Shown here: positions 1 to 11,508 of the stretch, one piece after another | How the letters are laid out: the number at the start of each line of letters is the position of its first letter | Position numbering within the stretch: the first letter of the stretch is position 1 | Virus record (IMG/VR): IMGVR_UViG_2681813225_000024 | Location: 1 to 11,508 of that record | Direction: 5' to 3' (one strand) | Length of the DNA stretch: 11,508 nucleotides | Source: a virus | Lineage: Duplodnaviria > Heunggongvirae > Uroviricota > Caudoviricetes | Made by a program: the position numbers and the translations under genes | The notes under the pieces: model-generated | What the model saw: the letters and a program-made list of their open reading frames with translations, nothing else | What the model was told of the DNA's origin: nothing | The model's database searches: none

Positions 1-603
1 TTTCACACCTTCCAGCATGGTTTCGGGTTTTACCCCCTCATTCAAACGGGCTTTCCAGGCTTTGAAGGCTGCAGATTTTGAATTGCCACCAGCACGTTTG
101 GGGTATGCCAGCCATGCCTGCTCAAACTCCGGAGAGTATTCCGGTCGGTTTGAACGAACTCGCACAGACTCATCAGCAGATGCACCAACAGCTATTGGTT
201 CATTGACTGGTTCAAAAGAGTGACTGGTTCTGGGTGAATCTCCTGCACTACCCCCTGGTGCAACTCCTGCACTACCTGGTGAATTTGCTGCACCAGATAG
301 TGAATTATTTGCACTACCCCCTAGTGAATCTCCTGCACCATCCAGATGAAGGAGATAGATATTACTTGAGTTACCTTTTTCACCTTTCCGGGTGACTTTT
401 TTTACCAGCCCGGAATCACAAAGGGCCGCAATATGATTCATCACAGAACGTTTGCTAATCTCGCACTGATCAGCAATATGCTGGTAGCTGGGCCAGCACT
501 CACCCTGATCGCTGGCATTATCAGCCAGCTTGATCAGAACCAGTTTTCGCAATGGATTACCCACTCGAATTTTCATCGCTTTAACCATCAGCTCCATACT
601 CAT
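1..603 (-). CDS. Phage replication initiation protein, N-terminal helix-turn-helix domain plus Gly/Ser/Ala-rich linker; 3' end lies beyond window start (partial)
   Basis: Manual minus-strand translation from ATG at 603..601 is open to position 1 (201 codons, no stop); it is absent from the ORF track because no stop lies in the window. Begins MSMELMVKAMKIRVGNPLRKLVLIKLADNASDQGECWPSYQHIADQCEISKRSVMNHIAALCDSGLVKK, which resembles the HTH domain found at the N-terminus of phage replication initiators. ATG overlaps the upstream gene stop as ATGA (coupling). It is the last gene of the PR-like operon. Confidence 0.7.
   Translation of the reverse strand, partial: MSMELMVKAMKIRVGNPLRKLVLIKLADNASDQGECWPSYQHIADQCEISKRSVMNHIAALCDSGLVKKVTRKGEKGNSSNIYLLHLDGAGDSLGGSANNSLSGAANSPGSAGVAPGGSAGDSPRTSHSFEPVNEPIAVGASADESVRVRSNRPEYSPEFEQAWLAYPKRAGGNSKSAAFKAWKARLNEGVKPETMLEGVK
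225..350. repeat. Imperfect tandem repeats (~21-24 bp units) inside the replication gene, encoding a low-complexity linker (GDSLGGSANNSLSGAANSPGSAGVAPGGSAGDSP)
   Basis: Plus strand shows reiterated units such as ggtgaatctcctgcactaccccct / ggtgcaactcctgcactacct / ggtgaatttgctgcacca / agtgaatctcctgcacca; the reading frame is maintained through them. Confidence 0.6.
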
Positions 604-836
604 GCTGCACCTCCGAGATGCTTCATGTTTTTTCCGGAGCGAAAGGTTATAAGCGGCATACTGACGCGGTAATTACGGCCCAGCGGTTCACAAATCACCT
701 TCTGACATTCACGGTCAACCAGGCTAACACGTAGAACATGCCCTGCAGGCGTGGTGTACCACTGCCCAACTGTAGGAATTGATGTTTTTTTACGCTGAAA
801 TAAACGGTAAATATTGAGGATCAACGGATTAAGCAT
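600..836 (-). CDS. Hypothetical small phage protein (78 aa)
   Basis: ORF track; ATG at 836..834; its stop overlaps the replication gene ATG (ATGA) and its start overlaps the upstream gene stop (ATGCTTAA), giving translational coupling within the operon. No recognisable motif. Confidence 0.45.
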   Translation of the reverse strand: MLNPLILNIYRLFQRKKTSIPTVGQWYTTPAGHVLRVSLVDRECQKVICEPLGRNYRVSMPLITFRSGKNMKHLGGAA

Positions 837-1473
837 GACGATGCCCTCCGCTGATATTCAGGAGACGGTGAATATGAAAATTAGCCTTATCCGCCAGACG
901 AATACGTTCAGCCTGCAAGTTAAGAAGGGTTTCTACCAGAACCTGATGCGCCTGCGGATCCGAAAGAGTTACCTTGCGCAGAGCACGTAGTGCAGTTGTT
1001 ACATAACTGAGTTTATGTAAGTCTTCATCATTCAGACGAGTGAGGGCTGGGACAGTAGCCATGATGGCAGCCTCCTTGATCGGTGAAATACTTCCACCAC
1101 CGGAAACGCCAATTTCGCTGGTGGTGAACTGAACGGGGTTGGCGTAACCGGTGATCAAGGAAACCGGCGCATCTTTCGATGCCCCCGCCCAGCCCACCAT
1201 AACTTTGATGTGAGCAAATGCGGACGATAAAAAAGACGCTGGCGCGTCATATATCGCCTTGATCAATTCCAGGACGCCAATCCCGGCACCCGCTTTATAA
1301 GGTGCCTGAACAGTGTAACGTCCCGGAATGGCAGAATCAATGTGCTGGTGGTCCTTCACACTCAACAAAATCACGCCTGAATTTCCACAAAGGACTAAAG
1401 CACTCATGCGGGTAGTCTTTGCGAAGATAGATAACGCGCTGTGTTTCTGGTTCCCAACGAATAACATGGACAT
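829..1473 (-). CDS. Hypothetical phage protein; start uncertain (ORF opens at TTG 1518; ATG at 1473 has RBS-like AAGAGGG just upstream)
   Basis: ORF track 829..1518, 229 aa. Sequence looks protein-like (ALVLCGNSGVILLSV, GVSGGGSISPIKEAAIMATVPALTRL). Its 5' part overlaps the upstream 109-aa ORF out of frame, so the start or the gene integrity is unresolved. Confidence 0.4.
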   Translation of the reverse strand: MSMLFVGNQKHSALSIFAKTTRMSALVLCGNSGVILLSVKDHQHIDSAIPGRYTVQAPYKAGAGIGVLELIKAIYDAPASFLSSAFAHIKVMVGWAGASKDAPVSLITGYANPVQFTTSEIGVSGGGSISPIKEAAIMATVPALTRLNDEDLHKLSYVTTALRALRKVTLSDPQAHQVLVETLLNLQAERIRLADKANFHIHRLLNISGGHRHA

Positions 1474-1666
1474 AAAGCCCTCTTCCGTCACGAAACCAGC
1501 GGTTAAGTTCCCGCACAACTCGCCCCCCCACAGTCAGGTAAAGTTCTCTGTGGTTACTTACAGCCAGGTGATTTGGTAATCTGCATTCATGCCGTAACAA
1601 CAGGTGTTCAGCGACACTGACCACCAGCTGTTGCGACAAACGGTTATTTGCCGTTAAACTGTTCAT
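1337..1666 (-). CDS. Hypothetical phage protein (109 aa)
   Basis: ORF track; ATG at 1666..1664 overlaps the stop of the upstream CII-like gene (ATGA); GGAG-containing RBS about 10 nt upstream. No recognised family. Confidence 0.45.
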   Translation of the reverse strand: MNSLTANNRLSQQLVVSVAEHLLLRHECRLPNHLAVSNHRELYLTVGGRVVRELNRWFRDGRGLYVHVIRWEPETQRVIYLRKDYPHECFSPLWKFRRDFVECEGPPAH

Positions 1667-2226
1667 GCGTTAGTTTCTCCACAGACACAAAACGCCACGA
1701 CGCCCGGAGCTGCACACTCGCGGGCGTCACTCTTTTCTGGAGCGCAAAAGATTTTGTAGACCAGTGCTGCATGCTCTTGGAGCTTCGAAATTGACAGATA
1801 CAACTCATCATTAATTGCTGTCTGCTCGTGTGGCTCCACGACCCCATCTTCGATTGCCGAACGAATCTGCTTTGAGTAATTCCCGATCTGTTCGATGACT
1901 TCCAGCAGGCGCTGGTTTATATCGGCGTTCTCTACTTCCTCAATTTCAGGAAGCGATACGAACACCCCACCAGCAGACTGTGCGACAGCATCCGCAATGT
2001 AGTGAGTGCCAGCCGCGCGCTGTAAAACCATTGCCCATCCCAGCGGGAAAATCTGATCGCCATCGGCACGAAGGCGGTTAAATAATGCGTTCTCTGTTAC
2101 ATCCAGCCAGTCAGCTGCTTCAGCGTAACCACCCGGCAACGCTGCGATAGTTTTTCTGACAGCTTTCACGTACCACTCAGGCTGTTTTTCTACTTTCCAG
2201 TGATACTTACCCACGGTTAGCCTCAT
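1663..2226 (-). CDS. Putative CII-like / YdaT-like early regulatory protein (about 183-187 aa)
   Basis: ORF track; sits immediately downstream of the Cro-like gene, the position CII holds in lambdoid phages and YdaT holds after YdaS. Alternative GTG start at 2214 has GAGG 6 nt upstream. The family call rests on synteny and weak recollection, not on a verified motif. Confidence 0.5.
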   Translation of the reverse strand: MRLTVGKYHWKVEKQPEWYVKAVRKTIAALPGGYAEAADWLDVTENALFNRLRADGDQIFPLGWAMVLQRAAGTHYIADAVAQSAGGVFVSLPEIEEVENADINQRLLEVIEQIGNYSKQIRSAIEDGVVEPHEQTAINDELYLSISKLQEHAALVYKIFCAPEKSDARECAAPGVVAFCVCGETNA

Positions 2227-2257
2227 CGTTCTGTGGTTAAAAATTGAAGGTGTTCTG

Positions 2258-2458
2258 TTAATCTTTCGGATAGATATCCGGTCTTAAGTCAGATTTCGTA
2301 ATTGCACCTGACGTGCATTGCTCAAGTTTTTTCGCCAGCACAAAACTGGCTTTTTTATAACCATTGAAAACCAGCCGTAAGTAGCCAGGTGTTGAGCCAA
2401 CTTTTCCGGCCAACTCGCCCTGCTGTTCTTTGGTTAAAGAGTCCCAATACGCTTTCAT
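2258..2458 (-). CDS. Cro-like HTH regulator (YdaS/Cro family), 66 aa from ATG 2458
   Basis: ORF track frame 2258..2563; internal ATG at 2458 gives MKAYWDSLTKEQQGELAGKVGSTPGYLRLVFNGYKKASFVLAKKLEQCTSGAITKSDLRPDIYPKD, a typical small Cro/YdaS-type HTH. AAGG RBS about 10 nt upstream. Divergent from the CI-like gene across an operator-bearing intergenic region. Confidence 0.65.
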   Translation of the reverse strand: MKAYWDSLTKEQQGELAGKVGSTPGYLRLVFNGYKKASFVLAKKLEQCTSGAITKSDLRPDIYPKD

Positions 2459-2464
2459 ACAATA

Positions 2465-2531
2465 TGTACCTTCAGTATACATATTACATGATTGAAATGA
2501 ACCTTCAAGATACTTGTACCTTATCGGTACA
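2465..2531. promoter_or_regulatory. OR-like operator cluster: three 17-bp sites fitting TGTAC-N7-GTACA, with divergent promoters for cro-like and cI-like genes
   Basis: Sites read directly: 2465-2481 TGTACCTTCAGTATACA; 2498-2514 TGAACCTTCAAGATACT; 2515-2531 TGTACCTTATCGGTACA (perfect palindromic half-sites). They lie between the cro-like start (2458, minus) and the cI-like start (2549, plus). Confidence 0.5.
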
Positions 2532-2548
2532 AAGGTTTTAATTTCGTT

Positions 2549-3223
2549 ATGAAAACAATCCATGACATCCGGCGGTCTAACGCCAGAAACCTGAGAGATG
2601 GTGTTGGCGGAAATTCATCCTTTGCCACCATGATTGATCGCGAGCCAACCCAGACCAGTAGGTTTATGGGGGATGGCGCTACTAAAAATATCGGTGACAG
2701 CATGGCACGGCACATCGAAAAATGTTTCGACCTGCCTGTCGGATGGCTTGATCAAGAACACCAGACAACGAACATCACAAAAAAACCTGATGTTTCAATC
2801 ACTAACAAACAAATAACGTTAGTCCCTGTCATATCATGGGTACAGGCCGGAGCATGGAAAGAAGTTGGCTATTCTGAGGTTGATTTGAGCACAGCAGAAA
2901 CGTATCCCTGCCCTGTCCCCTGTGGCGAAATGACTTATATCTTGCGGGTGATTGGTGATTCAATGATTGATGAGTACCGCCCTGGAGACATGATTTTTGT
3001 TGATCCCGAAGTCCCTGCCTGCCACGGTGACGACGTTATTGCATTGATGCACGATACAGGCGAAACCACCTTCAAGCGATTGATAGAAGATGGAACACAG
3101 CGTTATCTCAAAGCATTAAACCCAAACTGGCCTGAGCCTTACATTAAGATTAACGGTAATTGCTCTATAATTGGTACAGTGATTTTCTCGGGAAAACCAA
3201 GAAGATACACAATAAAGGTCTAA
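2549..3223 (+). CDS. CI/LexA-like prophage repressor (N-terminal HTH, C-terminal S24 peptidase autocleavage domain), 224 aa
   Basis: ORF track. C-terminal region has the S24 hallmarks: GDSM (Ser nucleophile) in RVIGDSMIDEYRPGDMIFVD and a downstream Lys in TTFKRL. The N-terminus is HTH-like. Weak RBS, as is common for cI genes. Confidence 0.85.
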   Translation: MKTIHDIRRSNARNLRDGVGGNSSFATMIDREPTQTSRFMGDGATKNIGDSMARHIEKCFDLPVGWLDQEHQTTNITKKPDVSITNKQITLVPVISWVQAGAWKEVGYSEVDLSTAETYPCPVPCGEMTYILRVIGDSMIDEYRPGDMIFVDPEVPACHGDDVIALMHDTGETTFKRLIEDGTQRYLKALNPNWPEPYIKINGNCSIIGTVIFSGKPRRYTIKV

Positions 3224-3235
3224 TCAATATTTATG

Positions 3236-3260
3236 AACCTGCTTCGGCAGGTTTTTTTAT
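3236..3260 (+). terminator. Rho-independent terminator downstream of the repressor gene
   Basis: Stem ACCTGC (3237-3242) / GCAGGT (3247-3252), loop TTCG, followed by a T7 run (3252-3258). Confidence 0.7.
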
Positions 3261-3262
3261 AC

Positions 3263-3291
3263 TTGACAATGTACTCATGAGATACATAACG
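3263..3291 (+). promoter_or_regulatory. PL-like early-left promoter with overlapping OL-like operator
   Basis: Perfect -35 TTGACA at 3263-3268; weak -10 candidate CATAAC about 16 bp downstream. The 17-bp site TGTACTCATGAGATACA (3270-3286) has the same TGTAC-N7-ATACA architecture as the OR sites. Confidence 0.4.
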
Positions 3292-3708
3292 TATCCAAAA
3301 GAAACATGGGGCAGGCAAGATTCAAACAAAATTTGGTTGTAACACGGCGTATGGCACATGCGTCGTTAGCGGTCTGGGGACGTTAAAGGGGACAATCCAC
3401 TCCTTGCTCGGGCAAACAAACCAGGTAGCCGGAATGTGCAAGTCAATGATGATGCTGATAAGACGCCTAACCAGCGTGGCGATCCGGTTTGACGCCTGGG
3501 AAGAGACCAGGGTGCAACGATGAGGGCATTTATGGAGCCGCGACAAAGTGTGGTGCCGTAACTGGCTAAGTGCTCTCAGCGTTGTGGTCATCCGCGAAAT
3601 GGCGCGGCGGTAAGTATGGCTGGGTTACTCTTTCCCCGTTGAGGACACCGGATTGTCAGGTTGACCATACGCCTGAGTGACAACCCCACCACAACAGCCA
3701 CTGCTTTG

Positions 3709-3755
3709 GCGGTACCAGTTTGTACACTTGCTTCCGGCTGGTACCGCTCTTTTTA
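3709..3755 (+). terminator. Terminator-like hairpin in the early-left leader
   Basis: 10-bp stem GCGGTACCAG (3709-3718) / CTGGTACCGC (3738-3747) followed by TCTTTTT. Confidence 0.4.
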
Positions 3756-3756
3756 C

Positions 3757-3845
3757 AAAACAGAGAAGAGCATCACCGGACGACGGGCTCATAACCCAAT
3801 CCATCCGGGCGGCTGCCACCGCAGGTGTTCTTCTCTGTTTTGTGG
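3757..3845 (+). terminator. Second long hairpin (13-bp perfect inverted repeat at base) immediately upstream of the first early gene RBS
   Basis: AAAACAGAGAAGA (3757-3769) is exactly complementary to TCTTCTCTGTTTT (3829-3841), enclosing a 59-nt GC-rich segment; ends in a U-run. Confidence 0.35.
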
Positions 3846-3891
3846 AGAAACCAACCGACCTTGCAGGGTCGATATGATGAGGAGCAGCAAA

Positions 3892-4254
3892 ATGGCTAGC
3901 GAACGCAGTACTGATGTGCAGGCATTTATCGGGGAGTTGGACGGCGGCGTATTTGAAACCAAAATCGGCGCTGTTCTCAGTGAAGTCGCTTCCGGTGTGA
4001 TGAACACGAAAACCAAAGGTAAGGTCTCACTCAACCTGGAAATCGAACCATTTGATGAGAACCGTGTGAAAATCAAACACAAACTCTCATATGTTCGCCC
4101 GACTAACCGCGGGAAAATTTCCGAAGAAGACACCACCGAAACGCCGATGTATGTCAATCGCGGTGGTCGCCTGACTATTCTGCAGGAAGACCAGGGACAA
4201 TTACTGACTCTTGCCGGTGAACCTGACGGAAAACTCCGCGCAGCAGGTCATTAA
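3892..4254 (+). CDS. yfdP: YfdP-like conserved prophage early protein (120 aa)
   Basis: ATG at 3892 preceded by GAGGAG with 7-nt spacing; lies in the ORF track frame 3661..4254. Length and position directly upstream of a YfdQ-like gene match the CPS-53 yfdPQRS order as I recall it. Symbol assigned by synteny, not verified. Confidence 0.5.
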   Translation: MASERSTDVQAFIGELDGGVFETKIGAVLSEVASGVMNTKTKGKVSLNLEIEPFDENRVKIKHKLSYVRPTNRGKISEEDTTETPMYVNRGGRLTILQEDQGQLLTLAGEPDGKLRAAGH

Positions 4255-4318
4255 TACGTTATTAATAAACTGATTATTTATCGCATCACTGAATATCTTT
4301 ATATAGTGAGGACTTATT

Positions 4319-5143
4319 ATGTCTCAGAACTTAGACGCAACCGCAATTAATCAAATCCATGCCCTTATTTCTGCTCAGGGTGTTAATGAAATTATCAGTA
4401 AGATTGGTGCCGATGCTGTGGCATTGCCTGAGAATTTCCGCATTCATGATCTGGAAAAATTTAATTTAAATCGTTTCCGTTTCCGTGGTGCGCTTTCCAC
4501 TGCCAGCATCGATGACTTTACCCGTTATTCTAAAGATCTTGCAGATGAAGGTACCCGCTGCTTTATCGATGCCGATAATATGCGTGCCGTCAGTGTGCTT
4601 AACCTGGGTACTATTGATGAGCCAGGTCACGCAGATAACACTGCCACTCTCAAACTGAAAAAGACAGCACCGTTCTCTGCTCTGTTATCTGTTAATGGCG
4701 AGCGTAACTCCCAGAAGTCACTGGCAGAATGGATTGAAGACTGGGCCGACTACCTTGTGGGCTTTGATGCTAATGGTGACGCTATTCAGGCAACAAAAGC
4801 GGCTGCGGCAGTCCGTAAAATCACGATTGAAGCAAACCAGACCGCTGATTTTGAAGATAATGACTTCAGCGGCAAACGCTCCCTGATGGAGTCTGTCGAA
4901 GCGAAGACCAAAGACATTATGCCAGTGGCATTTGAATTTAAATGCGTTCCGTTTGAAGGCCTTAAAGAACGTCCGTTTAAATTACGCCTCAGCATTATCA
5001 CTGGCGATCGTCCTGTACTGGTTCTGCGCATTATTCAGCTGGAAGCGGTGCAGGAAGAAATGGCTAACGAATTTCGTGATCTGCTTGTTGAGAAATTTAA
5101 AGACAGCAAAGTAGAAACCTTTATTGGTACTTTCACCGCCTGA
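4319..5143 (+). CDS. yfdQ: YfdQ-like protein (DUF2303 family), 274 aa
   Basis: ORF track; AGGA RBS about 9 nt upstream; size and sequence character consistent with E. coli CPS-53 YfdQ; followed by YfdR- and YfdS-like genes in the same order. Confidence 0.65.
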
Positions 5144-5155
5144 TTTCATTACTGC

Positions 5156-5177
5156 AAATGCCCCTGCGGGGGCATTT
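5156..5177 (+). terminator. Terminator-like hairpin after the yfdQ-like gene
   Basis: 9-bp stem AAATGCCCC (5156-5164) / GGGGCATTT (5169-5177), loop TGCG; the U-tract is short, so this may be an attenuator or RNA stability element. Confidence 0.35.
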
Positions 5178-5270
5178 ATGGAAACATAATTTACTCAATA
5201 ATCGCCAGATGGTGATGGCTTCCTTTTACCAGAATTCAGCGCGGTGCAGCGCATATACGTGGAGAACAAA

Positions 5271-5807
5271 ATGTCATTTATTAAAACTTTTTCCGGGAAG
5301 CATTTTTATTATGACAGGATAAATAAAGACGACATCGTGATTAACGATATCGCGGTTTCCCTTTCAAATATCTGTCGCTTTGCAGGACATCTTTCACACT
5401 TCTACAGCGTCGCCCAACATGCGGTGCTTTGCAGCCAGCTGGTACCGCAGGAATTTGCTTTTGAAGCGTTAATGCATGATGCAACAGAAGCATATTGCCA
5501 GGACATCCCCGCACCACTGAAACGCCTTCTTCCTGACTATAAACGGATGGAAGAAAAAATAGACGCCGTAATCCGTGAGAAATACGGGTTACCTCCTGTT
5601 ATGAGCACGCCAGTGAAATATGCCGATCTCATTATGCTGGCAACCGAACGCCGCGATCTCGGGCTTGATGATGGCTCTTTCTGGCCTGTACTGGAAGGTA
5701 TCCCGGCGACAGAGATGTTCAAAGTTATTCCACTGTCACCAGGCCATGCCTACGGGATGTTTATGGAACGTTTTAACGAGTTATCGGAGTTACGCAAATG
5801 CGCATGA
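5271..5807 (+). CDS. yfdR: HD-domain phosphohydrolase, YfdR-like 5'-deoxynucleotidase (178 aa)
   Basis: ATG at 5271 with GGAGA RBS 5 nt upstream (track ORF opens at GTG 5244). HD motif context in AQHAVLCSQL...ALMHDATEAYCQDIP. Size matches YfdR. Confidence 0.65.
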   Translation: MSFIKTFSGKHFYYDRINKDDIVINDIAVSLSNICRFAGHLSHFYSVAQHAVLCSQLVPQEFAFEALMHDATEAYCQDIPAPLKRLLPDYKRMEEKIDAVIREKYGLPPVMSTPVKYADLIMLATERRDLGLDDGSFWPVLEGIPATEMFKVIPLSPGHAYGMFMERFNELSELRKCA

Positions 5808-6160
5808 ATGTTTTCGAAATGGAAGGGTTTCTTCGCGGGAAATGTGTACCGCGAGATCTGAAAGTGAACGAAACAAATGCTGAGTACCTGGTACGTAAAT
5901 TCGATGCGCTTGAAGCTAAATGTACGGCACTGGAAAACAAAATAATACCAGTGTCAGCTGAACTGCCACCAGCAAATGAAAGTGTTCTGTTATTTGATGC
6001 TAACGGAGAAGGCTGGCTAATTGGCTGGCGTTCTCTCTGGTACACCTGGGGACAAAAAGAAACCGGAGAATGGCAGTGGACATTTCAGATCGGGGACCTT
6101 GAAAACGTCAATATCACTCACTGGGCAGTAATGCCGAAAGCACCGGAGAATAAGAAATGA
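5798..6160 (+). CDS. yfdS: YfdS-like protein (120 aa)
   Basis: ORF track; start overlaps the yfdR-like stop; GGAG 8 nt upstream; size and synteny match YfdS. Confidence 0.55.
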   Translation: MRMNVFEMEGFLRGKCVPRDLKVNETNAEYLVRKFDALEAKCTALENKIIPVSAELPPANESVLLFDANGEGWLIGWRSLWYTWGQKETGEWQWTFQIGDLENVNITHWAVMPKAPENKK

Positions 6161-6360
6161 GCGTGATAAAAACTCATACAGGAATTGTTATCACCCGAGA
6201 CGGTCCGCAGGTAAAAAAACTGCACCAGACAAAGCGGATGTGGGTCGTCGGAAAAAACGAGTTTTACCGCAAAGAAACCGGACGCCGCCACTTTGCAGAA
6301 AATACGCGCCGCCGACTGCTGATCGACAGCATCAAGCCTATCGAGGTGAAGCATGTTTAA
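6157..6360 (+). CDS. Hypothetical small basic protein (67 aa)
   Basis: ORF track; ATGA overlap with the preceding stop; GGAG 8 nt upstream. Confidence 0.45.
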   Translation: MSVIKTHTGIVITRDGPQVKKLHQTKRMWVVGKNEFYRKETGRRHFAENTRRRLLIDSIKPIEVKHV

Positions 6361-6592
6361 ACAGAACGAAAAATCTATCGCTCAAATTGCTGAGTATATC
6401 CCGCGTGCGTGCCGGGGTATGCAGTTGCAGGAAGCCAAAGCGCGCCTGGAGAAAAAAATTGCGCTCTATATCGATGACGGCTGTGATGCTGCCGTTCTTA
6501 ACGCAGCGTTCGCGCCAGCTCTTAACAGTCATACGCGGGAGTCTTTTTTTTCGCGCATCGCAGCGCAGATCCGTAAAGGAGGCAACCAGTGA
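6353..6592 (+). CDS. Hypothetical protein (79 aa)
   Basis: ORF track; start overlaps the previous stop; GAGG RBS upstream; protein-like composition. Confidence 0.45.
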   Translation: MFKQNEKSIAQIAEYIPRACRGMQLQEAKARLEKKIALYIDDGCDAAVLNAAFAPALNSHTRESFFSRIAAQIRKGGNQ

Positions 6593-7143
6593 GCGAGATT
6601 AACTATCAGGCTCTGCGACTGGCGGCAGAAAATGCAACACCAGGCGAATGGTGTGCTGATGACTACCATGGAGTAATTGCCGATGCCGGACTGAACGCCA
6701 ATTACTACATAGCATCATGCTCAGGACCAGATAATCGCGCCAATAAACGATTCATAGCCGCCGCCAATCCTGCCACCGTCTTGGCGCTGCTGGATGAGCT
6801 GGAAGCAGCAGAGAAGCGAAACGCTGAATTACAAAGCGAGAATGCATACATCCGCAACCGGTACAAAGAACTGGACCTATTAATCGGGAAAAATATTCTG
6901 GTCATGCAGGCTGCCATTATCGAATGGCAGGCAACTGGCGACGCTAAGAGCGGACTGGCATGGATTTATAACACACTGTTTGGCCCTGGCGAATTACCGG
7001 ACGAATCTGAGAAAGATGCTCAGGCCTACTTTAATCGCAAATATGCACCGATTGACGAAAAGCTTATGGCGCTTCACAAGTGGTTTTGGGAACAAAGTGA
7101 AGCCGAGCGCGCCGCCGCCAACATTGGTGTGAAGGGGAAGTGA
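6589..7143 (+). CDS. Ead/Ea22-like family protein (184 aa)
   Basis: ORF track; GTG start overlapping the upstream stop (GTGA) with AAAGGAGG 7 nt upstream. N-terminal LRLAAENATPGEW and a coiled-coil-like middle region are typical of Ea22-like early-left proteins. Confidence 0.6.
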   Translation: MSEINYQALRLAAENATPGEWCADDYHGVIADAGLNANYYIASCSGPDNRANKRFIAAANPATVLALLDELEAAEKRNAELQSENAYIRNRYKELDLLIGKNILVMQAAIIEWQATGDAKSGLAWIYNTLFGPGELPDESEKDAQAYFNRKYAPIDEKLMALHKWFWEQSEAERAAANIGVKGK

Positions 7144-7144
7144 G

Positions 7145-7336
7145 ATGAACGGACAAATCTCAATTGTTCGACCGGGAGCATGTGACGATTGCGAGATACG
7201 AATGATTATTCGTCTGGCGATGGGGAAAACAATAACTGCTCTCATTACTCCAGAAAATCTCGCATTAGCATTAACAGGAAAGTCAGACCTGCCAGTAGAG
7301 CTAAAGCTGCGAAATGTTGAGATTAAGGTGAAATAG
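7145..7336 (+). CDS. Hypothetical small protein (63 aa)
   Basis: ORF track; starts 1 nt after the upstream stop; purine-rich RBS. Confidence 0.4.
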   Translation: MNGQISIVRPGACDDCEIRMIIRLAMGKTITALITPENLALALTGKSDLPVELKLRNVEIKVK

Positions 7337-7338
7337 CT

Positions 7339-8346
7339 ATGACCACTATTACCAAAGAGCGACTGCTGACAATCAAGCAGTGGCGCGAAACATACGGACC
7401 TGGTAGCAACGTTGTACTGCCAGCAGAAGAAGCGGAAGAACTGGCACGGATTGCACTGGCATCATTGGAAGCAGATCCAGTTAAACGAGTTAACTCAGAT
7501 CAGATGCACCGAGTCTGCTTAGAAGCTAATCGCTATTTAGATAAATATGACGCGATGGCGAAAGAGGTAAATAAGTTGCTTGGACGCATCGCCCCGCCAG
7601 CGCCAGTATTTAACGGCGAATACGGTGACGCATATCAGGGCGCTCGTGAAGACCTGTCCATCTGGAAACGGCGAGCGCTTGAAGCTGATGAGCACGTTCG
7701 GCGACTGGAGCAAATCAATGACCACATGGTGAAAGAGGCGCAGGGAGAATCACGCATGGGCGAGCCTGTAATACGTGAGCCAGCACCGGTAGTGCCTGAA
7801 GAAGCAACTCCGGAAAACGTAGAAATGCTCTCTGGCTATGTTTCAACGTACAAATTAACCGATAGCGAGCGCGATATTGCTGCCGAAATATGGAACGCCT
7901 GCCGCGCCGCCATGCTTCAGGGTAGCCAACCTGTAAGCCAAACTTACAAGTTTCCAGTTAATACACCTTGCCAGGATGCGCCAGCCCATATCTGGCTGCA
8001 AACAGCTGGAGTATGGCCAGAAGATGGCGAGTTAAGCGAATTAACGTGGTGCAGCCACAATCAGCACCATGATGACACGCTATATGTTCGAGCTGACTTG
8101 GTAAATGGCAACTCTCCGGGAACTCCGGATAGTTGGATAAGCTGTAGTGATCAAATGCCTGAAAAGGGCCAGAACGTGCTTATTTCGGTGAATTTCGATA
8201 GCTCTCTGGTTGAACCGCTAATATGCTCCGCACGCTATACCGGAAGAACCTTTCGGCGCGGAGATGCAACGATTAAGCCGGGTAATGGTATTGAGCAAGC
8301 AACTCACTGGATGCCGCTACCGGAACCGCCGCAGGAGGTGAAGTGA
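7339..8346 (+). CDS. DUF551 domain-containing phage protein (335 aa)
   Basis: ORF track; C-terminal HWMPLPEPP is characteristic of DUF551 proteins in enterobacterial prophages; AAGGTGA RBS. Confidence 0.6.
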   Translation: MTTITKERLLTIKQWRETYGPGSNVVLPAEEAEELARIALASLEADPVKRVNSDQMHRVCLEANRYLDKYDAMAKEVNKLLGRIAPPAPVFNGEYGDAYQGAREDLSIWKRRALEADEHVRRLEQINDHMVKEAQGESRMGEPVIREPAPVVPEEATPENVEMLSGYVSTYKLTDSERDIAAEIWNACRAAMLQGSQPVSQTYKFPVNTPCQDAPAHIWLQTAGVWPEDGELSELTWCSHNQHHDDTLYVRADLVNGNSPGTPDSWISCSDQMPEKGQNVLISVNFDSSLVEPLICSARYTGRTFRRGDATIKPGNGIEQATHWMPLPEPPQEVK

Positions 8347-8918
8347 TGAACAACTTAATGATCGACCTTGAGACGATGGGGAAAAATAAGGATGCACCGA
8401 TCGTTTCCATTGGCGCGGTGTTCTTCACTCCAGAAACCGGAGACATCGGACAAGAATTCTATACGGTTGTTAGCCTGGAAAGTGCTATGGGGCAAGGAGC
8501 TACACCTGACGGCGATACCATCCTGTGGTGGTTGAAACAAAGCCCTGAAGCACGAGCTGCAATCTGTATTGATGATACTTTGTCGATCAGCGATGCTCTC
8601 TCAGAACTAAATCATTTCATTAACCGGCACGCAGCCAATACGAAATATTTAAAAGTCTGGGGTAACGGGGCCACCTTCGACAACGTAATTTTACGTGGAG
8701 CTTATGAGCGAGCAGGACAAATCTGCCCGTGGGCATACTGGAATGACCACGATGTACGCACGATCGTTACGCTTGGGCGTTCCATCGGATTCGACCCCAA
8801 AATGGACATGCCTTTCGATGGCGAACGGCACAACGCCCTGGCCGATGCCCGTCATCAGGCAAAATATGTTTCCGCTATCTGGCAGAAATTAATTCCTGCC
8901 ACCAGCACAGAATTATGA
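8346..8918 (+). CDS. DnaQ-like (DEDD) 3'-5' exonuclease, phage-type (190 aa)
   Basis: ORF track 8343..8918; ATG at 8346 overlaps the upstream stop, with GGAGGTGA RBS. N-terminal MIDLETMG matches exo motif I (D-x-E); later acidic and His residues fit the DEDDh pattern. Confidence 0.65.
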   Translation: MNNLMIDLETMGKNKDAPIVSIGAVFFTPETGDIGQEFYTVVSLESAMGQGATPDGDTILWWLKQSPEARAAICIDDTLSISDALSELNHFINRHAANTKYLKVWGNGATFDNVILRGAYERAGQICPWAYWNDHDVRTIVTLGRSIGFDPKMDMPFDGERHNALADARHQAKYVSAIWQKLIPATSTEL

Positions 8919-8954
8919 TTTTCCCGGGTGCAGCCGGTTTTGATGGAGAAAATT

Positions 8955-9236
8955 ATGAACACCTTGTTTTTACTGATGGCTGAATTCAATACCCCTAACA
9001 TTGAACTCTCAGCAGTTAGCCAAAAGTACTTTGGCATGAGTCCAGCCACGGCAGAAGCAAAAGCAAACGCTTGTAAGTTGCCCGTTCCAACATATCGCAT
9101 CGGCACATCACAAAAAGCAAAACGTTGCATCAATATTCAGGATCTTGCGGAATACATAGACAAAAGACGAGAAGAAGGACGTATCGAGTGGGAACAGGTC
9201 AGAACAAGCAAACAGAAGGGCAAAGAACATCACTAA
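8955..9236 (+). CDS. PrtN/AlpA-like small DNA-binding regulator, possibly excisionase-like (93 aa from ATG 8955)
   Basis: ORF track frame 8928..9236; ATG at 8955 with GGAG 7 nt upstream. MNTLFLLMAEF...PVPTYRIGTSQKAKRCINIQDLAEYIDKRREEG resembles pyocin-activator PrtN family proteins. Last gene before the bidirectional terminator. Confidence 0.55.
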   Translation: MNTLFLLMAEFNTPNIELSAVSQKYFGMSPATAEAKANACKLPVPTYRIGTSQKAKRCINIQDLAEYIDKRREEGRIEWEQVRTSKQKGKEHH

Positions 9237-9240
9237 AGAA

Positions 9241-9264
9241 AAAACCCGCCTAAAGGCGGGTTTT
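9241..9264. terminator. Bidirectional rho-independent terminator
   Basis: AAAACCCGCC-TAAA-GGCGGGTTTT; GC stem flanked by A-run and T-run, so it works on both strands. Ends the plus-strand early operon and the convergent minus-strand small ORF. Confidence 0.8.
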
Positions 9265-9283
9265 CAAAAAGCACCAGCTATGA

Positions 9284-9457
9284 TCATGCTGCTTTGCGAC
9301 GACGAAGCTTACCCTGCTGCTCTTTACCAGAGACAGTAGCGTGAGTGAACGCATTAGGAGCAGCCTTCATCAGAACTTCAACAGCAGCACCCATACCTGC
9401 GAATGCTTTCATTGTGTCGAACTTAACCTGTGGCTTGGTTGCTTTTTGATCTTTCAT
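9284..9457 (-). CDS. Small hypothetical protein, 57 aa (MKDQKATKPQVKFDTMKAFAGMGAAVEVLMKAAPNAFTHATVSGKEQQGKLRRRKAA)
   Basis: Not in the ORF track (under 60 aa); found by manual translation. ATG at 9457..9455 with GGGAG 6 nt upstream; stop TGA at 9286..9284 just before the bidirectional terminator. Lys-rich N-terminus, hydrophobic core, basic C-terminal tail. Confidence 0.5.
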   Translation of the reverse strand: MKDQKATKPQVKFDTMKAFAGMGAAVEVLMKAAPNAFTHATVSGKEQQGKLRRRKAA

Positions 9458-9653
9458 AGAAAACTCCCGAGACAGTAAAGGCGTCTCTAACCCTTTCTTT
9501 AAAGCTAGCTTGTTTCGCTAACTTATGCCAATCGATCATGTCGATTGGTGACATCGTTTCTTAGTAGTTTAAGCACAAAACGACTGCCATAGATGTACCT
9601 TTAAGGTAATCTGGACGGGTATCCTACAATTTGTAGACCCTTCTCGTCTATAC

Positions 9654-10190
9654 CTACTGAGCAAATTTAAGAAAGATATCCTGCAGCTCATCAATGACTG
9701 CCGACATCACATAACCGCACTGTTCCATGTGGAAACCAAAAGACTCGTAATACTGCACCAGTTCTGGTACTGGCTCTACAATGTGGACAACTTTACATTC
9801 AACAGCTTTACAAAATATAAAAGCACTCATAAGAGTGAGTAAAACCATGCGCCCTTTCAATGGGTGAGATTCATCTTCTCTAGAAAACCTTTCGATCATA
9901 TGGATACGAAAGATGTTTTCTTCAACCCCATAAACACAAATTGCTGCTCCTGATGGTATTCCCTGAACCCGACCTTGCTGAACAAGTTTTATACAGAACT
10001 CATACTTTTCTCTGGAGTTGCCATAGGTACTTAACGCATAGTCCCATTCAAGCTCACCATAGCCACCACACAGAATCTTGTAATCATCATCACTGAGCGG
10101 ACCAACAGCAAGAGGTAAGCCGACATGATCAATAATCAACTGGATATTGTTACGTACTGATTGACCTATCTCGTCCAGGGTAAGCATCAT
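9654..10190 (-). CDS. Hypothetical protein (178 aa) in AT-rich cargo; weak resemblance to a GNAT-like acyltransferase fold
   Basis: ORF track; tandem ATGs at 10190 and 10187 with GAGG upstream. Loose fit to a GNAT C-terminal pattern (IHMIERF...LKGRMVLLTLMSAFIFCKA...YYESFGF) but no clear Q/R-x-x-G-x-G/A acetyl-CoA motif. Visibly more AT-rich than the phage early genes. Confidence 0.5.
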   Translation of the reverse strand: MMLTLDEIGQSVRNNIQLIIDHVGLPLAVGPLSDDDYKILCGGYGELEWDYALSTYGNSREKYEFCIKLVQQGRVQGIPSGAAICVYGVEENIFRIHMIERFSREDESHPLKGRMVLLTLMSAFIFCKAVECKVVHIVEPVPELVQYYESFGFHMEQCGYVMSAVIDELQDIFLKFAQ

Positions 10191-10219
10191 GGCCTCTCAA
10201 GCGGAACACTAAAAGTCGC

Positions 10220-10225
10220 ATTATA
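10220..10225 (-). promoter_or_regulatory. Candidate -10 hexamer (TATAAT on minus strand) for the 178-aa gene
   Basis: Plus ATTATA at 10220-10225 is TATAAT on the minus strand, about 29 nt upstream of the ATG; no convincing -35. Confidence 0.3.
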
Positions 10226-10739
10226 TCTCATTCTTAAGCCGCGTATGGATTACACCTTGAAATGAAAACGCCGGGTTCCCAATAGGCTCCCACAGAGTGT
10301 ATAACTACTTGTTTTTCAAAAACGGTACATCCTATCGAGCATTGGTGCAACGCTAAACCGACCACTCCAGTGAACGTCAGTTTTTTCAGGCATTGCGCTG
10401 GTTTGGTTGATTTTTTGCATTTCAGAATTACCGTGCATTTTCAAATGTAGAGATTATTTTATCAATATATCATGGGGTTATGTTATTCAGCTTCACTGTT
10501 CAGGAGGCTCAATAGCGGGGTACTATACCATAACAACAGGAAGCGCCTGTCTCATTGCAAAAGAAAATTGAGATCCTCTCAAGGCATGAAGCTCTCACGA
10601 AGTGATGGAAATAATCTTATTAGCCGTTAACTTTGTTAAGGCCAATGATAAACAATCCAGGTTCGACGATAAATAAAAAATCACACATTAAACTCTGGTG
10701 ATATATCTCCCTGCTAATAGCATTGATAGAGAAAAAAGA

Positions 10740-10757
10740 ACCCAATAAATATTGGGT
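10740..10757 (-). terminator. Rho-independent terminator of the 235-aa gene
   Basis: Hairpin ACCCAAT-AAAT-ATTGGGT; on the minus strand it is followed by TCTTTTTTCTC, and it lies about 45 nt downstream of the stop at 10801-10803. Confidence 0.6.
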
Positions 10758-10800
10758 CCTTTTATATAATGCCTTCCATACTATCGAAGAACTTCACATA

Positions 10801-11508
10801 TTATTTCTCCGATTTAACCCCGAACAAATCATAAATTAATTTAGAAGTGTCTGTAAGTATTTTAATCTCTTCCTTTGAGGTTGGGTCAAACGACTTCGCG
10901 AAGCTAATTAATTGTGGTGCAGCATCTCGCATTTTGCTTAAAATATCAGGATCGAGCGTTCCTTCATTCACCAGATGTGACATCTTATCCAGATAGCCAT
11001 CAAAATTCATTTCTCCCCCATCAGCCAGACGCTTCATCTCTCCCAAGTACTTCTTCATATCACGTTGAGATAATTTTTCAAACTGAGCTTTCAGGTAGCT
11101 CTCATTATTTTCATTAATATACACTGTTTCTGATAAATCTGCGTAGGCACTAGAATATGAAAGTGAAATTAACAGCGAAGCAAATAATTTTAAGCTGTTG
11201 TCATCATGTTCCTGGCAGGCATTAACAAACGTTAAAAAACCAGAACCTATTGCTTGAAAATGTATATTCGCTAAAGGTTCATTATCCTTAGATTCCTCAT
11301 AAAATAGCTGAACCGTGGAGGGAAGGCCATTCTTAGTTTCTACATCAAAAGTACATTGTTCAATGGGAGTCGCATCTTTATTATCCCCAGGATTACATAT
11401 ACTATTAATCGCGAAATGAAAAATAGCCCGGTCAACAACTGATGCAATAAAGTCACGATCGTTTAAATCCTCATCAGTGCAATCGTCAATATACTTATTG
11501 ACCCACAT
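10801..11508 (-). CDS. Hypothetical acidic protein (at least 235 aa), AT-rich, unknown function; 5' end may extend beyond the window
   Basis: ORF track; the first in-window ATG sits exactly at the window edge (11508..11506), so the true start is uncertain. Long uninterrupted frame with coherent protein-like composition despite low GC; own terminator downstream. Confidence 0.5.
   Translation of the reverse strand: MWVNKYIDDCTDEDLNDRDFIASVVDRAIFHFAINSICNPGDNKDATPIEQCTFDVETKNGLPSTVQLFYEESKDNEPLANIHFQAIGSGFLTFVNACQEHDDNSLKLFASLLISLSYSSAYADLSETVYINENNESYLKAQFEKLSQRDMKKYLGEMKRLADGGEMNFDGYLDKMSHLVNEGTLDPDILSKMRDAAPQLISFAKSFDPTSKEEIKILTDTSKLIYDLFGVKSEK

Follow-up and report, generated by a model that had tools for sequence, protein, structure and literature searches.

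The repeats inside the replication gene at the left end of the window (the whole 11,508-nt stretch of Caudoviricetes DNA analyzed here) are most probably iterons. As judged from the sequence and its relatives, the five repeats together with an adjoining 35-bp element would constitute a prophage replication origin located within the initiator reading frame, as in oriλ. Tandem Repeats Finder detected an array of period 24 at positions 234–338 (4.6 copies, score 77) and a second one of period 21 at 267–318; the units of 21–24 bp are imperfect (~64–67% matching). The unit length and the location (225–350) given in a preliminary description of this DNA were thus correct. The repeats had been described as linker-coding, which holds; the dyad symmetry of each unit and the minus-strand orientation of the gene had not been mentioned. 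For the coordinates of all features see Table 1.

Table 1. Features of the initiator gene and of the putative origin in the window. Iteron assignments are putative; iterons are numbered in gene order.
Feature	Position	Strand	Sequence	Remarks
Initiator gene, 5′ part	1..603	-		201 of 268 codons; translation, Pfam, PHROG
Winged-helix N-domain (aa 1–88)	340..603	-		AlphaFold2, Foldseek, helix co-variation
Whole iteron array, five dyad sites	232..340	.		encodes linker residues ~89–124
Iteron 1	324..338	.	GTGCAGGAGATTCAC	core on coding strand
Iteron 2	300..314	.	GTGCAAATAATTCAC	core
Iteron 3	279..293	.	GTGCAGCAAATTCAC	core
Iteron 4	258..272	.	GTGCAGGAGTTGCAC	core; palindromic arms perfect
Iteron 5	234..248	.	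GTGCAGGAGATTCAC	core; ends 2 bp short of the conserved 35-bp element
Conserved low-GC 35-bp element	197..231	-	AGAACCAGTCACTCTTTTGAACCAGTCAATGAACC	encodes RTSHSFEPVNEP
Short direct repeats	221-230 and 204-213	-	GAACCAGTCA
Degenerate repeat copy	192-201	-	GAACCAATAG
C-domain start (aa ~150–201)	1..155	-	EYSPEFEQAWLAYPKRAGGNSK...	one of many interchangeable modules

The array resolves into five copies of a 15-bp dyad, GTGMA-N5-TKCAC, with start-to-start spacings of 24, 21, 21 and 24 bp. Exact matches to this pattern, which like the dyad types and other site statistics below was derived from these same sequences, occur five times in the 11.5-kb window compared to 0.06 expected, and none of 200 shuffled sequences reached five. 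Among the five copies only 1 of 10 half-site columns varies, as opposed to all 11 columns of centre and spacer (Fisher p = 3.4e-5). An origin of the oriλ kind should contain at least three tandem dyad sites of ~18–20 bp that lie about two helical turns apart; five such sites are present here. Additional dyads elsewhere in the window, for example autoregulatory ones, were considered and rejected (two matches with one mismatch, 1.8 expected).

The initiator ORF starts at position 603 and is open at the left end of the window. The complete gene comprises 268 codons and is found at positions 3368–4174 of a 100%-identical locus (L090) of E. coli 2014C-3011. Its start codon (ATG, 603–601) overlaps the stop codon of an upstream 78-aa ORF (ATGA, 600–603), which suggests that translation of the initiator is coupled to this ORF. 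The 78-aa ORF belongs to no Pfam family and was found only in enteric relatives.

Residues 17–67 of the initiator match Pfam HTH_36 (PF13730) with 44.2 bits (gathering cut-off 25, E = 1.7e-11), and the protein matches PHROG families annotated as 'replication initiation protein' (E = 9e-64). Some of the matching PHROG names read 'O-like', but these are separate PHROG families. Phage_rep_O (PF04492) gave no match at E ≤ 0.1, neither with the 201-aa fragment nor with the 268-aa full protein. NCBIfam yielded HTH matches only, all of them sub-threshold, and a search of PDB sequences with a profile of the full-length alignment gave no meaningful match (best E = 0.46). We built an AlphaFold2 model from the full-length relative P0025 (96% identical). 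It comprises a confident winged helix (residues 1–88, pLDDT 78–92) with helices at 40–47 and 51–64 and a β-hairpin at 67–85. Residues 91–158 have pLDDT values below 50; then follows a helical C-domain (helices 147–225). The predicted recognition helix begins at residue 51, and the ten residues linked to specificity (49–58) read ISKRSVMNHI. In a Foldseek search the model matched only generic winged helices, including DnaD-N and the Orc1/Cdc6 WH (all E > 0.01), so that no specific structural family can be claimed.

The array lies ~265–370 nt into the initiator ORF and encodes the peptide DG-AGDSLGG-SANNSLS-GAANSPG-SAGVAPGG-SAGDSPR. It is located between the HTH_36/winged-helix domain and the helical C-domain, the position expected of an oriλ-like array, and the linker it encodes is predicted by the model to be disordered. 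Translation, HTH_36 match and AlphaFold2 model agree with the original assignment of a Gly/Ser/Ala/Pro-rich inter-domain linker.

In order to compare the repeats with those of relatives, we used an N-domain alignment to collect 80 loci from one-genome-per-species contigs. The GTGMA-N5-TKCAC dyad occurs three to seven times in 52 of these loci, and only in the linker. The hosts belong to Pseudomonas, Aeromonas, Shewanella, Parashewanella, Marinomonas, Marinobacter, Enterobacter, Rahnella, Lelliottia, Vreelandella and Wohlfahrtiimonas. The pooled set contains 232 sites with 64 distinct 15-mers, spaced by 21 (57 cases), 22 (26), 23 (29) or 24 bp (57). Owing to the spacings of 22 and 23 bp, 34 of the 232 sites lie in another reading frame; within a single gene the core GTGCAGGAGATTCAC, for example, occurs in two frames and encodes S-A-G-D-S or V-Q-E-I-H accordingly. 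Some loci contain flipped copies (GTGAATCTCCTGCAC), which encode G-E-S-P-A. Conserved flanks widen the dyad to 19 bp, T-R-GTGMA-N5-TKCAC-Y-A. The invariance of the half-sites in the pooled matrix is partly circular, because the pattern used for collection fixed them; the tests of frame, orientation, spacing and flanks and the comparison within the window are free of this circularity. A motif maintained in either frame and either orientation, with half-sites that stay constant and centres that do not, is the hallmark of a site for a symmetric DNA-binding protein. On this comparative reading the constraint on the repeats acts on the DNA and not on the peptide.

One DNA motif that specifies different peptides in two frames and both orientations contradicts an alternative explanation, namely that the repeats matter only as coding sequence for a flexible linker, shaped by in-frame duplication and slippage and devoid of any function as DNA. 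This explanation would account for the predicted disorder of the segment, for spacings that are all multiples of three in the E. coli lineage and for linkers of one to nine units among homologues. It would not account for half-sites that are invariant next to free centres and spacers, for the retention of the motif across genera of 38–63% GC in which synonymous sites of the N-domain have diverged, or for the switch of the motif together with the recognition helix described below. We therefore regard it as very unlikely. If the repeats are iterons, the Gly/Ser/Ala/Pro linker would be disordered because the encoded segment has to tolerate whatever the sites in the coding DNA spell.

The remaining 28 of the 80 loci lack the GTGMA dyad and carry other tandem dyads at the same position. 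The type of repeat tracks the ten residues that follow an invariant 'QCE' (residues 49–58), and initiator residues 1–48 are almost invariant. Helices of the form xS[KR]RSV[MI]xH (type A) are found with the dyad GTGMA..TKCAC and the helix ISKRSVMRHI (type B) with GTGAC..GTCAC. The helix IDRSTVR[KR]HI is paired with TGTAGGC..GCCTACA, I[AGS]RSTVKxHI with GGGGCGGCAG.. and CSKSAVRxHI with TGCCGTCAGATGGCA. Among 187 loci no helix 10-mer was associated with two recognized dyad types; some of these loci are untyped ('?'), since the regular expressions for types D and E are imperfect. Pairing of the iteron sequence with the specificity of the initiator N-domain, as expected for an oriλ-like module, is thus supported by comparative evidence, and lambdoid O proteins and their iterons follow the same logic. 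We propose that the ~19-bp dyads are putative binding sites of the winged-helix N-domain encoded by the same gene.

The five helix-dyad pairs provide a natural series for how winged-helix initiators read DNA. One pair involves a nearly single change in the helix (N to R) alongside a change from GTGCA to GTGAC in the dyad. In three loci (L048, L053 and L055) the type-B helix ISKRSVMRHI corresponds to the common type-A helix ISKRSVMNHI with N replaced by R, and their dyads differ from those of type A at the matching half-site position (GTGAC/GTCAC vs GTGCA/TGCAC). This exchange is a possible natural single-residue specificity switch.

The 35-bp element next to the array is present in 76 of the 80 genome loci, with at most five mismatches in 75, and the gap between the last dyad and the element is 2 bp in 48 of 49 loci. 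There is virtually no synonymous change in the element among ~190 loci from many gammaproteobacterial genera, and it is constant regardless of the type of iteron or C-domain. At positions with a conserved amino acid the fraction of the major codon is 0.99 in the element and 0.57 in the N-domain, where 3.6 codons are used per column (Mann-Whitney p = 2e-7); the loci compared span 38–63% GC. In 180 loci the element forms the deepest GC trough within ±450 bp (0.39–0.42 vs 0.54–0.59), and in high-GC hosts its GC content is 0.41 compared to 0.59 around it. Its AT content is only ~57–60%, and in the present window of 50% GC the trough is shallow. In IMG/VR, 113 of 120 occurrences of the element have a related N-domain directly upstream.

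We propose that the element is the unwinding or loading part of the putative origin. That AGAACCAGTCACTCTTTTGAACCAGTCAATGAACC in addition serves both as a sequence-specific origin core and as a homologous joint for the reassortment of modules is a tentative suggestion, to which we give somewhat less than an even chance. Such a core might serve for unwinding or helicase entry, or it might be recognized by a conserved host factor or by initiator residues 1–48. The modules reassorted at the element may be those for origin specificity (N-domain and iterons) and for helicase recruitment (C-domains). The sequence invariance of the element is the most interesting loose end of this analysis. A promoter-proximal AT-rich stretch (341–400, GC 0.33–0.38) was also considered as part of the origin and rejected, because it codes for the wing and is not conserved as DNA. 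At positions 380–395 of the plus strand, antisense to the initiator gene, a terminator-like hairpin with a T-run was observed, at a frequency that corresponds to chance (one found, 0.8 expected).

Dyad sites for winged-helix dimers are typical of operators, and plasmid Rep proteins are also known to autoregulate. The dyads might accordingly be an operator or roadblock at which the initiator, or some other regulator of the phage, acts on transcription through the gene, with no origin involved; the co-variation with the helix shows only that the initiator reads the sites and not what follows from it. The sites are, however, buried within the ORF and not located at a promoter, and a scan of positions 1–900 detected no promoter-like site. 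In addition, five phased sites abutting a low-GC element that is conserved throughout the family correspond to the layout of an origin, and both the annotations and the profiles of the protein family are those of a replication initiator. An operator function in place of an origin appears very unlikely to us.

The array could also lie in the initiator gene by chance and serve something else, for example the binding of a host factor, recombination or packaging. Nothing specific speaks for this; the 35-bp element co-varies with no identified feature of the initiator. The absence of any recognition helix with two repeat types among the 187 loci and the constant position of the array in the initiator gene argue against it, and this third explanation is extremely improbable. 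Conservation of the module does not extend to the upstream 78-aa ORF, which is absent from 80 of 80 non-enteric genome loci and was rejected as a partner of the conserved element, too. A role of the repeats as iterons of an origin remains the preferred reading.

Beyond the element the C-terminal parts of the initiators fall into at least ten unrelated clusters. Nine of them are combined with type-A N-domains, and one and the same C-domain cluster can be found with as many as five iteron types. PHROG matches of the C-domain are confined to residues 138–201 or 150–201, with the profiles split at the joint. In the phages ST64B and 118970_sal3 the near-identity to the window extends over the N-domain and the array and is lost immediately past the 12-bp repeats. 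Since both the phage sequences and the PHROG profiles part at this point, the mosaic joint suspected in the preliminary description is real, and it can now be placed at or just beyond the conserved 35-bp element. A Pfam search with nine C-domain representatives gave a single match (Phg_2220_C) and none for the others. The number of 12-bp units at positions 192–230, GAACCAGTCAAW (E-P-V-K/N), differs between relatives and does so independently of the number of iterons; most relatives have one copy more than the window, and some exceed this majority by a further copy.

The linkers of the 120 best protein homologues contain 1, 2, 5, 6, 7, 8 or 9 iteron units. Variants in copy number are nearly always in frame. 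One of them has a run of five SAGVAPG units, and phage cdtI reaches eight dyads by way of a 66-bp duplication of three units. Five units are the mode, both in IMG/VR (53 of 75 loci) and in most of a spread sample from 931 E. coli records. The expected variation between orthologues was therefore borne out, with linkers of different length and a disrupted frame in a few loci; the invariant linker that would have spoken against it was not seen, because the number of iterons differs between orthologues. The idea of a slippage-prone linker stands with regard to in-frame variation. Its causal picture is not supported, as the repeat is conserved as DNA and five units prevail. Neither near-identical short units nor frequent frame switching, the marks of a phase-variable locus with slipped-strand mispairing, were found, and the array is not a hypervariable contingency repeat. 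It resembles such repeats in that tandem coding repeats differ between strains and frame-disrupted alleles occur rarely; it differs from them by long (21–24 bp), imperfect units, a modal number of five and a DNA motif that is shared across genera.

The frame is disrupted in or beside the array in 3 of the 80 loci. The last spacing is 23 bp instead of 24 bp in Pseudomonas bharatica (L029), a deletion between repeats is present in Erwinia tracheiphila (L053), and one T is missing from the conserved element in Mixta mediterraneensis (L086). These three loci are probably defective prophages or sequencing errors. Among a group of E. coli variants (P0057, P0071, P0059–P0066 and P0022–P0027) we observed arrays of one or two iterons, fusions of the N-domain and linker to RusA (PF05866) and, in P0057, a deletion that takes out the conserved element. 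Variants with few iterons, without the element or fused to RusA are candidates for replication-dead prophage remnants; more generally, an array reduced to one or two iterons or the absence of the 35-bp element may indicate a replication-defective prophage.

Based on these comparisons we propose the following course of initiation. The initiator would be made from the early transcript, and dimers of its N-domain would fill the five sites, about two helical turns apart, to form a wrapped nucleoprotein complex. This complex would destabilize the low-GC element that starts 2 bp past the last site, and the exchangeable C-domain would then recruit the helicase machinery. Unequal recombination or slippage between the repeats would alter the number of iterons and the length of the linker together, mostly in frame. 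The origin reading would thereby account for the variation in length of the initiator protein from strain to strain. For genome annotation it would also mean that the 'low-complexity linker' in HTH proteins of this kind represents a site acting in cis, and it would provide a clear example of selection at the DNA level that dictates a disordered protein region.

Winged-helix initiators that act on phased repeats beside an unwinding element are known from plasmids (pPS10 RepA, F RepE, RK2 TrfA and R6K π). Plasmid iterons are located outside the rep gene and are asymmetric direct repeats bound by monomers. The sites in the window differ from them as they are dyads inside the ORF, and the initiator has no Pfam match to Rep_3 (PF01051).

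The closest architectural parallel is oriλ. Within gene O it comprises four iterons of 18 bp, separated by short spacers, and adjoining them an AT-rich stretch of 38 bp (PMC3349717). In Stx phages there are six iterons, two more than in λ, which lengthen O by 13 residues (PMC7466680). As in the window, the tandem dyads of oriλ and of the Stx phages P27 and 933W are ~18–19 bp long and follow one another at ~21–24 bp in the central part of the initiator ORF, where they separate an N-domain that binds the origin from a C-domain that is exchangeable. Both kinds of module have a ~35–38-bp stretch of lower GC content on the promoter-distal side, and in both the number of iterons varies in frame between relatives and alters the length of the protein (PMC3349717, PMC7466680). 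Unlike λ O, the initiator described here is an HTH_36 protein, and its iteron sequence is unrelated. The 35-bp element is less AT-rich than the corresponding λ region and, in contrast to it, is invariant in sequence across genera and iteron types. Since the initiator lies outside Pfam Phage_rep_O, the analogy to λ is one of architecture and not of homology. We propose by this analogy that the module works like oriλ and O, of which it is not a homologue by the tests that were run.

Phages P22 and L carry their own repeats inside gene 18 (bioRxiv 10.1101/2020.10.05.325894). There, too, distinct repeats inside genes of related origin-binding proteins have been read as the origin, and the specificities of repeat and protein are paired (bioRxiv 10.1101/2020.10.05.325894). 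Both phages differ from the present module in protein family and in repeats, which in phage L are six in number and 11 bp long (TGTCCAACGGA). A series of five dyad types that co-vary with N-domains so closely related to one another is found only in the present family and not in P22 and L.

The segment in the window matches a prophage of E. coli 2014C-3011 with 100% identity. This prophage has an early region similar to e14 and SfV with the gene order ymfK (cI-like), ymfT (cro-like), ymfL, DUF4222, ash, 78-aa ORF, initiator, yfdN remnant, dam, rusA and Q. The yfdN-like gene that comes after the initiator in relatives such as SfV and mEp460 is annotated here as a pseudogene fragment (L090:4171–4254), just past the left end of the window. 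No helicase or loader gene adjoins the initiator in the 2014C-3011 prophage; unlike in λ, there is no P-like or DnaC-like gene next to it.

At the DNA level the module is 90–99% identical to the 'replication protein' genes SfV orf39, ST64B sb42, mEp460 gp43 and cdtI orf46 as well as to those of 1720a-02 and many Stx2 and Stx2c phages. In the literature we found no published origin for the modules of SfV, ST64B, cdtI, mEp460 or the Stx2c type, only remarks at the level of the module. Of 5,426 complete E. coli genomes, 928 contain the module. Its carriers include Stx2-, Stx2c- and cdt-converting phages and serotype-converting phages of Shigella and Salmonella, and modules related to it were also seen in Pseudomonas, Aeromonas, Shewanella and other genera. 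Upstream of the initiator, in the ash/antirepressor region of the prophage, Rfam identified on the minus strand a C4 antisense RNA (RF01695, positions 1117–1204, 82 bits) and the Hfq-binding sRNA isrK (RF01394, positions 1229–1305, 64 bits), both above the gathering score.

Follow-up and report, generated by a model that had tools for sequence, protein, structure and literature searches.

Organization of the locus

The window, the whole stretch of DNA analysed here, comprises 11,508 nt of a Caudoviricetes virus (IMG/VR record IMGVR_UViG_2681813225_000024, positions 1 to 11,508), and the features described below all lie on its minus strand (Table 1). Downstream of ymfL, the ORF listing of the window contains both a 109-aa ORF (1666..1337) and a 229-aa ORF, the latter in the +1 frame relative to the former, and the two overlap by 182 nt when counted from TTG 1518 or by 137 nt when counted from ATG 1473. 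An earlier note on this DNA had singled out this out-of-frame overlap as an outlier among otherwise minimal junctions. Both observations are borne out, with an ATGA at 1666-1663 between ymfL and the 109-aa ORF and ATGCTTAA at 836-829 between the 229-aa ORF and the next gene. The note mentioned neither the run of seven G residues nor the isrK-like and C4 RNA templates that make up most of its second ORF. The profile matched by the next gene, phrog_1153, is also matched by DUF4222 itself (E 0.008).

Table 1. Features at the ymfL-proximal overlap, in window coordinates
Feature	Position	Strand	Description
ymfL (CII/CP76-like regulator)	1663..2226	-	Pfam Phage_CP76; PGAP ymfL in identical record; TGA stop 1665-1663 overlaps ATG 1666-1664 (ATGA)
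109-aa ORF	1337..1666	-	chimera of YmfM-like N-domain and DUF4222; product of the extra G
YmfM-like N-terminal domain, 47 codons	1526..1666	-	start of the long Eta-like ORF in relatives; here in frame with DUF4222
G7 homopolymer	1523..1529	-	+1 insertion site; also Shine-Dalgarno-like element 6 nt upstream of GTG 1516
Frame-B segment over DUF4222	1340..1533	-	middle of Eta-like ORF; open in all relatives; cut from its start here by TGA 1536-1534
229-aa mechanical ORF	829..1518	-	composite of frame B over DUF4222, promoter, isrK RNA, C4 RNA and 77-aa gene
DUF4222 gene, 59 aa	1337..1516	-	GTG start, TGA stop 1339-1337; Pfam PF13973, phrog_1343, PGAP coordinates
Putative internal promoter	1306..1341	-	analogue of P4 PLE / Gifsy-1 PisrK; TTGATT-17 nt-TACACT; -35 overlaps DUF4222 stop
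isrK-like / P4 seqA-like sRNA	1229..1305	-	Rfam RF01394, 64.2 bits (GA 50)
C4 target sites in isrK-like sRNA	a1 1280..1274; b1 1265..1257	-	
C4 / P4-CI-type antisense RNA	1117..1204	-	Rfam RF01695, 82.3 bits (GA 45), model positions 1-87
Downstream C4 targets	1073..1112 (a2 1112..1106; b2 1081..1073)	-	b2 covers SD AAGGAGG of ATG 1062
Nested in-frame 77-aa gene	829..1062	-	positional equivalent of P4 kil; SD/start AGGAGGCTGCCATCATGGCTAC shared with P4
Next gene, 78 aa	600..836	-	distant DUF4222-like paralogue; phrog_1153, E 2.7e-41

DUF4222 and the YmfM-like N-terminal domain

The two parts of the 109-aa ORF have separate affinities. Its residues 53-102 match Pfam PF13973 (48.7 bits, cut-off 27), and phrog_1343 is matched over 1-59 of 59 (E 2.5e-36); this profile is exactly 59 aa long, as are the proteins of the large DUF4222 clusters. 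The GTG at 1516 aligns with ATG or TTG starts in relatives, each behind a Shine-Dalgarno (SD) element, and substitutions concentrate at third codon positions (e.g. 6/7/28). These patterns indicate that DUF4222 is a conserved protein and the protein-selected frame of the overlap. In the window DUF4222 also has an in-frame upstream extension, which is due to the seventh G.

The YmfM-like part can be aligned with YmfM-like ORFs from 11 or more genera over their N-terminal ~55 aa; among those ORFs the changes per codon position (24/22/43) form a coding signature, and the YmfM-like ORFs of relatives show the same GCATGA coupling to ymfL. Folding of the spacer between ymfL and DUF4222 (1666..1517, the 150 nt that precede GTG 1516) showed no unusual structure (z = -0.61), and we dropped the idea of an RNA element there. 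A search of the small ORFs against NCBIfam gave no matches for any of them.

A single extra G distinguishes the window from nearly all relatives

At the position homologous to the G7 run, nearly all relatives carry G6 (as in L002, L004 and L005). The G6 form, searched with a 44-mer query, is found in about 978 E. coli records, and the G7 form, searched with an asymmetric 67-nt query, is matched exactly in only 5. Viral contigs have G6 in 40 of 41 cases (IMG/VR loci: 40 G6, 0 G7), and the window has one G more than about 99% of homologues. The tract itself varies further afield, being G5 in the L046 type and GGAGGG in the e14 type.

The earlier note had suggested aligning homologous prophage loci to see whether the two frames are fused elsewhere, and in the G6 relatives they are: the ORF that begins at ATG 1666 enters the downstream frame and reaches 278 or 386 aa. 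In the window the TGA at 1536-1534 separates the coupled ATG 1666 from frame B. The extra G therefore joins the YmfM-like N-terminus to DUF4222 and leaves the long ORF disconnected. The proposal of a frameshifted single gene is correct insofar as there is an indel, but one gene has not been split into two ORFs; rather, a shared 47-codon N-terminal segment has been moved from the long frame onto DUF4222. The other "full-length" proteins in the databases that combine the N-domain with DUF4222 are chimeras produced by different indels, and they are mostly singletons. We also considered whether this fusion is a natural architecture and rejected the idea, as every database example traces to different indels.

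The second frame is kept open over DUF4222

Frame B has no stop over DUF4222 in any of the 26 unique coding sequences, which come from many enterobacterial genera, and synonymous recoding of DUF4222 gives a probability of an open frame B of 0.014-0.09 per sequence. At Leu, Val and Ile codons where the choice of third base could create a stop in frame B, 111 of 112 end in C or T, as against 85 of 133 at no-risk positions, and the contrast is sharper for Leu codons alone (39/39 vs 8/39); because the sequences are phylogenetically related, counts of this kind overstate their independence. The open frames and the codon-choice bias together indicate that the overlap exceeds chance. Selection for an open frame is not accompanied by conservation of its product. 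Between distinct lineages the amino-acid identity is 25-45% in frame B and 62-84% in the DUF4222 frame, for example 45% and 84%, respectively. In diverged homologues, then, both frames are open beyond chance, but amino-acid conservation of both products in the overlap is not seen.

The frame has the same form across loci. Of 23 genome loci, 22 have frame B as a YmfM-like ORF of 108-112 aa (one of 86 aa) with a conserved end position. It is also open in e14-type relatives that have no RNA cassette downstream, so anti-termination cannot be the sole reason for the open frame, and YmfM may be a genuine protein whose tail is overprinted. Further downstream, the frame over the RNA cassette (the Ash frame) is open for at least 400 nt in 71 of 94 unique cassettes, compared with 6 of 94 for each other frame. 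In about four A/B-type cassettes a stop falls inside isrK or shortly before it, and in the distant C4 types (P1-like and others) the long frame has not stayed open. In several unrelated contexts a sizeable ORF lies upstream, and its stop overlaps the first ATG of the Ash frame as ATGA. We had at first entertained the view that the second frame is spurious over its whole length; the stop-avoidance tests and the survey of ATGA coupling led us to abandon it.

The earlier note had listed a genuine overlapping pair among its options, and this is supported for the family, with DUF4222 conserved as a protein and the other frame kept open by selection. The homologues do not, however, show two genes with independent conservation of both frames, which the note had named as grounds for refutation, since the second frame is conserved as an open frame only.

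Two regulatory RNA genes lie within the "ash family" frame

Homology between cassettes with different upstream genes starts exactly at ATTGATTC, and the Rfam isrK model begins directly after the candidate promoter. A promoter scan found no site above threshold (the candidate scores 8/12), and we therefore treat the internal promoter as putative. The isrK-like sRNA scores above its gathering threshold and ends in an intrinsic terminator (terminator scan: stem 1248..1235, T6 1234..1229), as an isrK-type RNA should. The C4 RNA carries the elements a' (1145..1139) and b' (loop UUUCCUUGAUCA); among 25 variants, 13 of 28 pairs show compensatory double changes and almost no pairs are broken, and the changes in this region show no codon periodicity (11/12/12). 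Its 5' end has a conserved AUG (1200-1198), which 89 of the 95 scanned sequences share. As in C4 systems, targets a1/b1 lie upstream and a2/b2 over the next ribosome-binding site (RBS), and they covary with the antisense loops: on the downstream side, 92 of 95 loci, representing 11 a' variants, have an exact 7-nt complement of a', and 82 of 95, representing 29 b' variants, have the complement of b'.

PGAP annotates an "ash family protein" at 1407..829 (RefSeq WP_214667267.1), and Pfam Phage_ASH (PF10554) matches residues 68-161 of the 229-aa ORF with 68.3 bits against a cut-off of 26. This match coincides with the isrK and C4 RNA genes. Protein-level constraint is not seen there, as the changes in the Ash frame are spread evenly over codon positions (10/9/10, 15/13/11, 8/9/9, 11/12/12 and 14/10/10; 37 unique cassettes), and the conservation of the region is explained by RNA structure. 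Most of what is annotated as the "ash family protein" is RNA genes read as protein. A PGAP "ash family" pseudogene likewise sits on the P1 c4 RNA gene.

The nested 77-aa product shows matches to phrog_4908 and phrog_3960, in each case to the C-terminal part. Rha-type relatives have the same ATG, followed closely by the start of the Pfam Rha domain. The product has no similarity to P1 Icd and belongs to no Pfam family.

Comparison with known systems

In P4, translation of the long ORF eta prevents transcription termination (Forti et al. 1999, summarised in PMC10111431). The P4 eta (orf199)/kil region resembles the G6 relatives in that the long ORF is ATGA-coupled to the preceding gene (orf88, at 8767), and it resembles the window in that an internal promoter (putative in the window), an isrK-model RNA (seqA; 8692..8615) and a C4-model RNA (CI; 8507..8420) lie inside the long ORF, with Pfam Phage_ASH over the CI RNA region. 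P4 kil (65 aa), like the 77-aa gene of the window, is nested in frame behind an identical SD and start, although the two products are unrelated in sequence beyond the first residues. The window therefore shares with the eta/kil type the seqA-like and CI-like RNA genes within the ORF and the in-frame 3' nested gene with an RNA-targeted RBS (ATG 1062, with b2 over its SD). Coupling of the long ORF to the preceding stop is found in P4 and the G6 relatives and is missing from the window, because G7 puts the stop 1536-1534 between the ATG and the frame. Unlike P4, the window element follows ymfL within the early-right operon of an e14/lambdoid prophage; its long ORF adds a YmfM-like start and a whole DUF4222 gene in the other frame, and this ORF is frameshifted.

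In Gifsy-1, orf45 is translated and coupled to the next gene (Hershko-Shalev et al. 2016, PMC4825925); the IsrK sRNA has a leaky terminator, the ORF that follows begins at the AUG of the C4-like RNA STnc1160, and the nucleotide sequence of orf45 is conserved but its protein sequence is not (PMC4825925). The isrK-orf45-anrP segment and the window share an isrK RNA followed by an ORF that starts from the AUG at the 5' end of the C4 RNA, with AUG 1200-1198 corresponding to the orf45 start. Gifsy-1 orf45 stops at an AUGA with anrP, whereas the frame in the window runs in phase into the next gene, as does the orf45-type frame of S. dysenteriae (PMC4825925). The description of Gifsy-1 includes no upstream long ORF or DUF4222 (PMC4825925).

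The c4-icd-ant region of P1/P7 immI shares with the window the pairing of C4 loops with a1/b1 upstream and with a2/b2 over the next RBS, and window positions 1030-1310 have 70.8% DNA similarity to a P1-like plasmid. P1-type cassettes differ from the window type in not keeping the long frame open.

A further system for comparison is ymfM (SfiC cell-division inhibitor) of the E. coli K-12 element e14. Like the long ORF of the window's family, e14 ymfM follows ymfL with ATGA coupling and has an N-terminal domain of the homologous family, and its 3' half contains DUF4222 in a different frame. The e14 frame ends 20 nt short of the DUF4222 stop, and the next gene is a replication gene, in place of the RNA cassette. 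BLASTP of the 109-aa ORF against K-12 YmfM gave no match, since the two proteins read their common DNA in different frames.

Alternative explanations

The most serious rival, in our judgement an unlikely one, is that DUF4222, the two sRNAs and the 77-aa gene are real while the long second frame is an annotation artefact, never translated and open through chance, ancestry and G+C-rich stems. The lack of amino-acid conservation and codon periodicity in that frame would fit this explanation, as would the failure of distant C4 types (P1-like and others) to keep it open and the pseudogene called on the P1 c4 RNA gene. It does not account for the near-complete use of C/T endings at stop-risk codons, for frame B being open in all 26 coding sequences at the low probabilities given above, or for the recurrence of ATGA coupling behind unrelated upstream genes; moreover, the frame is functional in P4 (eta, PMC10111431) and the equivalent orf45 is translated in Gifsy-1 (PMC4825925). 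Another possibility, that a real "Ash family" protein begins at a late internal start (ATG 1407 or 1473) and overlaps the end of DUF4222 by 71-137 nt, has the Phage_ASH score and the RefSeq entry in its favour, together with GGAAGAGGG upstream of ATG 1473. We regard it as very improbable, given that the Pfam match is the isrK and C4 region without codon periodicity and that P4 has the same domain on its CI RNA. In addition, the PGAP starts differ between near-identical records (1407, 1374 or ATG 1666), and ATG 1473 and ATG 1407 are absent from diverged relatives. Of the late internal start suggested in the earlier note, only the nested gene at ATG 1062 survives.

The G run invites two further explanations. 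Programmed recoding or slippage (ribosomal -1/+1, or transcriptional) would yield both products from one start as a regulated or phase-variable switch. The search for slippery heptamers that the note had recommended does find G_GGG_GGC in the G6 relatives, a formal X_XXY_YYZ heptamer at which a -1 slip gives exactly the 109-aa product, and this recalls dnaX-type -1 frameshifting, where the heptamer likewise stands where two products could diverge; homopolymers are also mutable, and sporadic fusion alleles occur in other lineages. Unlike the dnaX type, however, the site is not conserved, being G5 in the L046 type and lacking any slippery site in the e14 type, and the second product, DUF4222, has an independent start with its own SD at the same aligned position everywhere and a family profile of 59 aa. 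The great excess of G6 over G7 records is unlike a phase-variable length distribution, the other chimeras come from indels at different places, and the region upstream (1666..1517) is not unusually structured in a fold limited to that side of the tract. We consider programmed frameshifting very improbable. Least probable of all is that the extra G is a sequencing or assembly error, an explanation suggested by the frequency of homopolymer length errors in long-read assemblies and by the rarity of G7. Against it, the same 67-mer recurs in 5 complete genomes that come from several laboratories and countries, the listed G7 records agree at 100.0% over the 1601-nt haplotype (the closest G6 records being 99.8% identical), and the exact 109-aa protein (P0001) is found on 44 contigs from NCBI and Logan assemblies.

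Interpretation and significance

We conclude that the window probably carries a frameshift allele, specific to its lineage, of an overlapping arrangement that is conserved. In the G6 form, the long ORF starts at the ATG that overlaps the ymfL stop and encodes the ~47-aa YmfM-like N-domain. It then spans DUF4222 in the +1 frame, the putative internal promoter, the isrK/seqA-like sRNA with its terminator and the C4/CI-type RNA, and ends in frame with a nested short gene whose RBS is the C4 target. DUF4222 would be translated separately from its own GTG, with the G run serving as its SD element. By analogy with P4, ribosomes translating early-operon transcripts in the long frame would continue through the RNA cassette, blocking both formation of the isrK terminator and Rho-dependent termination, and the downstream early genes would be expressed. 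Transcripts from the putative internal promoter would be untranslated, and would terminate and yield the immunity RNAs. In the G7 form, ribosomes from ATG 1666 would shift into the DUF4222 frame and produce the 109-aa chimera ending at 1337, leaving the rest of the long frame (1533..829) without a coupled start. The sequences themselves establish the indel and its rarity, selection on both frames, the RNA genes with their covarying targets, and ATGA coupling in many contexts. Translation of frame B, translation-dependent read-through at this locus and polarity of the G7 allele on the genes that follow are all predictions of this model, which we infer from the arrangement and from the P4 precedent.

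A broader and more tentative possibility is that DUF4222 and the YmfM/Eta-like frame constitute a dual-coding locus maintained across Enterobacteriaceae, in which the second frame is selected for translation only and not for its protein sequence. Were this true, single-base changes in an SD-derived G tract would be heritable switches of read-through over an RNA-immunity cassette and would decide whether the prophage can express its replication genes. It would also become a question which of the overlapping products is the K-12 SfiC/YmfM division inhibitor.

For annotation, these results imply that the "ash family protein" and the 278-386-aa "Rha family" entries in about a thousand E. coli prophages are mainly a frame over two regulatory RNA genes, which is nonetheless kept open by selection, as in P4 eta. 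In genome scanning, long out-of-frame overlaps beside homopolymers should be checked against relatives and RNA family models. The nesting of DUF4222 out of frame, both in the long ORF and in K-12 ymfM, bears on which product lies behind SOS-inducible SfiC filamentation. The G6 and G7 alleles, or stops in the other frame that are silent in DUF4222, offer a genetic handle on translation-dependent escape from RNA immunity in lambdoid prophages.

Gene content of the early-right region

The window covers the early-right region of an E. coli lambdoid prophage that resembles e14, with the operon on the minus strand and the two overlapping ORFs directly following ymfL. Both ORFs are present as described in the earlier note; the second lies in the +1 frame, and the overlap is 182 nt. 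The RefSeq annotation of an identical record differs from these mechanical ORFs, and the start choice made by PGAP varies among near-identical records, including a 386-aa "Rha family" protein beginning from an ATG at the ymfL stop.

Features of the locus and of two further sites in the window
Feature	Position	Strand	Remarks
ymfK	2549-3223	+	LexA-like repressor
ymfT		-	cro-like; between ymfK and ymfL
ymfL	1663-2226	-
109-aa ORF	1666..1337	-	ATG start
229-aa ORF	1518..829	-	mechanical ORF
DUF4222, 59 aa	from 1516	-	RefSeq, GTG start
"ash family protein"	from 1407	-	RefSeq, ATG start
isrK	1305..1229	-	Rfam 64.2 bits (gathering score 50); intrinsic terminator at end
C4 antisense RNA	1204..1117	-	Rfam 82.3 bits (gathering score 45)
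77-aa nested gene	1062..829	-	ATG start
78-aa ORF	600-836	-	phrog_1153
Hairpin, then T-run	9232-9304	-	weak stacked Rfam matches (rnk_pseudo, RNAI, P9, sroH); probably an intrinsic terminator only

A rare allele of a conserved arrangement

The minus-strand sequence ACTGTGGGGGGGCGAGTTGTG carries seven G residues at 1523-1529 (G7), and three close relatives carry six (G6). In the G6 form, the ORF from the ATG that overlaps the ymfL stop (ATGA) bypasses the DUF4222 frame and enters the other frame, which is open to 829, giving a long ORF of 278 aa, or 386 aa in those relatives whose C-terminus is Rha. A G6 44-mer occurs in 978 E. coli records, and among IMG/VR contigs G6 is found in 40 and G7 in none. 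That the extra G is a sequencing error is contradicted by the exact G7 67-mer, present in only five complete genomes, and because the G7 records listed share a distinct 1601-nt haplotype and 44 contigs encode the exact 109-aa product, the insertion is a real, rare, inherited allele. The overlap in the window represents a conserved arrangement in a frameshifted allelic form. The earlier note's suggestion of a frameshifted gene holds in that one G is added relative to the relatives; its effect, a fusion of the YmfM-like N-domain to DUF4222 with the coupled start lost from the long frame, departs from that suggestion. Programmed frameshifting joining the two ORFs, also raised there, is contradicted because the slippery site is not conserved among homologues and DUF4222 has its own start.

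In 22 of 23 genome loci the other frame forms an ORF of 108-112 aa (86 aa in one), which starts by ATGA on the ymfL stop, has a conserved end just 5' of the DUF4222 stop and in E. coli K-12 is the curated ymfM. Conservation covers its N-terminal ~55 residues, where changes by codon position (24/22/43) carry a coding signature. Since the first 47 codons of the 109-aa ORF align with this N-terminus, the ORF is a chimera in which a YmfM-like N-domain is joined to DUF4222. The remaining database proteins spanning the full 109 aa proved to be chimeras from indels at different sites, most of them singletons. Sporadic alleles disturbing the overlap include proteins P0002-P0004, P0020, P0043 (14 members) and P0046, several being indel chimeras that switch frames at different points, as well as a 1-nt deletion removing the DUF4222 GTG start (locus L121) and a Trp-to-stop change within DUF4222 (L086).

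Selection on the two frames

DUF4222 matches Pfam PF13973 and a PHROG whose profile has exactly 59 residues. Diverged homologues begin with ATG, GTG or TTG at the position aligned with 1516, in each case behind a Shine-Dalgarno (SD) sequence; where the window has the G run, e14-type loci have GGAGGG. Between-lineage substitutions pile up at DUF4222 third positions (e.g. 6/7/28), and amino-acid identity between lineages is 84% in the DUF4222 frame versus 45% in the other, so protein-level selection acts on the DUF4222 frame. A genuine overlapping pair, as the earlier note had also considered, finds support across the family: DUF4222 is conserved as a protein, and selection maintains the openness of the other frame, though not its amino-acid sequence.

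A purely spurious other frame is contradicted by its freedom from stops over DUF4222 in 26/26 unique sequences (Escherichia, Citrobacter, Enterobacter, Kluyvera, Raoultella, Kosakonia, Phytobacter and others), for which the chance under synonymous recoding is 1.4-9% per sequence, by ATGA coupling in unrelated contexts and by codon choice at positions where a stop could arise. We defined risk codons as Leu, Val or Ile codons before A or G, where an A/G ending would make a stop in the other frame. Of 112 such codons, 111 have a C or T ending, the sole exception yielding TGG, and at harmless positions 48/133 codons for these residues end in A or G; for Leu alone, A/G endings number 0/39 at risk positions versus 31/39 elsewhere. 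Risk codons turn over between CTT/CTC and GTT/GTC, and therefore the codon pattern reflects selection rather than a frozen sequence.

A real Ash protein with a late internal start is likewise contradicted, since the isrK and C4 models both match within the Pfam "Ash" match, changes in the Ash frame are spread evenly across codon positions (37 unique cassettes), and the same Pfam family lies on the CI RNA of phage P4. The Ash frame is under no protein-level constraint. Its open stretch nevertheless reaches 400 nt or more in 71/94 unique cassettes versus 6/94 for each other frame, and its first ATG repeatedly overlaps, as ATGA, the end of a sizeable ORF lying upstream. Compensatory changes affect 13 of 28 C4 pairs (25 variants). 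The two C4 antisense elements have complementary sites on either side, within isrK upstream and across the SD of ATG 1062 downstream, and covary with them. In some cassettes (L010, L024, L043, L044 and L104) the ATG of the downstream gene is out of phase with the Ash frame (…EAATWLLP…), yet that frame has no stop for hundreds of bases more. Two IMG/VR contigs (L021, L098) each carry two C4 cassettes, ~0.7-1.3 kb apart, differing in a'/b' specificities. After the cassette, the 78-aa ORF shares a W..G..V...Q.VI pattern with DUF4222, which matches phrog_1153 weakly (E 0.008); it is probably a distant DUF4222 paralogue in the same operon.

Known counterparts

Phage P4 is organised in the same way: an ORF opens where ATGA overlaps the orf88 stop (8767), the isrK model matches 8692..8615 (seqA), the C4 model matches 8507..8420 (CI RNA), and the 65-aa nested gene kil lies behind an SD/start sequence identical to that of the window's nested gene. 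As summarised from Forti et al. 1999 in PMC10111431, CI of P4 comes from transcripts that start at an internal constitutive promoter and terminate; translation of full-length Eta takes place only from an upstream promoter, is coupled to the upstream gene and prevents termination. Gifsy-1 orf45, over a C4-like RNA, is translated and coupled to the next gene, with conserved nucleotides and variable amino acids (PMC4825925). These findings account for an open frame without protein conservation. In P4 (L127), Phage_ASH (PF10554) matches the obsolete 137-aa 'cI protein' ORF over the CI RNA (8168-8584), and the epsilon antirepressor is PF25738 (7888-8175); a survey of P4-like satellites took PF10554 as the epsilon marker (PMC8628076). 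On a P1-like plasmid (L006, NZ_CP027443.1, 2059-2289), a PGAP 'ash family protein' pseudogene lies over the c4 RNA gene equivalent, upstream of icd and ant.

Neither the RNA cassette nor the P4 eta principle is new, and Rfam C4/isrK matches inside "Bro network" genes were previously noted for satellites. In the literature searched we found no description of DUF4222 nested in a YmfM/Eta-like frame with measurable stop avoidance, of lambdoid prophages with an eta-like layout in their early operon, or of the G-tract allele.

Implications for YmfM and early transcription

In K-12 (L003, NC_000913.3, 4323-4681), the 112-aa ymfM overlaps, out of frame, a conserved DUF4222 ORF with a TTG start and the SD AAGGAGA. 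YmfM is the reported SfiC division inhibitor; since the published clone holds most of both ORFs and the preprint has no protein-level check, filamentation may be due to either product. The other frame is open in e14-type loci although the cassette is absent, and YmfM may therefore double as a functional protein whose tail is overprinted.

For the G6 form, we propose that ribosomes coupled from ymfL would read the YmfM-like domain and go on to cross DUF4222, out of frame with it, and then the RNA cassette. Their passage would mask the terminator of isrK together with Rho entry sites, so that early transcripts extend to the 77-aa gene and to the genes for replication; DUF4222 would be produced independently from its GTG. 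In the window, the extra G would divert these ribosomes into DUF4222, to stop at 1337, 89 nt ahead of the terminator stem, and the predicted outcome is an N-extended DUF4222 and polarity on the downstream genes.

Follow-up and report, generated by a model that had tools for sequence, protein, structure and literature searches.

A predicted establishment promoter at the ymfT–ymfL junction of an SfV/e14-type prophage and a phage 186 CII-type assignment for YmfL

What do the two small regulatory genes encode that open an early operon in an 11,508-nucleotide stretch of Caudoviricetes DNA (IMG/VR record IMGVR_UViG_2681813225_000024, positions 1 to 11,508; hereafter the window), and on which promoter might they act? 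A preliminary description of this DNA, made from its letters and open reading frames (ORFs), had read the pair as a Cro/YdaS-like gene followed by a CII/YdaT-like gene, in the arrangement of ydaS and ydaT of the Rac prophage, and had noted that the Rac pair has been discussed both as a possible toxin–antitoxin-like module and as a Cro/CII-type regulatory pair. Here we report a computational analysis of the pair and of related loci in Enterobacterales. The reading that we favour, at a probability of roughly two in three, is that ymfT and ymfL make up the Cro/CII portion of the switch that governs immunity in an SfV/e14-type prophage, in which YmfL would act on an establishment promoter antisense to ymfT.

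The ymfT–ymfL pair and its neighbours

Both ORFs of the pair exist at the coordinates first given for them, on the minus strand (2258–2458, 66 amino acids (aa) from an ATG, and 1663–2226, 187 aa from an ATG). They are real genes, because they have Pfam, PHROG and NCBIfam matches and because similar DNA is present in 3,050 of 5,426 complete E. coli genomes. Positions 600–3300 of the window are 100% identical to several E. coli chromosomes, in which the genes are annotated ymfK, ymfT and ymfL, and this segment is 97–98% identical to the DNA of phages 2H10, Ayreon and SfV (97% for SfV), the SfV counterparts being named cI, cro and orf36. YmfL shares 89% protein identity with YmfL of the K-12 e14 prophage. 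The pair is ymfT/ymfL of a common E. coli lambdoid prophage of the SfV/e14 type, an ordinary and already annotated Cro/CII part of its immunity switch (Table 1).

The start of the second gene had to be corrected. The ATG at 2226, which yields the 187-aa version, has no Shine–Dalgarno (SD) sequence, whereas the GTG at 2214 is preceded at 6 nucleotides (nt) by GAGG (2221–2224). Moreover, RefSeq and the SfV record carry ymfL in a 552-nt (183 aa) version, and of 76 related loci, 74 have GTG at the aligned position. We therefore regard the 183-aa protein encoded at 1663–2214 as the most likely product. The two genes are, as described earlier, the first of their operon: they are the first two leftward of a 90-bp operator region and diverge from the repressor gene. 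The claim that the second gene is coupled to those downstream is also correct, because the ymfL stop codon overlaps the start of the next ORF in the sequence ATGA (1663–1666).

Table 1 Features around the ymfT–ymfL junction (window coordinates)
Feature	Position	Strand	Description
77-aa ORF	829–1062	-	Strong SD AAGGAGG, complementary to C4 loop; overlaps start of next ORF (600–836)
C4-type antisense RNA (P1/P7 immI type)	1117–1204	-	Rfam RF01695, 82.3 bits against 45
isrK-type small RNA	1229–1305	-	Rfam RF01394, 64.2 bits against 50; own terminator hairpin 1248–1235
109-aa ORF	1337–1666	-	ATG overlaps ymfL stop; C-terminal 59 aa correspond to DUF4222, RefSeq start GTG 1516
ymfL	1663–2214	-	183 aa; phage 186 CII-family regulator (by profile and predicted fold); conserved GTG start
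Distal conserved box CCACGGTTA	2211–2219	+	Promoter positions about −61 to −53; its CAC complements the ymfL GTG start
Proximal conserved box CTGTGGTTA	2231–2239	+	Promoter positions about −41 to −33; ymfT–ymfL spacer
Predicted extended −10, TGt TAATCT	2256–2264	+	pE/pRE-like promoter, antisense through ymfT to ymfK; overlaps ymfT stop codon
ymfT	2258–2458	-	66 aa; opens the early lytic operon; helix-turn-helix repressor resembling Cro; annotated 'cro' in SfV
Divergent operator/promoter region	2459–2548	.	90 bp; repeat search; 'putative operator region' in SfV
ymfK	2549–3223	+	CI-type prophage repressor: N-terminal DNA-binding part and S24/LexA-like self-cleavage domain
Terminator-like hairpin and T-run	3235–3254	+	Directly 3′ of ymfK; consensus scan; SfV annotates a putative rho-independent terminator there

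The product of the divergent gene ymfK matches Pfam Peptidase_S24 (92.8 bits) and PHROG 4 (transcriptional repressor); RefSeq lists it as 'ymfK LexA family protein' and the SfV record as cI. No obvious SD sequence lies 5′ of its ATG. The operator region contains related 17-mers at 2464–2480 and 2497–2513, with TGTACCTT occurring again at 2515–2522, and an inverted repeat (2455–2468 and 2478–2491). A candidate pR on the minus strand, with −35 TTGAAG (2508–2503) and −10 TAATAT (2486–2481), was found in a relaxed promoter scan as a consensus match only. A standard scan called neither this promoter nor the antisense promoter described below, and both come from the relaxed scan and comparative evidence. 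The first protein of the pair had been called Cro/YdaS-like, and our searches point the same way. YmfT matches PHROG 35 (transcriptional repressor) at E 3e-15 and Rac YdaS by BLASTP at E 1e-5 (26% identity over 50 aa), it is named 'YdaS family' in RefSeq, and its score against Pfam YdaS_toxin (PF15943), 25.1 bits at E 1.5e-5, lies below the gathering score of 30.

The 109-aa ORF that follows ymfL was considered as ymfM and rejected, there being no similarity to YmfM and no YmfM homologue in the window. The frame of this ORF and of its DUF4222 part is set by a C-run at 1523–1529 (G7 on the coding strand). Judged from the length of this run, the window has the SfV-type 278-aa 'orf37' in a rare, frameshifted form, because SfV has G6, one G fewer, and because G6 is found in at least 120 IMG/VR contigs as against two with G7. 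Farther along, loops of the C4-type RNA show complementarity to the leader of the 77-aa ORF and to its SD sequence, with a duplex energy of −70 kcal/mol compared with −44 ± 6 kcal/mol for shuffled sequences. Pairing of a C4 RNA with a leader and its SD sequence is the mode of control of P1 immI. Coupling continues from the 77-aa ORF to the ORF that follows it and on to the replication gene. The isrK- and C4-type RNAs fall inside an ORF annotated 'Ash family protein', and the Pfam Ash match (nt about 1036–1317) coincides with the RNA genes.

Family and fold of YmfL

Profile searches and structure prediction strongly support YmfL as a relative of phage 186 CII, with the same Pfam family, the same predicted fold and a helix-turn-helix in the same place. 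YmfL scores 54.8 bits against Pfam PF06892 (Phage_CP76, 'Phage regulatory protein CII (CP76)'; cut-off 26), over profile positions 5–141 of 146, and this is the sole Pfam family that it matches; 186 CII itself scores 163.6 bits. YmfL also matches the NCBIfam 'YmfL family putative regulatory protein' (170 bits) and PHROG 101 ('CII-like transcriptional activator'). In hhalign, a 57-sequence YmfL profile aligned with 186 CII at E 1.8e-5 and a probability of 78%, placing the predicted helix-turn-helix of YmfL (residues 29–48, nt 2071–2130) on that of 186 CII, which holds the V36/Q37 mutation sites (PMC7708051). The YmfL profile also finds the PDB entries 6vli, 6vpe and 6vmh, 'Regulatory protein CII', at E 0.009. 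The assignment depended on profile and fold methods: pairwise BLASTP of YmfL against 186 CII gave no match, and neither did phmmer with the single YmfL sequence against the PDB sequences.

The AlphaFold2 model of YmfL (pLDDT 86.6) has five short N-terminal helices followed by two long helices (residues 96–121 and 128–156) and a tail of low confidence (residues ~157–183, nt 1666–1746; pLDDT 53–61). A Foldseek search of the PDB with this model returned 186 CII at all of ranks 1 to 8 (6vli, 6vpe and 6vmh; probability 1.00, best E 4.6e-4), followed by generic helix-turn-helix proteins with E near 1. The target TM scores to 186 CII are 0.64–0.66 for the N-terminal domain and a moderate 0.44–0.57 at full length, and the relative orientation of the YmfL domains is therefore uncertain.

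The second protein is thus CII-like both by position and by family, as had been proposed, and the profile search and structure prediction suggested as checks in the preliminary description separate the two families that it had joined: they support the family and fold of 186 CII and speak against those of YdaT. Its other remark, that a 187-aa protein is larger than a classical CII, needs the corrected start, and the resulting 183 aa are normal because YmfL is a relative of 186 CII (PF06892; 186 CII has 169 aa). The family of lambda CII (PF05269) was rejected for YmfL, whose only Pfam match is to PF06892. Of 11 one-mismatch matches to TTGC-N6-TTGC in the window, a total below chance expectation, none lies within 2100–2300.

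There is little room for the reading of the pair as a YdaS/YdaT-type module, whether toxin–antitoxin-like or with a YdaT-family equivalent of CII, and we hold it to be hardly credible, although the gene order is the same as in racR–ydaS–ydaT, YmfT is distantly YdaS-like and ectopic expression of ydaS/ydaT has been reported to be toxic (PMC5917428, PMC5917430). YmfL has no match at E ≤ 0.01 to PF06254 (YdaT_toxin), the only Pfam family matched by Rac YdaT (44.7 bits). Its BLASTP comparison with YdaT gave E 14, and hhalign with the 57-sequence profile gave a probability of 0.6%. The YdaT structures 8bt1 and 3c4r, both contained in the PDB set, are absent from the top 50 Foldseek matches of YmfL (up to E = 6). 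Together, the Pfam, hhalign and fold results refute membership of YmfL in the YdaT family, and with it the earlier description of the second protein as YdaT-like. In addition, TTGATTN6AATCAA, the site bound by YdaT, has no match in the window at up to two mismatches, and YdaT is now described as a CII equivalent and not as a toxin (PMC9986795). A possible toxin–antitoxin-like function, also raised earlier, finds no more support than the family assignment did. None of the six proteins has a match among the PADLOC models, the window lacks a YmfM homologue, and the 89%-identical K-12 YmfL was over-expressed without filamentation: Ansari et al. cloned K-12 ymfL and ymfM separately and found normal cell length on expression of ymfL and filamentation on expression of ymfM (10.1101/2020.11.19.390815). 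The SOS-inducible division inhibitor of e14 is YmfM in that work (10.1101/2020.11.19.390815), and ymfL was rejected as the e14 division inhibitor SfiC because the literature assigns this role to YmfM.

Promoter-like architecture at the ymfT–ymfL junction

We scanned one genome per species, using a 15-sequence alignment as the query, and found 80 loci in Enterobacterales, with YmfL identities of 46–95%. About 77 loci keep the same order of genes: next to a divergent repressor gene come a small Cro-like gene and ymfL, then a small gene of the YmfM-like and/or DUF4222 kind, and finally a gene for replication. Around ymfL, the repressor and Cro modules are swapped freely among YmfK-, RacR-, YmfT- and YdaS-like types. 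Identities of the YmfK-like repressors span 23–99%, RacR-like repressors occur in L012, L036 and L079, and the Cro genes include YmfT-like as well as YdaS-like ones. In some loci, such as L036, RacR-like and YdaS-like genes accompany a ymfL that occupies the slot held by ydaT in Rac. The YdaS–YdaT arrangement noted earlier thus stands as an analogy of position, but not as a statement about the family of the second protein.

An alignment of 75 loci revealed that the sense strand 5′ of ymfL carries AACCACAG (ACCACAG) exactly 16 nt before the GTG, with five positions invariant and two near-invariant. TAACC directly precedes the GTG, and the sequence farther upstream is unrelated between loci. Read on the opposite strand, this arrangement is CCACGGTTA-N11-CTGTGGTTA, in which the GGTTA cores have a spacing of 20 bp. 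The window contains a single GGTTA-N15-GGTTA, compared with 0.02 expected, and the GGTTA box pair is the sole perfect pair in the 37-kb SfV genome. The K-12 e14 locus has the same junction motif. The distant PF06892 members of mEp390, Klebsiella KpF5 and Pseudomonas phiCTX, each compared as a single sequence, gave no interpretable motif.

Beyond the proximal box, at a fixed offset of 20 nt on the antisense strand, 67 of 71 non-redundant loci have a TANNNT hexamer (54, 9 and 4 at three adjacent positions). At most other offsets this pattern occurs in 0–3 loci; counts of up to 27 are seen at a few offsets that fall within the conserved boxes or the coding region. In 49 of 70 loci, position −14 is a G. 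The −35 hexamer is poor, with just TT conserved (TTA... in the window), and the −10 hexamers conserve only T, A and T, their inner bases varying widely. A coding explanation of the boxes and the hexamer is excluded, because the stop codon of the upstream ORF ranges from −79 to +11, so that these elements are intergenic in some loci and lie within unrelated coding sequence in others. We rejected the Cro stop codon as the source of TA...T, since only 14 of 75 loci have it at −46 to −48.

These comparisons strongly support a conserved promoter-like architecture at the junction, antisense to ymfT and pointing at ymfK. Its layout suggests an activator-dependent establishment promoter, predicted to be of the pE/pRE type. 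YmfL is the predicted binder of the boxes, because no other DNA-binding protein remains linked to them. In L012 and L079, ymfL has been displaced by 0.45–0.75 kb through an insertion after its codon 3 and has a new ATG start; despite this displacement, the box motif is still found beside the Cro-like gene.

The switch that we propose would run as follows. After infection or derepression, transcription from pR would produce YmfT, followed by YmfL. The latter, probably oligomeric as 186 CII is, would bind both boxes and turn on the antisense promoter, whose transcript would pass antisense through ymfT into ymfK and supply a first burst of the CI-type repressor. The same antisense transcript would dampen Cro expression, as the transcripts of lambda pRE and 186 pE do. 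The predicted disordered C-terminal tail of YmfL may confer instability, as that of 186 CII does, the latter recruiting FtsH/RseP (PMC7708051). On balance, we lean slightly towards extending this proposal to a large group of SfV/e14-like enterobacterial prophages, in which YmfL-type proteins would be the activators of lysogeny establishment and two YRYGGTTA boxes exactly 20 bp apart, straddling the gene's own SD sequence and GTG, would switch on an undescribed promoter of the pE/pRE type with its −10 in or just after the upstream Cro-like gene.

Several observations count against the proposed switch: pairwise BLASTP does not connect YmfL with 186 CII, the full-length TM scores are moderate, the geometry of the boxes is unlike that in 186, the −10 hexamers conserve little, and ymfK has no obvious SD sequence from which a pE transcript would be translated. 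The same elements could be read differently. YmfL might be a regulator with the 186 CII fold and no role in lysogeny, which would autoregulate through the boxes or activate some other promoter, while the antisense promoter would be constitutive or otherwise controlled. Boxes lying over the ymfL SD sequence and GTG suit autoregulation, and their geometry is unlike that of 186 pE. However, a −10 at a fixed offset, a G at −14 and a poor −35 are typical of an activator-dependent promoter; among the DNA-binding proteins, only YmfL is present or absent together with the boxes, the modules for Cro and CI being exchanged; and the boxes remain on the cro side where ymfL is displaced. We consider this alternative unlikely. 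A further explanation, which we judge quite improbable, is that the motif acts in RNA, a CCAC/GUGG hairpin hiding the ymfL GUG and limiting translation, with the −10-like hexamer being unrelated. CCAC and GUGG are each invariant and able to pair, the GTG start is itself conserved (74 of 76 loci), and minimum-free-energy folding pairs the GUG with the box in 41 of 75 sequences. Yet the folding energy is no better than that of shuffled sequences (mean z −0.26), and the consensus is a 4-bp stem with an 18-nt loop at −3 kcal/mol. Such a hairpin would also leave unexplained the fixed 16-nt spacing, the conservation of GGTTA, the TANNNT 20 nt away and the retention of the motif after displacement of ymfL. 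Nonetheless, part of the conservation of the boxes could be translational, because they overlap the SD region and start codon of ymfL.

Significance and comparison with known systems

The ymfT/ymfL pair is routine and already annotated, belongs to a very common type of E. coli prophage and brings no conceptual change. Its only part that seems undocumented is the establishment promoter predicted to depend on YmfL, for which the comparison of loci gives good support. K-12 records list YmfL as uncharacterized, and we found no experiment on YmfL binding, activation or lysogeny in the literature. The corrected family assignment implies that the lambdoid slot for 'CII function' can be filled by at least three unrelated proteins, namely lambda CII, YdaT and the 186-CII-like YmfL. 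For K-12 ymfL, the analysis yields a concrete prediction in the form of a defined promoter and two boxes at the ymfT–ymfL junction. If YmfL is indeed the activator, this would account for GTG being the start nearly everywhere and for the mosaic swapping of Cro and CI modules around a fixed ymfL–promoter unit, and it would give a function to the uncharacterized K-12 gene.

The apl–cII/pE region of phage 186 resembles the ymfT–ymfL locus in several respects. The CII family and fold are common to 186 CII and YmfL (PF06892; 6vli, 6vpe and 6vmh), cII is second in the early lytic operon after a small helix-turn-helix gene and diverges from cI, the CII site lies across the start codon of cII itself, and pE reads back through apl toward cI, the counterparts of this site and of pE in the window being predicted from sequence. 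The 20-bp spacing of the repeats and the disordered C-terminal tail, predicted for YmfL, are likewise similar. Unlike these features, the sequences have no detectable pairwise similarity, and the first gene of 186 encodes the excisionase-repressor Apl, whereas that of the present locus encodes a Cro/YdaS-type protein. The 186 sites are inverted ATGTTTG/CAAACAT half-sites centred at about −38, and those at the ymfT–ymfL junction are direct repeats of YRYGGTTA centred near −55 and −35. The site lies about 10 nt from the −10 in 186, compared with 20 nt from the proximal box to the −10 here. Furthermore, 186 is a P2-like phage, whereas the prophage in the window is of the lambdoid/SfV type.

The cro–cII/pRE arrangement of lambda shares the placement of the activator gene after cro, the use of direct repeats and the logic of the proposed circuit. 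It also shares an activator site at the 5′ end of the activator's own gene and an establishment promoter antisense to cro and reading into cI, both of which are predicted from sequence for the window. In contrast, the 97-aa lambda CII (PF05269) is unrelated to YmfL, no TTGC-N6-TTGC lies near ymfL, and no partner resembling lambda CIII was identified here.

The racR–ydaS–ydaT locus of Rac and CP-933P has the same gene order, with a distant YdaS likeness of YmfT and with YmfL in the ydaT slot. YdaT consists of a POU-type helix-turn-helix domain and one long helix, forms a tetramer through a four-helix bundle and binds TTGATTN6AATCAA (PMC9986795), whereas YmfL has no sequence, profile or fold match to it and the window has no YdaT site. 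The ymfK–ymfT–ymfL–ymfM locus of K-12 e14 differs from the window in what follows ymfL: e14 has ymfM there, whereas the window, as SfV, has the unrelated 109-aa/DUF4222 ORF and then the isrK/C4-type RNAs. Its ymfK, ymfT and ymfL genes are direct orthologues of those described here, with an 89%-identical YmfL and the same motif at the junction.

Exchange of proteins in the CII slot

In three of the related loci (L036, L012 and L079), ymfL lies alongside genes for a RacR-like repressor and a YdaS-like Cro protein, in the place occupied by ydaT in Rac. This combination shows that immunity regions swap unrelated proteins of the CII slot, the gene position behind the Cro-like gene, as modules. Two of these loci also carry an insertion immediately 3′ of ymfL codon 3 (L012, 2215-2990; L079, 2524-3000). 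It brings in further ORFs as well as a long inverted repeat that includes two opposed Shine–Dalgarno (SD) sequences. The insertion displaces ymfL, which starts there with ATG, and the AACCACAG...GTGGGTAAC motif, a conserved box pair at the ymfL 5′ end, still adjoins the Cro-like gene.

Reading frames and RNA genes downstream of ymfL

The homopolymer run at 1523-1529 consists of seven G residues on the coding strand of the window and of six in SfV; the six-G form occurs in at least 120 IMG/VR contigs, and the seven-G form in only two. The extra G splits the 278-aa orf37 of the SfV type in two: a 109-aa ORF, which combines the N terminus with the DUF4222 frame, and, separate from it, an 'Ash' ORF. 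As the GTG at 1516, the RefSeq start of a 59-aa DUF4222 protein, is located 7 nt downstream of the run, the run may double as the SD sequence of this protein.

The e14-type loci contain a conserved DUF4222 ORF of about 60 aa that lacks an annotation in K-12. It shares about 160 nt with the 3′ half of ymfM and is read in a different frame. Diverged loci keep both frames open, and the arrangement could represent either overlapping genes or a frameshift relationship.

According to Rfam, both an isrK-type small RNA and a C4-type antisense RNA are encoded within the 'Ash' ORF of the window (table below). Since the Pfam Phage_ASH match (approximately nt 1036-1317) covers the same stretch as these RNA genes, the ORF may for the most part be an RNA locus in translated form. 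The leader and SD sequence of a 77-aa ORF starting at 1062 are complementary to the C4 loops.

Coordinates of the features (window positions unless a locus is named)
Feature	Position	Strand	Remark
isrK-type small RNA	1229-1305	-	Rfam, 64 bits
C4-type antisense RNA	1117-1204	-	Rfam, 82 bits
'Ash family protein' ORF	829-1407	-	RefSeq name
Region of the DUF4222 ORF and ymfM	L008 3555-3913		K-12 e14 type; likewise in many other related loci
YmfL low-confidence C-terminal tail	1666-1746		residues ~157-183

Flanking regions and the YmfL tail

The ~670 bp past the ymfK terminator (3224-3890) contain no convincing ORF in this prophage, and are likely to harbour the leftward early promoter and its control elements; in SfV, the corresponding region is annotated with a second terminator and a small ORF, orf33. 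At the end of the left arm (~8928-10440; 16856-18339 in the related locus L001) lie a PrtN/excisionase-like gene, small ORFs and a truncated fragment of a tRNA-dihydrouridine synthase. The annotation shows no integrase gene between them, and at this end the prophage may thus be defective or have undergone rearrangement.

The C-terminal tail of YmfL bears the motif DARECAAPG..V/A..GETNA, which is also present in the otherwise distant homologues P0170 (34% identity) and P0246 (about 25%). The motif may serve as a portable degradation tag, by analogy with phage 186 CII, the tail of which recruits a protease.

Follow-up and report, generated by a model that had tools for sequence, protein, structure and literature searches.

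Putative operators of a lambda-style switch of the e14/SfV immunity type in a prophage region

In phage lambda, the genes encoding the CI repressor and Cro are divergently transcribed, and three right-operator (OR) sites, each of them a 17-bp dyad, overlap the promoters PR and PRM. The cI mRNA that starts at PRM is leaderless, and the middle OR site precedes this start by approximately 42-43 bp. Past the terminator on the cI side, three left-operator (OL) sites are located on PL. Two systems closer to the DNA studied here are the e14 prophage of E. coli K-12 and the Shigella phage SfV. The e14 repressor, YmfK (CohE), has been described as an SOS-sensitive, CI-like protein (PMC8249747; bioRxiv 10.1101/2020.11.19.390815) and was proposed as the controller of ymfM (bioRxiv 10.1101/2020.11.19.390815), and phage SfIV is reported to have CI and Cro proteins 100% identical to their SfV counterparts (PMC3851460). 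The GenBank record of SfV carries a "putative operator region" (positions 26377-26445 of the record), annotated as one region with the individual sites unmarked; its OL sites are unannotated. Only statements about a "putative" or "likely" repressor were encountered in the literature on SfV, cdtI, e14, YmfK and CroE, and the searchable literature yielded no binding, footprint or start-site data on the e14/SfV immunity type.

The DNA analysed here (hereafter, the window) is a stretch of 11,508 nucleotides. Its segment 2200-3900 was compared with phages of the SfV group (SfV, SfIV, cdtI, 2H10, Ayreon and Stx2c phages) and showed 95.8-99.3% nucleotide identity, the highest value (99.3%) corresponding to 2H10 and the range 95.8-98% to Ayreon, cdtI, Stx2c-converting phages and SfV. 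Of 5426 complete E. coli genomes, 1324 had matches of at least 90% identity, and the exact sequence was seen in five. The assignment of two divergent genes to CI and Cro, made in a preliminary description of this DNA, was borne out by their near identity with YmfK and YmfT (Table 1) and by the dyads between and beside them, which behave as operators of the adjacent pair. The annotated SfV operator region coincides with positions 2464-2532 of the window, exactly from OR1 through OR3. Hence, with a near-identical repressor and Cro and the same operator sequences at the same positions (OR2 is identical in e14 and SfV, while OR1, OR3 and OL1 differ by 1-4 bases), the locus belongs to the e14/SfV group, and the matching operators would give shared immunity with e14 and SfV. 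The immunity specificity that the preliminary description had presented as newly defined by these sites is therefore an already known one, that of e14 (YmfK/YmfT) and SfV.

Table 1. Coordinates of the switch features in the window (PWM, weight matrix score and rank)
Feature	Position	Strand	Sequence or elements	Remarks
cro-like gene, YmfT/CroE ortholog	2258..2458	-	66 aa	65/66 aa identical to K-12 YmfT; RefSeq ymfT
OR1	2465-2481		TGTACCTTCAGTATACA	1 mismatch; PWM 18.0 bits, rank 2; takes in the final PR -10 base, the predicted PR start (~2474) and the Shine-Dalgarno sequence of cro
Predicted PR	2481..2508	-	-35 TTGAAG (2508..2503), 16-bp spacer, -10 TAATAT (2486..2481)	
OR2	2498-2514		TGAACCTTCAAGATACT	imperfect, 3 mismatches; PWM 9.9 bits, rank 5
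Predicted PRM	2514..2542	+	-35 TTGTAC (2514-2519), 17-bp spacer, -10 TTTAAT (2537-2542)	
OR3	2515-2531		TGTACCTTATCGGTACA	perfect dyad within the PRM -35/spacer; PWM 23.4 bits, rank 1
cI repressor gene, YmfK/CohE ortholog	2549..3223	+	224 aa	221/224 aa identical to K-12 YmfK; RefSeq ymfK
cI intrinsic terminator	3235..3259	+	8-bp stem, then T-run	annotated in SfV and Ayreon records
PL	3263..3290	+	-35 TTGACA (3263-3268), 16-bp spacer, -10 CATAAC (3285-3290)	
OL1	3270-3286		TGTACTCATGAGATACA	1 mismatch; PWM 16.6 bits, rank 3
OL2 (degenerate)	3290-3306		CGTATCCAAAAGAAACA	lies on the end of the PL -10 and on the start region; PWM 6.9 bits, rank 7

The domain organization of the two proteins was analysed by profile and structure comparison. 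In Pfam, the Cro protein gave weak matches to YdaS_toxin and HTH_3, and CI matched only Peptidase_S24 (residues 93-212, E = 1.5e-26), the HTH_3 model remaining undetected on its N-terminal domain. Residues 1-72 of CI were nevertheless modelled by AlphaFold (AF2) as a five-helix XRE domain with a pLDDT of 91, in which residues 22-40 form the predicted helix-turn-helix (HTH) and residues 33-40 (PTQTSRFM) the predicted recognition helix. The best PDB match of this domain was the N-domain of the SPC32H Rep protein (5d50, TM 0.83), followed by 434 repressor, P22 c2, HigA and C-proteins, and a profile search also retrieved Rep over these residues (E = 4e-9); the identity to Rep is 37%. Among solved structures, Rep is thus the nearest relative of this DNA-binding domain; unlike CI, it has no S24 peptidase domain, and an antirepressor inactivates it. 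For the full-length model the best structural match was intact lambda CI (3bdn), and the residues of the self-cleavage motifs are conserved (Ala-Gly in ..VQAGAW.., Ser in GDSM and Lys in FKRL). The window therefore encodes a repressor with an N-terminal HTH and a C-terminal LexA-like S24 domain, as in lambda. The YdaS-YdaT pair of CP-933P/Rac was considered and set aside as a different repressor family. One clade of Stx-phage CI proteins has been reported, on Pfam evidence, to "lack the HTH domain" (PMC8951638). Judged from the structural model, a missing Pfam match is not a missing HTH, at least for the CI of the window: a protein scored as HTH-less by Pfam has a predicted normal XRE DNA-binding domain together with cognate operators. 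No operator analysis was found in the literature on Stx-phage CI proteins (Eru types, CI clades).

The dyad TGTAC-N7-GTACA was searched for throughout the 11.5-kb window. Allowing up to one mismatch, four matches were obtained against 0.18 expected, a number attained in none of 200 shuffled sequences, and with up to two mismatches there were 12 matches against 3.3 expected. Three of the four best matches (starting at 2465, 2515 and 3270) fall in regulatory spacers, and the fourth (11339) within a coding region. A weight matrix trained solely on sites of other genomes was then scored on the window, and OR3, OR1 and OL1 took the first three places, OR2 the fifth and OL2 the seventh among approximately 11,500 positions. 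An additional match of 12.5 bits at 9594-9610 is probably due to chance; comparative support is absent there because this module is 100% identical in phage mEp460. A candidate site in the 3' coding region of cI (3193-3209) reached 0.5 bits and was rejected.

A protein search yielded a large family of full-length CI homologs, and 80 loci were recovered by genome scan; comparative footprinting used 31 distinct sequences of OR and about 28 of the PL region. Among about 29 loci with repressors 50-99% identical to that of the window, ranging from Escherichia to Halomonas, three blocks were found upstream of cI in every case, starting 84-88 (mostly 84-85, for OR1), 51-55 and 34-38 bp before the ATG and reading, in this order, TGTACCTCCnnnGTACA, TGAACCnnCAAGGTACT and TGTACC-N5-GGTACA. 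The spacing of 33 and 17 bp between them hardly varies (the Halomonas locus L029 has 34 and 16 bp), and the sites hold fixed positions relative to the cI ATG and to the PL -35. Information content amounts to 1.3-2.0 bits per position in the arms and 0-0.26 bits at the five central positions; likewise, 24 distinct ortholog versions of OR3 hardly differ in their arms and show no constraint on the central 5 bp. Read from these alignments, conserved arms flanking a free centre are the signature of a dimeric HTH operator, and the extent of arm conservation indicates that the site is better written as TGTACC-N5-GGTACA. The motif also changes with the protein: repressors with the recognition helix REPTQxSR are accompanied by TGTACC-N5-GGTACA, those with REPSYISR (L030) by wTTACC-N4-GGTAAw, and those with SSYLSQV by TTAKC-N6-GMTAA, all at the same location. 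In Rosenbergiella, moreover, OR1 and OR2 have a variant half-site, GGAAC, in common, and OR2 is a perfect palindrome of the variant (AGTTCCTTCAAGGAACT). This covariation and the Rosenbergiella half-site tie the motif to the adjacent repressor and not to a host factor. The search for the motif in the window and in related genomes, which had been suggested as a check, thus supported the sites on both counts, since the dyads are in excess and are kept in loci with an orthologous repressor.

In the 90-bp spacer between the divergent cro and cI genes, as in lambda, three dyad sites overlie the predicted PR and PRM, and their positions are conserved. None of PR, PRM and PL was called by a generic sigma-70 scan of the window (PR scored 8/12 against a cut-off of 9/12), and their assignment was therefore made manually and from conservation among orthologs. 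The TTG of the PR -35 and the register of the -10 (TAATAT or CATAAT) are kept in orthologs, as are the TnTAAT -10 of PRM and its distance of 6-7 nt (6 nt in the window) from the cI ATG. Such a short distance leaves no room for a Shine-Dalgarno sequence, which suggests that the cI mRNA is leaderless. The preliminary description had counted three dyads here and, among its four sites in all, one with perfect half-sites. The perfect one is OR3 (no mismatches), and OR1 is also strong; the third can only be OR2, which is weak in the window. OR2 is, in turn, an 82% direct repeat of 2464-2480 at a distance of 33 bp, covers the PR -35 and has its centre 43 bp upstream of the cI ATG. Its TGAACC...GGTACT is kept at fixed spacing in orthologs, so that the position of the third site holds in spite of its imperfect sequence. 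The strongest consensus match thus lies on PRM and not on PR, the reverse of the lambda affinity order.

On the other side of cI, the left early promoter carries operators of the OR specificity, also as in lambda, although two sites were found instead of three. The CTTGACA and CATAAT motifs are near-invariant in the PL regions of orthologs, and a promoter is annotated at the same place in the Ayreon record. The general arrangement in relatives is CTTGACA-A-TGTACC-N5-GGTACA-TAA-TGTACC-N4-AGnAACA, that is, the -35, OL1, the CATAAT -10 straddling the OL1 end, and OL2; the right arm of OL1 is GGTACA or GATACA. OL1 was formerly placed on the PL -35. It begins instead one base past TTGACA, fills the spacer and touches the first two bases of the -10. 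Nor is OL1 the single left site previously reported, since a second one, degenerate in the window and kept in most relatives, follows 3 bp downstream (20 bp from centre to centre, a spacing strictly kept in orthologs). Of 24 distinct OL2 versions among relatives, about 15 read TGTACCnnnnAGnAACA and about 9 lack the right half. These alignments indicate that the e14/SfV-type family has two left operators, the second of which is eroded in the window through a T>C change at 3290, specific to this copy, and a C>T change at 3294 that is common to its closest relatives.

Comparison with six close relatives revealed three substitutions unique to the window. At 2472, C>T (C in all six relatives) gives GAAGG in place of GGAGG as the ribosome-binding site of cro and is also position 8 of OR1; at 3275, C>T turns TGTACC into TGTACT in an arm of OL1; and at 3290, T>C converts the PL -10 from CATAAT, present in every relative, to CATAAC and is at the same time the first base of OL2. 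The copy-specific changes explain why only one OL site had been noticed. The phages of the SfV group, which are functional, differ from the window in these features and retain the GGAGG ribosome-binding site of cro, TGTACC in OL1 and the CATAAT -10. The e14 prophage resembles the window in the positions of OR1, OR3, OL1 and OL2 and in the layout of terminator and PL, with few base differences, but carries the consensus versions of OR1 (TGTACCTCCGGTGTACA), OL1 (TGTACCTTTGAGATACA) and the PL -10 (CATAAT), has TGTACCCAAGAGAAACA as OL2 (also found in SfV), and possesses another PL leader module and other flanking operons. The surrounding host region contains pseudogenes and lacks an integrase beside a dusA fragment, which is consistent with a decaying prophage.

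One important question is whether all five sites are operators. OR1, OR3 and OL1 alone might have this role, the conservation of OR2 and OL2 being imposed by the PR -35 and by the PL start region. The weaker pair does have 3 (OR2) and 4 (OL2) mismatches among 10 arm positions in the window, OR2 includes the conserved TTG of the PR -35, the left half of OL2 abuts the PL -10, and the right half is the one that many distinct relatives (about 9/24) have lost. However, the promoter elements do not need TGAACC in the PR spacer or GGTACT upstream of the -35, and both are conserved. The 33/17-bp spacing is near-invariant even at a distance (34/16 in a single remote locus), OR2 of Rosenbergiella is a perfect dyad of a variant half-site that also occurs in its OR1, and a matrix derived from external genomes still places OR2 fifth and OL2 seventh of about 11,500 positions. 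We therefore regard a set of only three operators as unlikely.

Two further readings deny the sites to the phage repressor altogether. The palindromes could act as nucleic-acid hairpins, in a terminator or an attenuator, and in a consensus scan 2514-2532 did stand out as a terminator-like stem-loop with a T-rich stretch behind it. However, the arms do not covary but are invariant, with the same arm sequence repeated at five places; it is the arm sequence itself that is conserved while the loops vary freely, and the sites sit precisely on promoter elements. This explanation is very improbable. The host repressor LexA is another candidate, given that its box and the half-site have TGTA in common and that LexA-cleavage-dependent induction of e14 genes was attributed in a 2024 study to weak LexA boxes (PMC11228462); SOS induction would then depend directly on LexA. 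The LexA consensus is CTGT-N8-ACAG, whereas the dyads of the window are spaced as TGT-N11-ACA, and the variation of the motif with the recognition helix of the phage repressor across clades would not be expected for LexA. A SOS-cleavable CI is encoded beside the sites, and earlier genetics placed the e14 division inhibitor outside LexA control. For the SOS-dependent induction of e14, CI operators provide a simpler reading than the weak LexA boxes. That the five sites are themselves LexA boxes seems hardly credible.

It is highly probable, from the conservation described above, that the sites are operators of a lambda-style lysis/lysogeny switch of the e14/SfV immunity type. CI dimers would recognise TGTACC-N5-GGTACA through the XRE-type HTH (residues 22-40), and the 66-aa Cro very probably recognises the same dyad. 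Occupation of OR1 and OR2 would switch off the cro-cII-replication operon. OR3, placed between the -35 and -10 of PRM, would be occupied either by Cro or, at a high level, by CI, with the consequence that cI is switched off. The centre of OR2, 43 bp upstream of the predicted PRM start, corresponds to where lambda CI is placed when it activates PRM, and CI at OR2 may act likewise. OL1 in the PL spacer and OL2 at the PL start would mediate repression of the early-left operon (yfdP/Q/R ... xis), and RecA-stimulated self-cleavage of the S24 domain at the Ala-Gly bond would release repression. Since OR1 and OR2 are 33 bp apart (approximately 3.1 turns) and OL1 and OL2 20 bp (approximately 1.9 turns), the members of each pair should lie on the same face of the DNA, which would favour pairwise cooperativity; the 17 bp between OR2 and OR3 (approximately 1.6 turns) put these two on opposite faces.

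The organization resembles that of lambda in the divergent cI and cro genes, the 17-bp dyads, the three OR sites, the probable leaderless cI mRNA, the OL sites at PL past the cI terminator and the HTH plus S24 repressor. It differs in the operator sequence, which is unrelated, in the OR spacings (33 and 17 bp versus 24 and 23 bp in lambda), in the number of OL sites (two versus three), in the position of the perfect dyad (OR3 instead of OR1), in the lack of an N gene and in a cII of the CP76/phage 186 type. The perfect dyad on PRM, the abutment of OR2 on OR3 and the 33-bp distance between OR1 and OR2 raise the possibility, still doubtful, that e14/SfV-type switches are wired unlike that of lambda. 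With such wiring, the first CI or Cro dimer would bind at the cI promoter, resulting in tight negative autoregulation, and repression of PR would depend on cooperativity between OR1 and OR2 or between OR and OL (about 800 bp). It is likewise a doubtful possibility that the three regulatory substitutions of this copy have locked or silenced the prophage. As it stands, the finding is correct but ordinary, a standard lambda-like switch with nothing conceptually new, and because the immunity region is known and already annotated, the novelty of the operators is low. The immunity type itself is carried by roughly one in four complete E. coli genomes, and its carriers include K-12 (e14), Shigella serotype-converting phages and Stx2c and Cdt toxin phages. 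The five-site map based on TGTACC-N5-GGTACA supplies direct targets for testing the induction of such prophages.

Downstream of the left operators, no gene is annotated in the 670 nt that separate cI from yfdP. Neither Rfam 15, even with permissive settings, nor a tRNA scan gave any match in the PL leader. Positions 3343-3514 (+ strand), with conservation extending to approximately 3530, are 78-88% identical to unannotated intergenic DNA of several unrelated phages, namely P1/P7, between tRNA-Ile and ban, and the epsilon15-like SPN1S, TL-2011b, O157 typing phage 9 (just upstream of tRNA-Arg) and a Klebsiella phage. An invariant core, GGTAGCCGGAATGTGCAAG, was present in at least 120 IMG/VR contigs. 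When 22 diverse copies were folded with RNAalifold, 27 pairs were obtained, 8 of them with compensatory changes. Pairing was possible in 98.7% of the cells, as compared with 90.4% in shuffles (0 of 500 attained the observed value) and 24-39% when the partners were slid, and the covariation score was 0.266 versus 0.114. The G-U pairs place this RNA on the strand of the PL transcript. In SfV, e14 and many orthologs the leader is a different conserved one, which has a loop of 12 nt and a 5-bp stem that covaries. Since such phages lack N, an RNA-based role in antitermination is a reasonable guess. The 600-nt PL leader thus contains a widely conserved, covarying structured RNA without an Rfam family, which is more novel than the operators.

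The stretch between cI and yfdP on the PL transcript was found to contain a conserved structured element that is apparently non-coding. Copies of this element were detected in P1/P7, between tRNA-Ile and ban, and in epsilon15-like phages, and at least 120 IMG/VR contigs carried it; GGTAGCCGGAATGTGCAAG is its invariant core. The RNAalifold structure comprised 27 pairs, 8 of which showed compensatory changes, with pairing in 98.7% of cells and a covariation of 0.266 versus 0.114 in shuffles. Covariation was also observed in a local hairpin, CGGCGTAT-GGCAC-ATGCGTCG, whose loop (GGCAC) could possibly form a pseudoknot by pairing with the invariant AUGUGC. The element showed no match to any Rfam family and no tRNA was found in it. 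It may represent an RNA-based antitermination element in these N-less phages.

Coordinates of the features (window positions unless a compared locus is named)
Feature	Position	Strand	Details
Conserved structured element	3343-3530	+	~170-190 nt; PL leader, cI-yfdP interval
Alternative PL-leader module, SfV (L001)	~2613-2680
Alternative PL-leader module, K-12 e14 (L086)	~2647	-
Alternative PL-leader module, compared loci L003-L013 and L017	~3264
Substitution	2472		cro Shine-Dalgarno sequence, GGAGG>GAAGG; unique vs six close relatives
Substitution	3275		OL1 arm, TGTACC>TGTACT; unique vs six close relatives
Substitution	3290		PL -10, CATAAT>CATAAC; same base is OL2 base 1; unique vs six close relatives
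C4 antisense RNA	1117-1204	-	strong Rfam match, 82 bits
isrK	1229-1305	-	strong Rfam match, 64 bits
Ash-family protein ORF	829-1518		Pfam Phage_ASH ~1036-1317
Region near the prophage end	8928-9236	+
Region near the prophage end	10316-10444	-
Region near the prophage end, compared locus L212	15516-16999

In SfV, e14 and many orthologs, another conserved module occupies the PL leader in place of the structured RNA of the window. This module, which like its covariation was spotted by eye only, consists of CAGGCAGGACGCCCACGAAGTAGCC followed by a 5-bp stem enclosing a conserved 12-nt loop, GGCRTAYGAAKR; the stem covaries among CCTGG/CCAGG, CCCCA/TGGGG and CCGGT/ACCGG.

Comparison with six close relatives revealed three substitutions particular to the window copy, and all three fall in regulatory elements. 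Of 5426 complete E. coli genomes, only 5 carried the exact sequence. These substitutions could be a sign that regulation of the prophage has decayed or that the prophage has been silenced.

All five operator sites are intact in the e14 prophage of K-12, in the ymfK-ymfT spacer and at PL. In a transcriptome study from 2024, the induction of almost every e14 gene depended on LexA cleavage, which the study explained by weak LexA boxes (PMC11228462). We infer a simpler explanation, namely that RecA-dependent cleavage of YmfK, the CI ortholog, de-represses e14 at the five putative operators. If amplification of RecA were required, this route of de-repression would likewise be closed in lexA3 strains.

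Other palindromes were found at the same place, upstream of the cI homologs, in distant relatives of the window CI (loci L030 and L032-L082). L030 carries three copies of wTTACC-N4-GGTAAw, and the clade with the SSYLSQV helix carries TTAGC/TTATC-N6-GCTAA/GATAA. A -10-like TATACT lies 7-8 nt upstream of the repressor ATG in distant loci of this family and, given this spacing, leaderless repressor mRNAs may be a trait of the whole CI family. No HTH was detected in the window CI by Pfam search, but residues 1-72 (2549-2764) were confidently modelled as an XRE five-helix domain. One CI clade of Stx phages has been classed as "lacking the HTH domain" on the basis of Pfam (PMC8951638); this absence may be an artefact of profile sensitivity, the window CI being only a candidate member of that clade.

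One additional operator-like match, TGTACCTTTAAGGTAAT at 9594-9610, ranked fourth in the window under the operator matrix, at 12.5 bits. This match is situated close to the prophage end, in an intergenic spacer that lies upstream of small ORFs on the minus strand, and is probably due to chance; its conservation is uninformative because phage mEp460 shows 100% identity over the 261 bp around it. The last gene of the early-left operon encodes a PrtN-family (excisionase-like) protein, beyond which there are two small minus-strand genes and then dusA, present as a 5' fragment. The genes at this end include no integrase, and several CDSs near it are annotated as partial or frameshifted. Taken with the dusA fragment, these features point to a prophage that is associated with dusA and possibly degraded.

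Downstream of cII, the C4 and isrK matches are located inside the Ash-family ORF, so that the RNAs overlap with the region of the "Ash" domain. This region looks like an antisense control module of the P1 immI type. A weak Rfam match to the c4-a1b1 target was also visible within the same ORF.

Follow-up and report, generated by a model that had tools for sequence, protein, structure and literature searches.

The yfdPQRS cassette of a lambdoid prophage is a composite block whose yfdP-yfdQ pair follows a conserved leader RNA

Introduction

What do yfdP, yfdQ, yfdR and yfdS do at the head of a temperate phage's early-left operon? The question is raised by a stretch of 11,508 nucleotides (the window; positions 1 to 11,508 of IMG/VR record IMGVR_UViG_2681813225_000024), in which a first-pass annotation made from the sequence had seen a conserved cassette with an HD-domain deoxynucleotidase. 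We propose that this region forms the first block of a CI-repressed pL operon in an SfV/CPS-53-type lambdoid prophage at dusA, and that it serves to shut down the host oriC on induction; we put the probability of this reading at roughly 0.55. The cassette adds little, as it is already known and is another copy of genes present in most E. coli genomes. The leader RNA in front of it, rather than the cassette, is the lead worth following.

Results

The window matches RefSeq chromosome NZ_CP027591 exactly, and the same four coordinates are annotated there (yfdP, YfdQ family, yfdR 5'-deoxynucleotidase and a hypothetical protein). All four reading frames are intact and lie on the plus strand, as do the genes that follow:

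3892..4254, + strand: yfdP, 120 aa, PF27127 (identity to K-12 YfdP; adjacency to yfdQ)
4319..5143, + strand: yfdQ, 274 aa, DUF2303 (PF10065; Pfam 309.7 bits against a cut-off of 26.6, residues 7-272)
5271..5807, + strand: yfdR, 178 aa, HD-domain phosphohydrolase and DnaA domain-I binder, the latter as shown for the K-12 protein (K-12 identity; PHROG 318)
5798..6160, + strand: yfdS-like DUF551 protein (PF04448), 120 aa (identity to K-12 YfdS)
6157..9236, + strand: remaining early-left gene run (ORF list, RefSeq, Pfam, K-12 comparison)

Over their full lengths, the products are 99.2% (YfdP), 99.3% (YfdQ), 97.8% (YfdR) and 95.8% (YfdS) identical to the CPS-53 proteins of K-12 MG1655. Together with the RefSeq annotation, this 96-99% identity bears out the gene names given in the first-pass annotation. 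Being almost identical to known K-12 prophage genes, the cassette is ordinary. Among 5426 complete E. coli genomes, 4727 match some portion of a 3.2-kb stretch and 999 carry at least 80% of it at a single place, which makes the cassette both real and very common. Its genes are also carried by functional phages, among them SfV, mEp460, cdtI and Stx phages.

The start of yfdR is the ATG at 5271, whereas the program-made ORF opens at GTG 5244. yfdS shares 10 nt with yfdR and 4 nt with the ORF after it, and its product matches PHROG 583 (E=1e-81) and, marginally, DUF551 (22.2 bits against a cut-off of 22.0). Beyond it, the run at 6157-9236 holds two small ORFs, an Ea22-like gene, a further small ORF, a 335-aa DUF551 protein with a YfdT-like N-terminus, a 3'-5' exonuclease and a PrtN-type excisionase. 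The genes down to the excisionase share one strand throughout, many of them overlapping.

Upstream of the cassette lies an immunity region:

2464-2482 and 2514-2532, no strand assigned: two operator copies, WTGTAC-N7-RTACAW, in the cro-cI gap (oR; pattern search)
2549..3223, + strand: CI-type repressor (ymfK, LexA family / Peptidase_S24; Pfam Peptidase_S24 E=1.5e-26; RefSeq)
3235..3254, + strand: intrinsic terminator at the end of the repressor transcript (8-bp stem, then a TTTTTATACTT tail)
3263..3292, + strand: candidate pL, with -35 TTGACA at 3263-3268 and OL in the spacer (sequence, operator match)
3269-3287, no strand assigned: third operator copy (OL), adjoining TTGACA and lying across the promoter spacer (pattern search)

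In the pattern search, the three operator sites of the immunity region compare with 0.32 expected by chance. The repressor equals the annotated SfV repressor cI in length and position, and SfV also has a terminator annotated after cI at the equivalent place. The -10 of the candidate promoter is weak and uncertain (TAACGT, 18-nt spacing). Since a promoter scan of the window made no call at this site, we treat pL as a probable assignment.

The repressor, the terminator, TTGACA and the third operator all precede the cassette, whose genes are the first annotated after these. The proposed placement of the cassette, first in the early-left operon, is thus right. RefSeq annotates no gene between the candidate pL site and yfdP, and inspection revealed no N-like gene there, in agreement with the suggestion that the cassette stands where lambda has N. 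In particular, no small arginine-rich protein resembling N was found by inspection among plus-strand ORFs of at least 20 aa at 3255-3895. Between pL and yfdP we identified neither an antitermination factor nor a boxB. A lambda-type N/nut mechanism was set aside on the lack of an N-like ORF at 3255-3895 and on the predicted folded state of YfdP. A boxA reading of CGCTCTTTTTACAA was likewise rejected, because the resemblance comes from the U tract of a hairpin (T1, below) and is missing from the other subtypes.

YfdR matches PHROG 318 (E=6e-110), and with 174 of 178 residues identical it is, by sequence, near-identical to the DnaA-binding K-12 protein. H50, H69-D70 and D118 align with the VAQH, HDA and KxAD positions of the HD protein 2gz4. 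The protein nevertheless scores below the curated cut-offs of PF12917 (24.3 vs 25.9), PF13023 (17 vs 22.5) and NF003009 (PRK03826; 19.9 vs 122). With H...HD...D present but the YfbR-like and HD_3 models sub-threshold, YfdR is an HD protein and not a YfbR equivalog. Of the HD-domain deoxynucleotidase proposed earlier, the kept H...HD...D residues agree with the first half of the name and the YfbR-type models do not support the second.

K-12 YfdR binds DnaA domain I in a Phe46-dependent manner, and the binding is direct in vitro (Noguchi & Katayama 2016, PMC4776307). In the same study, initiation at oriC was inhibited by multicopy yfdQ and yfdR together with either yfdS or yfdT, while yfdP was not needed (PMC4776307); eLife 2025 repeats the multicopy result. 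In pull-downs, YfdQ, YfdS and YfdT appeared to lack high affinity for YfdR or DnaA, and a yfdQRST deletion left both initiation and hydroxyurea resistance unchanged (PMC4776307). The authors allow that the overexpression effect may be an artefact. These phenotypes, and a deposited structure of a YfdQ homologue (PDB 9o7m), contradict the statement that the genes are uncharacterised apart from YfdR.

Could the block act on nucleotides instead? In that case YfdR would mainly work as a 5'-deoxynucleotidase, hydrolysing dNMPs early in infection, with the other genes as unrelated passengers. Its HD metal-binding residues are intact, RefSeq and PHROGs name it a deoxyribonucleoside 5'-monophosphate phosphatase, and it weakly matches YfbR-like models. 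However, the matches to the Pfam and NCBIfam YfbR models are those that fall below their cut-offs, for nucleotides YfdR has affinities far below those of YfbR, its function "remains elusive", and DnaA has been shown to be a specific protein partner (PMC4776307). Moreover, destroying dNMPs would oppose phage DNA synthesis. We consider this explanation unlikely, and the remodelling of dNMP pools suggested in the first-pass annotation is not supported, as it rests on an enzyme with reportedly low nucleotide affinity (PMC4776307).

How constant is the make-up of the block? Our census covers 88 loci, 80 of which come from a collection with one genome per species. A YfdQ profile search of genome contigs supplied the useful set; one of viral contigs returned E. 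coli loci only, 99-100% identical and therefore of little use for diversity. In the census, yfdP lies immediately upstream of yfdQ at 87/88 loci. yfdR follows yfdQ at 61/88, leaving 27/88 yfdP-yfdQ loci without it, and yfdS is rare (6/88). A homologue of the S24 repressor lies upstream on the same strand, 1.3-3.3 kb away, at 48 of the 88. The yfdP-yfdQ pair is found also in Xanthomonas, Vibrio and metagenomic phages.

Thus, yfdP and yfdQ form an obligate pair, yfdR is an Enterobacterales add-on, and yfdS (DUF551) is a variable add-on. The "conserved cassette" of the earlier description holds for the pair, but the four genes are not one unit. Because the pair is widespread without yfdR, it must have a function of its own, outside the DnaA account. 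An obligate pair with optional add-ons also means that YfdP and YfdQ should be studied together, apart from YfdR.

What this function might be is approached through the two proteins themselves. PF27127 is present in every YfdP homologue listed in a precomputed table. The AF2 model of YfdP (pLDDT 74) predicts a helix and a three-stranded sheet, and its comparison with the PDB gave no significant match (best E=0.025). YfdQ has 59 invariant columns among 41 sequences at 57-75% identity. It matches 9o7m, deposited as "YfdQ Protein", with E=1e-44 from the single sequence and 9e-59 from a profile; the entry is a Xanthomonas phage protein with 36 chains of a single sequence, and we found no published paper on it. 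Searching with the YfdQ AF2 model (pLDDT 77) gave no significant match in an older PDB library without 9o7m (best E=0.05), and in a viral structure library only other DUF2303 proteins were matched. The model shows beta-beta-beta-alpha repeats.

One possibility is that YfdP-YfdQ is an unrecognised accessory of recombination or repair, such as an annealing or end-binding protein or a Gam/Abc-type nuclease inhibitor acting against RecBCD. In distant phages, the pair sits beside RecT and YqaJ, beside ERF, YqaJ and SSB, or beside an Rv2179c-like exonuclease and SSB. The 36 chains of 9o7m would fit a large homo-oligomer like many annealing proteins, and a K-12 yfdQ deletion is mildly sensitive to MMS and H2O2 (as cited in PMC4776307). 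Yet the modules that co-occur with the pair are complete and separate, on which ground the pair has been deemed unlikely to encode recombination proteins (Genome Res 2025). Nor did we find any likeness of fold to Rad52, RecT, ERF or another solved structure in the library without 9o7m. We therefore set aside YfdQ as an annealing protein, given the co-occurring ERF/RecT and the absent fold match, and regard a recombination role for the pair as improbable, at about one chance in ten.

A role in counter-defence, or in a host takeover apart from DnaA, appears slightly less doubtful. A host immune system, or some other process of the host, would be neutralised by the pair, and an overexpression artefact would explain the DnaA effect. 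Anti-defence genes are often placed first in phage early operons, and yfdP-yfdQ comes first in this one; the pair is also widespread in temperate phages of many genera and has a fold without known relatives. Such an artefact is conceded as possible in the DnaA study itself, but the binding of YfdR to DnaA in vitro is direct and residue-specific (PMC4776307). A PADLOC search gave 0 matches, its library being one of defence proteins and not of anti-defence proteins, and no experimental link connects the pair to defence. We consider this explanation unlikely as well.

Between the candidate promoter and the pair lies a long upstream region, and a further structure follows yfdQ:

3293..3708, + strand: mosaic untranslated leader (sequence comparison; no RefSeq gene)
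3709..3756, + strand: T1, terminator-like hairpin GGCGGUACCAG...CUGGUACCGC, then UCUUUUUAC (fold; equivalent hairpin in other genera)
3736..3873, + strand: conserved three-way-junction leader RNA, outside the 3892-6160 span of the cassette (fold, covariation, covariance model)
5156..5179, + strand: conserved terminator-like hairpin, 13 nt past the yfdQ stop codon (fold, covariation)

The first part of the leader is a mosaic with a fold z-score of only -1.7. Segment A (3331-3587) has ~80% identity to DNA that lies unannotated next to tRNA genes in phage P1 and a Uetakevirus, and segment B (3581-3703) has ~86% identity to the stretch before DicF in Rac-like phages. We found no convincing promoter within or after T1. 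By eye, GGCGGTAC, which is part of the T1 stem, resembles the RfaH ops element.

Read on the other strand, 3689-3747 corresponds to the 5' part of sRNA-17, which we placed via the supplement of PMC7719688; its 5' end, read off the alignment, falls at ~3751. That study lists the stretch as a "degenerative" sRNA-17 copy in strain CP027591, and it reports that deletion of sRNA-17 in E. coli K1 RS218 raised yfdP and yfdR (PMC7719688). A polar effect of the CmR cassette that was inserted may account for the higher yfdP, as may loss of T1. In a lysogen, yfdP (0.5 reads) and yfdR (0 reads) are essentially silent (PMC7719688). Like the window leader, sRNA-17 belongs to the same intergenic region of mEp460-like prophages; however, it runs on the opposite strand, leftwards away from the leader motif, and ~59 nt of it are common to the window.

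Downstream of this mosaic, a far stronger structure is encoded. The leader RNA consists of a long P1 helix, P2, a variable P3 and a P4 hairpin (3856-3871) that ends just before the yfdP Shine-Dalgarno. P2 is capped by an invariant hairpin, GGG-CUCAUAA-CCC, plus AAUC. The fold has a z-score of -7.6, and nucleotide identity is 80-93% across many genera. Its 39 pairs are 97.6% paired and 14 of them show compensatory change, a result equalled in 0/500 shuffles; across subtypes, 19/26 pairs covary. A covariance model scores 128.7 bits on the plus strand against 35.4 on the minus strand and finds one copy in the window.

Could the conservation reflect protein coding? Between cI and yfdP, two reverse ORFs are annotated in mEp460 and none in RefSeq. 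We rejected coding potential there, as indels in the motif region are not multiples of three and are accompanied by compensatory pairs. An upstream ORF over P4 (MEK...) was rejected by inspection because its reading frame is not kept between subtypes.

Relatives of the leader RNA occur in phage P1 (two copies), in lambdoid phages and in at least 120 viral contigs, typically with a terminator-like hairpin or tRNA gene just ahead of the element and varied accessory genes after it. Fourteen nucleotides of the apical hairpin are identical to the anticodon arm of the initiator tRNA metY, and the loop varies within the family (NUCAUAN, CUCAUUC in some members). The element is not itself a tRNA: ARAGORN called 0 genes in the window, Rfam RF00005 gave no hit at E<=1, and the 14-mer is all that is shared. 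An Rfam 15 cmscan at E<=1 gave no match in 3300-3900 or at the P1 copies.

From these features we tentatively suggest, at somewhat less than even odds, that the 100-130 nt leader is an undescribed phage RNA family copying the CAU anticodon arm. It may act in cis on the downstream genes (processing, stability, translation or read-through), possibly via a host factor that reads the arm. Should it prove functional, the early operons of temperate phages, Shiga-toxin phages and P1 among them, would contain a regulatory element of a new kind.

The hairpin after yfdQ has a 9-bp stem (AAAUGCCCC / GGGGCAUUU) with a UGCG loop, and 5/9 of its base pairs are G-C. The U tract that follows is short (AUUUAU), and a terminator scan made no call. 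The U run is better in some homologues, such as that of Morganella (GGCGGCAUUUUUAU). In most of the loci examined, yfdQ is followed by a predicted hairpin of this kind; that holds for most of those without yfdR and for several distant Vibrio, Photobacterium, Marinobacter and Hahella loci, while a few distant loci show none. The stem is 94.8% paired, 6/10 pairs show compensatory change, and covariation is 0.456 vs 0.157. The hairpin had been taken as a sign of internal regulation; it proves real, conserved and covarying across genera, which fits that idea. Framed by two covarying RNA structures, yfdP-yfdQ would appear to be subject to expression control after transcription start.

This compensatory evolution also bears on whether the genes do anything at all. 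If they were functionless cargo of decaying prophages, kept by hitch-hiking only, the cryptic state of K-12 CPS-53, the silence of the genes in the lysogen and a deletion without replication phenotype (PMC4776307) would be explained. But the frames are intact, YfdQ keeps its invariant columns, the P-Q pairing persists across genera, the flanking RNA structures evolve by compensation and functional phages carry the genes. Conservation largely refutes this explanation, which we hold to be very improbable.

Discussion

The region is a composite of three parts: an old yfdP-yfdQ module with its own leader RNA and post-yfdQ hairpin, yfdR, and a variable YfdS. We infer its native role in lytic growth as follows. 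In the lysogen, CI on OL would silence the block. Upon induction, the S24-type repressor would be inactivated and pL would fire. Transcripts from pL would traverse the ~600-nt leader, and the cassette proteins would be made early. YfdR would then bind DnaA domain I at the Phe46 surface that DiaA and DnaB use, and YfdR, YfdQ and YfdS together would stop initiation at the host oriC as a step in the take-over of host replication. Any dNMP phosphatase activity of YfdR would be secondary.

Several observations stand against this account. The replication phenotype comes only from multicopy and overexpression experiments. The candidate pL has no good -10, and the terminator-like T1 lies between it and yfdP with no antiterminator identified. 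Finally, the yfdP-yfdQ loci without yfdR call for a function of the pair that oriC shut-down would not cover.

The closest known relatives are K-12 CPS-53 (KpLE1) yfdPQRST and SfV orf32-orf28, which have the gene order of the window; P, Q, R and S are 96-99% identical to K-12. In SfV, orf32-orf28 encode the YfdP-T homologues and come after cI. SfV shares 190 nt upstream of yfdP with the window at 97% identity and has orf33 at the place of leader segments A and B. In K-12, on the other hand, the immunity region and the leader RNA are gone, and only 23 nt upstream of yfdP are common to the window. Unlike K-12 and SfV, the window has no yfdT directly after yfdS, with small ORFs, Ea22 and the 335-aa DUF551 protein there instead.

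In outcome, YfdR would resemble B. subtilis SirA and lambda P, which also act on DnaA. The likeness is one of outcome, and none of sequence is expected. YfdR is an HD-domain protein that in vivo depends on YfdQ together with either YfdS or YfdT. Lambda P, which serves phage replication, also inhibits initiation in the host, and it binds domain III of DnaA, not domain I (PMC4776307). As an HD protein, YfdR has H...HD...D in common with YfbR and Agrobacterium Atu1052 (PDB 2gz4, aligned over residues 19-175, E=2e-13). It differs from YfbR in its sub-threshold model scores, its lower reported substrate affinity and its added protein-binding role (PMC4776307).

The leader RNA, too, has counterparts. 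HK022 put and the lambda nutL / N-leader RNase III hairpin are, like 3736-3873, structured RNAs in a pL leader. However, put is ~70 nt long with two stem-loops, lies just downstream of pL and has a similar copy after pR, whereas the window RNA is a three-way junction of 100-130 nt that lies downstream of T1, ~470 nt from the candidate pL. With architecture and position thus different, and with the covariance model scoring at most 9.3 bits in the HK022 immunity region, we rejected homology to put.

Mimics of tRNA anticodon arms are known in mRNA leaders, for example in the E. coli thrS operator. As a leader hairpin that copies an anticodon arm, the window RNA is similar to thrS-type mimics in general terms; it differs from them in that its loop varies within the family and related copies precede unrelated genes.

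The cassette and its prophage

Over the queried 3.2 kb (3200-6400), the window matches the E. coli chromosome NZ_CP027591 exactly, whose annotation shows here a lambdoid prophage adjoining a DUF2713 gene, zur and a fragment of dusA. Of 5426 complete E. coli genomes, 4727 contain some part of this stretch, which is also found in phages including mEp460, cdtI, SfV and the Stx2c phages. The first-pass annotation had placed a YfdP/YfdQ/YfdR/YfdS-like cassette here, with coordinates and names that are right: the products are 96-99% identical to those of the E. coli K-12 prophage CPS-53. As first written, that finding is correct but ordinary: the genes were already known, and their interpretation is partly out of date.

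Genes of the window
2549-3223 (+): LexA-family/S24 repressor
3892-4254 (+): yfdP, 99.2% identical to K-12 CPS-53 YfdP
4319-5143 (+): yfdQ, 99.3% identical to K-12 CPS-53 YfdQ
5271-5807 (+): yfdR, 97.8% identical to K-12 CPS-53 YfdR
5798-6160 (+): 120-aa YfdS-like protein, 95.8% identical to K-12 CPS-53 YfdS
Downstream (+): run of genes, often overlapping, the last being a 3'-5' exonuclease and a PrtN-type excisionase
Minus strand: ymfT (cro-like) and ymfL (cII-like)

Further along, a continuous 335-aa ORF (7339-8346, +) joins a YfdT-like N-terminus to a DUF551 C-terminus. The RefSeq record matching 3200-6400 makes two features of it, a "partial" pseudogene and a DUF551 gene of its own, a split that may be an annotation error. 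G+C drops to 36-44% from about 9250 onwards, and a dusA 5' fragment (about 10334-10438, -) marks the prophage-host junction. Comparison with mEp460 puts the attachment site between a 178-aa reverse-strand gene (9654-10190, -) and the integrase, which should therefore lie at the prophage's far end. At the other end of the window, C4 antisense RNA (82.3 bits; 1117-1204, -) and isrK (64.2 bits; 1229-1305, -) score above the Rfam gathering thresholds, with a weak c4-a1b1 target match at 1266-1318. Together these are a P1/P7-type immI-like antisense module in the rightward operon, overlapping an annotated "ash family" gene.

Position at the head of the early-left operon

The cassette was also said to lead the early-left operon, and the layout upstream supports this.

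Repressor-proximal sites
3235-3254: strong terminator, 3' of the repressor gene
3263-3268: TTGACA, directly after the terminator
3269-3287: ATGTACTCATGAGATACAT, next after TTGACA, third copy of the palindrome WTGTAC-N7-RTACAW
2464-2482 and 2514-2532: the other two copies, in the cro-cI gap

A pattern search found these three copies against only 0.32 matches expected by chance. The TTGACA and third palindrome form a candidate pL with its operator, OL; we count pL as inferred because its -10 is of poor quality and the site drew no call from the promoter scan. Between it and yfdP there is no RefSeq-annotated gene, and by inspection none of the small ORFs looks N-protein-like. Given this gap and the order of terminator and operator, we place the cassette at the operon's head. 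Among 88 related loci (80 of them in a one-genome-per-species collection, the other 8 reached through more distant YfdQ homologues), 48 have an S24 repressor homologue 1.3-3.3 kb upstream on the same strand. In a Klebsiella prophage, a gap of about 1.2 kb lacking called genes separates the repressor (cI) from yfdP and ends in the same leader RNA as here, so long untranslated pL leaders seem typical of this phage group.

A conserved leader RNA before yfdP

The gap between repressor and yfdP, 3224-3891, is a mosaic.

Segments of the gap
3331-3587: about 80% identity with unannotated DNA that flanks tRNA genes in phage P1 (trnI-ban interval) and a Uetakevirus
3581-3703: about 86% identical to sequence just before DicF in Rac-like phages
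3709-3756: T1, a terminator-like hairpin with a U5 tract
3736-3873 (+): leader RNA

The Rac-like matches are HannyBb and a phage deposited as an Actinobacillus phage; DicF itself is absent from the window. The sequence at 3700-3895 folds with -87.8 kcal/mol (z = -7.6). Within it, the leader RNA is a conserved three-way junction immediately upstream of yfdP, beyond the interval (3892-6160) of the first-pass annotation. Its nucleotide identity stays at 70-97% in over 25 genome-derived loci of many genera, where the adjacent YfdQ proteins share only 57-70%. RNAalifold on 25 sequences gave 39 pairs with 97.6% of cells paired, and 14 pairs are compensatory, against 6.6 +/- 1.5 in shuffles (0 of 500) and no more than 6 in slid controls. 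U-A and U-G alternate at many pairs, and the covariance model scores 128.7 bits on the plus strand against 35.4 on the minus; the RNA is therefore made in the direction of yfdP. In Yersinia, Serratia, Rahnella and other loci, the same model picks up weaker copies upstream of yfdP.

On the opposite strand of this region, sRNA-17 of E. coli K1 runs leftwards (PMC7719688), its 5' end equivalent to about 3751 as read from the published alignment. The window's strain (CP027591) is listed there with a degenerate 59-nt copy, 3689-3747, which overlaps T1 on the minus strand. When a resistance cassette took the place of sRNA-17, yfdP rose about 96-fold, and yfdR was also raised in the deletion mutant (PMC7719688). 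We suspect a polar or cis effect.

A YfdP-YfdQ module followed by a hairpin

The census did not bear out the cassette as one conserved unit. YfdP lies immediately upstream of YfdQ in 87 of 88 loci, the sole exception being cut by a contig end, while YfdR follows in 61, all labelled Enterobacterales except two of doubtful label, and YfdS in 6. The pair is found alone in prophages of Xanthomonas, Vibrio, Marinobacter, Photobacterium and Hahella, as well as in metagenomic phages, and RecT/YqaJ, ERF/YqaJ/SSB or exonuclease/SSB genes are often close to it there. AlphaFold models of YfdQ and YfdP (pLDDT 77 and 74) had no significant match in a PDB fold library that lacked 9o7m; in a viral structure library YfdQ matched only other DUF2303 proteins, and PADLOC gave no match. 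PDB 9o7m, itself a "YfdQ Protein", has 36 chains that share one sequence, and a protein of Xanthomonas phage MET23-P3 is 99% identical to it; we found no accompanying paper. That phage has yfdP-yfdQ upstream of ERF, YqaJ and SSB genes, with a Ro60/TROVE-like gene nearby.

The hairpin reported after yfdQ is real: AAAUGCCCC-UGCG-GGGGCAUUU, at 5156-5179. An equivalent is predicted a few bases past the yfdQ stop in most related loci, among them several distant ones of Vibrio, Photobacterium, Marinobacter and Hahella and most of those where yfdR does not follow; a few distant loci show no clear one. In an alignment of 25 sequences drawn from different genera, 94.8% of cells are paired and both sides change in 6 of the 10 pairs, with a covariation of 0.456 against 0.157 in shuffles (0 of 500) and no more than 0.104 in slid controls. 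Its frequent G-U pairs point to a plus-strand RNA. The U tail is short and the terminator scan made no call; we take the hairpin to be a weak terminator or 3' stabiliser closing the yfdPQ module.

YfdR and host replication

Aligned to the HD protein 2gz4, YfdR, the proposed 5'-deoxynucleotidase, retains the metal-binding residues H50, H69-D70 and D118, but the protein falls below the curated cut-offs of YfbR-type models. By sequence, YfdR belongs with the HD proteins but is no YfbR equivalog. For its K-12 counterpart, 98% identical, the activity that has been demonstrated is DnaA binding (PMC4776307).

The view that these genes are uncharacterised apart from the HD domain has been overtaken by Noguchi & Katayama (PMC4776307), who isolated yfdQ-yfdR-yfdS-yfdT as a multicopy suppressor of over-initiation. 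The minimal set was yfdQ and yfdR together with one of yfdS and yfdT, with yfdP dispensable; purified YfdR bound DnaA, Phe46 being important, and had much lower nucleotide affinities than YfbR (PMC4776307). In the literature on these near-identical K-12 proteins, its target is DnaA domain I. Extracts over-supplied with Yfd proteins were inhibited for oriC replication in vitro, and deletion left initiation unaffected (PMC4776307). The authors suggested a role in ancestral phage growth, pointing to SfV orf29-31 (PMC4776307).

A joint account, to which we give slightly better than even odds (about 0.55), combines a pL-driven early block with RNA control of its output. On induction the repressor would be inactivated and pL would fire, so that the block is made early; its YfdQ/R/S part would stop host initiation, and YfdP-YfdQ would also have a separate, older function. 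The leader RNA and post-yfdQ hairpin may set how much transcript is made, kept or translated. Gene identities, the operator and terminator layout, the module structure and the two RNA structures are established directly here, and near-identical K-12 YfdR, with YfdQ and YfdS or YfdT, blocks oriC when over-supplied (PMC4776307). The main weakness is that the replication effect appears on overexpression, with no deletion phenotype (PMC4776307); nor does the joint account explain how transcripts pass T1.

Relatives of the leader RNA

The leader RNA family, just outside the cassette, is the lead worth following. No Rfam 15 family matches it, either here or at its P1 copies, and its covariance model finds nothing in the region of put, the structured RNA of the HK022 pL leader. 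Its apical hairpin reads GGG-NUCAUAN-CCC, with AAUC after it, and is almost invariant; in this window, the 14-mer CGGGCTCATAACCC (3784-3797) matches the anticodon arm of metY, an initiator tRNA gene, at every position. We rejected a tRNA identity, as neither ARAGORN nor the Rfam tRNA model recognises the element.

Searching with the P1-type loop recovered at least 120 viral contigs, in which the element is often directly preceded by the 3' end of a tRNA or by a terminator-like hairpin. The genes 3' of it vary: in 37 of 120 the gene is a TerB-like tciA, in 14 it encodes a 78-aa membrane protein, and in 8 an apparent RdgC, a name given by eye from sequence. When five subtypes are aligned independently of the covariance model, compensatory change is seen in 19 of 26 pairs. 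Phage P1 itself has two copies, both picked up by that model, inside ORFs annotated plp and upl and on the other strand.

Copies in phage P1
NC_005856 69708-69848, opposite plp/upl, upstream of tciA-tciB-tciC-trnI-ban
NC_005856 70005-70083, opposite plp/upl, upstream of tciA-tciB-tciC-trnI-ban

Two such RNAs opposite plp and upl prompt the question whether these are real genes of P1.

Follow-up and report, generated by a model that had tools for sequence, protein, structure and literature searches.

Prophages and genomic islands with a dusA-specific integrase are a described type of element (Farrugia et al. 2015, PMC4482086). These elements are inserted within the 5′ end of dusA, supply a substitute dusA 5′ end, are flanked by imperfect direct repeats (attL/attR) and carry a tyrosine integrase gene adjoining the dusA junction. 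Among gene pairs with a GNAT toxin, TacAT, AtaRT, KacAT and ItaRT have an RHH/DUF1778 antitoxin gene immediately upstream of the toxin gene, in an overlapping bicistron. Classic morons, such as lambda rexAB and P2 old/tin, have their own terminator and promoter, a GC content below that of their neighbours and a presence/absence pattern among related phages. In P2, the gpA-gpQ interval is the old/tin defence hotspot (PMC9122126).

We compared positions 9265-11508 of a stretch of viral DNA with these systems (IMG/VR record IMGVR_UViG_2681813225_000024; "the window" means the whole stretch of 11,508 nt). As judged from its sequence, the prophage in the window is a member of the dusA-associated integrase (DAI) type without essential difference, its integrase being a putative member of the DAI clade. 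Next to the dusA junction it carries a cassette of two genes, which encode a GNAT-fold protein and a basic protein of 57 aa. The cassette differs from TacAT, AtaRT, KacAT and ItaRT in several points. The enzyme gene comes first and the partner gene lies downstream after 77-264 nt, instead of immediately upstream; the partner, of 57 aa, has a helix flanked by basic, disordered tails and gives no Pfam match; and the enzyme is acidic, with a non-canonical acetyl-CoA loop and no HMM match. In the case of the morons, the cassette shares a terminator, lowered GC and presence/absence with them, its own promoter being a candidate only. It also uses their slots: in one case it follows a cI-like repressor, in another it separates gpA from the portal gene of a P2-like prophage. 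However, it is unrelated to Rex, Old and Tin in both sequence and fold, and exclusion is a candidate role only. Finally, Panacea (PanA) antitoxin-toxin pairs (PMC8832971) occupy the identical xis-attP slot in approximately 200 dusA prophages of E. coli, where they are likewise followed by the 57-aa gene and its terminator. Their proteins are unrelated to those of the cassette; the Panacea pair is an alternative allele and not a homologue.

The prophage-host junction within dusA

Sequence alignment indicates that positions 9265-11508 are almost certainly a prophage-host junction and not a single cargo module. The features are as follows.

9240-9265: hairpin terminator directly after the plus-strand operon, stem CCCGCC (9255-9260) / GGCGGG (9245-9250), from the terminator scan
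9284-9457, minus strand: 57-aa basic protein, second gene of the cassette (mEp460 gp24 homologue, phrog_2741)
9458-9653, minus strand: spacer of 196 nt, or leader of the 57-aa gene, predicted to be strongly structured as RNA
9654-10187, minus strand: acidic GNAT-fold protein of 177 aa, first gene of the cassette (mEp460 gp23 homologue, phrog_4350)
10191-10334: 'P' arm of the phage attP, conserved in mEp460, SKA5 and Lys8385Vzw (alignment and sequence)
10335-10342: att crossover core TCGAGCAT, inside the dusA 5′ end (three-way alignment of the window, mEp460 attP and K-12 attB)
10335-10438, minus strand: native dusA 5′ remnant, first 104 nt, 100% identical to K-12
10439-10800, minus strand: host yjbM-dusA intergenic region, comprising the native dusA upstream and promoter region (35.6% GC, 99.2% identical to K-12)
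10734-10763: yjbM terminator within this intergenic region (terminator scan)
10801-11508, minus strand: yjbM (DUF2713, 235 aa, 36.7% GC), a host chromosomal gene outside the prophage

Up to position 10334, the DNA is that of an mEp460-like lambdoid prophage, here at its right end, which is integrated near the start of E. coli dusA, in the 5′ end of the gene. Its identity to mEp460 (NC_019716) is 98.4% over 8101-10441 (97.7% over 9200-10441 by megablast), and the similarity stops at 10441. Homology to E. coli K-12, which is without the prophage, begins at 10335, with 99.2% identity over 10335-11508. In the three-way att alignment, SNPs to the left of the core are phage-type and those to the right are host-type, the first host-specific SNP being at 10343. 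Reading in the direction of dusA, 104 nt identical to K-12 (from 10438 to 10335) are followed by phage DNA. This fusion gives a truncated ORF of 41 aa, which ends at 10316. The remnant, located between the ORFs of 178 and 235 aa, carries the annotation of a partial tRNA-dihydrouridine synthase. In the attP arm, the minus-strand repeats GGGAGCC (10285-10291) and GGGAACC (10274-10280) are possible Int arm sites.

The copy of the dusA 5′ end in the mEp460 attP is 83.7% identical to the native 104 nt. Because the element brings this diverged replacement, dusA is intact at the other junction. In genome 2014C-3011, which is 100% identical to the window, the full-length dusA has a phage-type 5′ end (93% identity to the mEp460 copy and 83% to K-12). 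The prophage is rearranged in this genome: the two junctions are not at the expected distance and the dusA junction is inverted, approximately 40 kb away. Moreover, the integrase is truncated, and the 5′ remnant of int alone is left beside dusA. Because of the truncated integrase and the inverted junction, this copy of the prophage is probably defective. In mEp460, int lies 86 nt from the attP homology, which corresponds to a position outside the window. The gene order of free mEp460 (xis, gp24, gp23, attP and int) is common to the prophage.

The earlier note had taken the entire interval as prophage and missed the junction at 10335-10342. Its three minus-strand ORFs, 9284-9457 (57 aa), 9654-10190 (178 aa) and 10801-11508 (235 aa), were all confirmed. 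In contrast, of the large AT-rich spacers that it described, the one between the 178-aa and 235-aa ORFs does not belong to one module: the attP arm and the att core are followed there by the dusA remnant and by host DNA upstream of dusA, with the terminator of yjbM. None of the three proteins had been assigned to a family. This holds for the 57-aa and 178-aa proteins, for which there is no known family or defence model; however, the longest of the "unassigned" ORFs is yjbM, a gene of the host. This 235-aa ORF matches PF10897 (DUF2713) over residues 1-235 of 235 (E 1e-165), and its position is that of K-12 b4048, beside zur, yjbJ, dinF and lexA. Similarly, the idea of accessory cargo is retained for the 57-aa and 178-aa genes, which lie between xis and attP of the mEp460-like prophage, and is lost for the 235-aa ORF and for the bulk of the AT-richness, which belong to the host.

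The cassette and its two proteins

The sole phage cargo of the interval is this minus-strand cassette, in the order GNAT-fold protein, spacer, 57-aa protein and terminator. The 178-aa ORF (9654-10190) begins with an ATG at 10190. Because homologues begin MLTLDE, the start is probably the second ATG at 10187, which gives a protein of 177 aa; a Shine-Dalgarno sequence, GAGAGG, is located at 10193-10198. The protein has a GNAT fold, with a mixed β-sheet and the β4-α3 and β5-α4 cradle for acetyl-CoA, and its structural matches include AtaT, TacT3, TacT2, KacT, SpeG, and aminoglycoside and other small-molecule GNATs. Its identity to the protein N-terminal acetyltransferases NatD/Naa40, Ard1/Naa10 and RimI is 10-14%, and it differs from them in a 13-residue insertion between β4 and α3. 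The loop before α3 is an invariant H109-P-L-K-G113-R-M, in which the central Gly alone fits the Q/R-x-x-G-x-G/A consensus.

None of 20 family members matched an acetyltransferase profile (Pfam Acetyltransf_* and NCBIfam) at E ≤ 1, and none of ten distant relatives from a search of 1.84 billion proteins did so at E ≤ 0.01. In the PDB sequence-profile search no GNAT was found, and the matches were spurious ones to coiled-coil and armadillo proteins. The GNAT-fold family is unrecognised by any sequence profile searched. It is rather probable that the protein is a catalytically active acetyltransferase. Catalysis is not assured, given the non-canonical motif of the acetyl-CoA loop and the lack of matches to acetyltransferase HMMs. 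The family is acidic: the pI is 4.3-4.8 in 19 of the 20 members (5.5 in the truncated one) and the net charge is about -11.

The 57-aa protein family is basic (pI 9.7-10.8) and has a conserved C-terminal R/K-x-AA, the AA end being present in 13 of 14 sequences. The ...RRRKAA tail resembles ClpX C-terminal degrons. In the AF2 model (pLDDT 61, low confidence), residues 15-37 form a helix between disordered tails. An RHH or HTH antitoxin fold was rejected for this protein: the low-confidence model has one helix and no β-strand or HTH. The 57-aa and 178-aa proteins have no Pfam or NCBIfam match and, in PHROGs, match families of unknown function only. A search of PADLOC-DB v2 with the 57-, 178- and 235-aa proteins gave no match at E ≤ 1.

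The terminator after the plus-strand operon had been described as bidirectional and assigned to the early-left operon. The hairpin is real and G+C-rich; however, the terminator scan called 9245-9260 for one strand alone, the minus strand, on which TTTTTTCTTT comes next, with a T-run at 9239-9244. On the plus strand it is trailed by a mere TTTT. The hairpin is thus predicted to terminate the minus-strand transcript of the cassette strongly and that of the plus-strand xis operon less well. In Citrobacter phages, the terminator and the 57-aa gene are conserved together at a different phage position. The terminator is carried along with the 57-aa gene there, and it is no less a part of the cassette than of the early-left operon.

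The spacer of 9458-9653 is predicted to fold with an MFE of -57.1 kcal/mol (z -3.42), a value equalled by none of 200 shuffled sequences. Its hairpins at 9528-9548 (CCAATCGA...TCGATTGG) and 9502-9524 are conserved in four enteric sequences. The Shine-Dalgarno sequence of the 57-aa gene, GGGAG, is at 9464-9468, and the recombination breakpoint against the alternative cargo allele is at approximately 9467-9470. Across contexts, the spacer between the two genes varies from 77 to 264 nt. In Rfam, positions 9000-11508 gave sub-threshold matches only, all centred on the two terminator hairpins. sRNA-17 is a published 193-nt sRNA of mEp460-like prophages (PMC7719688). The spacer is not sRNA-17, the sequence of which maps to positions 3708-3747 of the window.

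In the lysogen, the cassette would lie directly downstream of the native dusA promoter and the 41-codon dusA remnant, in the same orientation. A perfect TATAAT is present on the minus strand at 10220-10225, 30 nt upstream of the GNAT start. It was not called by the promoter scan, since the -35 sequence is poor, and the scan itself was at chance level (7 sites against 6.9 expected). The terminator scan detected no terminator-like site between the dusA start and the GNAT gene. Because the cassette is co-oriented below the dusA promoter with no predicted terminator between them, it is probably transcribed in the prophage state, from the dusA promoter, the weak TATAAT phage promoter or both.

Distribution and possible function of the gene pair

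Of 5426 E. coli genomes, 358 have the GNAT gene, 562 the 57-aa gene and 357 the complete cassette. The cassette thus occurs in approximately 6.6% of the complete genomes of E. coli. Many O157:H7 and O111 strains are among its carriers, and it is also found in many Salmonella and Enterobacter assemblies. The GNAT gene is accompanied by the small gene in 357 of the 358 E. coli genomes and in all other contexts, and the homologue of the 57-aa gene was 3′ of the GNAT gene in every context inspected. In contrast, the small gene without the GNAT gene is common. The position of the pair differs among phages. For example, it is located after a cI-like repressor with a 40-bp gap in Brenneria, between gpA and the portal gene gpQ in a P2-like Edwardsiella prophage, after antiterminator Q in Citrobacter and Enterobacter, within the tail module in Photorhabdus, at the prophage end in Shewanella and in dusA prophages in Salmonella. 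Once it was found outside phages, as a two-gene chromosomal islet. The earlier note had suggested a check of presence and absence in syntenic prophages. In otherwise syntenic dusA prophages without the GNAT gene, the pair is replaced by a Panacea-domain protein (PF13274, E 2e-19) and a protein of 128/139 aa. Presence/absence in syntenic phages and the differing positions are those of a moron, and we consider it very likely from these comparisons that the GNAT and 57-aa genes are a mobile accessory pair.

On balance, we favour an explanation that combines the junction anatomy, the mobile pair and a lysogen-expressed conflict module similar to toxin-antitoxin (TA) systems. Its functional part taken separately, a TA-like or defence role, is proposed tentatively from gene context. 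The GNAT protein would probably use acetyl-CoA to acetylate a basic target, and the small basic protein, probably labile, would bind it directly as a partner or neutralise it. Such a pair would serve in phage exclusion, abortive infection or addiction, and not in phage propagation. The complementary charges of the two families (pI 4.3-4.8 against 9.7-10.8), the AA end of the small proteins, the largely disordered state of the 57-aa protein alone in its AF2 model and the constant company of the small gene wherever the GNAT gene occurs were counted in favour of a partnership. However, the strict pairing could reflect linkage only. In addition, the 57-aa protein may act independently, because its gene persists below the Panacea pair without the GNAT gene. 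Our literature searches found no paper citing the accessions of the cassette proteins and nothing relevant on GNAT-based anti-phage systems in prophages.

A more specific form of the TA-like proposal, which we regard as speculative and rather doubtful, is that the pair is an undescribed two-component conflict system of temperate phages in Enterobacterales and Shewanella, composed of an acidic, divergent GNAT effector and a small basic protein with a protease-sensitive tail. The small protein would restrain the effector, or the effector would act by acetylating the small protein. Infection or loss of the element would free the enzyme, an essential basic target would be acetylated, and the competing phage would be blocked or the cell killed. 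In dusA prophages, integration itself would put the cassette under the host dusA promoter. Should the cassette prove to be a defence or addiction module, its effector would be acetyltransferase-based and its small partner of a new type, and it would also illustrate how integration can connect a moron to a promoter of the host. The cassette is a reasonable experimental candidate, because it is uncharacterised, is frequent in E. coli, moves as a unit between slots of phage-exclusion genes, alternates with a Panacea pair and encodes the profile-negative GNAT-fold family.

An alternative is a dedicated pair of enzyme and substrate, or an enzyme that modifies the host. According to this idea, the GNAT protein acetylates proteins at their N-terminus or at lysines, and the outcome is lysogenic conversion of host physiology and not a TA-like switch; we consider it possible but unlikely. 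The substrate would be the 57-aa protein or a basic host protein (for example, ribosomal or nucleoid) with the small protein as an adaptor.

Less likely still is a canonical tRNA-acetylating toxin of the TacT, AtaT or KacT class, for which the 57-aa protein would serve as type II antitoxin. The similar size (~175 aa), the structural matches to AtaT, TacT3, TacT2 and KacT, the constant small partner gene and the presence of a Panacea TA pair as the allelic alternative are consistent with such a toxin. However, the partner is not an RHH/DUF1778 protein, and no DNA-binding fold is predicted for it; the genes stand in the opposite order, 77-264 nt apart; and no acetyltransferase HMM match was obtained. 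Known GNAT tRNA-acetylating toxins use a basic groove, and an acidic GNAT family (net charge about -11) fits poorly to tRNA binding.

Acetylation can also inactivate an immune protein, as in the case of the anti-CRISPR AcrVA5. The GNAT protein might thus be a counter-defence enzyme acting on a host immune protein, or a resistance enzyme that detoxifies a cationic small molecule, such as a polyamine, an aminoglycoside or a peptide-nucleotide antibiotic, with the 57-aa gene unrelated. In favour of this are structural matches to GNATs that act on small molecules (SpeG, aminoglycoside and other enzymes), the acidity of the enzyme, which suggests cationic substrates, and the fact that GNATs do occur in phages. 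However, the slots of the pair (after cI, at an att site below a host promoter and in the P2 old/tin hotspot) are typical of lysogen-expressed genes and not of early anti-defence genes, and the strict pairing with the 57-aa gene is left unexplained. We regard this function as improbable.

Base composition and readings of the whole interval

The GC content is 39.8% in 9265-11508 and 47.9% in 2549-9236. The abrupt AT-rich switch reported at 9265 is therefore correct as to the lower GC, but the decrease is stepwise and its lowest part is host DNA. The phage cargo has a GC content of 41.6-42.8%, against 47.9% upstream. Over 9265-10333, the phage DNA is at 42.8%, a level of the lowest 0.4% of upstream windows of equal size (their minimum is 42.7%); within it, the 57-aa gene is at 47.7%. 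In contrast, the host part (10342-11508) is at 37.0%, lower than every upstream window. Thus, the strongest AT-richness is that of host DNA and the phage cargo is merely mildly low. The main value of this result is corrective: AT-rich DNA past a phage operon can be the host side of an att junction.

The low GC throughout 9265-11508, the common minus strand of the three ORFs and a match of phrog_29005 to the 235-aa protein might suggest that the three genes, that for the 235-aa protein among them, are accessory genes of a single AT-rich island of prophage cargo. The phrog_29005 match is probably due to some prophage-derived records that overran their borders. Moreover, the end of the mEp460 similarity, the host-type SNPs and the partial dusA between the ORFs argue against one island, and the synteny of prophage-free K-12 around yjbM refutes the 235-aa ORF as prophage cargo. 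A single island is thus very improbable. It is hardly credible that the pair is a set of core accessory genes of integration or excision (recombination directionality or att-site factors): the genes adjoin the attP arm and xis, but the GNAT gene is missing from related dusA phages that have xis, attP and int in common with this one, and the pair lies far from any att site in other phages and was found once outside phages.

Anatomy of the prophage end in dusA

The earlier note had described 9265-11508 as a single AT-rich cargo module with three minus-strand ORFs, lying just past a hairpin after the plus-strand operon. The hairpin and all three ORFs were found, together with the features of an att junction:

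9240-9265, G+C-rich hairpin
9284-9457, minus strand, 57-aa ORF
9654-10190, minus strand, 178-aa ORF
10334-10438, partial dusA, annotated in strain 2014C-3011
10335-10342, att core TCGAGCAT, from a three-way alignment of the window, mEp460 attP and K-12 attB
10734-10763, yjbM terminator, from the terminator scan
10801-11508, minus strand, 235-aa ORF

Similarity to the lambdoid phage mEp460 (NC_019716) covers 9200-10441 at 97.7%, and none was found beyond. E. coli K-12 MG1655, which has no such prophage, matches 10335-11508 at 99.2%. This host stretch consists of yjbM (b4048, DUF2713), the 104 nt at the 5′ end of dusA and the intergenic region between the two genes. In the three-way alignment, the window is phage-type to the left of the att core; to the right, it has host-type variants wherever the phage dusA-like copy differs (83.7% identity with the first 104 nt of native dusA). 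Because of the K-12 match and this alignment, the 235-aa ORF and the most AT-rich DNA belong to the host chromosome and are not prophage cargo. This ORF had been regarded as without a known family; it matches PF10897 (DUF2713, E 1e-165) and is yjbM. Likewise, the large AT-rich spacer ascribed to one module is made up of the att arm, the att core, the dusA remnant, the host dusA upstream region and the yjbM terminator. In strain 2014C-3011, whose genome is 100% identical to the window, zur, yjbJ, dinF and lexA follow on the right, and the reciprocal junction has a full-length dusA with a phage-type 5′ end (93% identity to mEp460, 83% to K-12); upstream of it lies the phage P′ arm. Elements with a dusA-specific integrase are described with this architecture (PMC4482086). 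The junction is a typical case of that class, and the phage is a relative of mEp460. By megablast, the whole of 9200-11508 is present in only 332 of 5426 complete E. coli genomes, and part of it is matched in 4378.

The proposed switch in composition held in direction but not in form. GC is 39.8% in 9265-11508 versus 47.9% in the plus-strand operon (2549-9236); however, the drop has two steps, to 42.8% in the phage DNA 9265-10333 (0.4th percentile of equal-sized upstream windows, minimum 42.7%) and then to 37.0% in 10342-11508, which is under all upstream windows. The 57-aa gene has 47.7% GC. The striking look of the region owes much to the host side of the att site. With 36.7% GC and a GC3 of 33%, yjbM itself resembles AT-rich DNA acquired long ago or a split pseudogene. 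Its start codon is the exact end of the window, and RefSeq annotates yjbL and yjbM of strain 2014C-3011 as a single frameshifted DUF2713 gene of 986 nt.

The other att junction is rearranged in the genome identical to the window (locus NZ_CP027591.1 4566000-4590000). The full-length dusA with the phage-type 5′ end (locus positions 17915-18952) and an int remnant lie inverted some 40 kb away, beside a truncated pspG, IS elements and pieces of a Mu-like prophage. This prophage copy is probably defective. GGGAACC/GGGAGCC motifs occur in the P arm of the window (10274-10291) and three times in the mEp460 P′ arm beside int (7243-7330 of locus L002), and are kept in SKA5 and Lys8385Vzw; they may be arm-type integrase binding sites. 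In the attP region of phage Lys8385Vzw (about 4050-4070 of locus L005), the core TCGAGCAT is in tandem duplicate (TCGAGCATTCGAGCAT).

Cargo exchange and mobility of the pair

Two genes and a terminator form the phage cargo between xis and the att arm, and the order in free mEp460 is xis (PrtN-type), gp24 (57 aa), gp23 (178 aa), attP and int. Among the 5426 E. coli genomes, the 57-aa gene was found in 562, the 178-aa (GNAT) gene in 358 and the entire 9237-10333 block in 357. In about 200 genomes with the 57-aa gene only, homology breaks at about 9467-9470, at the ribosome-binding site of this gene. Upstream of it, in the same dusA slot, these carry a Panacea-domain protein (PF13274, E 2e-19; 190 aa; for Panacea see PMC8832971) and then a 128/139-aa protein (L004 2798-3786; L026 3261-4249). 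Because this cargo replaces the GNAT gene, the slot is a cargo-exchange site. The 57-aa and 178-aa genes are accessory cargo, as the earlier note had proposed. Its observations were confirmed in part, and its interpretation was supported in part. In SKA5 and Lys8385Vzw, the two alternative genes share a 4-bp overlap; the RefSeq genome annotation puts 29 nt between them. The family search with the 128/139-aa protein was negative, giving a weak ICMT-like match only; we therefore presume that this protein is an uncharacterised toxin associated with PanA. One genome with the Panacea allele (NZ_CP069996.1; L027 3677-4721) has neither the dusA remnant nor yjbLM, and zur directly adjoins the Panacea gene, owing to a deletion that extends from the att site into the host chromosome.

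The pair and its mobility were observed well beyond this slot. In all contexts examined, a homologue of the small gene lies 77-264 nt downstream of the GNAT gene on the same strand. The terminator travels with the small gene. Homology of the small protein is clear to 28-34% identity, and an L-x-K-A-A-P motif is kept. The pair is located at a prophage end in Shewanella, within a tail gene cluster in Photorhabdus, after antiterminator Q and ahead of methylase and lysis genes in Citrobacter and Enterobacter, 40 bp past a cI-like repressor in Brenneria, and in dusA prophages in Salmonella. In an Enterobacteriaceae chromosome, it forms a two-gene islet in which the small ORF is uncalled. In Edwardsiella, it lies between gpA and portal of a P2-like prophage, the position of the old/tin defence hotspot (PMC9122126).

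The GNAT protein, the 57-aa protein and their possible working

The 178-aa protein had no match in Pfam, NCBIfam or PADLOC and one PHROG match of unassigned function. Its homologues (about 40-99% identity) occur across Enterobacterales and Shewanella. With 89 representatives at E<=1e-3 in a search of 1.84 billion proteins, the family is small. The AlphaFold model, from a 20-sequence alignment, has GNAT topology (pLDDT 88.5, pTM 0.86). Foldseek gave 384 PDB matches at E<=1e-3, and among the matches listed 50 of 50 were GNAT or related acyltransferases. Fold is the only feature that places the protein in the GNAT superfamily. H97 and E100 (beta4), the H109-P-L-x-G113 loop that precedes alpha3 and Y148 (alpha4) are invariant in the alignment and are plausible candidates for catalytic or cofactor-loop positions, but the loop departs from the Q/RxxGxG/A consensus. 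The gene likely starts at the second ATG (10187), preceded by GAGAGG. The family is acidic: of the 20 aligned members, 19 have a pI of 4.3-4.8, and the truncated one of 162 aa has a pI of 5.5.

In contrast, the 57-aa protein is basic (pI 9.7-10.8). Its model, of low confidence (pLDDT 61), has a central helix (15-37) and disordered tails, and contains no RHH or HTH. The C-terminus is ...R/K-x-A-A in 13 of 14 homologues. ClpX recognition signals, reportedly described by Flynn et al. in 2003, include ssrA-like ...LAA and MuA-like basic tails; by analogy, the tail resembles a degradation tag.

In the lysogen, the native dusA upstream region and a 41-codon dusA remnant (stop at 10316) would point into the cassette of GNAT gene, 57-aa gene and terminator; the terminator scan found no terminator-like site between the dusA start and the cassette. 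This position is taken in the free phage by the surrogate dusA 5′ end of the phage, together with the sequence upstream of it. A perfect TATAAT (10220-10225, minus strand) may be an added phage promoter, but predictions of the promoter scan were at chance level.

We tentatively propose that the pair is a conflict module, in which an acidic GNAT effector would be bound or controlled by a small, probably labile basic protein. We consider this possible because of the kind of slot that the pair occupies in other phages, and because the allelic alternative is a Panacea toxin-antitoxin pair, the charges of the two proteins are complementary, and the GNAT gene was never seen without the small gene. 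Alternatively, the two proteins may be a dedicated enzyme and its substrate, or the GNAT protein may be an N-terminal acetyltransferase of host proteins. A canonical tRNA-acetylating toxin-antitoxin pair is a further rival: the cassette resembles GNAT/RHH pairs in outline but lacks the features that define them, namely an RHH/DUF1778 partner, their gene order and tight coupling. The GNAT protein may also be a counter-defence or detoxifying enzyme, or the two genes may be independent and linked by position only. The cassette matched none of the known defence models. The cargo left once the host DNA is set aside is a compact and widespread moron of GNAT and small protein, as yet uncharacterised, which merits a toxicity and phage-challenge experiment.

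The spacer between the two genes (9458-9653, minus strand) folds far better than its shuffles (MFE -57.1 kcal/mol, z -3.42). Two hairpins in it, at 9528-9548 and 9502-9524, are shared by the four sequences compared (E. coli, Salmonella, Citrobacter and Enterobacter), with a G-U or compensatory change. The spacer may serve as a regulatory leader, as an operator palindrome or as a processing site.

Outside 9265-11508, between the cI-like repressor gene and yfdP-like genes, positions 3708-3747 (minus strand) exactly match 40 nt of the 5′ part of sRNA-17. This is an ArcA-modulated 193-nt sRNA from an mEp460-like prophage of E. coli K1 RS218, and the supplement of that report places strain 2014C-3011 among carriers of a 'degenerative' sRNA-17 copy (PMC7719688).

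Follow-up and report, generated by a model that had tools for sequence, protein, structure and literature searches.

The 57-codon reading frame studied here is, as judged from its conservation, a real prophage gene under purifying selection, and it appears to be the second gene of a mobile two-gene moron of temperate phages whose first gene encodes a 178-aa acyltransferase of predicted GNAT fold. Our preferred reading, to which we attach a probability of only about 0.42, is that the small protein, labile and for the most part disordered, partners or neutralises the GNAT enzyme, as in a toxin-antitoxin-like or defence moron. The window, by which we mean the whole stretch of 11,508 nucleotides that was analysed, carries the two genes as follows:

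9284-9457, minus strand: gene of the 57-aa small protein (MKDQKATKPQVKFDTMKAFAGMGAAVEVLMKAAPNAFTHATVSGKEQQGKLRRRKAA; PHROG 2741, WP_000654815.1, mEp460 gp24)
9654-10190, minus strand: gene of the 178-aa GNAT-fold partner (PHROG 4350, mEp460 gp23)

The coordinates of the small frame were given correctly in the first-pass annotation. Its description as unannotated holds for the track of open reading frames used there and not for the databases, where the frame is listed as a hypothetical protein in RefSeq (WP_000654815.1) and as gp24 of phage mEp460 in GenBank, and matches phrog_2741 with E = 8.1e-36, residues 1-57 falling on profile positions 1-57 of 57. None of these three records assigns a function. 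Shortness and the lack of a match to any domain or family of known function would suit a frame that had arisen by chance in non-coding spacer DNA or in a small-RNA locus. Against this stand a median dN/dS of 0.18 (maximum 0.36, 84 pairs with dS > 0.2), a length of 56-60 aa in the 12 representative clusters obtained from 1.84 billion proteins, a conserved Shine-Dalgarno sequence and the full-length PHROG match. Homologues as far apart as those of E. coli and Shewanella preserve the frame and its length, down to 29% identity in the latter. The comparison of frame and dN/dS across related prophages that had been proposed earlier thus came out in favour of coding, and on this comparative evidence the chance-frame reading is effectively refuted.

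The AF2 model of the small protein (pLDDT 74) predicts one central amphipathic helix (residues 15-32), which carries charges, between basic, disordered tails, and the protein is not hydrophobic. Conserved among its homologues are an N-terminal MK.QK and, in a disordered tail, the invariant motif E-x-Q-G-K/R; lysines are numerous, and position 50 alternates between K and R. Nearly all members end in AA or VA (RKAA, KVAA, QEAA and KRAA, with a few in VA). C-terminal degrons recognised by ClpX include ssrA-like ones, ending in LAA, and MuA-like ones, with basic and then small residues; the conserved R-K-A-A terminus is, from its letters, plausibly a ClpXP degron. Searches of Pfam, NCBIfam, PADLOC and the PDB sequences gave no match to the small protein.

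Rather than standing alone, as it was first read, the small gene lies 196 nt downstream of the 178-aa gene, which had been missed. The fold predicted for the larger protein is that of a GNAT acetyltransferase (pLDDT 90.9). TacT3, AtaT and KacT were among its best structural matches, its nearest folds include the protein N-terminal acetyltransferases NatD, Naa20, Ard1 and RimI, and a viral fold library returned generic GNAT proteins only. It had no Pfam or NCBIfam match at E <= 1 and none in PADLOC, and a profile search of the PDB gave no relative. Its conserved loop reads HPLKGRM and is not the canonical acetyl-CoA motif Q/RxxGxG/A. By these searches both proteins fall outside the families of known function and the catalogued defence systems. 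Literature searches for the small protein by accession number and PHROG id returned no paper, and those on dusA prophage acetyltransferases, GNAT toxins and anti-phage systems gave no description of the pair, nor did the NetFlax paper.

At every evaluable locus of a GNAT homologue a homologue of 56-60 aa was found 93-197 nt downstream. The pair was present in 14/14 of the evaluable metagenome loci inspected, including those with GNAT proteins only 42-43% identical, and the two proteins diverge in step (r = 0.83). In E. coli, Salmonella and mEp460 the pair occupies the attP-xis interval, in Hafnia, Serratia, Edwardsiella and two Logan-assembly contigs (L092/L093) the stretch from the antiterminator Q to the lysis genes, and in Photorhabdus a place within a tail module; it was also found beside cas3, and Shewanella carries it as well. 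A RelA_SpoT gene adjoins the cassette in Hafnia and an Acb2/Tad1-like anti-defence gene in Serratia. Among complete E. coli genomes roughly one in ten (562/5,426) carries the cassette, which occurs beyond this species in prophages of Salmonella, Enterobacter, Cronobacter, Hafnia, Serratia, Edwardsiella, Photorhabdus and Shewanella. Going by this comparison of loci, the small gene nearly always follows a GNAT-like gene and the two form a mobile cassette. A moron is an autonomous insert of promoter, gene and terminator between phage modules, a term for an architecture and not for a function. The cassette behaves as a moron in its genomic distribution, with a variable position (at least three phage sites) and a variable presence between related phages. 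It resembles other morons in having its own terminator and promoter-like elements, in its variable presence and in its sites (attP-xis, Q-lysis and tail), which are classic for morons, and differs from them in that the unit has two genes and a candidate internal promoter.

The small gene also occurs without the enzyme. In prophages of the Lys8385Vzw type a gene for a Panacea-domain antitoxin and a 139-aa gene replace the GNAT gene and the leader but leave the small gene in place. Many E. coli prophages carry it with neither GNAT gene nor leader, 39 nt behind another operon, and in Cronobacter phages it is solo, the GNAT gene being absent; an 85-aa open reading frame upstream of it there was considered as a GNAT remnant and rejected. 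Such solo genes, in the Cronobacter phages and after the Panacea pair, argue against toxicity of the small protein. The first-pass annotation had proposed an exclusion factor, a small toxin or a regulator; such roles are possible, and the small toxin is disfavoured, given the copies that lack a GNAT gene and the non-hydrophobic character of the protein.

The two proteins might instead cooperate outside any toxin-antitoxin relation, the small one serving as substrate, as specificity or regulatory subunit or as carrier, and the cassette serving lysogenic conversion or anti-defence, for instance by acetylating a target of the host or of a rival phage. The obligate pairing and the joint divergence of the proteins agree with this, as do the N-terminal acetyltransferases among the nearest folds, the conserved MK.QK terminus, the many lysines and the invariant tail motif, and the moron positions beside anti-defence genes such as the Acb2/Tad1-like gene of Serratia. 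However, the alternation of K and R at position 50 argues against an acetyl acceptor there, small genes occur without the enzyme, and nothing points to a target. We consider cooperation of this kind unlikely, though worth keeping in view.

The signals around the small gene, from which its expression was judged, are as follows:

9240-9265, no strand assigned: intrinsic terminator hairpin of 11 pairs, 6 of them G-C, with a T-run after it
9458-9614, minus strand: predicted 5' leader of the small gene (~157 nt, start inferred), with five tandem hairpins
9464-9468, minus strand: Shine-Dalgarno sequence GGGAG, 6 nt before the ATG
9469-9487, minus strand: leader hairpin H5 (GAGAC..GTCTC), directly 5' of the Shine-Dalgarno sequence
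9502-9524, minus strand: leader hairpin H4 (AAGTTAGC..GCTAGCTT), with a few two-sided and several G-U changes
9528-9548, minus strand: leader hairpin H3, the first palindrome, CCAATCG-N7-CGATTGG (letters CCAATCGA-TCATG-TCGATTGG, perfect)
9550-9588, minus strand: leader hairpin H2, stem CGTTT/AAACG, varying in sequence and kept as a hairpin across lineages
9591-9612, minus strand: leader hairpin H1 (TTACC..GGTAA), at the predicted transcript start
9621-9650, minus strand: candidate sigma-70-like promoter, with -35 TAGACG at 9645-9650, an 18-nt spacer and -10 TAGGAT at 9621-9626
9624-9636, no strand assigned: second palindrome, CTACAA-T-TTGTAG, perfect, within the promoter spacer and overlapping the -10

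The ribosome-binding site had been read correctly, the minus strand being CGGGAG-TTTTCT-ATG, and a purine-rich sequence (GGGAG, GAGG, GGAG or GGGG) is found at equal distance in all lineages. It was likewise true that the gene stops just before a bidirectional terminator: 18 nt separate the stop codon from the hairpin, which has T-runs on both strands, that on the plus strand being the shorter, and is common to a convergent PrtN/excisionase-like gene (8928-9236, plus strand). A terminator-like hairpin likewise follows homologues of the small gene at other sites in phages (L102-L104, L094). The candidate promoter has 8/12 consensus positions, which is under the threshold of the promoter scan. 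In alignment A5 TAGAC and TA..AT are invariant and the spacer is free; Serratia, Hafnia and other lineages have a like arrangement with a spacer of 16-18 nt, and Shewanella has TTGATA-16-TATAAT at this site. Such conserved signals support the view that the small gene has expression elements of its own (promoter-like hexamers, leader and terminator). In the mechanism that we propose, a weak promoter of the sigma-70 type would overlap or directly follow the GNAT stop codon, and the transcript would fold over a leader of ~157 nt into tandem hairpins and end at its own intrinsic terminator.

The leader is predicted to fold more stably than dinucleotide shuffles (z = -3.0 to -3.6), and z lies between -2 and -6 in 12/15 lineages. 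The stem of H2 reads CATCAAA/TTTGATG in L006, CATCGT/ACGATG in L007, ATCTGC/GCAGAT in L009 and GGTAACAT/ATGTTACC in L005; the GTCTC of H5 is invariant in alignment A5, and Hafnia has GAGC/GCTC as its equivalent. When H3 was compared among E. coli, Salmonella, Enterobacter, Pseudescherichia, Franconibacter and metagenome lineages, its arms were nearly invariant and its 7-nt loop was free, and C-to-T changes in the left arm kept U-G pairing on the sense strand. In a covariation test of H1, H3 and H4, 83.8% of cells were paired against 82.6% after shuffling, and 25/500 shuffles reached the score; covariation is weak because the arms are conserved in sequence, which equally fits a DNA-binding site. 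H3 lies ~70 nt downstream of the conserved promoter-like hexamers, within the predicted transcript. The palindrome at 9528-9548 behaves, in these alignments, like a conserved leader hairpin with a sequence-constrained stem and a free loop, and would form the third hairpin of the leader. With Rfam 15, all matches on the leader region fell below the gathering threshold and were centred on the terminator.

Other causes of the constraint on H3 were considered. A conserved ATG just 5' of it opens a 9-codon frame (M-x-P/L-I-x-x-x-D/N-W-stop) in five lineages and, in E. coli types, frames of 19-43 codons, one of which is the 43-aa frame at 9423-9554 of the window. The arms are invariant at third codon positions, seven contiguous bases are variable and the ATG has no Shine-Dalgarno sequence, which argues for a constraint on the nucleotides and not on a peptide; a leader peptide was set aside on these grounds, if not fully excluded. 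The idea of a widespread operator motif was rejected. The window holds one copy of the motif with three mismatches allowed, and among the matches listed in IMG/VR to CCAATCG-N7-CGATTGG (119 loci) at least 42 lie upstream of the small gene and at least 77 elsewhere, with 65 different motif sequences, these 77 being close to the number expected by chance for 14 specified bases on a rough estimate of the database size. sRNA-17 of E. coli K1 has been placed in an mEp460-like prophage (PMC7719688). The region was not identified with it, as its first 61 nt lie at 3687-3747 (minus strand), 5.7 kb off, and the remainder is absent from the window.

Both palindromes are perfect and lie where the first-pass annotation had put them, and the conservation it looked for is seen across genera for the one at 9528-9548 and not for that at 9624-9636. 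At the latter position close E. coli relatives have CTACAGATTGTAG and Salmonella has AGACAGATTGTAG, so that it is not conserved there though the small protein is 98% identical, and other genera have unrelated promoter spacers, some with a different palindrome (GGGATCCC). Neither palindrome is exceptional as such: perfect inverted repeats whose arms have 6 nt or more and whose loops do not exceed 8 nt number 50 in the window, the one at 9624-9636 among them, against about 28 expected, and those with arms of 8 nt or more number 10 against about 1.5. In a separate ranking the 8-5-8 palindrome at 9528-9548 came 22nd. The palindrome at 9624-9636 is of a kind common by chance and would be an unconserved part of the promoter spacer; it is cross-genus conservation alone that raises 9528-9548 above chance.

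The earlier proposal was that dimeric regulators, namely CI, Cro or host proteins, control at the two palindromes the transcription of a stand-alone gene for a regulator, exclusion factor or toxin. The perfection of both repeats and, for 9528-9548, the conserved arms at a fixed 7-nt spacer, which also fit a dimer-binding site, would agree with it. The operators of this prophage, however, are TGTACC-N5-GGTACA (at 2465, 2498, 2515 and 3270) and resemble neither palindrome, and mEp460 has both palindromes in identical form with an unrelated repressor and without operators of this type. On these two grounds the resident CI/Cro-type repressor was rejected as the ligand of either. H1 differs from the operator by two mismatches, a likeness that we regard as a coincidence because H1 is identical in mEp460 despite the different immunity system. 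The chance frequency and missing conservation of 9624-9636, the location of 9528-9548 behind the promoter-like hexamers, the lack of a second copy of its motif in the window, its near-chance occurrence elsewhere in IMG/VR and the pairing of the small gene with the GNAT gene speak against the wider proposal too, and we judge it very unlikely.

In the neutraliser reading, which we prefer, the small protein would bind and restrain, or otherwise partner, the GNAT enzyme; the effector would be the enzyme, perhaps an N-alpha-acetylating toxin or a defence enzyme, neutralised by a labile small protein that is supplied from a promoter of its own, as happens in toxin-antitoxin pairs of reverse order. 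The helix with disordered tails has a partner-like shape, and we also counted for this reading the solo copies of the small gene and the slot of the cassette, which appears to be one for toxin-antitoxin or defence genes, going by the Panacea-domain replacement and the RelA_SpoT neighbour in Hafnia. GNAT toxins of the TacAT, AtaRT and KacAT type acetylate aminoacyl-tRNA, inhibit growth and are neutralised by their partner, and in GNAT/RHH antitoxins a short, partly disordered C-terminal helix fills the groove of the enzyme. The pair described here resembles TacAT, AtaRT, KacAT and ItaRT in combining a GNAT-fold enzyme of ~160-180 aa with a small protein, in the top structural matches TacT3, AtaT and KacT, and in its mobile-element setting. 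It differs in that there is no Pfam acetyltransferase or DUF1778 match and the small protein has a single predicted helix in place of the RHH (DUF1778) domain. In those systems the antitoxin gene lies upstream and overlaps or abuts the toxin gene, whereas here the small gene is downstream, behind a 93-197-nt spacer with a candidate separate promoter and a predicted structured leader. The enzyme-first order and the spacer, the lack of a DNA-binding domain in the small protein, the lack of matches of either protein to PADLOC, Pfam or NCBIfam models, the weak covariation of the hairpins and the 8/12 match of the promoter were counted against the neutraliser reading.

In the reverse-order operons rnlAB, mqsRA and higBA the antitoxin has an internal promoter and the genes abut or overlap. 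The present pair is like them in having the putative effector first and the candidate promoter of the partner inside or just after the first gene; such operons are not known to have a structured leader of ~150 nt. A small reading frame behind a long folded 5' UTR is also seen in the type I toxin mRNAs hok, tisB, zorO and dinQ, from which the small protein differs in not being a hydrophobic membrane peptide. As to a type I antisense partner, the Rfam search gave no antisense family, and no promoter-like site was seen on the strand opposite the leader.

The roles could also be reversed, with a harmful small protein silenced by its leader and the GNAT protein as an enzyme-type antidote, as in TopAI-YjhQ. 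Small toxins under tight control typically have a long, hairpin-rich leader and a promoter of their own. A GNAT-family antitoxin has a precedent in YjhQ (181 aa), which counters the small toxin YjhX (85 aa; PMC4666372). TopAI (YjhX)-YjhQ (PMC4666372; PMC12121999) shares with the present pair a small protein, a GNAT-family protein of ~180 aa and a long 5' region, which in the present pair would be regulatory as well. It differs in that its small protein is the toxin and is encoded first; the two pairs showed no similarity in sequence. Besides this opposite gene order, the persistence of the small gene without GNAT gene and leader in many E. coli prophages and alone in Cronobacter phages, its non-hydrophobic and predicted mostly disordered product and the missing antisense RNA signal make such a reversal improbable in our estimation.

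The neutraliser reading can be carried further, to a previously undescribed phage-borne toxin-antitoxin or anti-phage system in which a minimal antidote, one-helix, mostly disordered, ClpXP-labile and without a DNA-binding domain, is supplied at a level set post-transcriptionally by the conserved multi-hairpin leader with its CCAATCG-N7-CGATTGG stem-loop, and solo copies act as anti-defence 'orphan antidotes'; this we put forward as a speculative and somewhat unlikely extension. If the cassette is a toxin-antitoxin or defence module, a GNAT effector would gain a new kind of minimal partner, the replacement by the Panacea-domain pair at the same site would be a like-for-like swap, and small genes that occur solo would become candidates for anti-defence factors. 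If it is an ordinary accessory enzyme with a helper, the annotation is still useful for PHROGs 2741 and 4350. The leader is a candidate compact, conserved example of post-transcriptional control of a small phage protein.

The earlier placement of the small gene was supported: it belongs to the accessory (cargo) end of the prophage and lies beside the dusA attachment junction. A further feature of the window marks the prophage end:

10316-10444, minus strand: 5' remnant of the host gene dusA at the prophage end, with the junction near 10330

This frame starts with MHGNSEMQKINQTSAMPEKTDVHWSGRFSVAPMLD, which we take to be the N-terminus of DusA. The integrase of mEp460 lies on the opposite side of gp23, and in Salmonella and E. 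coli loci the cassette adjoins zur, yjbJ and dinF.

The 57-aa ORF on the minus strand, read from 9457 down to 9284, is a real protein-coding gene whose product is MKDQKATKPQVKFDTMKAFAGMGAAVEVLMKAAPNAFTHATVSGKEQQGKLRRRKAA. The dN/dS comparison proposed by the first-pass annotation gave a median of 0.18, with no pair above 0.36, across homologues (Nei-Gojobori; 84 pairs with dS > 0.2), and stop codons were present in the other frames. The strong ribosome-binding site claimed for the gene was confirmed as GGGAG 6 nt upstream of the ATG, and the claimed terminator begins 18 nt past the stop codon. The description of the ORF as unannotated holds for the ORF track of that annotation only, as the protein is RefSeq WP_000654815.1 (labelled hypothetical protein) and gp24 of phage mEp460, and matches phrog_2741, a family of no known function, over its full length (E = 8e-36); the small ORF itself, already catalogued as a hypothetical protein, is thus not new. 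The genes and terminator at this locus are:

8928..9236, plus strand, PrtN/excisionase-like gene (PF11112, E = 4e-23; phrog_1300 'excisionase')
9240-9265, terminator hairpin of 11 bp, G+C-rich, with T-run, common to the small gene and the convergent excisionase-like gene
9284..9457, minus strand, small gene (57 aa)
9654..10190, minus strand, GNAT gene (178 aa)

Homologues of the small protein were found in Escherichia, Salmonella, Enterobacter, Atlantibacter, Pseudescherichia, Franconibacter, Cronobacter and Hafnia, and context searches added those of Serratia, Edwardsiella, Photorhabdus and Shewanella. When 1.84 billion representative proteins were searched with a profile, just 12 clusters came up, 11 of them with a length of 54-77 aa and the remaining one a spurious repeat protein. 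The consensus is F-[DE]-T-x-x-A-F-x-x-M-G-A-A-V-[ED]-x-L-x-K-A-A-P ... E-x-Q-G-[KR]-x-R ... A-A-COOH, and AlphaFold2 predicted a single helix (residues 15-32) with both tails basic and disordered (pLDDT 74). Of 5,426 complete E. coli genomes, 562 carry the region containing the small gene at 95-100% identity.

The small gene and the upstream GNAT gene are obligately linked and move as one unit, the pair being found in the following settings:

attP-xis: E. coli, Salmonella and mEp460, the last with the local order int(-), attP, gp23(+), gp24(+), xis(-), exo(-)
between antiterminator Q and the holin/lysis genes: Hafnia, Serratia, Edwardsiella and Logan-assembly contigs L092/L093
within the tail module: Photorhabdus
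adjoining cas3: Logan-assembly contig L096
Shewanella: GNAT protein 43% and small protein 29% identical

In all 14 evaluable metagenome loci inspected, including two whose GNATs are 42-43% identical, a 57-60-aa homologue begins 122-197 nt downstream of the GNAT gene. Pairwise identity among the GNAT proteins correlated with that among the small proteins (r = 0.83). The exceptions to pairing were one-directional, as small genes without a GNAT gene occur and no GNAT gene without a small gene was seen among the loci inspected. Cronobacter phages carry a C-terminally shortened small gene of 51 aa between the terminase and portal genes (L094/L095, 4001-4156), solo, with terminator-like hairpins on either side and no GNAT gene near it. 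E. coli prophages of the Lys8385Vzw type have, in place of the GNAT gene and leader, two overlapping genes at the same site (3973-4961 in Escherichia phage Lys8385Vzw, L003; also in L062-type viral contigs), one with a Panacea domain (PF13274, E = 2e-19) and the other of 139 aa and unknown family, and homology to the window restarts precisely at GGAGTTTTCT-ATG. PanA-type toxin-antitoxin pairs are laid out in this way (PMC8832971), and the pair of these sister prophages is probably one with an uncharacterised toxin. In Hafnia, a RelA_SpoT-domain gene of 319-352 aa lies directly upstream of the cassette (L090 2150-3109; L091 2051-3109), both sitting between antiterminator Q and the holin gene; it is possibly a toxic small alarmone synthetase or a CapRel-like defence gene.

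The 178-aa protein matched phrog_4350, again a family of no known function (E = 4e-103), and had zero sequence matches in Pfam, NCBIfam, PADLOC and PDB. Its model is a GNAT acyltransferase (pLDDT 90.9) and the top Foldseek match in PDB was the Salmonella toxin TacT3 (E = 6e-6, TM 0.56), with AtaT, KacT, RimI, GCN5 and NatD scoring near it; on the strength of the confident model and these matches, the predicted GNAT fold is certain. The structural neighbours lean toward enzymes acetylating alpha-amino groups and do not discriminate toxins from housekeeping enzymes; a small protein acting as helper or substrate of the enzyme is a possible, if rather unlikely, alternative.

Alignment of the GNAT/small-gene intergenic regions from ten lineages revealed TAGAC and TA..AT, invariant at 16-18 nt separation across a freely variable spacer. 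The -35-like TAGACG overlaps or abuts the GNAT stop codon in all ten and in Serratia and Hafnia; the equivalent site in Shewanella reads TTGATA-16-TATAAT. The candidate agrees with 8 of 12 consensus positions, under the promoter-scan threshold, and looks like a weak but conserved sigma-70 promoter from which transcription would start near 9614, giving a leader of ~157 nt. Both palindromes reported by the first-pass annotation, 9528-9548 and 9624-9636, are perfect; as bare sequence features they are unremarkable, since perfect inverted repeats with loops of up to 8 nt number 50 in the window when the arms are 6 nt or longer (expected ~28), and repeats whose arms reach 8 nt or more number 10 (expected ~1.5). 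The palindrome at 9624-9636 lies within the promoter spacer, its right arm overlapping the -10 element. Its counterpart is CTACAGATTGTAG in close E. coli relatives and AGACAGATTGTAG in Salmonella, and the spacers of other genera are unrelated to it, so that it is best read as a chance or lineage-specific feature.

The palindrome at 9528-9548 (CCAATCG-N7-CGATTGG) keeps its arms in E. coli, Salmonella, Enterobacter, Pseudescherichia, Franconibacter and metagenome lineages while its 7-nt loop varies freely, and it is the third of five predicted tandem leader hairpins:

9591-9612, H1
9550-9588, H2
9528-9548, H3
9502-9524, H4
9469-9487, H5

Folding z was -3.0 to -3.6 for the window leader and between -2 and -6 in the leaders of 12 of 15 lineages. 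H2 is lineage-specific in sequence and always formed, and one-sided changes in H1, H3 and H4 mostly yield G-U pairs on the sense strand. In a formal count for these three hairpins on the MAFFT alignment, 83.8% of cells were paired (82.6% in shuffles) and the covariation score was matched by 25 of 500 shuffles, a weak count because the arms are conserved as sequence. Such arms fit a sequence-specific RNA hairpin and equally a DNA site for a dimer. We favour the RNA hairpin as the fairly probable reading and consider the DNA site rather unlikely, since the palindrome lies ~70 nt inside the predicted transcript, the neighbouring hairpins appear to covary, the window holds no second copy even with up to 3 mismatches, and the motif is not general among phages. 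Among the IMG/VR matches listed, 42 of 119 loci were upstream of a small gene and the 77 elsewhere, with 65 different motif sequences, are about the number due to chance for 14 specified bases by our own rough estimate of database size; a general phage motif was therefore rejected. No Rfam family matched the leader. Just 5' of the CCAATCG hairpin is a conserved ATG (window 9423-9554, minus strand; leaders of comparison loci L005-L009), opening a mini-ORF of 9 codons in five lineages (M-x-P/L-I-x-x-x-D/N-W-stop) and of 19-43 codons in E. coli types. Its conservation pattern points to constraint on nucleotides and not on peptide, and a regulatory mini-ORF is the less probable reading.

The immunity region provided a reference for operator sequences:

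2465, 2498 and 2515, TGTACC-N5-GGTACA sites in the cI/cro intergenic region
2549..3223, plus strand, S24-type repressor gene, flanked by such sites
3270-3286, TGTACC-N5-GGTACA site just beyond the repressor gene

With up to 3 mismatches, 11 such sites were found against 2.9 expected, and the sites at 2465, 2498, 2515 and 3270 are likely operators of the resident repressor. The first-pass annotation took both palindromes to be of the kind bound by dimeric regulators and suggested testing the CI-like and Cro-like proteins and host regulators on them; neither resembles TGTACC-N5-GGTACA, and a stand-alone gene under operator control appears improbable. H1 resembles the operator at 2 mismatches (9594-9610). 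In mEp460, where H1, H3 and the 9624-type palindrome are all unchanged, the repressor shares the S24 domain alone with that of the window and no such operators were found in the 3-kb stretch around its gene; as the likeness does not track immunity type, the match was treated as coincidence. Elsewhere, window 3687-3747 (minus strand) is identical to the opening 61 nt of sRNA-17, a 193-nt small RNA modulated by ArcA and reported from an mEp460-like prophage in E. coli K1 RS218 (PMC7719688). The remainder, as represented by the Northern probe of that study, is absent from the window, which thus holds a 'degenerative' copy in its terms.

The cassette is mobile, with its own terminator and conserved promoter-like and hairpin elements, and its small protein may be an antitoxin-like partner that would bind and restrain the GNAT enzyme, a tentative reading to which we assign a probability of roughly 0.35-0.4. 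This reading draws on the Panacea-type pair in the same slot of sister prophages and the RelA_SpoT gene adjoining the Hafnia cassette, and on the occurrence of solo small genes but not solo GNAT genes, the pattern expected if the enzyme were the dangerous member of the pair. With its single helix between disordered tails, the small protein is reminiscent of the peptides by which TacA, AtaR and KacA neutralise their toxins, and an internal promoter ahead of the second gene occurs in reverse-order toxin-antitoxin operons. The C-terminus, basic with a final Ala-Ala in nearly all members, resembles ssrA- and MuA-type ClpX recognition motifs and therefore may render the protein labile. Reversed roles of the two proteins, as in TopAI-YjhQ (PMC4666372), seem quite unlikely. 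By analogy the cassette may work like the GNAT/RHH toxin-antitoxin family, although neither protein is a member by sequence and the RHH antitoxin found upstream in that family has no counterpart upstream here. Literature searches found no publications on either protein; what is new is the obligate pairing with a GNAT-fold gene, the mobility of the cassette between phage modules and the conserved leader. The cassette is common in enterobacterial prophages, and its inferred function is readily testable.

The window covers the accessory end of a lambdoid prophage that has integrated in the 5' end of dusA, within which the prophage boundary falls. The minus-strand 10316..10444 is what we take to be the dusA 5' remnant, by its recognisable DusA N-terminus. 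This orphaned start and a promoter-like TTGATA-17-GAAAAT (10437-10465, minus strand) face the prophage, toward the GNAT gene, so that host read-through transcription of the cassette from the dusA side is conceivable in lysogens. The GNAT start is itself preceded by a perfect TATAAT, at 10220-10225 on the minus strand.

Follow-up and report, generated by a model that had tools for sequence, protein, structure and literature searches.

Near the right end of the 11,508-nucleotide stretch of viral DNA analysed here (the window), two adjacent minus-strand open reading frames raise the question of whether an acetyltransferase-like protein and a very small basic neighbour form a single functional unit, and what such a unit would do for the phage or its host. 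A first-pass annotation of the letters alone had read the larger frame as a 178-aa protein with a possible GNAT-like fold and had tentatively paired it with the 57-aa ORF 196 nt downstream.

The window is the right end of an mEp460-type lambdoid prophage integrated at the 5' end of E. coli dusA, and it is matched exactly in E. coli 2014C-3011 and several other genomes. In RefSeq, the prophage part carries a LexA-like repressor, yfdP/Q/R-like early-left genes, a 3'-5' exonuclease and a PrtN-family gene, followed by two convergent 'hypothetical proteins', a partial dusA and then the host genes yjbM (DUF2713), zur and lexA. The free phage mEp460 has the order integrase, attP with a surrogate dusA 5' end, gp23 (178/177 aa), gp24 (57 aa) and PrtN-like gene; the two frames of interest are gp23 and gp24. 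When the window was aligned to mEp460, identity began at window position 10342 and continued leftward, which places the attR crossover core at about 10334-10342, in agreement with the dusA-targeting integrases that have been described (PMC4482086). Sequence to the right of this core is host chromosome and sequence to the left is prophage, so the pair comprises the outermost prophage genes, just inside attR. The two genes are transcribed towards the early-left operon and are convergent with it, and the PrtN-like gene converges on gp24. The features of the region are listed in Table 1.

Table 1. Features at the attR-proximal end of the prophage, in window coordinates.
Feature	Position	Strand	Basis or remark
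PrtN-like gene	8928..9236	+	
Rho-independent terminator	9240..9265	-	strong hairpin and T-run; shared tail-to-tail with the convergent PrtN-like gene
57-aa strongly basic protein (mEp460 gp24, PHROG 2741)	9284..9457	-	PHROG E = 8e-36
Structured spacer between the genes (196 nt)	9458..9653	-	fold z = -2.87 vs shuffled
Spacer hairpins	about 9528-9549, 9502-9524, 9469-9487	-	folding and alignment
177-aa acidic divergent GNAT-fold protein (mEp460 gp23, PHROG 4350)	9654..10187	-	RefSeq, PHROG, homologs, AF2
-10-like hexamer TATAAT	10220..10225	-	consensus match only; lies 38 nt upstream of the GNAT start
Displaced 5' fragment of host dusA	10316..10444	-	RefSeq partial tRNA-dihydrouridine synthase; promoter region upstream, about 10445-10730

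The minus-strand ORF at 9654-10190 proved to be a real gene, as judged by its match to PHROG 4350 (E = 4e-103), 51 clusters of close homologs and a dN/dS of 0.04-0.07. Its 178-aa form begins at an in-frame ATG at 10190, one codon upstream of the RefSeq start; RefSeq and the family alignment agree on the ATG at 10187 (177 aa), and the spacing of a GAGAGG Shine-Dalgarno sequence fits that start. The family is small, with 99 representatives at E <= 0.001 among 1.84 billion proteins. Neither the single protein nor the close-family profile matched anything useful in Pfam, NCBIfam, PADLOC or the PDB sequences, and when Pfam acetyltransferase models were compared with 66 family members a single one reached Acetyltransf_1, at E = 0.006 only. 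The gp23 family is absent from Pfam.

The AF2 model of gp23 (41 homologs) has a pLDDT of 93.4 and a pTM of 0.90 and consists of the elements a0, b1, a1, a2, b2, b3, b4, a3, b5, a4, b6 and a C-terminal helix, in which the mixed alpha/beta topology of the GNAT fold, b1-a1-a2-b2-b3-b4-a3-b5-a4-b6, is present. A profile of 66 diverse family members matched four PDB chains, weakly and all of them GNATs, the best being nourseothricin acetyltransferase (E = 0.016, aligned from b3 to a4). Model and profile matches support a true but divergent GNAT fold for gp23, so that the suggestion of such a fold held up; the structures nearest to gp23 (NatD, GCN5, SpeG, RimI/J) act on cationic substrates. Curated GNAT HMMs were unmatched, and instead of Q/R-x-x-G-x-G/A, the canonical pyrophosphate-binding motif A that joins strand 4 to helix 3, the family has an invariant H-P-L-x-G, in which the last Gly alone is kept and an invariant Leu stands where a Gly normally sits. 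The pyrophosphate loop is also about 3 residues longer than in nourseothricin acetyltransferase. With a cofactor loop of this non-canonical sequence and length, gp23 may lack CoA binding.

Several other positions are strongly conserved. Y148, in a YYxxFGF motif of helix 4, reaches a conservation of at least 90% over 66 distant family members, and W49 is invariant. All members of the close family share H97 and E100 of strand 4 and the H109-P-L-x-G113 segment that precedes helix 3, and these residues are also common further out in the family. Catalytic roles can be assigned to such residues by analogy, for example with Y140 of TacT (PMC4942678). This conservation looks like that of an active site that has been retained alongside an unusual cofactor loop, and on balance we favour the view that gp23 is an active acyltransferase.

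The gp24 gene is likewise under purifying selection (dN/dS 0.07-0.25). AF2 modelled its product at a pLDDT of 61, with a central helix (residues 15-32), perhaps a second one, and disordered basic ends; a DNA-binding fold is absent from the model, in contrast to typical type II antitoxins. Over 19 residues its hydropathy peaks at 1.0, too low for a membrane-spanning segment. Searches of Pfam, NCBIfam and PADLOC left gp24 unmatched, and its profile found spurious DARPin matches alone in the PDB. Its C-terminus, ...GKLRRRKAA, is conserved as G-K/R, a basic cluster and K-A-A, an ending that recalls ClpX recognition tails (ssrA ...LAA, MuA ...RRKKAI) and that we take as a lead only.

Codon usage sets gp24 apart from its surroundings. 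Its CAI is 0.56 vs 0.29 for the GNAT gene and 0.21-0.43 for other genes of the window, values computed with approximate weights of the Sharp-Li E. coli table; the absolute figures are approximate too, and it is the contrast with the neighbours that we rely on. None of 2000 random 57-codon windows reached the CAI of gp24, and the contrast was repeated in ten other loci. Synonymous divergence of the small ORF is 2-8 times below that of the GNAT gene, probably because of this codon bias. The codon usage suggests that gp24 is made in excess.

The association of the two genes extends well beyond the window. All 106 GNAT-homolog loci that were fetched, in six kinds of context, have the small ORF 100-280 nt downstream on the same strand, so the pairing first proposed from the single window is upheld. 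The pair is present in Escherichia, Salmonella, Enterobacter, Hafnia, Photorhabdus, Xenorhabdus, Edwardsiella, Shewanella, Pseudescherichia and Franconibacter. GNAT homologs accompanied by a small ORF have 46% identity in Edwardsiella, 43% in Shewanella frigidimarina and 42% in phage Eeyore, where the small ORF is unannotated in the record. A distant GNAT branch in Vibrio navarrensis, Shewanella marisflavi and Aeromonas veronii has an ORF of 53-57 aa with a pI of 10.1-10.7 within 25-65 nt. Comparison by hhalign of the enterobacterial small protein with the basic ORFs of the Vibrio/Aeromonas branch did not find homology, and we therefore call the latter analogous, not homologous. Charge is complementary in all 36 distinct pairs, in which the GNAT protein is acidic (net charge -5 to -18, pI 4.3-5.3) and the partner basic (pI 9.4-10.8; 10.5 for gp24 itself). 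The GNAT gene and the small ORF are very probably an obligate functional pair.

Signals for joint expression surround the two genes. A TAnAAT hexamer lies at -36 to -44 from the GNAT start in nearly all enterobacterial copies, whatever their context; upstream of the -10-like hexamer in the window, no -35 element was recognisable. A scan for terminators found no such site between the two ORFs, as had been noted before, and none between the dusA fragment and the GNAT gene. The hairpin downstream of gp24 had been described as a bidirectional terminator; it is a strong one, with a T-run, when read on the minus strand (9265-9240), but on the plus strand it has only a 4-T tail, so that the description holds in part. 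Nearly all loci have an equivalent terminator after the small ORF, with differing stem sequences, and the Photorhabdus tail-operon copies have none of their own. The displaced dusA promoter and 5' fragment are oriented towards the cassette, and the interval is free of terminator-like sites, so read-through in lysogens is possible and this host promoter may drive expression of the cargo there.

The spacer between the genes appears to be structured as RNA. An alignment of 19 spacer sequences contains two hairpins with compensatory and G.U changes, in which 94.9% of cells are paired; slid controls of the same alignment pair at 20-41%. Cells with double changes number 24, against 9.7 +/- 2.8 in shuffles (0/500 reach the observed value). 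The many G.U pairs indicate that the structure belongs to the sense-strand RNA and therefore lend indirect support to a transcript spanning both genes. A conserved UAGAC (9646-9650), located on or immediately behind the GNAT stop codon, has its complement in GUCU(C) at 9469-9473, which adjoins the Shine-Dalgarno sequence of the small ORF (9464-9468), and a local GAGAC/GUCUC hairpin competes with UAGAC for the same bases. Both the UAGAC/GUCU and the GAGAC/GUCUC pairs are invariant, so they neither prove nor disprove a switch. Searches of the region for Rfam families and tRNA genes found none, the sub-threshold Rfam matches being to the terminator hairpin alone. Two further candidates in the spacer were rejected: the published sRNA-17 of mEp460-type prophages, suspected there, maps to window positions 3722-3747 instead, and a 43-aa ORF overlapping the spacer (9423-9554) is conserved in near-identical copies alone. 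From the 106/106 synteny, the structured sense-strand spacer and the single terminator after the small ORF, the two genes are probably co-transcribed, as had been anticipated.

The resulting cassette, in the order -10-like element, GNAT gene, structured spacer, small ORF and terminator, occupies varied positions. In E. coli, Salmonella and Shewanella it lies at the attP-proximal prophage end; in Enterobacter, phage Eeyore and Hafnia it lies between the antiterminator Q and the lysis genes, in Hafnia directly after a RelA_SpoT gene that is the PADLOC candidate PDC-S33 (E = 2e-119). An Edwardsiella P2-like prophage carries it between gpA and the portal gene, and the gpA-gpQ interval of P2 is a hotspot for defence genes (Rousset et al., PMC9122126). 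The Photorhabdus copy is inside a tail-gene cluster, with head genes absent within the 16.5-kb locus, and the Pseudescherichia copy is at the edge of a phage-like element. Members of the distant branch are found in a chromosomal gene array beside a ParE/Phd pair (Vibrio), an array that resembles integron cassettes; right after zot in a CTX-like filamentous prophage (Aeromonas); and adjoining an integrase (S. marisflavi).

At the dusA site the cassette is also subject to replacement. In the sister dusA phages SKA5 and Lys8385Vzw, a Panacea-domain (PF13274) gene and an overlapping 139-aa gene take the place of promoter, GNAT gene and spacer; the sequences become homologous again 13 nt upstream of the small-ORF ATG, and the same small ORF and terminator follow. 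The Panacea gene and the 139-aa gene are a predicted PanA-type toxin-antitoxin arrangement. Among 5426 complete E. coli genomes, the GNAT gene was counted in 358, the PanA allele in 208 and the small ORF in 562, so in E. coli one of the two cargoes almost always stands ahead of the small ORF. Because it is kept when the PanA and 139-aa genes replace the GNAT gene, the small ORF could work independently of the GNAT protein. With a -10-like element (a promoter by consensus) and terminator, variable presence and at least six kinds of site, the pair is, on its sequence features, a self-contained mobile cargo cassette ('moron') in accessory and defence slots. Its location in the gpA-portal slot, beside PDC-S33 and in the PanA slot is circumstantial evidence of a defence role, and to that extent the cassette locations lend circumstantial support to the earlier speculation that an enzyme and a small partner might act as toxin-antitoxin-like (TA-like) or defence/exclusion cargo.

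The results establish the fold, the constant pairing, the opposite charges of the two proteins and the make-up, mobility and locations of the cassette; catalysis, physical binding, the identity of the effector and any toxicity or defence phenotype are inferred. Our preferred reading, offered tentatively, is a TA-like or abortive-infection-type pair in which the effector role would fall to the GNAT enzyme, acting on a cationic target. Instead of tRNA, the enzyme would acylate a polyamine or a basic protein tail or N-terminus; gp24 would sit in the acidic groove that receives the substrate, as a neutraliser or decoy, would be present in excess and would be cleared by proteolysis or titration when stress or infection sets in. 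The simplest mechanism is an enzyme-peptide pair with one member in control of the other; that one of the partners neutralises the other, whichever it is, comes close to an even chance. Against the preferred reading stand the unmatched Pfam, NCBIfam and PADLOC models, the non-canonical acetyl-CoA loop, the 196-nt spacer, which is unusual for a toxin-antitoxin operon, the modelled gp24, which has no DNA-binding fold of the kind typical of type II antitoxins, the retention of the small ORF beside PanA and the Photorhabdus copies that have no terminator of their own. A broader proposal, which we consider rather unlikely as a whole, is an unrecognised two-gene TA-like or defence family across Gammaproteobacteria, housed in tailed prophages, P2-like phages, filamentous prophages, tail-gene clusters and integron-like cassettes, in which an acidic GNAT and a basic protein would be mutually controlled by acetylation. 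It could take two forms: a new kind of minimal peptide that neutralises a GNAT effector with a cationic target, or a type VII-like enzyme antitoxin that acetylates a small basic toxin; in either, the structured spacer RNA would set partner expression.

The cassette is phage-borne, and it might instead benefit the phage: gp23 would be an acetyltransferase for counter-defence or host takeover, directed at a protein of the host or of a defence system, with gp24 as cofactor or regulator. The acidity of gp23, shared with many anti-defence proteins, and the fact that counter-defence genes too occupy accessory slots agree with this, as does a possible analogy of gp23 with AcrVA5, a small phage GNAT anti-CRISPR that acetylates a protein lysine. 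AcrVA5 is much shorter than gp23 and is not known to have an obligate small basic partner. The cassette carries a -10-like element and a terminator of its own and is convergent with the early-left operon, not part of it, and an infection-stage function would make little sense in the Vibrio array or in tail-only clusters. We regard a role of this kind as unlikely.

The roles within the pair could also be the reverse of those we prefer: gp24 would then be harmful, for example as a nucleic-acid- or membrane-binding peptide, and the GNAT protein would neutralise or mature it by acetylating lysines or the N-terminus in a type VII-like manner. The gene order would fit, as the presumed neutraliser comes first in most toxin-antitoxin operons, and an acidic enzyme beside a disordered Lys/Arg-rich basic neighbour, with G-K/R and then a basic cluster conserved near the C-terminus, resembles an enzyme with its substrate. 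The conserved hairpin and the long-range pairing beside the small-ORF Shine-Dalgarno sequence suggest tight control of its translation, and in the sister phages the small ORF persists beside a different neutraliser-type gene, PanA. High-expression codon usage would nevertheless be odd for a toxin, and a hydropathy maximum of 1.0 over 19 residues is below membrane-spanning strength. Exchanged roles seem distinctly improbable to us.

A third alternative is that gp23 is a non-catalytic GNAT scaffold, serving for binding or as a decoy after loss of acetyl-CoA chemistry, and that the pair acts by binding alone. The departure from motif A, the unmatched curated GNAT HMMs and the strong acidity of the protein point in this direction, but the near-invariant catalytic-type Tyr, the strand-4 Glu and His and the HPLxG loop recur in distant members and suggest that the active site is preserved. 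We regard a pure scaffold as very unlikely.

If the pair is a working TA-like or defence module, it would be a GNAT system that differs from TacT/AtaT in partner, gene order and probably target, the last being cationic and not tRNA. It would also represent a clear cargo swap, of GNAT pair vs PanA pair, at the attP-proximal end of dusA-integrating phages. Should gp23 be a phage accessory enzyme only, a well-defined GNAT family missing from Pfam would still have been recognised. The cassette is present in about 7% of complete E. coli genomes and in many Salmonella and Enterobacter prophages; the GNAT/small-ORF module is well defined, widespread and directly testable, with a function that is so far a proposal.

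Among known systems, the GNAT/DUF1778 pairs (TacAT, AtaRT, KacAT, ItaRT) share with gp23/gp24 a GNAT fold of roughly 175 aa, a small neighbour gene and residence on mobile DNA, and a catalytic-type Tyr is conserved. In TacA and AtaR, a short C-terminal antitoxin peptide blocks the active site of the GNAT toxin (PDB 7ak9 and 6gtr are among the structure matches), a blockade that the action proposed for gp24 resembles. The analogy drawn at first with GNAT toxins that acetylate aminoacyl-tRNA is nonetheless not supported and is at most partial, and a canonical TacT/AtaT/KacT/ItaT-type toxin that stops translation, with the 57-aa protein as its antitoxin, is a very poor candidate: the GNAT toxin clade is defined by its association with DUF1778 or DUF4065 (PMC9177977) and gp24 is neither DUF1778/RHH nor DUF4065; the gene order is reversed, with the GNAT gene first and a long structured spacer of 95-280 nt after it; TacT depends on positive patches for its toxicity (PMC4942678), but the gp23 family is acidic by net charge (-5 to -18); none of the 66 family members matches Pfam acetyltransferase models significantly; and TacT and AtaT are structurally no closer to gp23 than the histone, polyamine or ribosomal-protein acetyltransferases NatD, GCN5, SpeG and RimI. 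Compared with NatD/Naa40, GCN5/PCAF, SpeG and RimI/RimJ, gp23 has identities of 8-16% and TM-scores of about 0.5, and it differs from these enzymes in its non-canonical loop and in being encoded as phage cargo with a dedicated small partner.

PADLOC models and curated families matched neither gp23 nor gp24. The literature, searched by topic, PHROG id and accession number, yielded no paper on the pair, which is best described as a GNAT-based two-gene mobile module. PanA-PanT (Panacea/DUF4065) pairs occupy exactly the same slot, from attP to the small ORF, in sister dusA prophages, but the proteins are unrelated, so these pairs are alternative cargo and not homologs. Like phage morons, the module is an autonomous unit whose presence varies between collinear phages and which is found in classic cargo positions, including the gpA-gpQ hotspot of P2, the Q-to-lysis 'stx' slot and the ctxAB slot after zot.

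In sister dusA prophages, the GNAT gene and the structured spacer are replaced by a gene encoding a Panacea-domain protein (PanA, PF13274) together with an overlapping gene of 139 aa, followed by the same small ORF and terminator as in the GNAT cassette. This PanA allele was identified in 208 of the 5426 complete E. coli genomes surveyed. The 57-aa small ORF of the window has a codon adaptation index (CAI) of about 0.56, the level typical for highly expressed E. coli genes and approximately twice the value for most of the window's remaining genes (0.21–0.32; yfdQ-like gene, 0.43), although these absolute values are approximate and the contrast between genes is relied on. Between loci, synonymous divergence of the GNAT gene exceeds that of the small ORF 2–8 times.

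Upstream of the cassette, the window carries the host dusA promoter region and a displaced dusA 5' coding fragment oriented into the prophage cargo, and no terminator-like site was found in the window between this fragment and the GNAT gene. A surrogate dusA 5' end takes the equivalent position upstream of the cargo in the free phage. A dusA-type promoter may read the cargo in both the lysogen and the free-phage state.

Coordinates of features in the window and in homologous or sister loci (L-numbers)
Feature	Locus	Position (strand)	Description
sRNA-17 match	window	3722-3747 (-)	between repressor gene and yfdP
DUF551 ORF	window	7339-8346 (+)	335 aa, C-terminal part DUF551
Small ORF	window	9284-9457 (-)	57 aa
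dusA promoter region and 5' fragment	window	10316-10730	
PanA allele	L019	1973-2961	also L018 (phages Lys8385Vzw, SKA5) and L115
RelA_SpoT-domain gene	L112/L113	2051-3109	319-352 aa; Hafnia prophages
Two uncharacterised genes	L110	3982-5448	243 and 235 aa; Edwardsiella P2-like prophage, gpA-portal hotspot
Distant GNAT homolog and uncalled basic ORF (57 aa)	L117/L118	5001-5769	Aeromonas veronii
Distant GNAT homolog and basic ORF (54 aa)	L119	5001-5778	Vibrio navarrensis chromosome

Elsewhere in the window, an exact match to the first 26 nt tested of sRNA-17, an ArcA-regulated sRNA published for mEp460-type prophages (PMC7719688), was detected. The sRNA-17 3' end is absent from the window, in agreement with the naming of strain 2014C-3011 among carriers of a 'degenerative sRNA-17' (PMC7719688). 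sRNA-17 and the GNAT cassette are unrelated. The DUF551 ORF is uninterrupted in the window; in the RefSeq annotation, this stretch carries a partial pseudogene and a shorter DUF551 CDS.

The Hafnia RelA_SpoT-domain gene matches the PADLOC candidate PDC-S33 (E = 2e-119) and lies directly 5' of the GNAT pair, in the interval bounded by antiterminator Q and the holin gene. Both uncharacterised Edwardsiella genes are located upstream of the GNAT pair and encode products with hydrophobic N-terminal segments; one has a faint match to KwaA (E = 0.008). The distant pair of V. navarrensis adjoins a ParE/Phd pair and is surrounded by many short genes, which resemble integron cassettes in appearance. In A. 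veronii, the distant pair is situated immediately 3' of zot within a CTX-like filamentous prophage, the position occupied by ctxAB in CTXphi.
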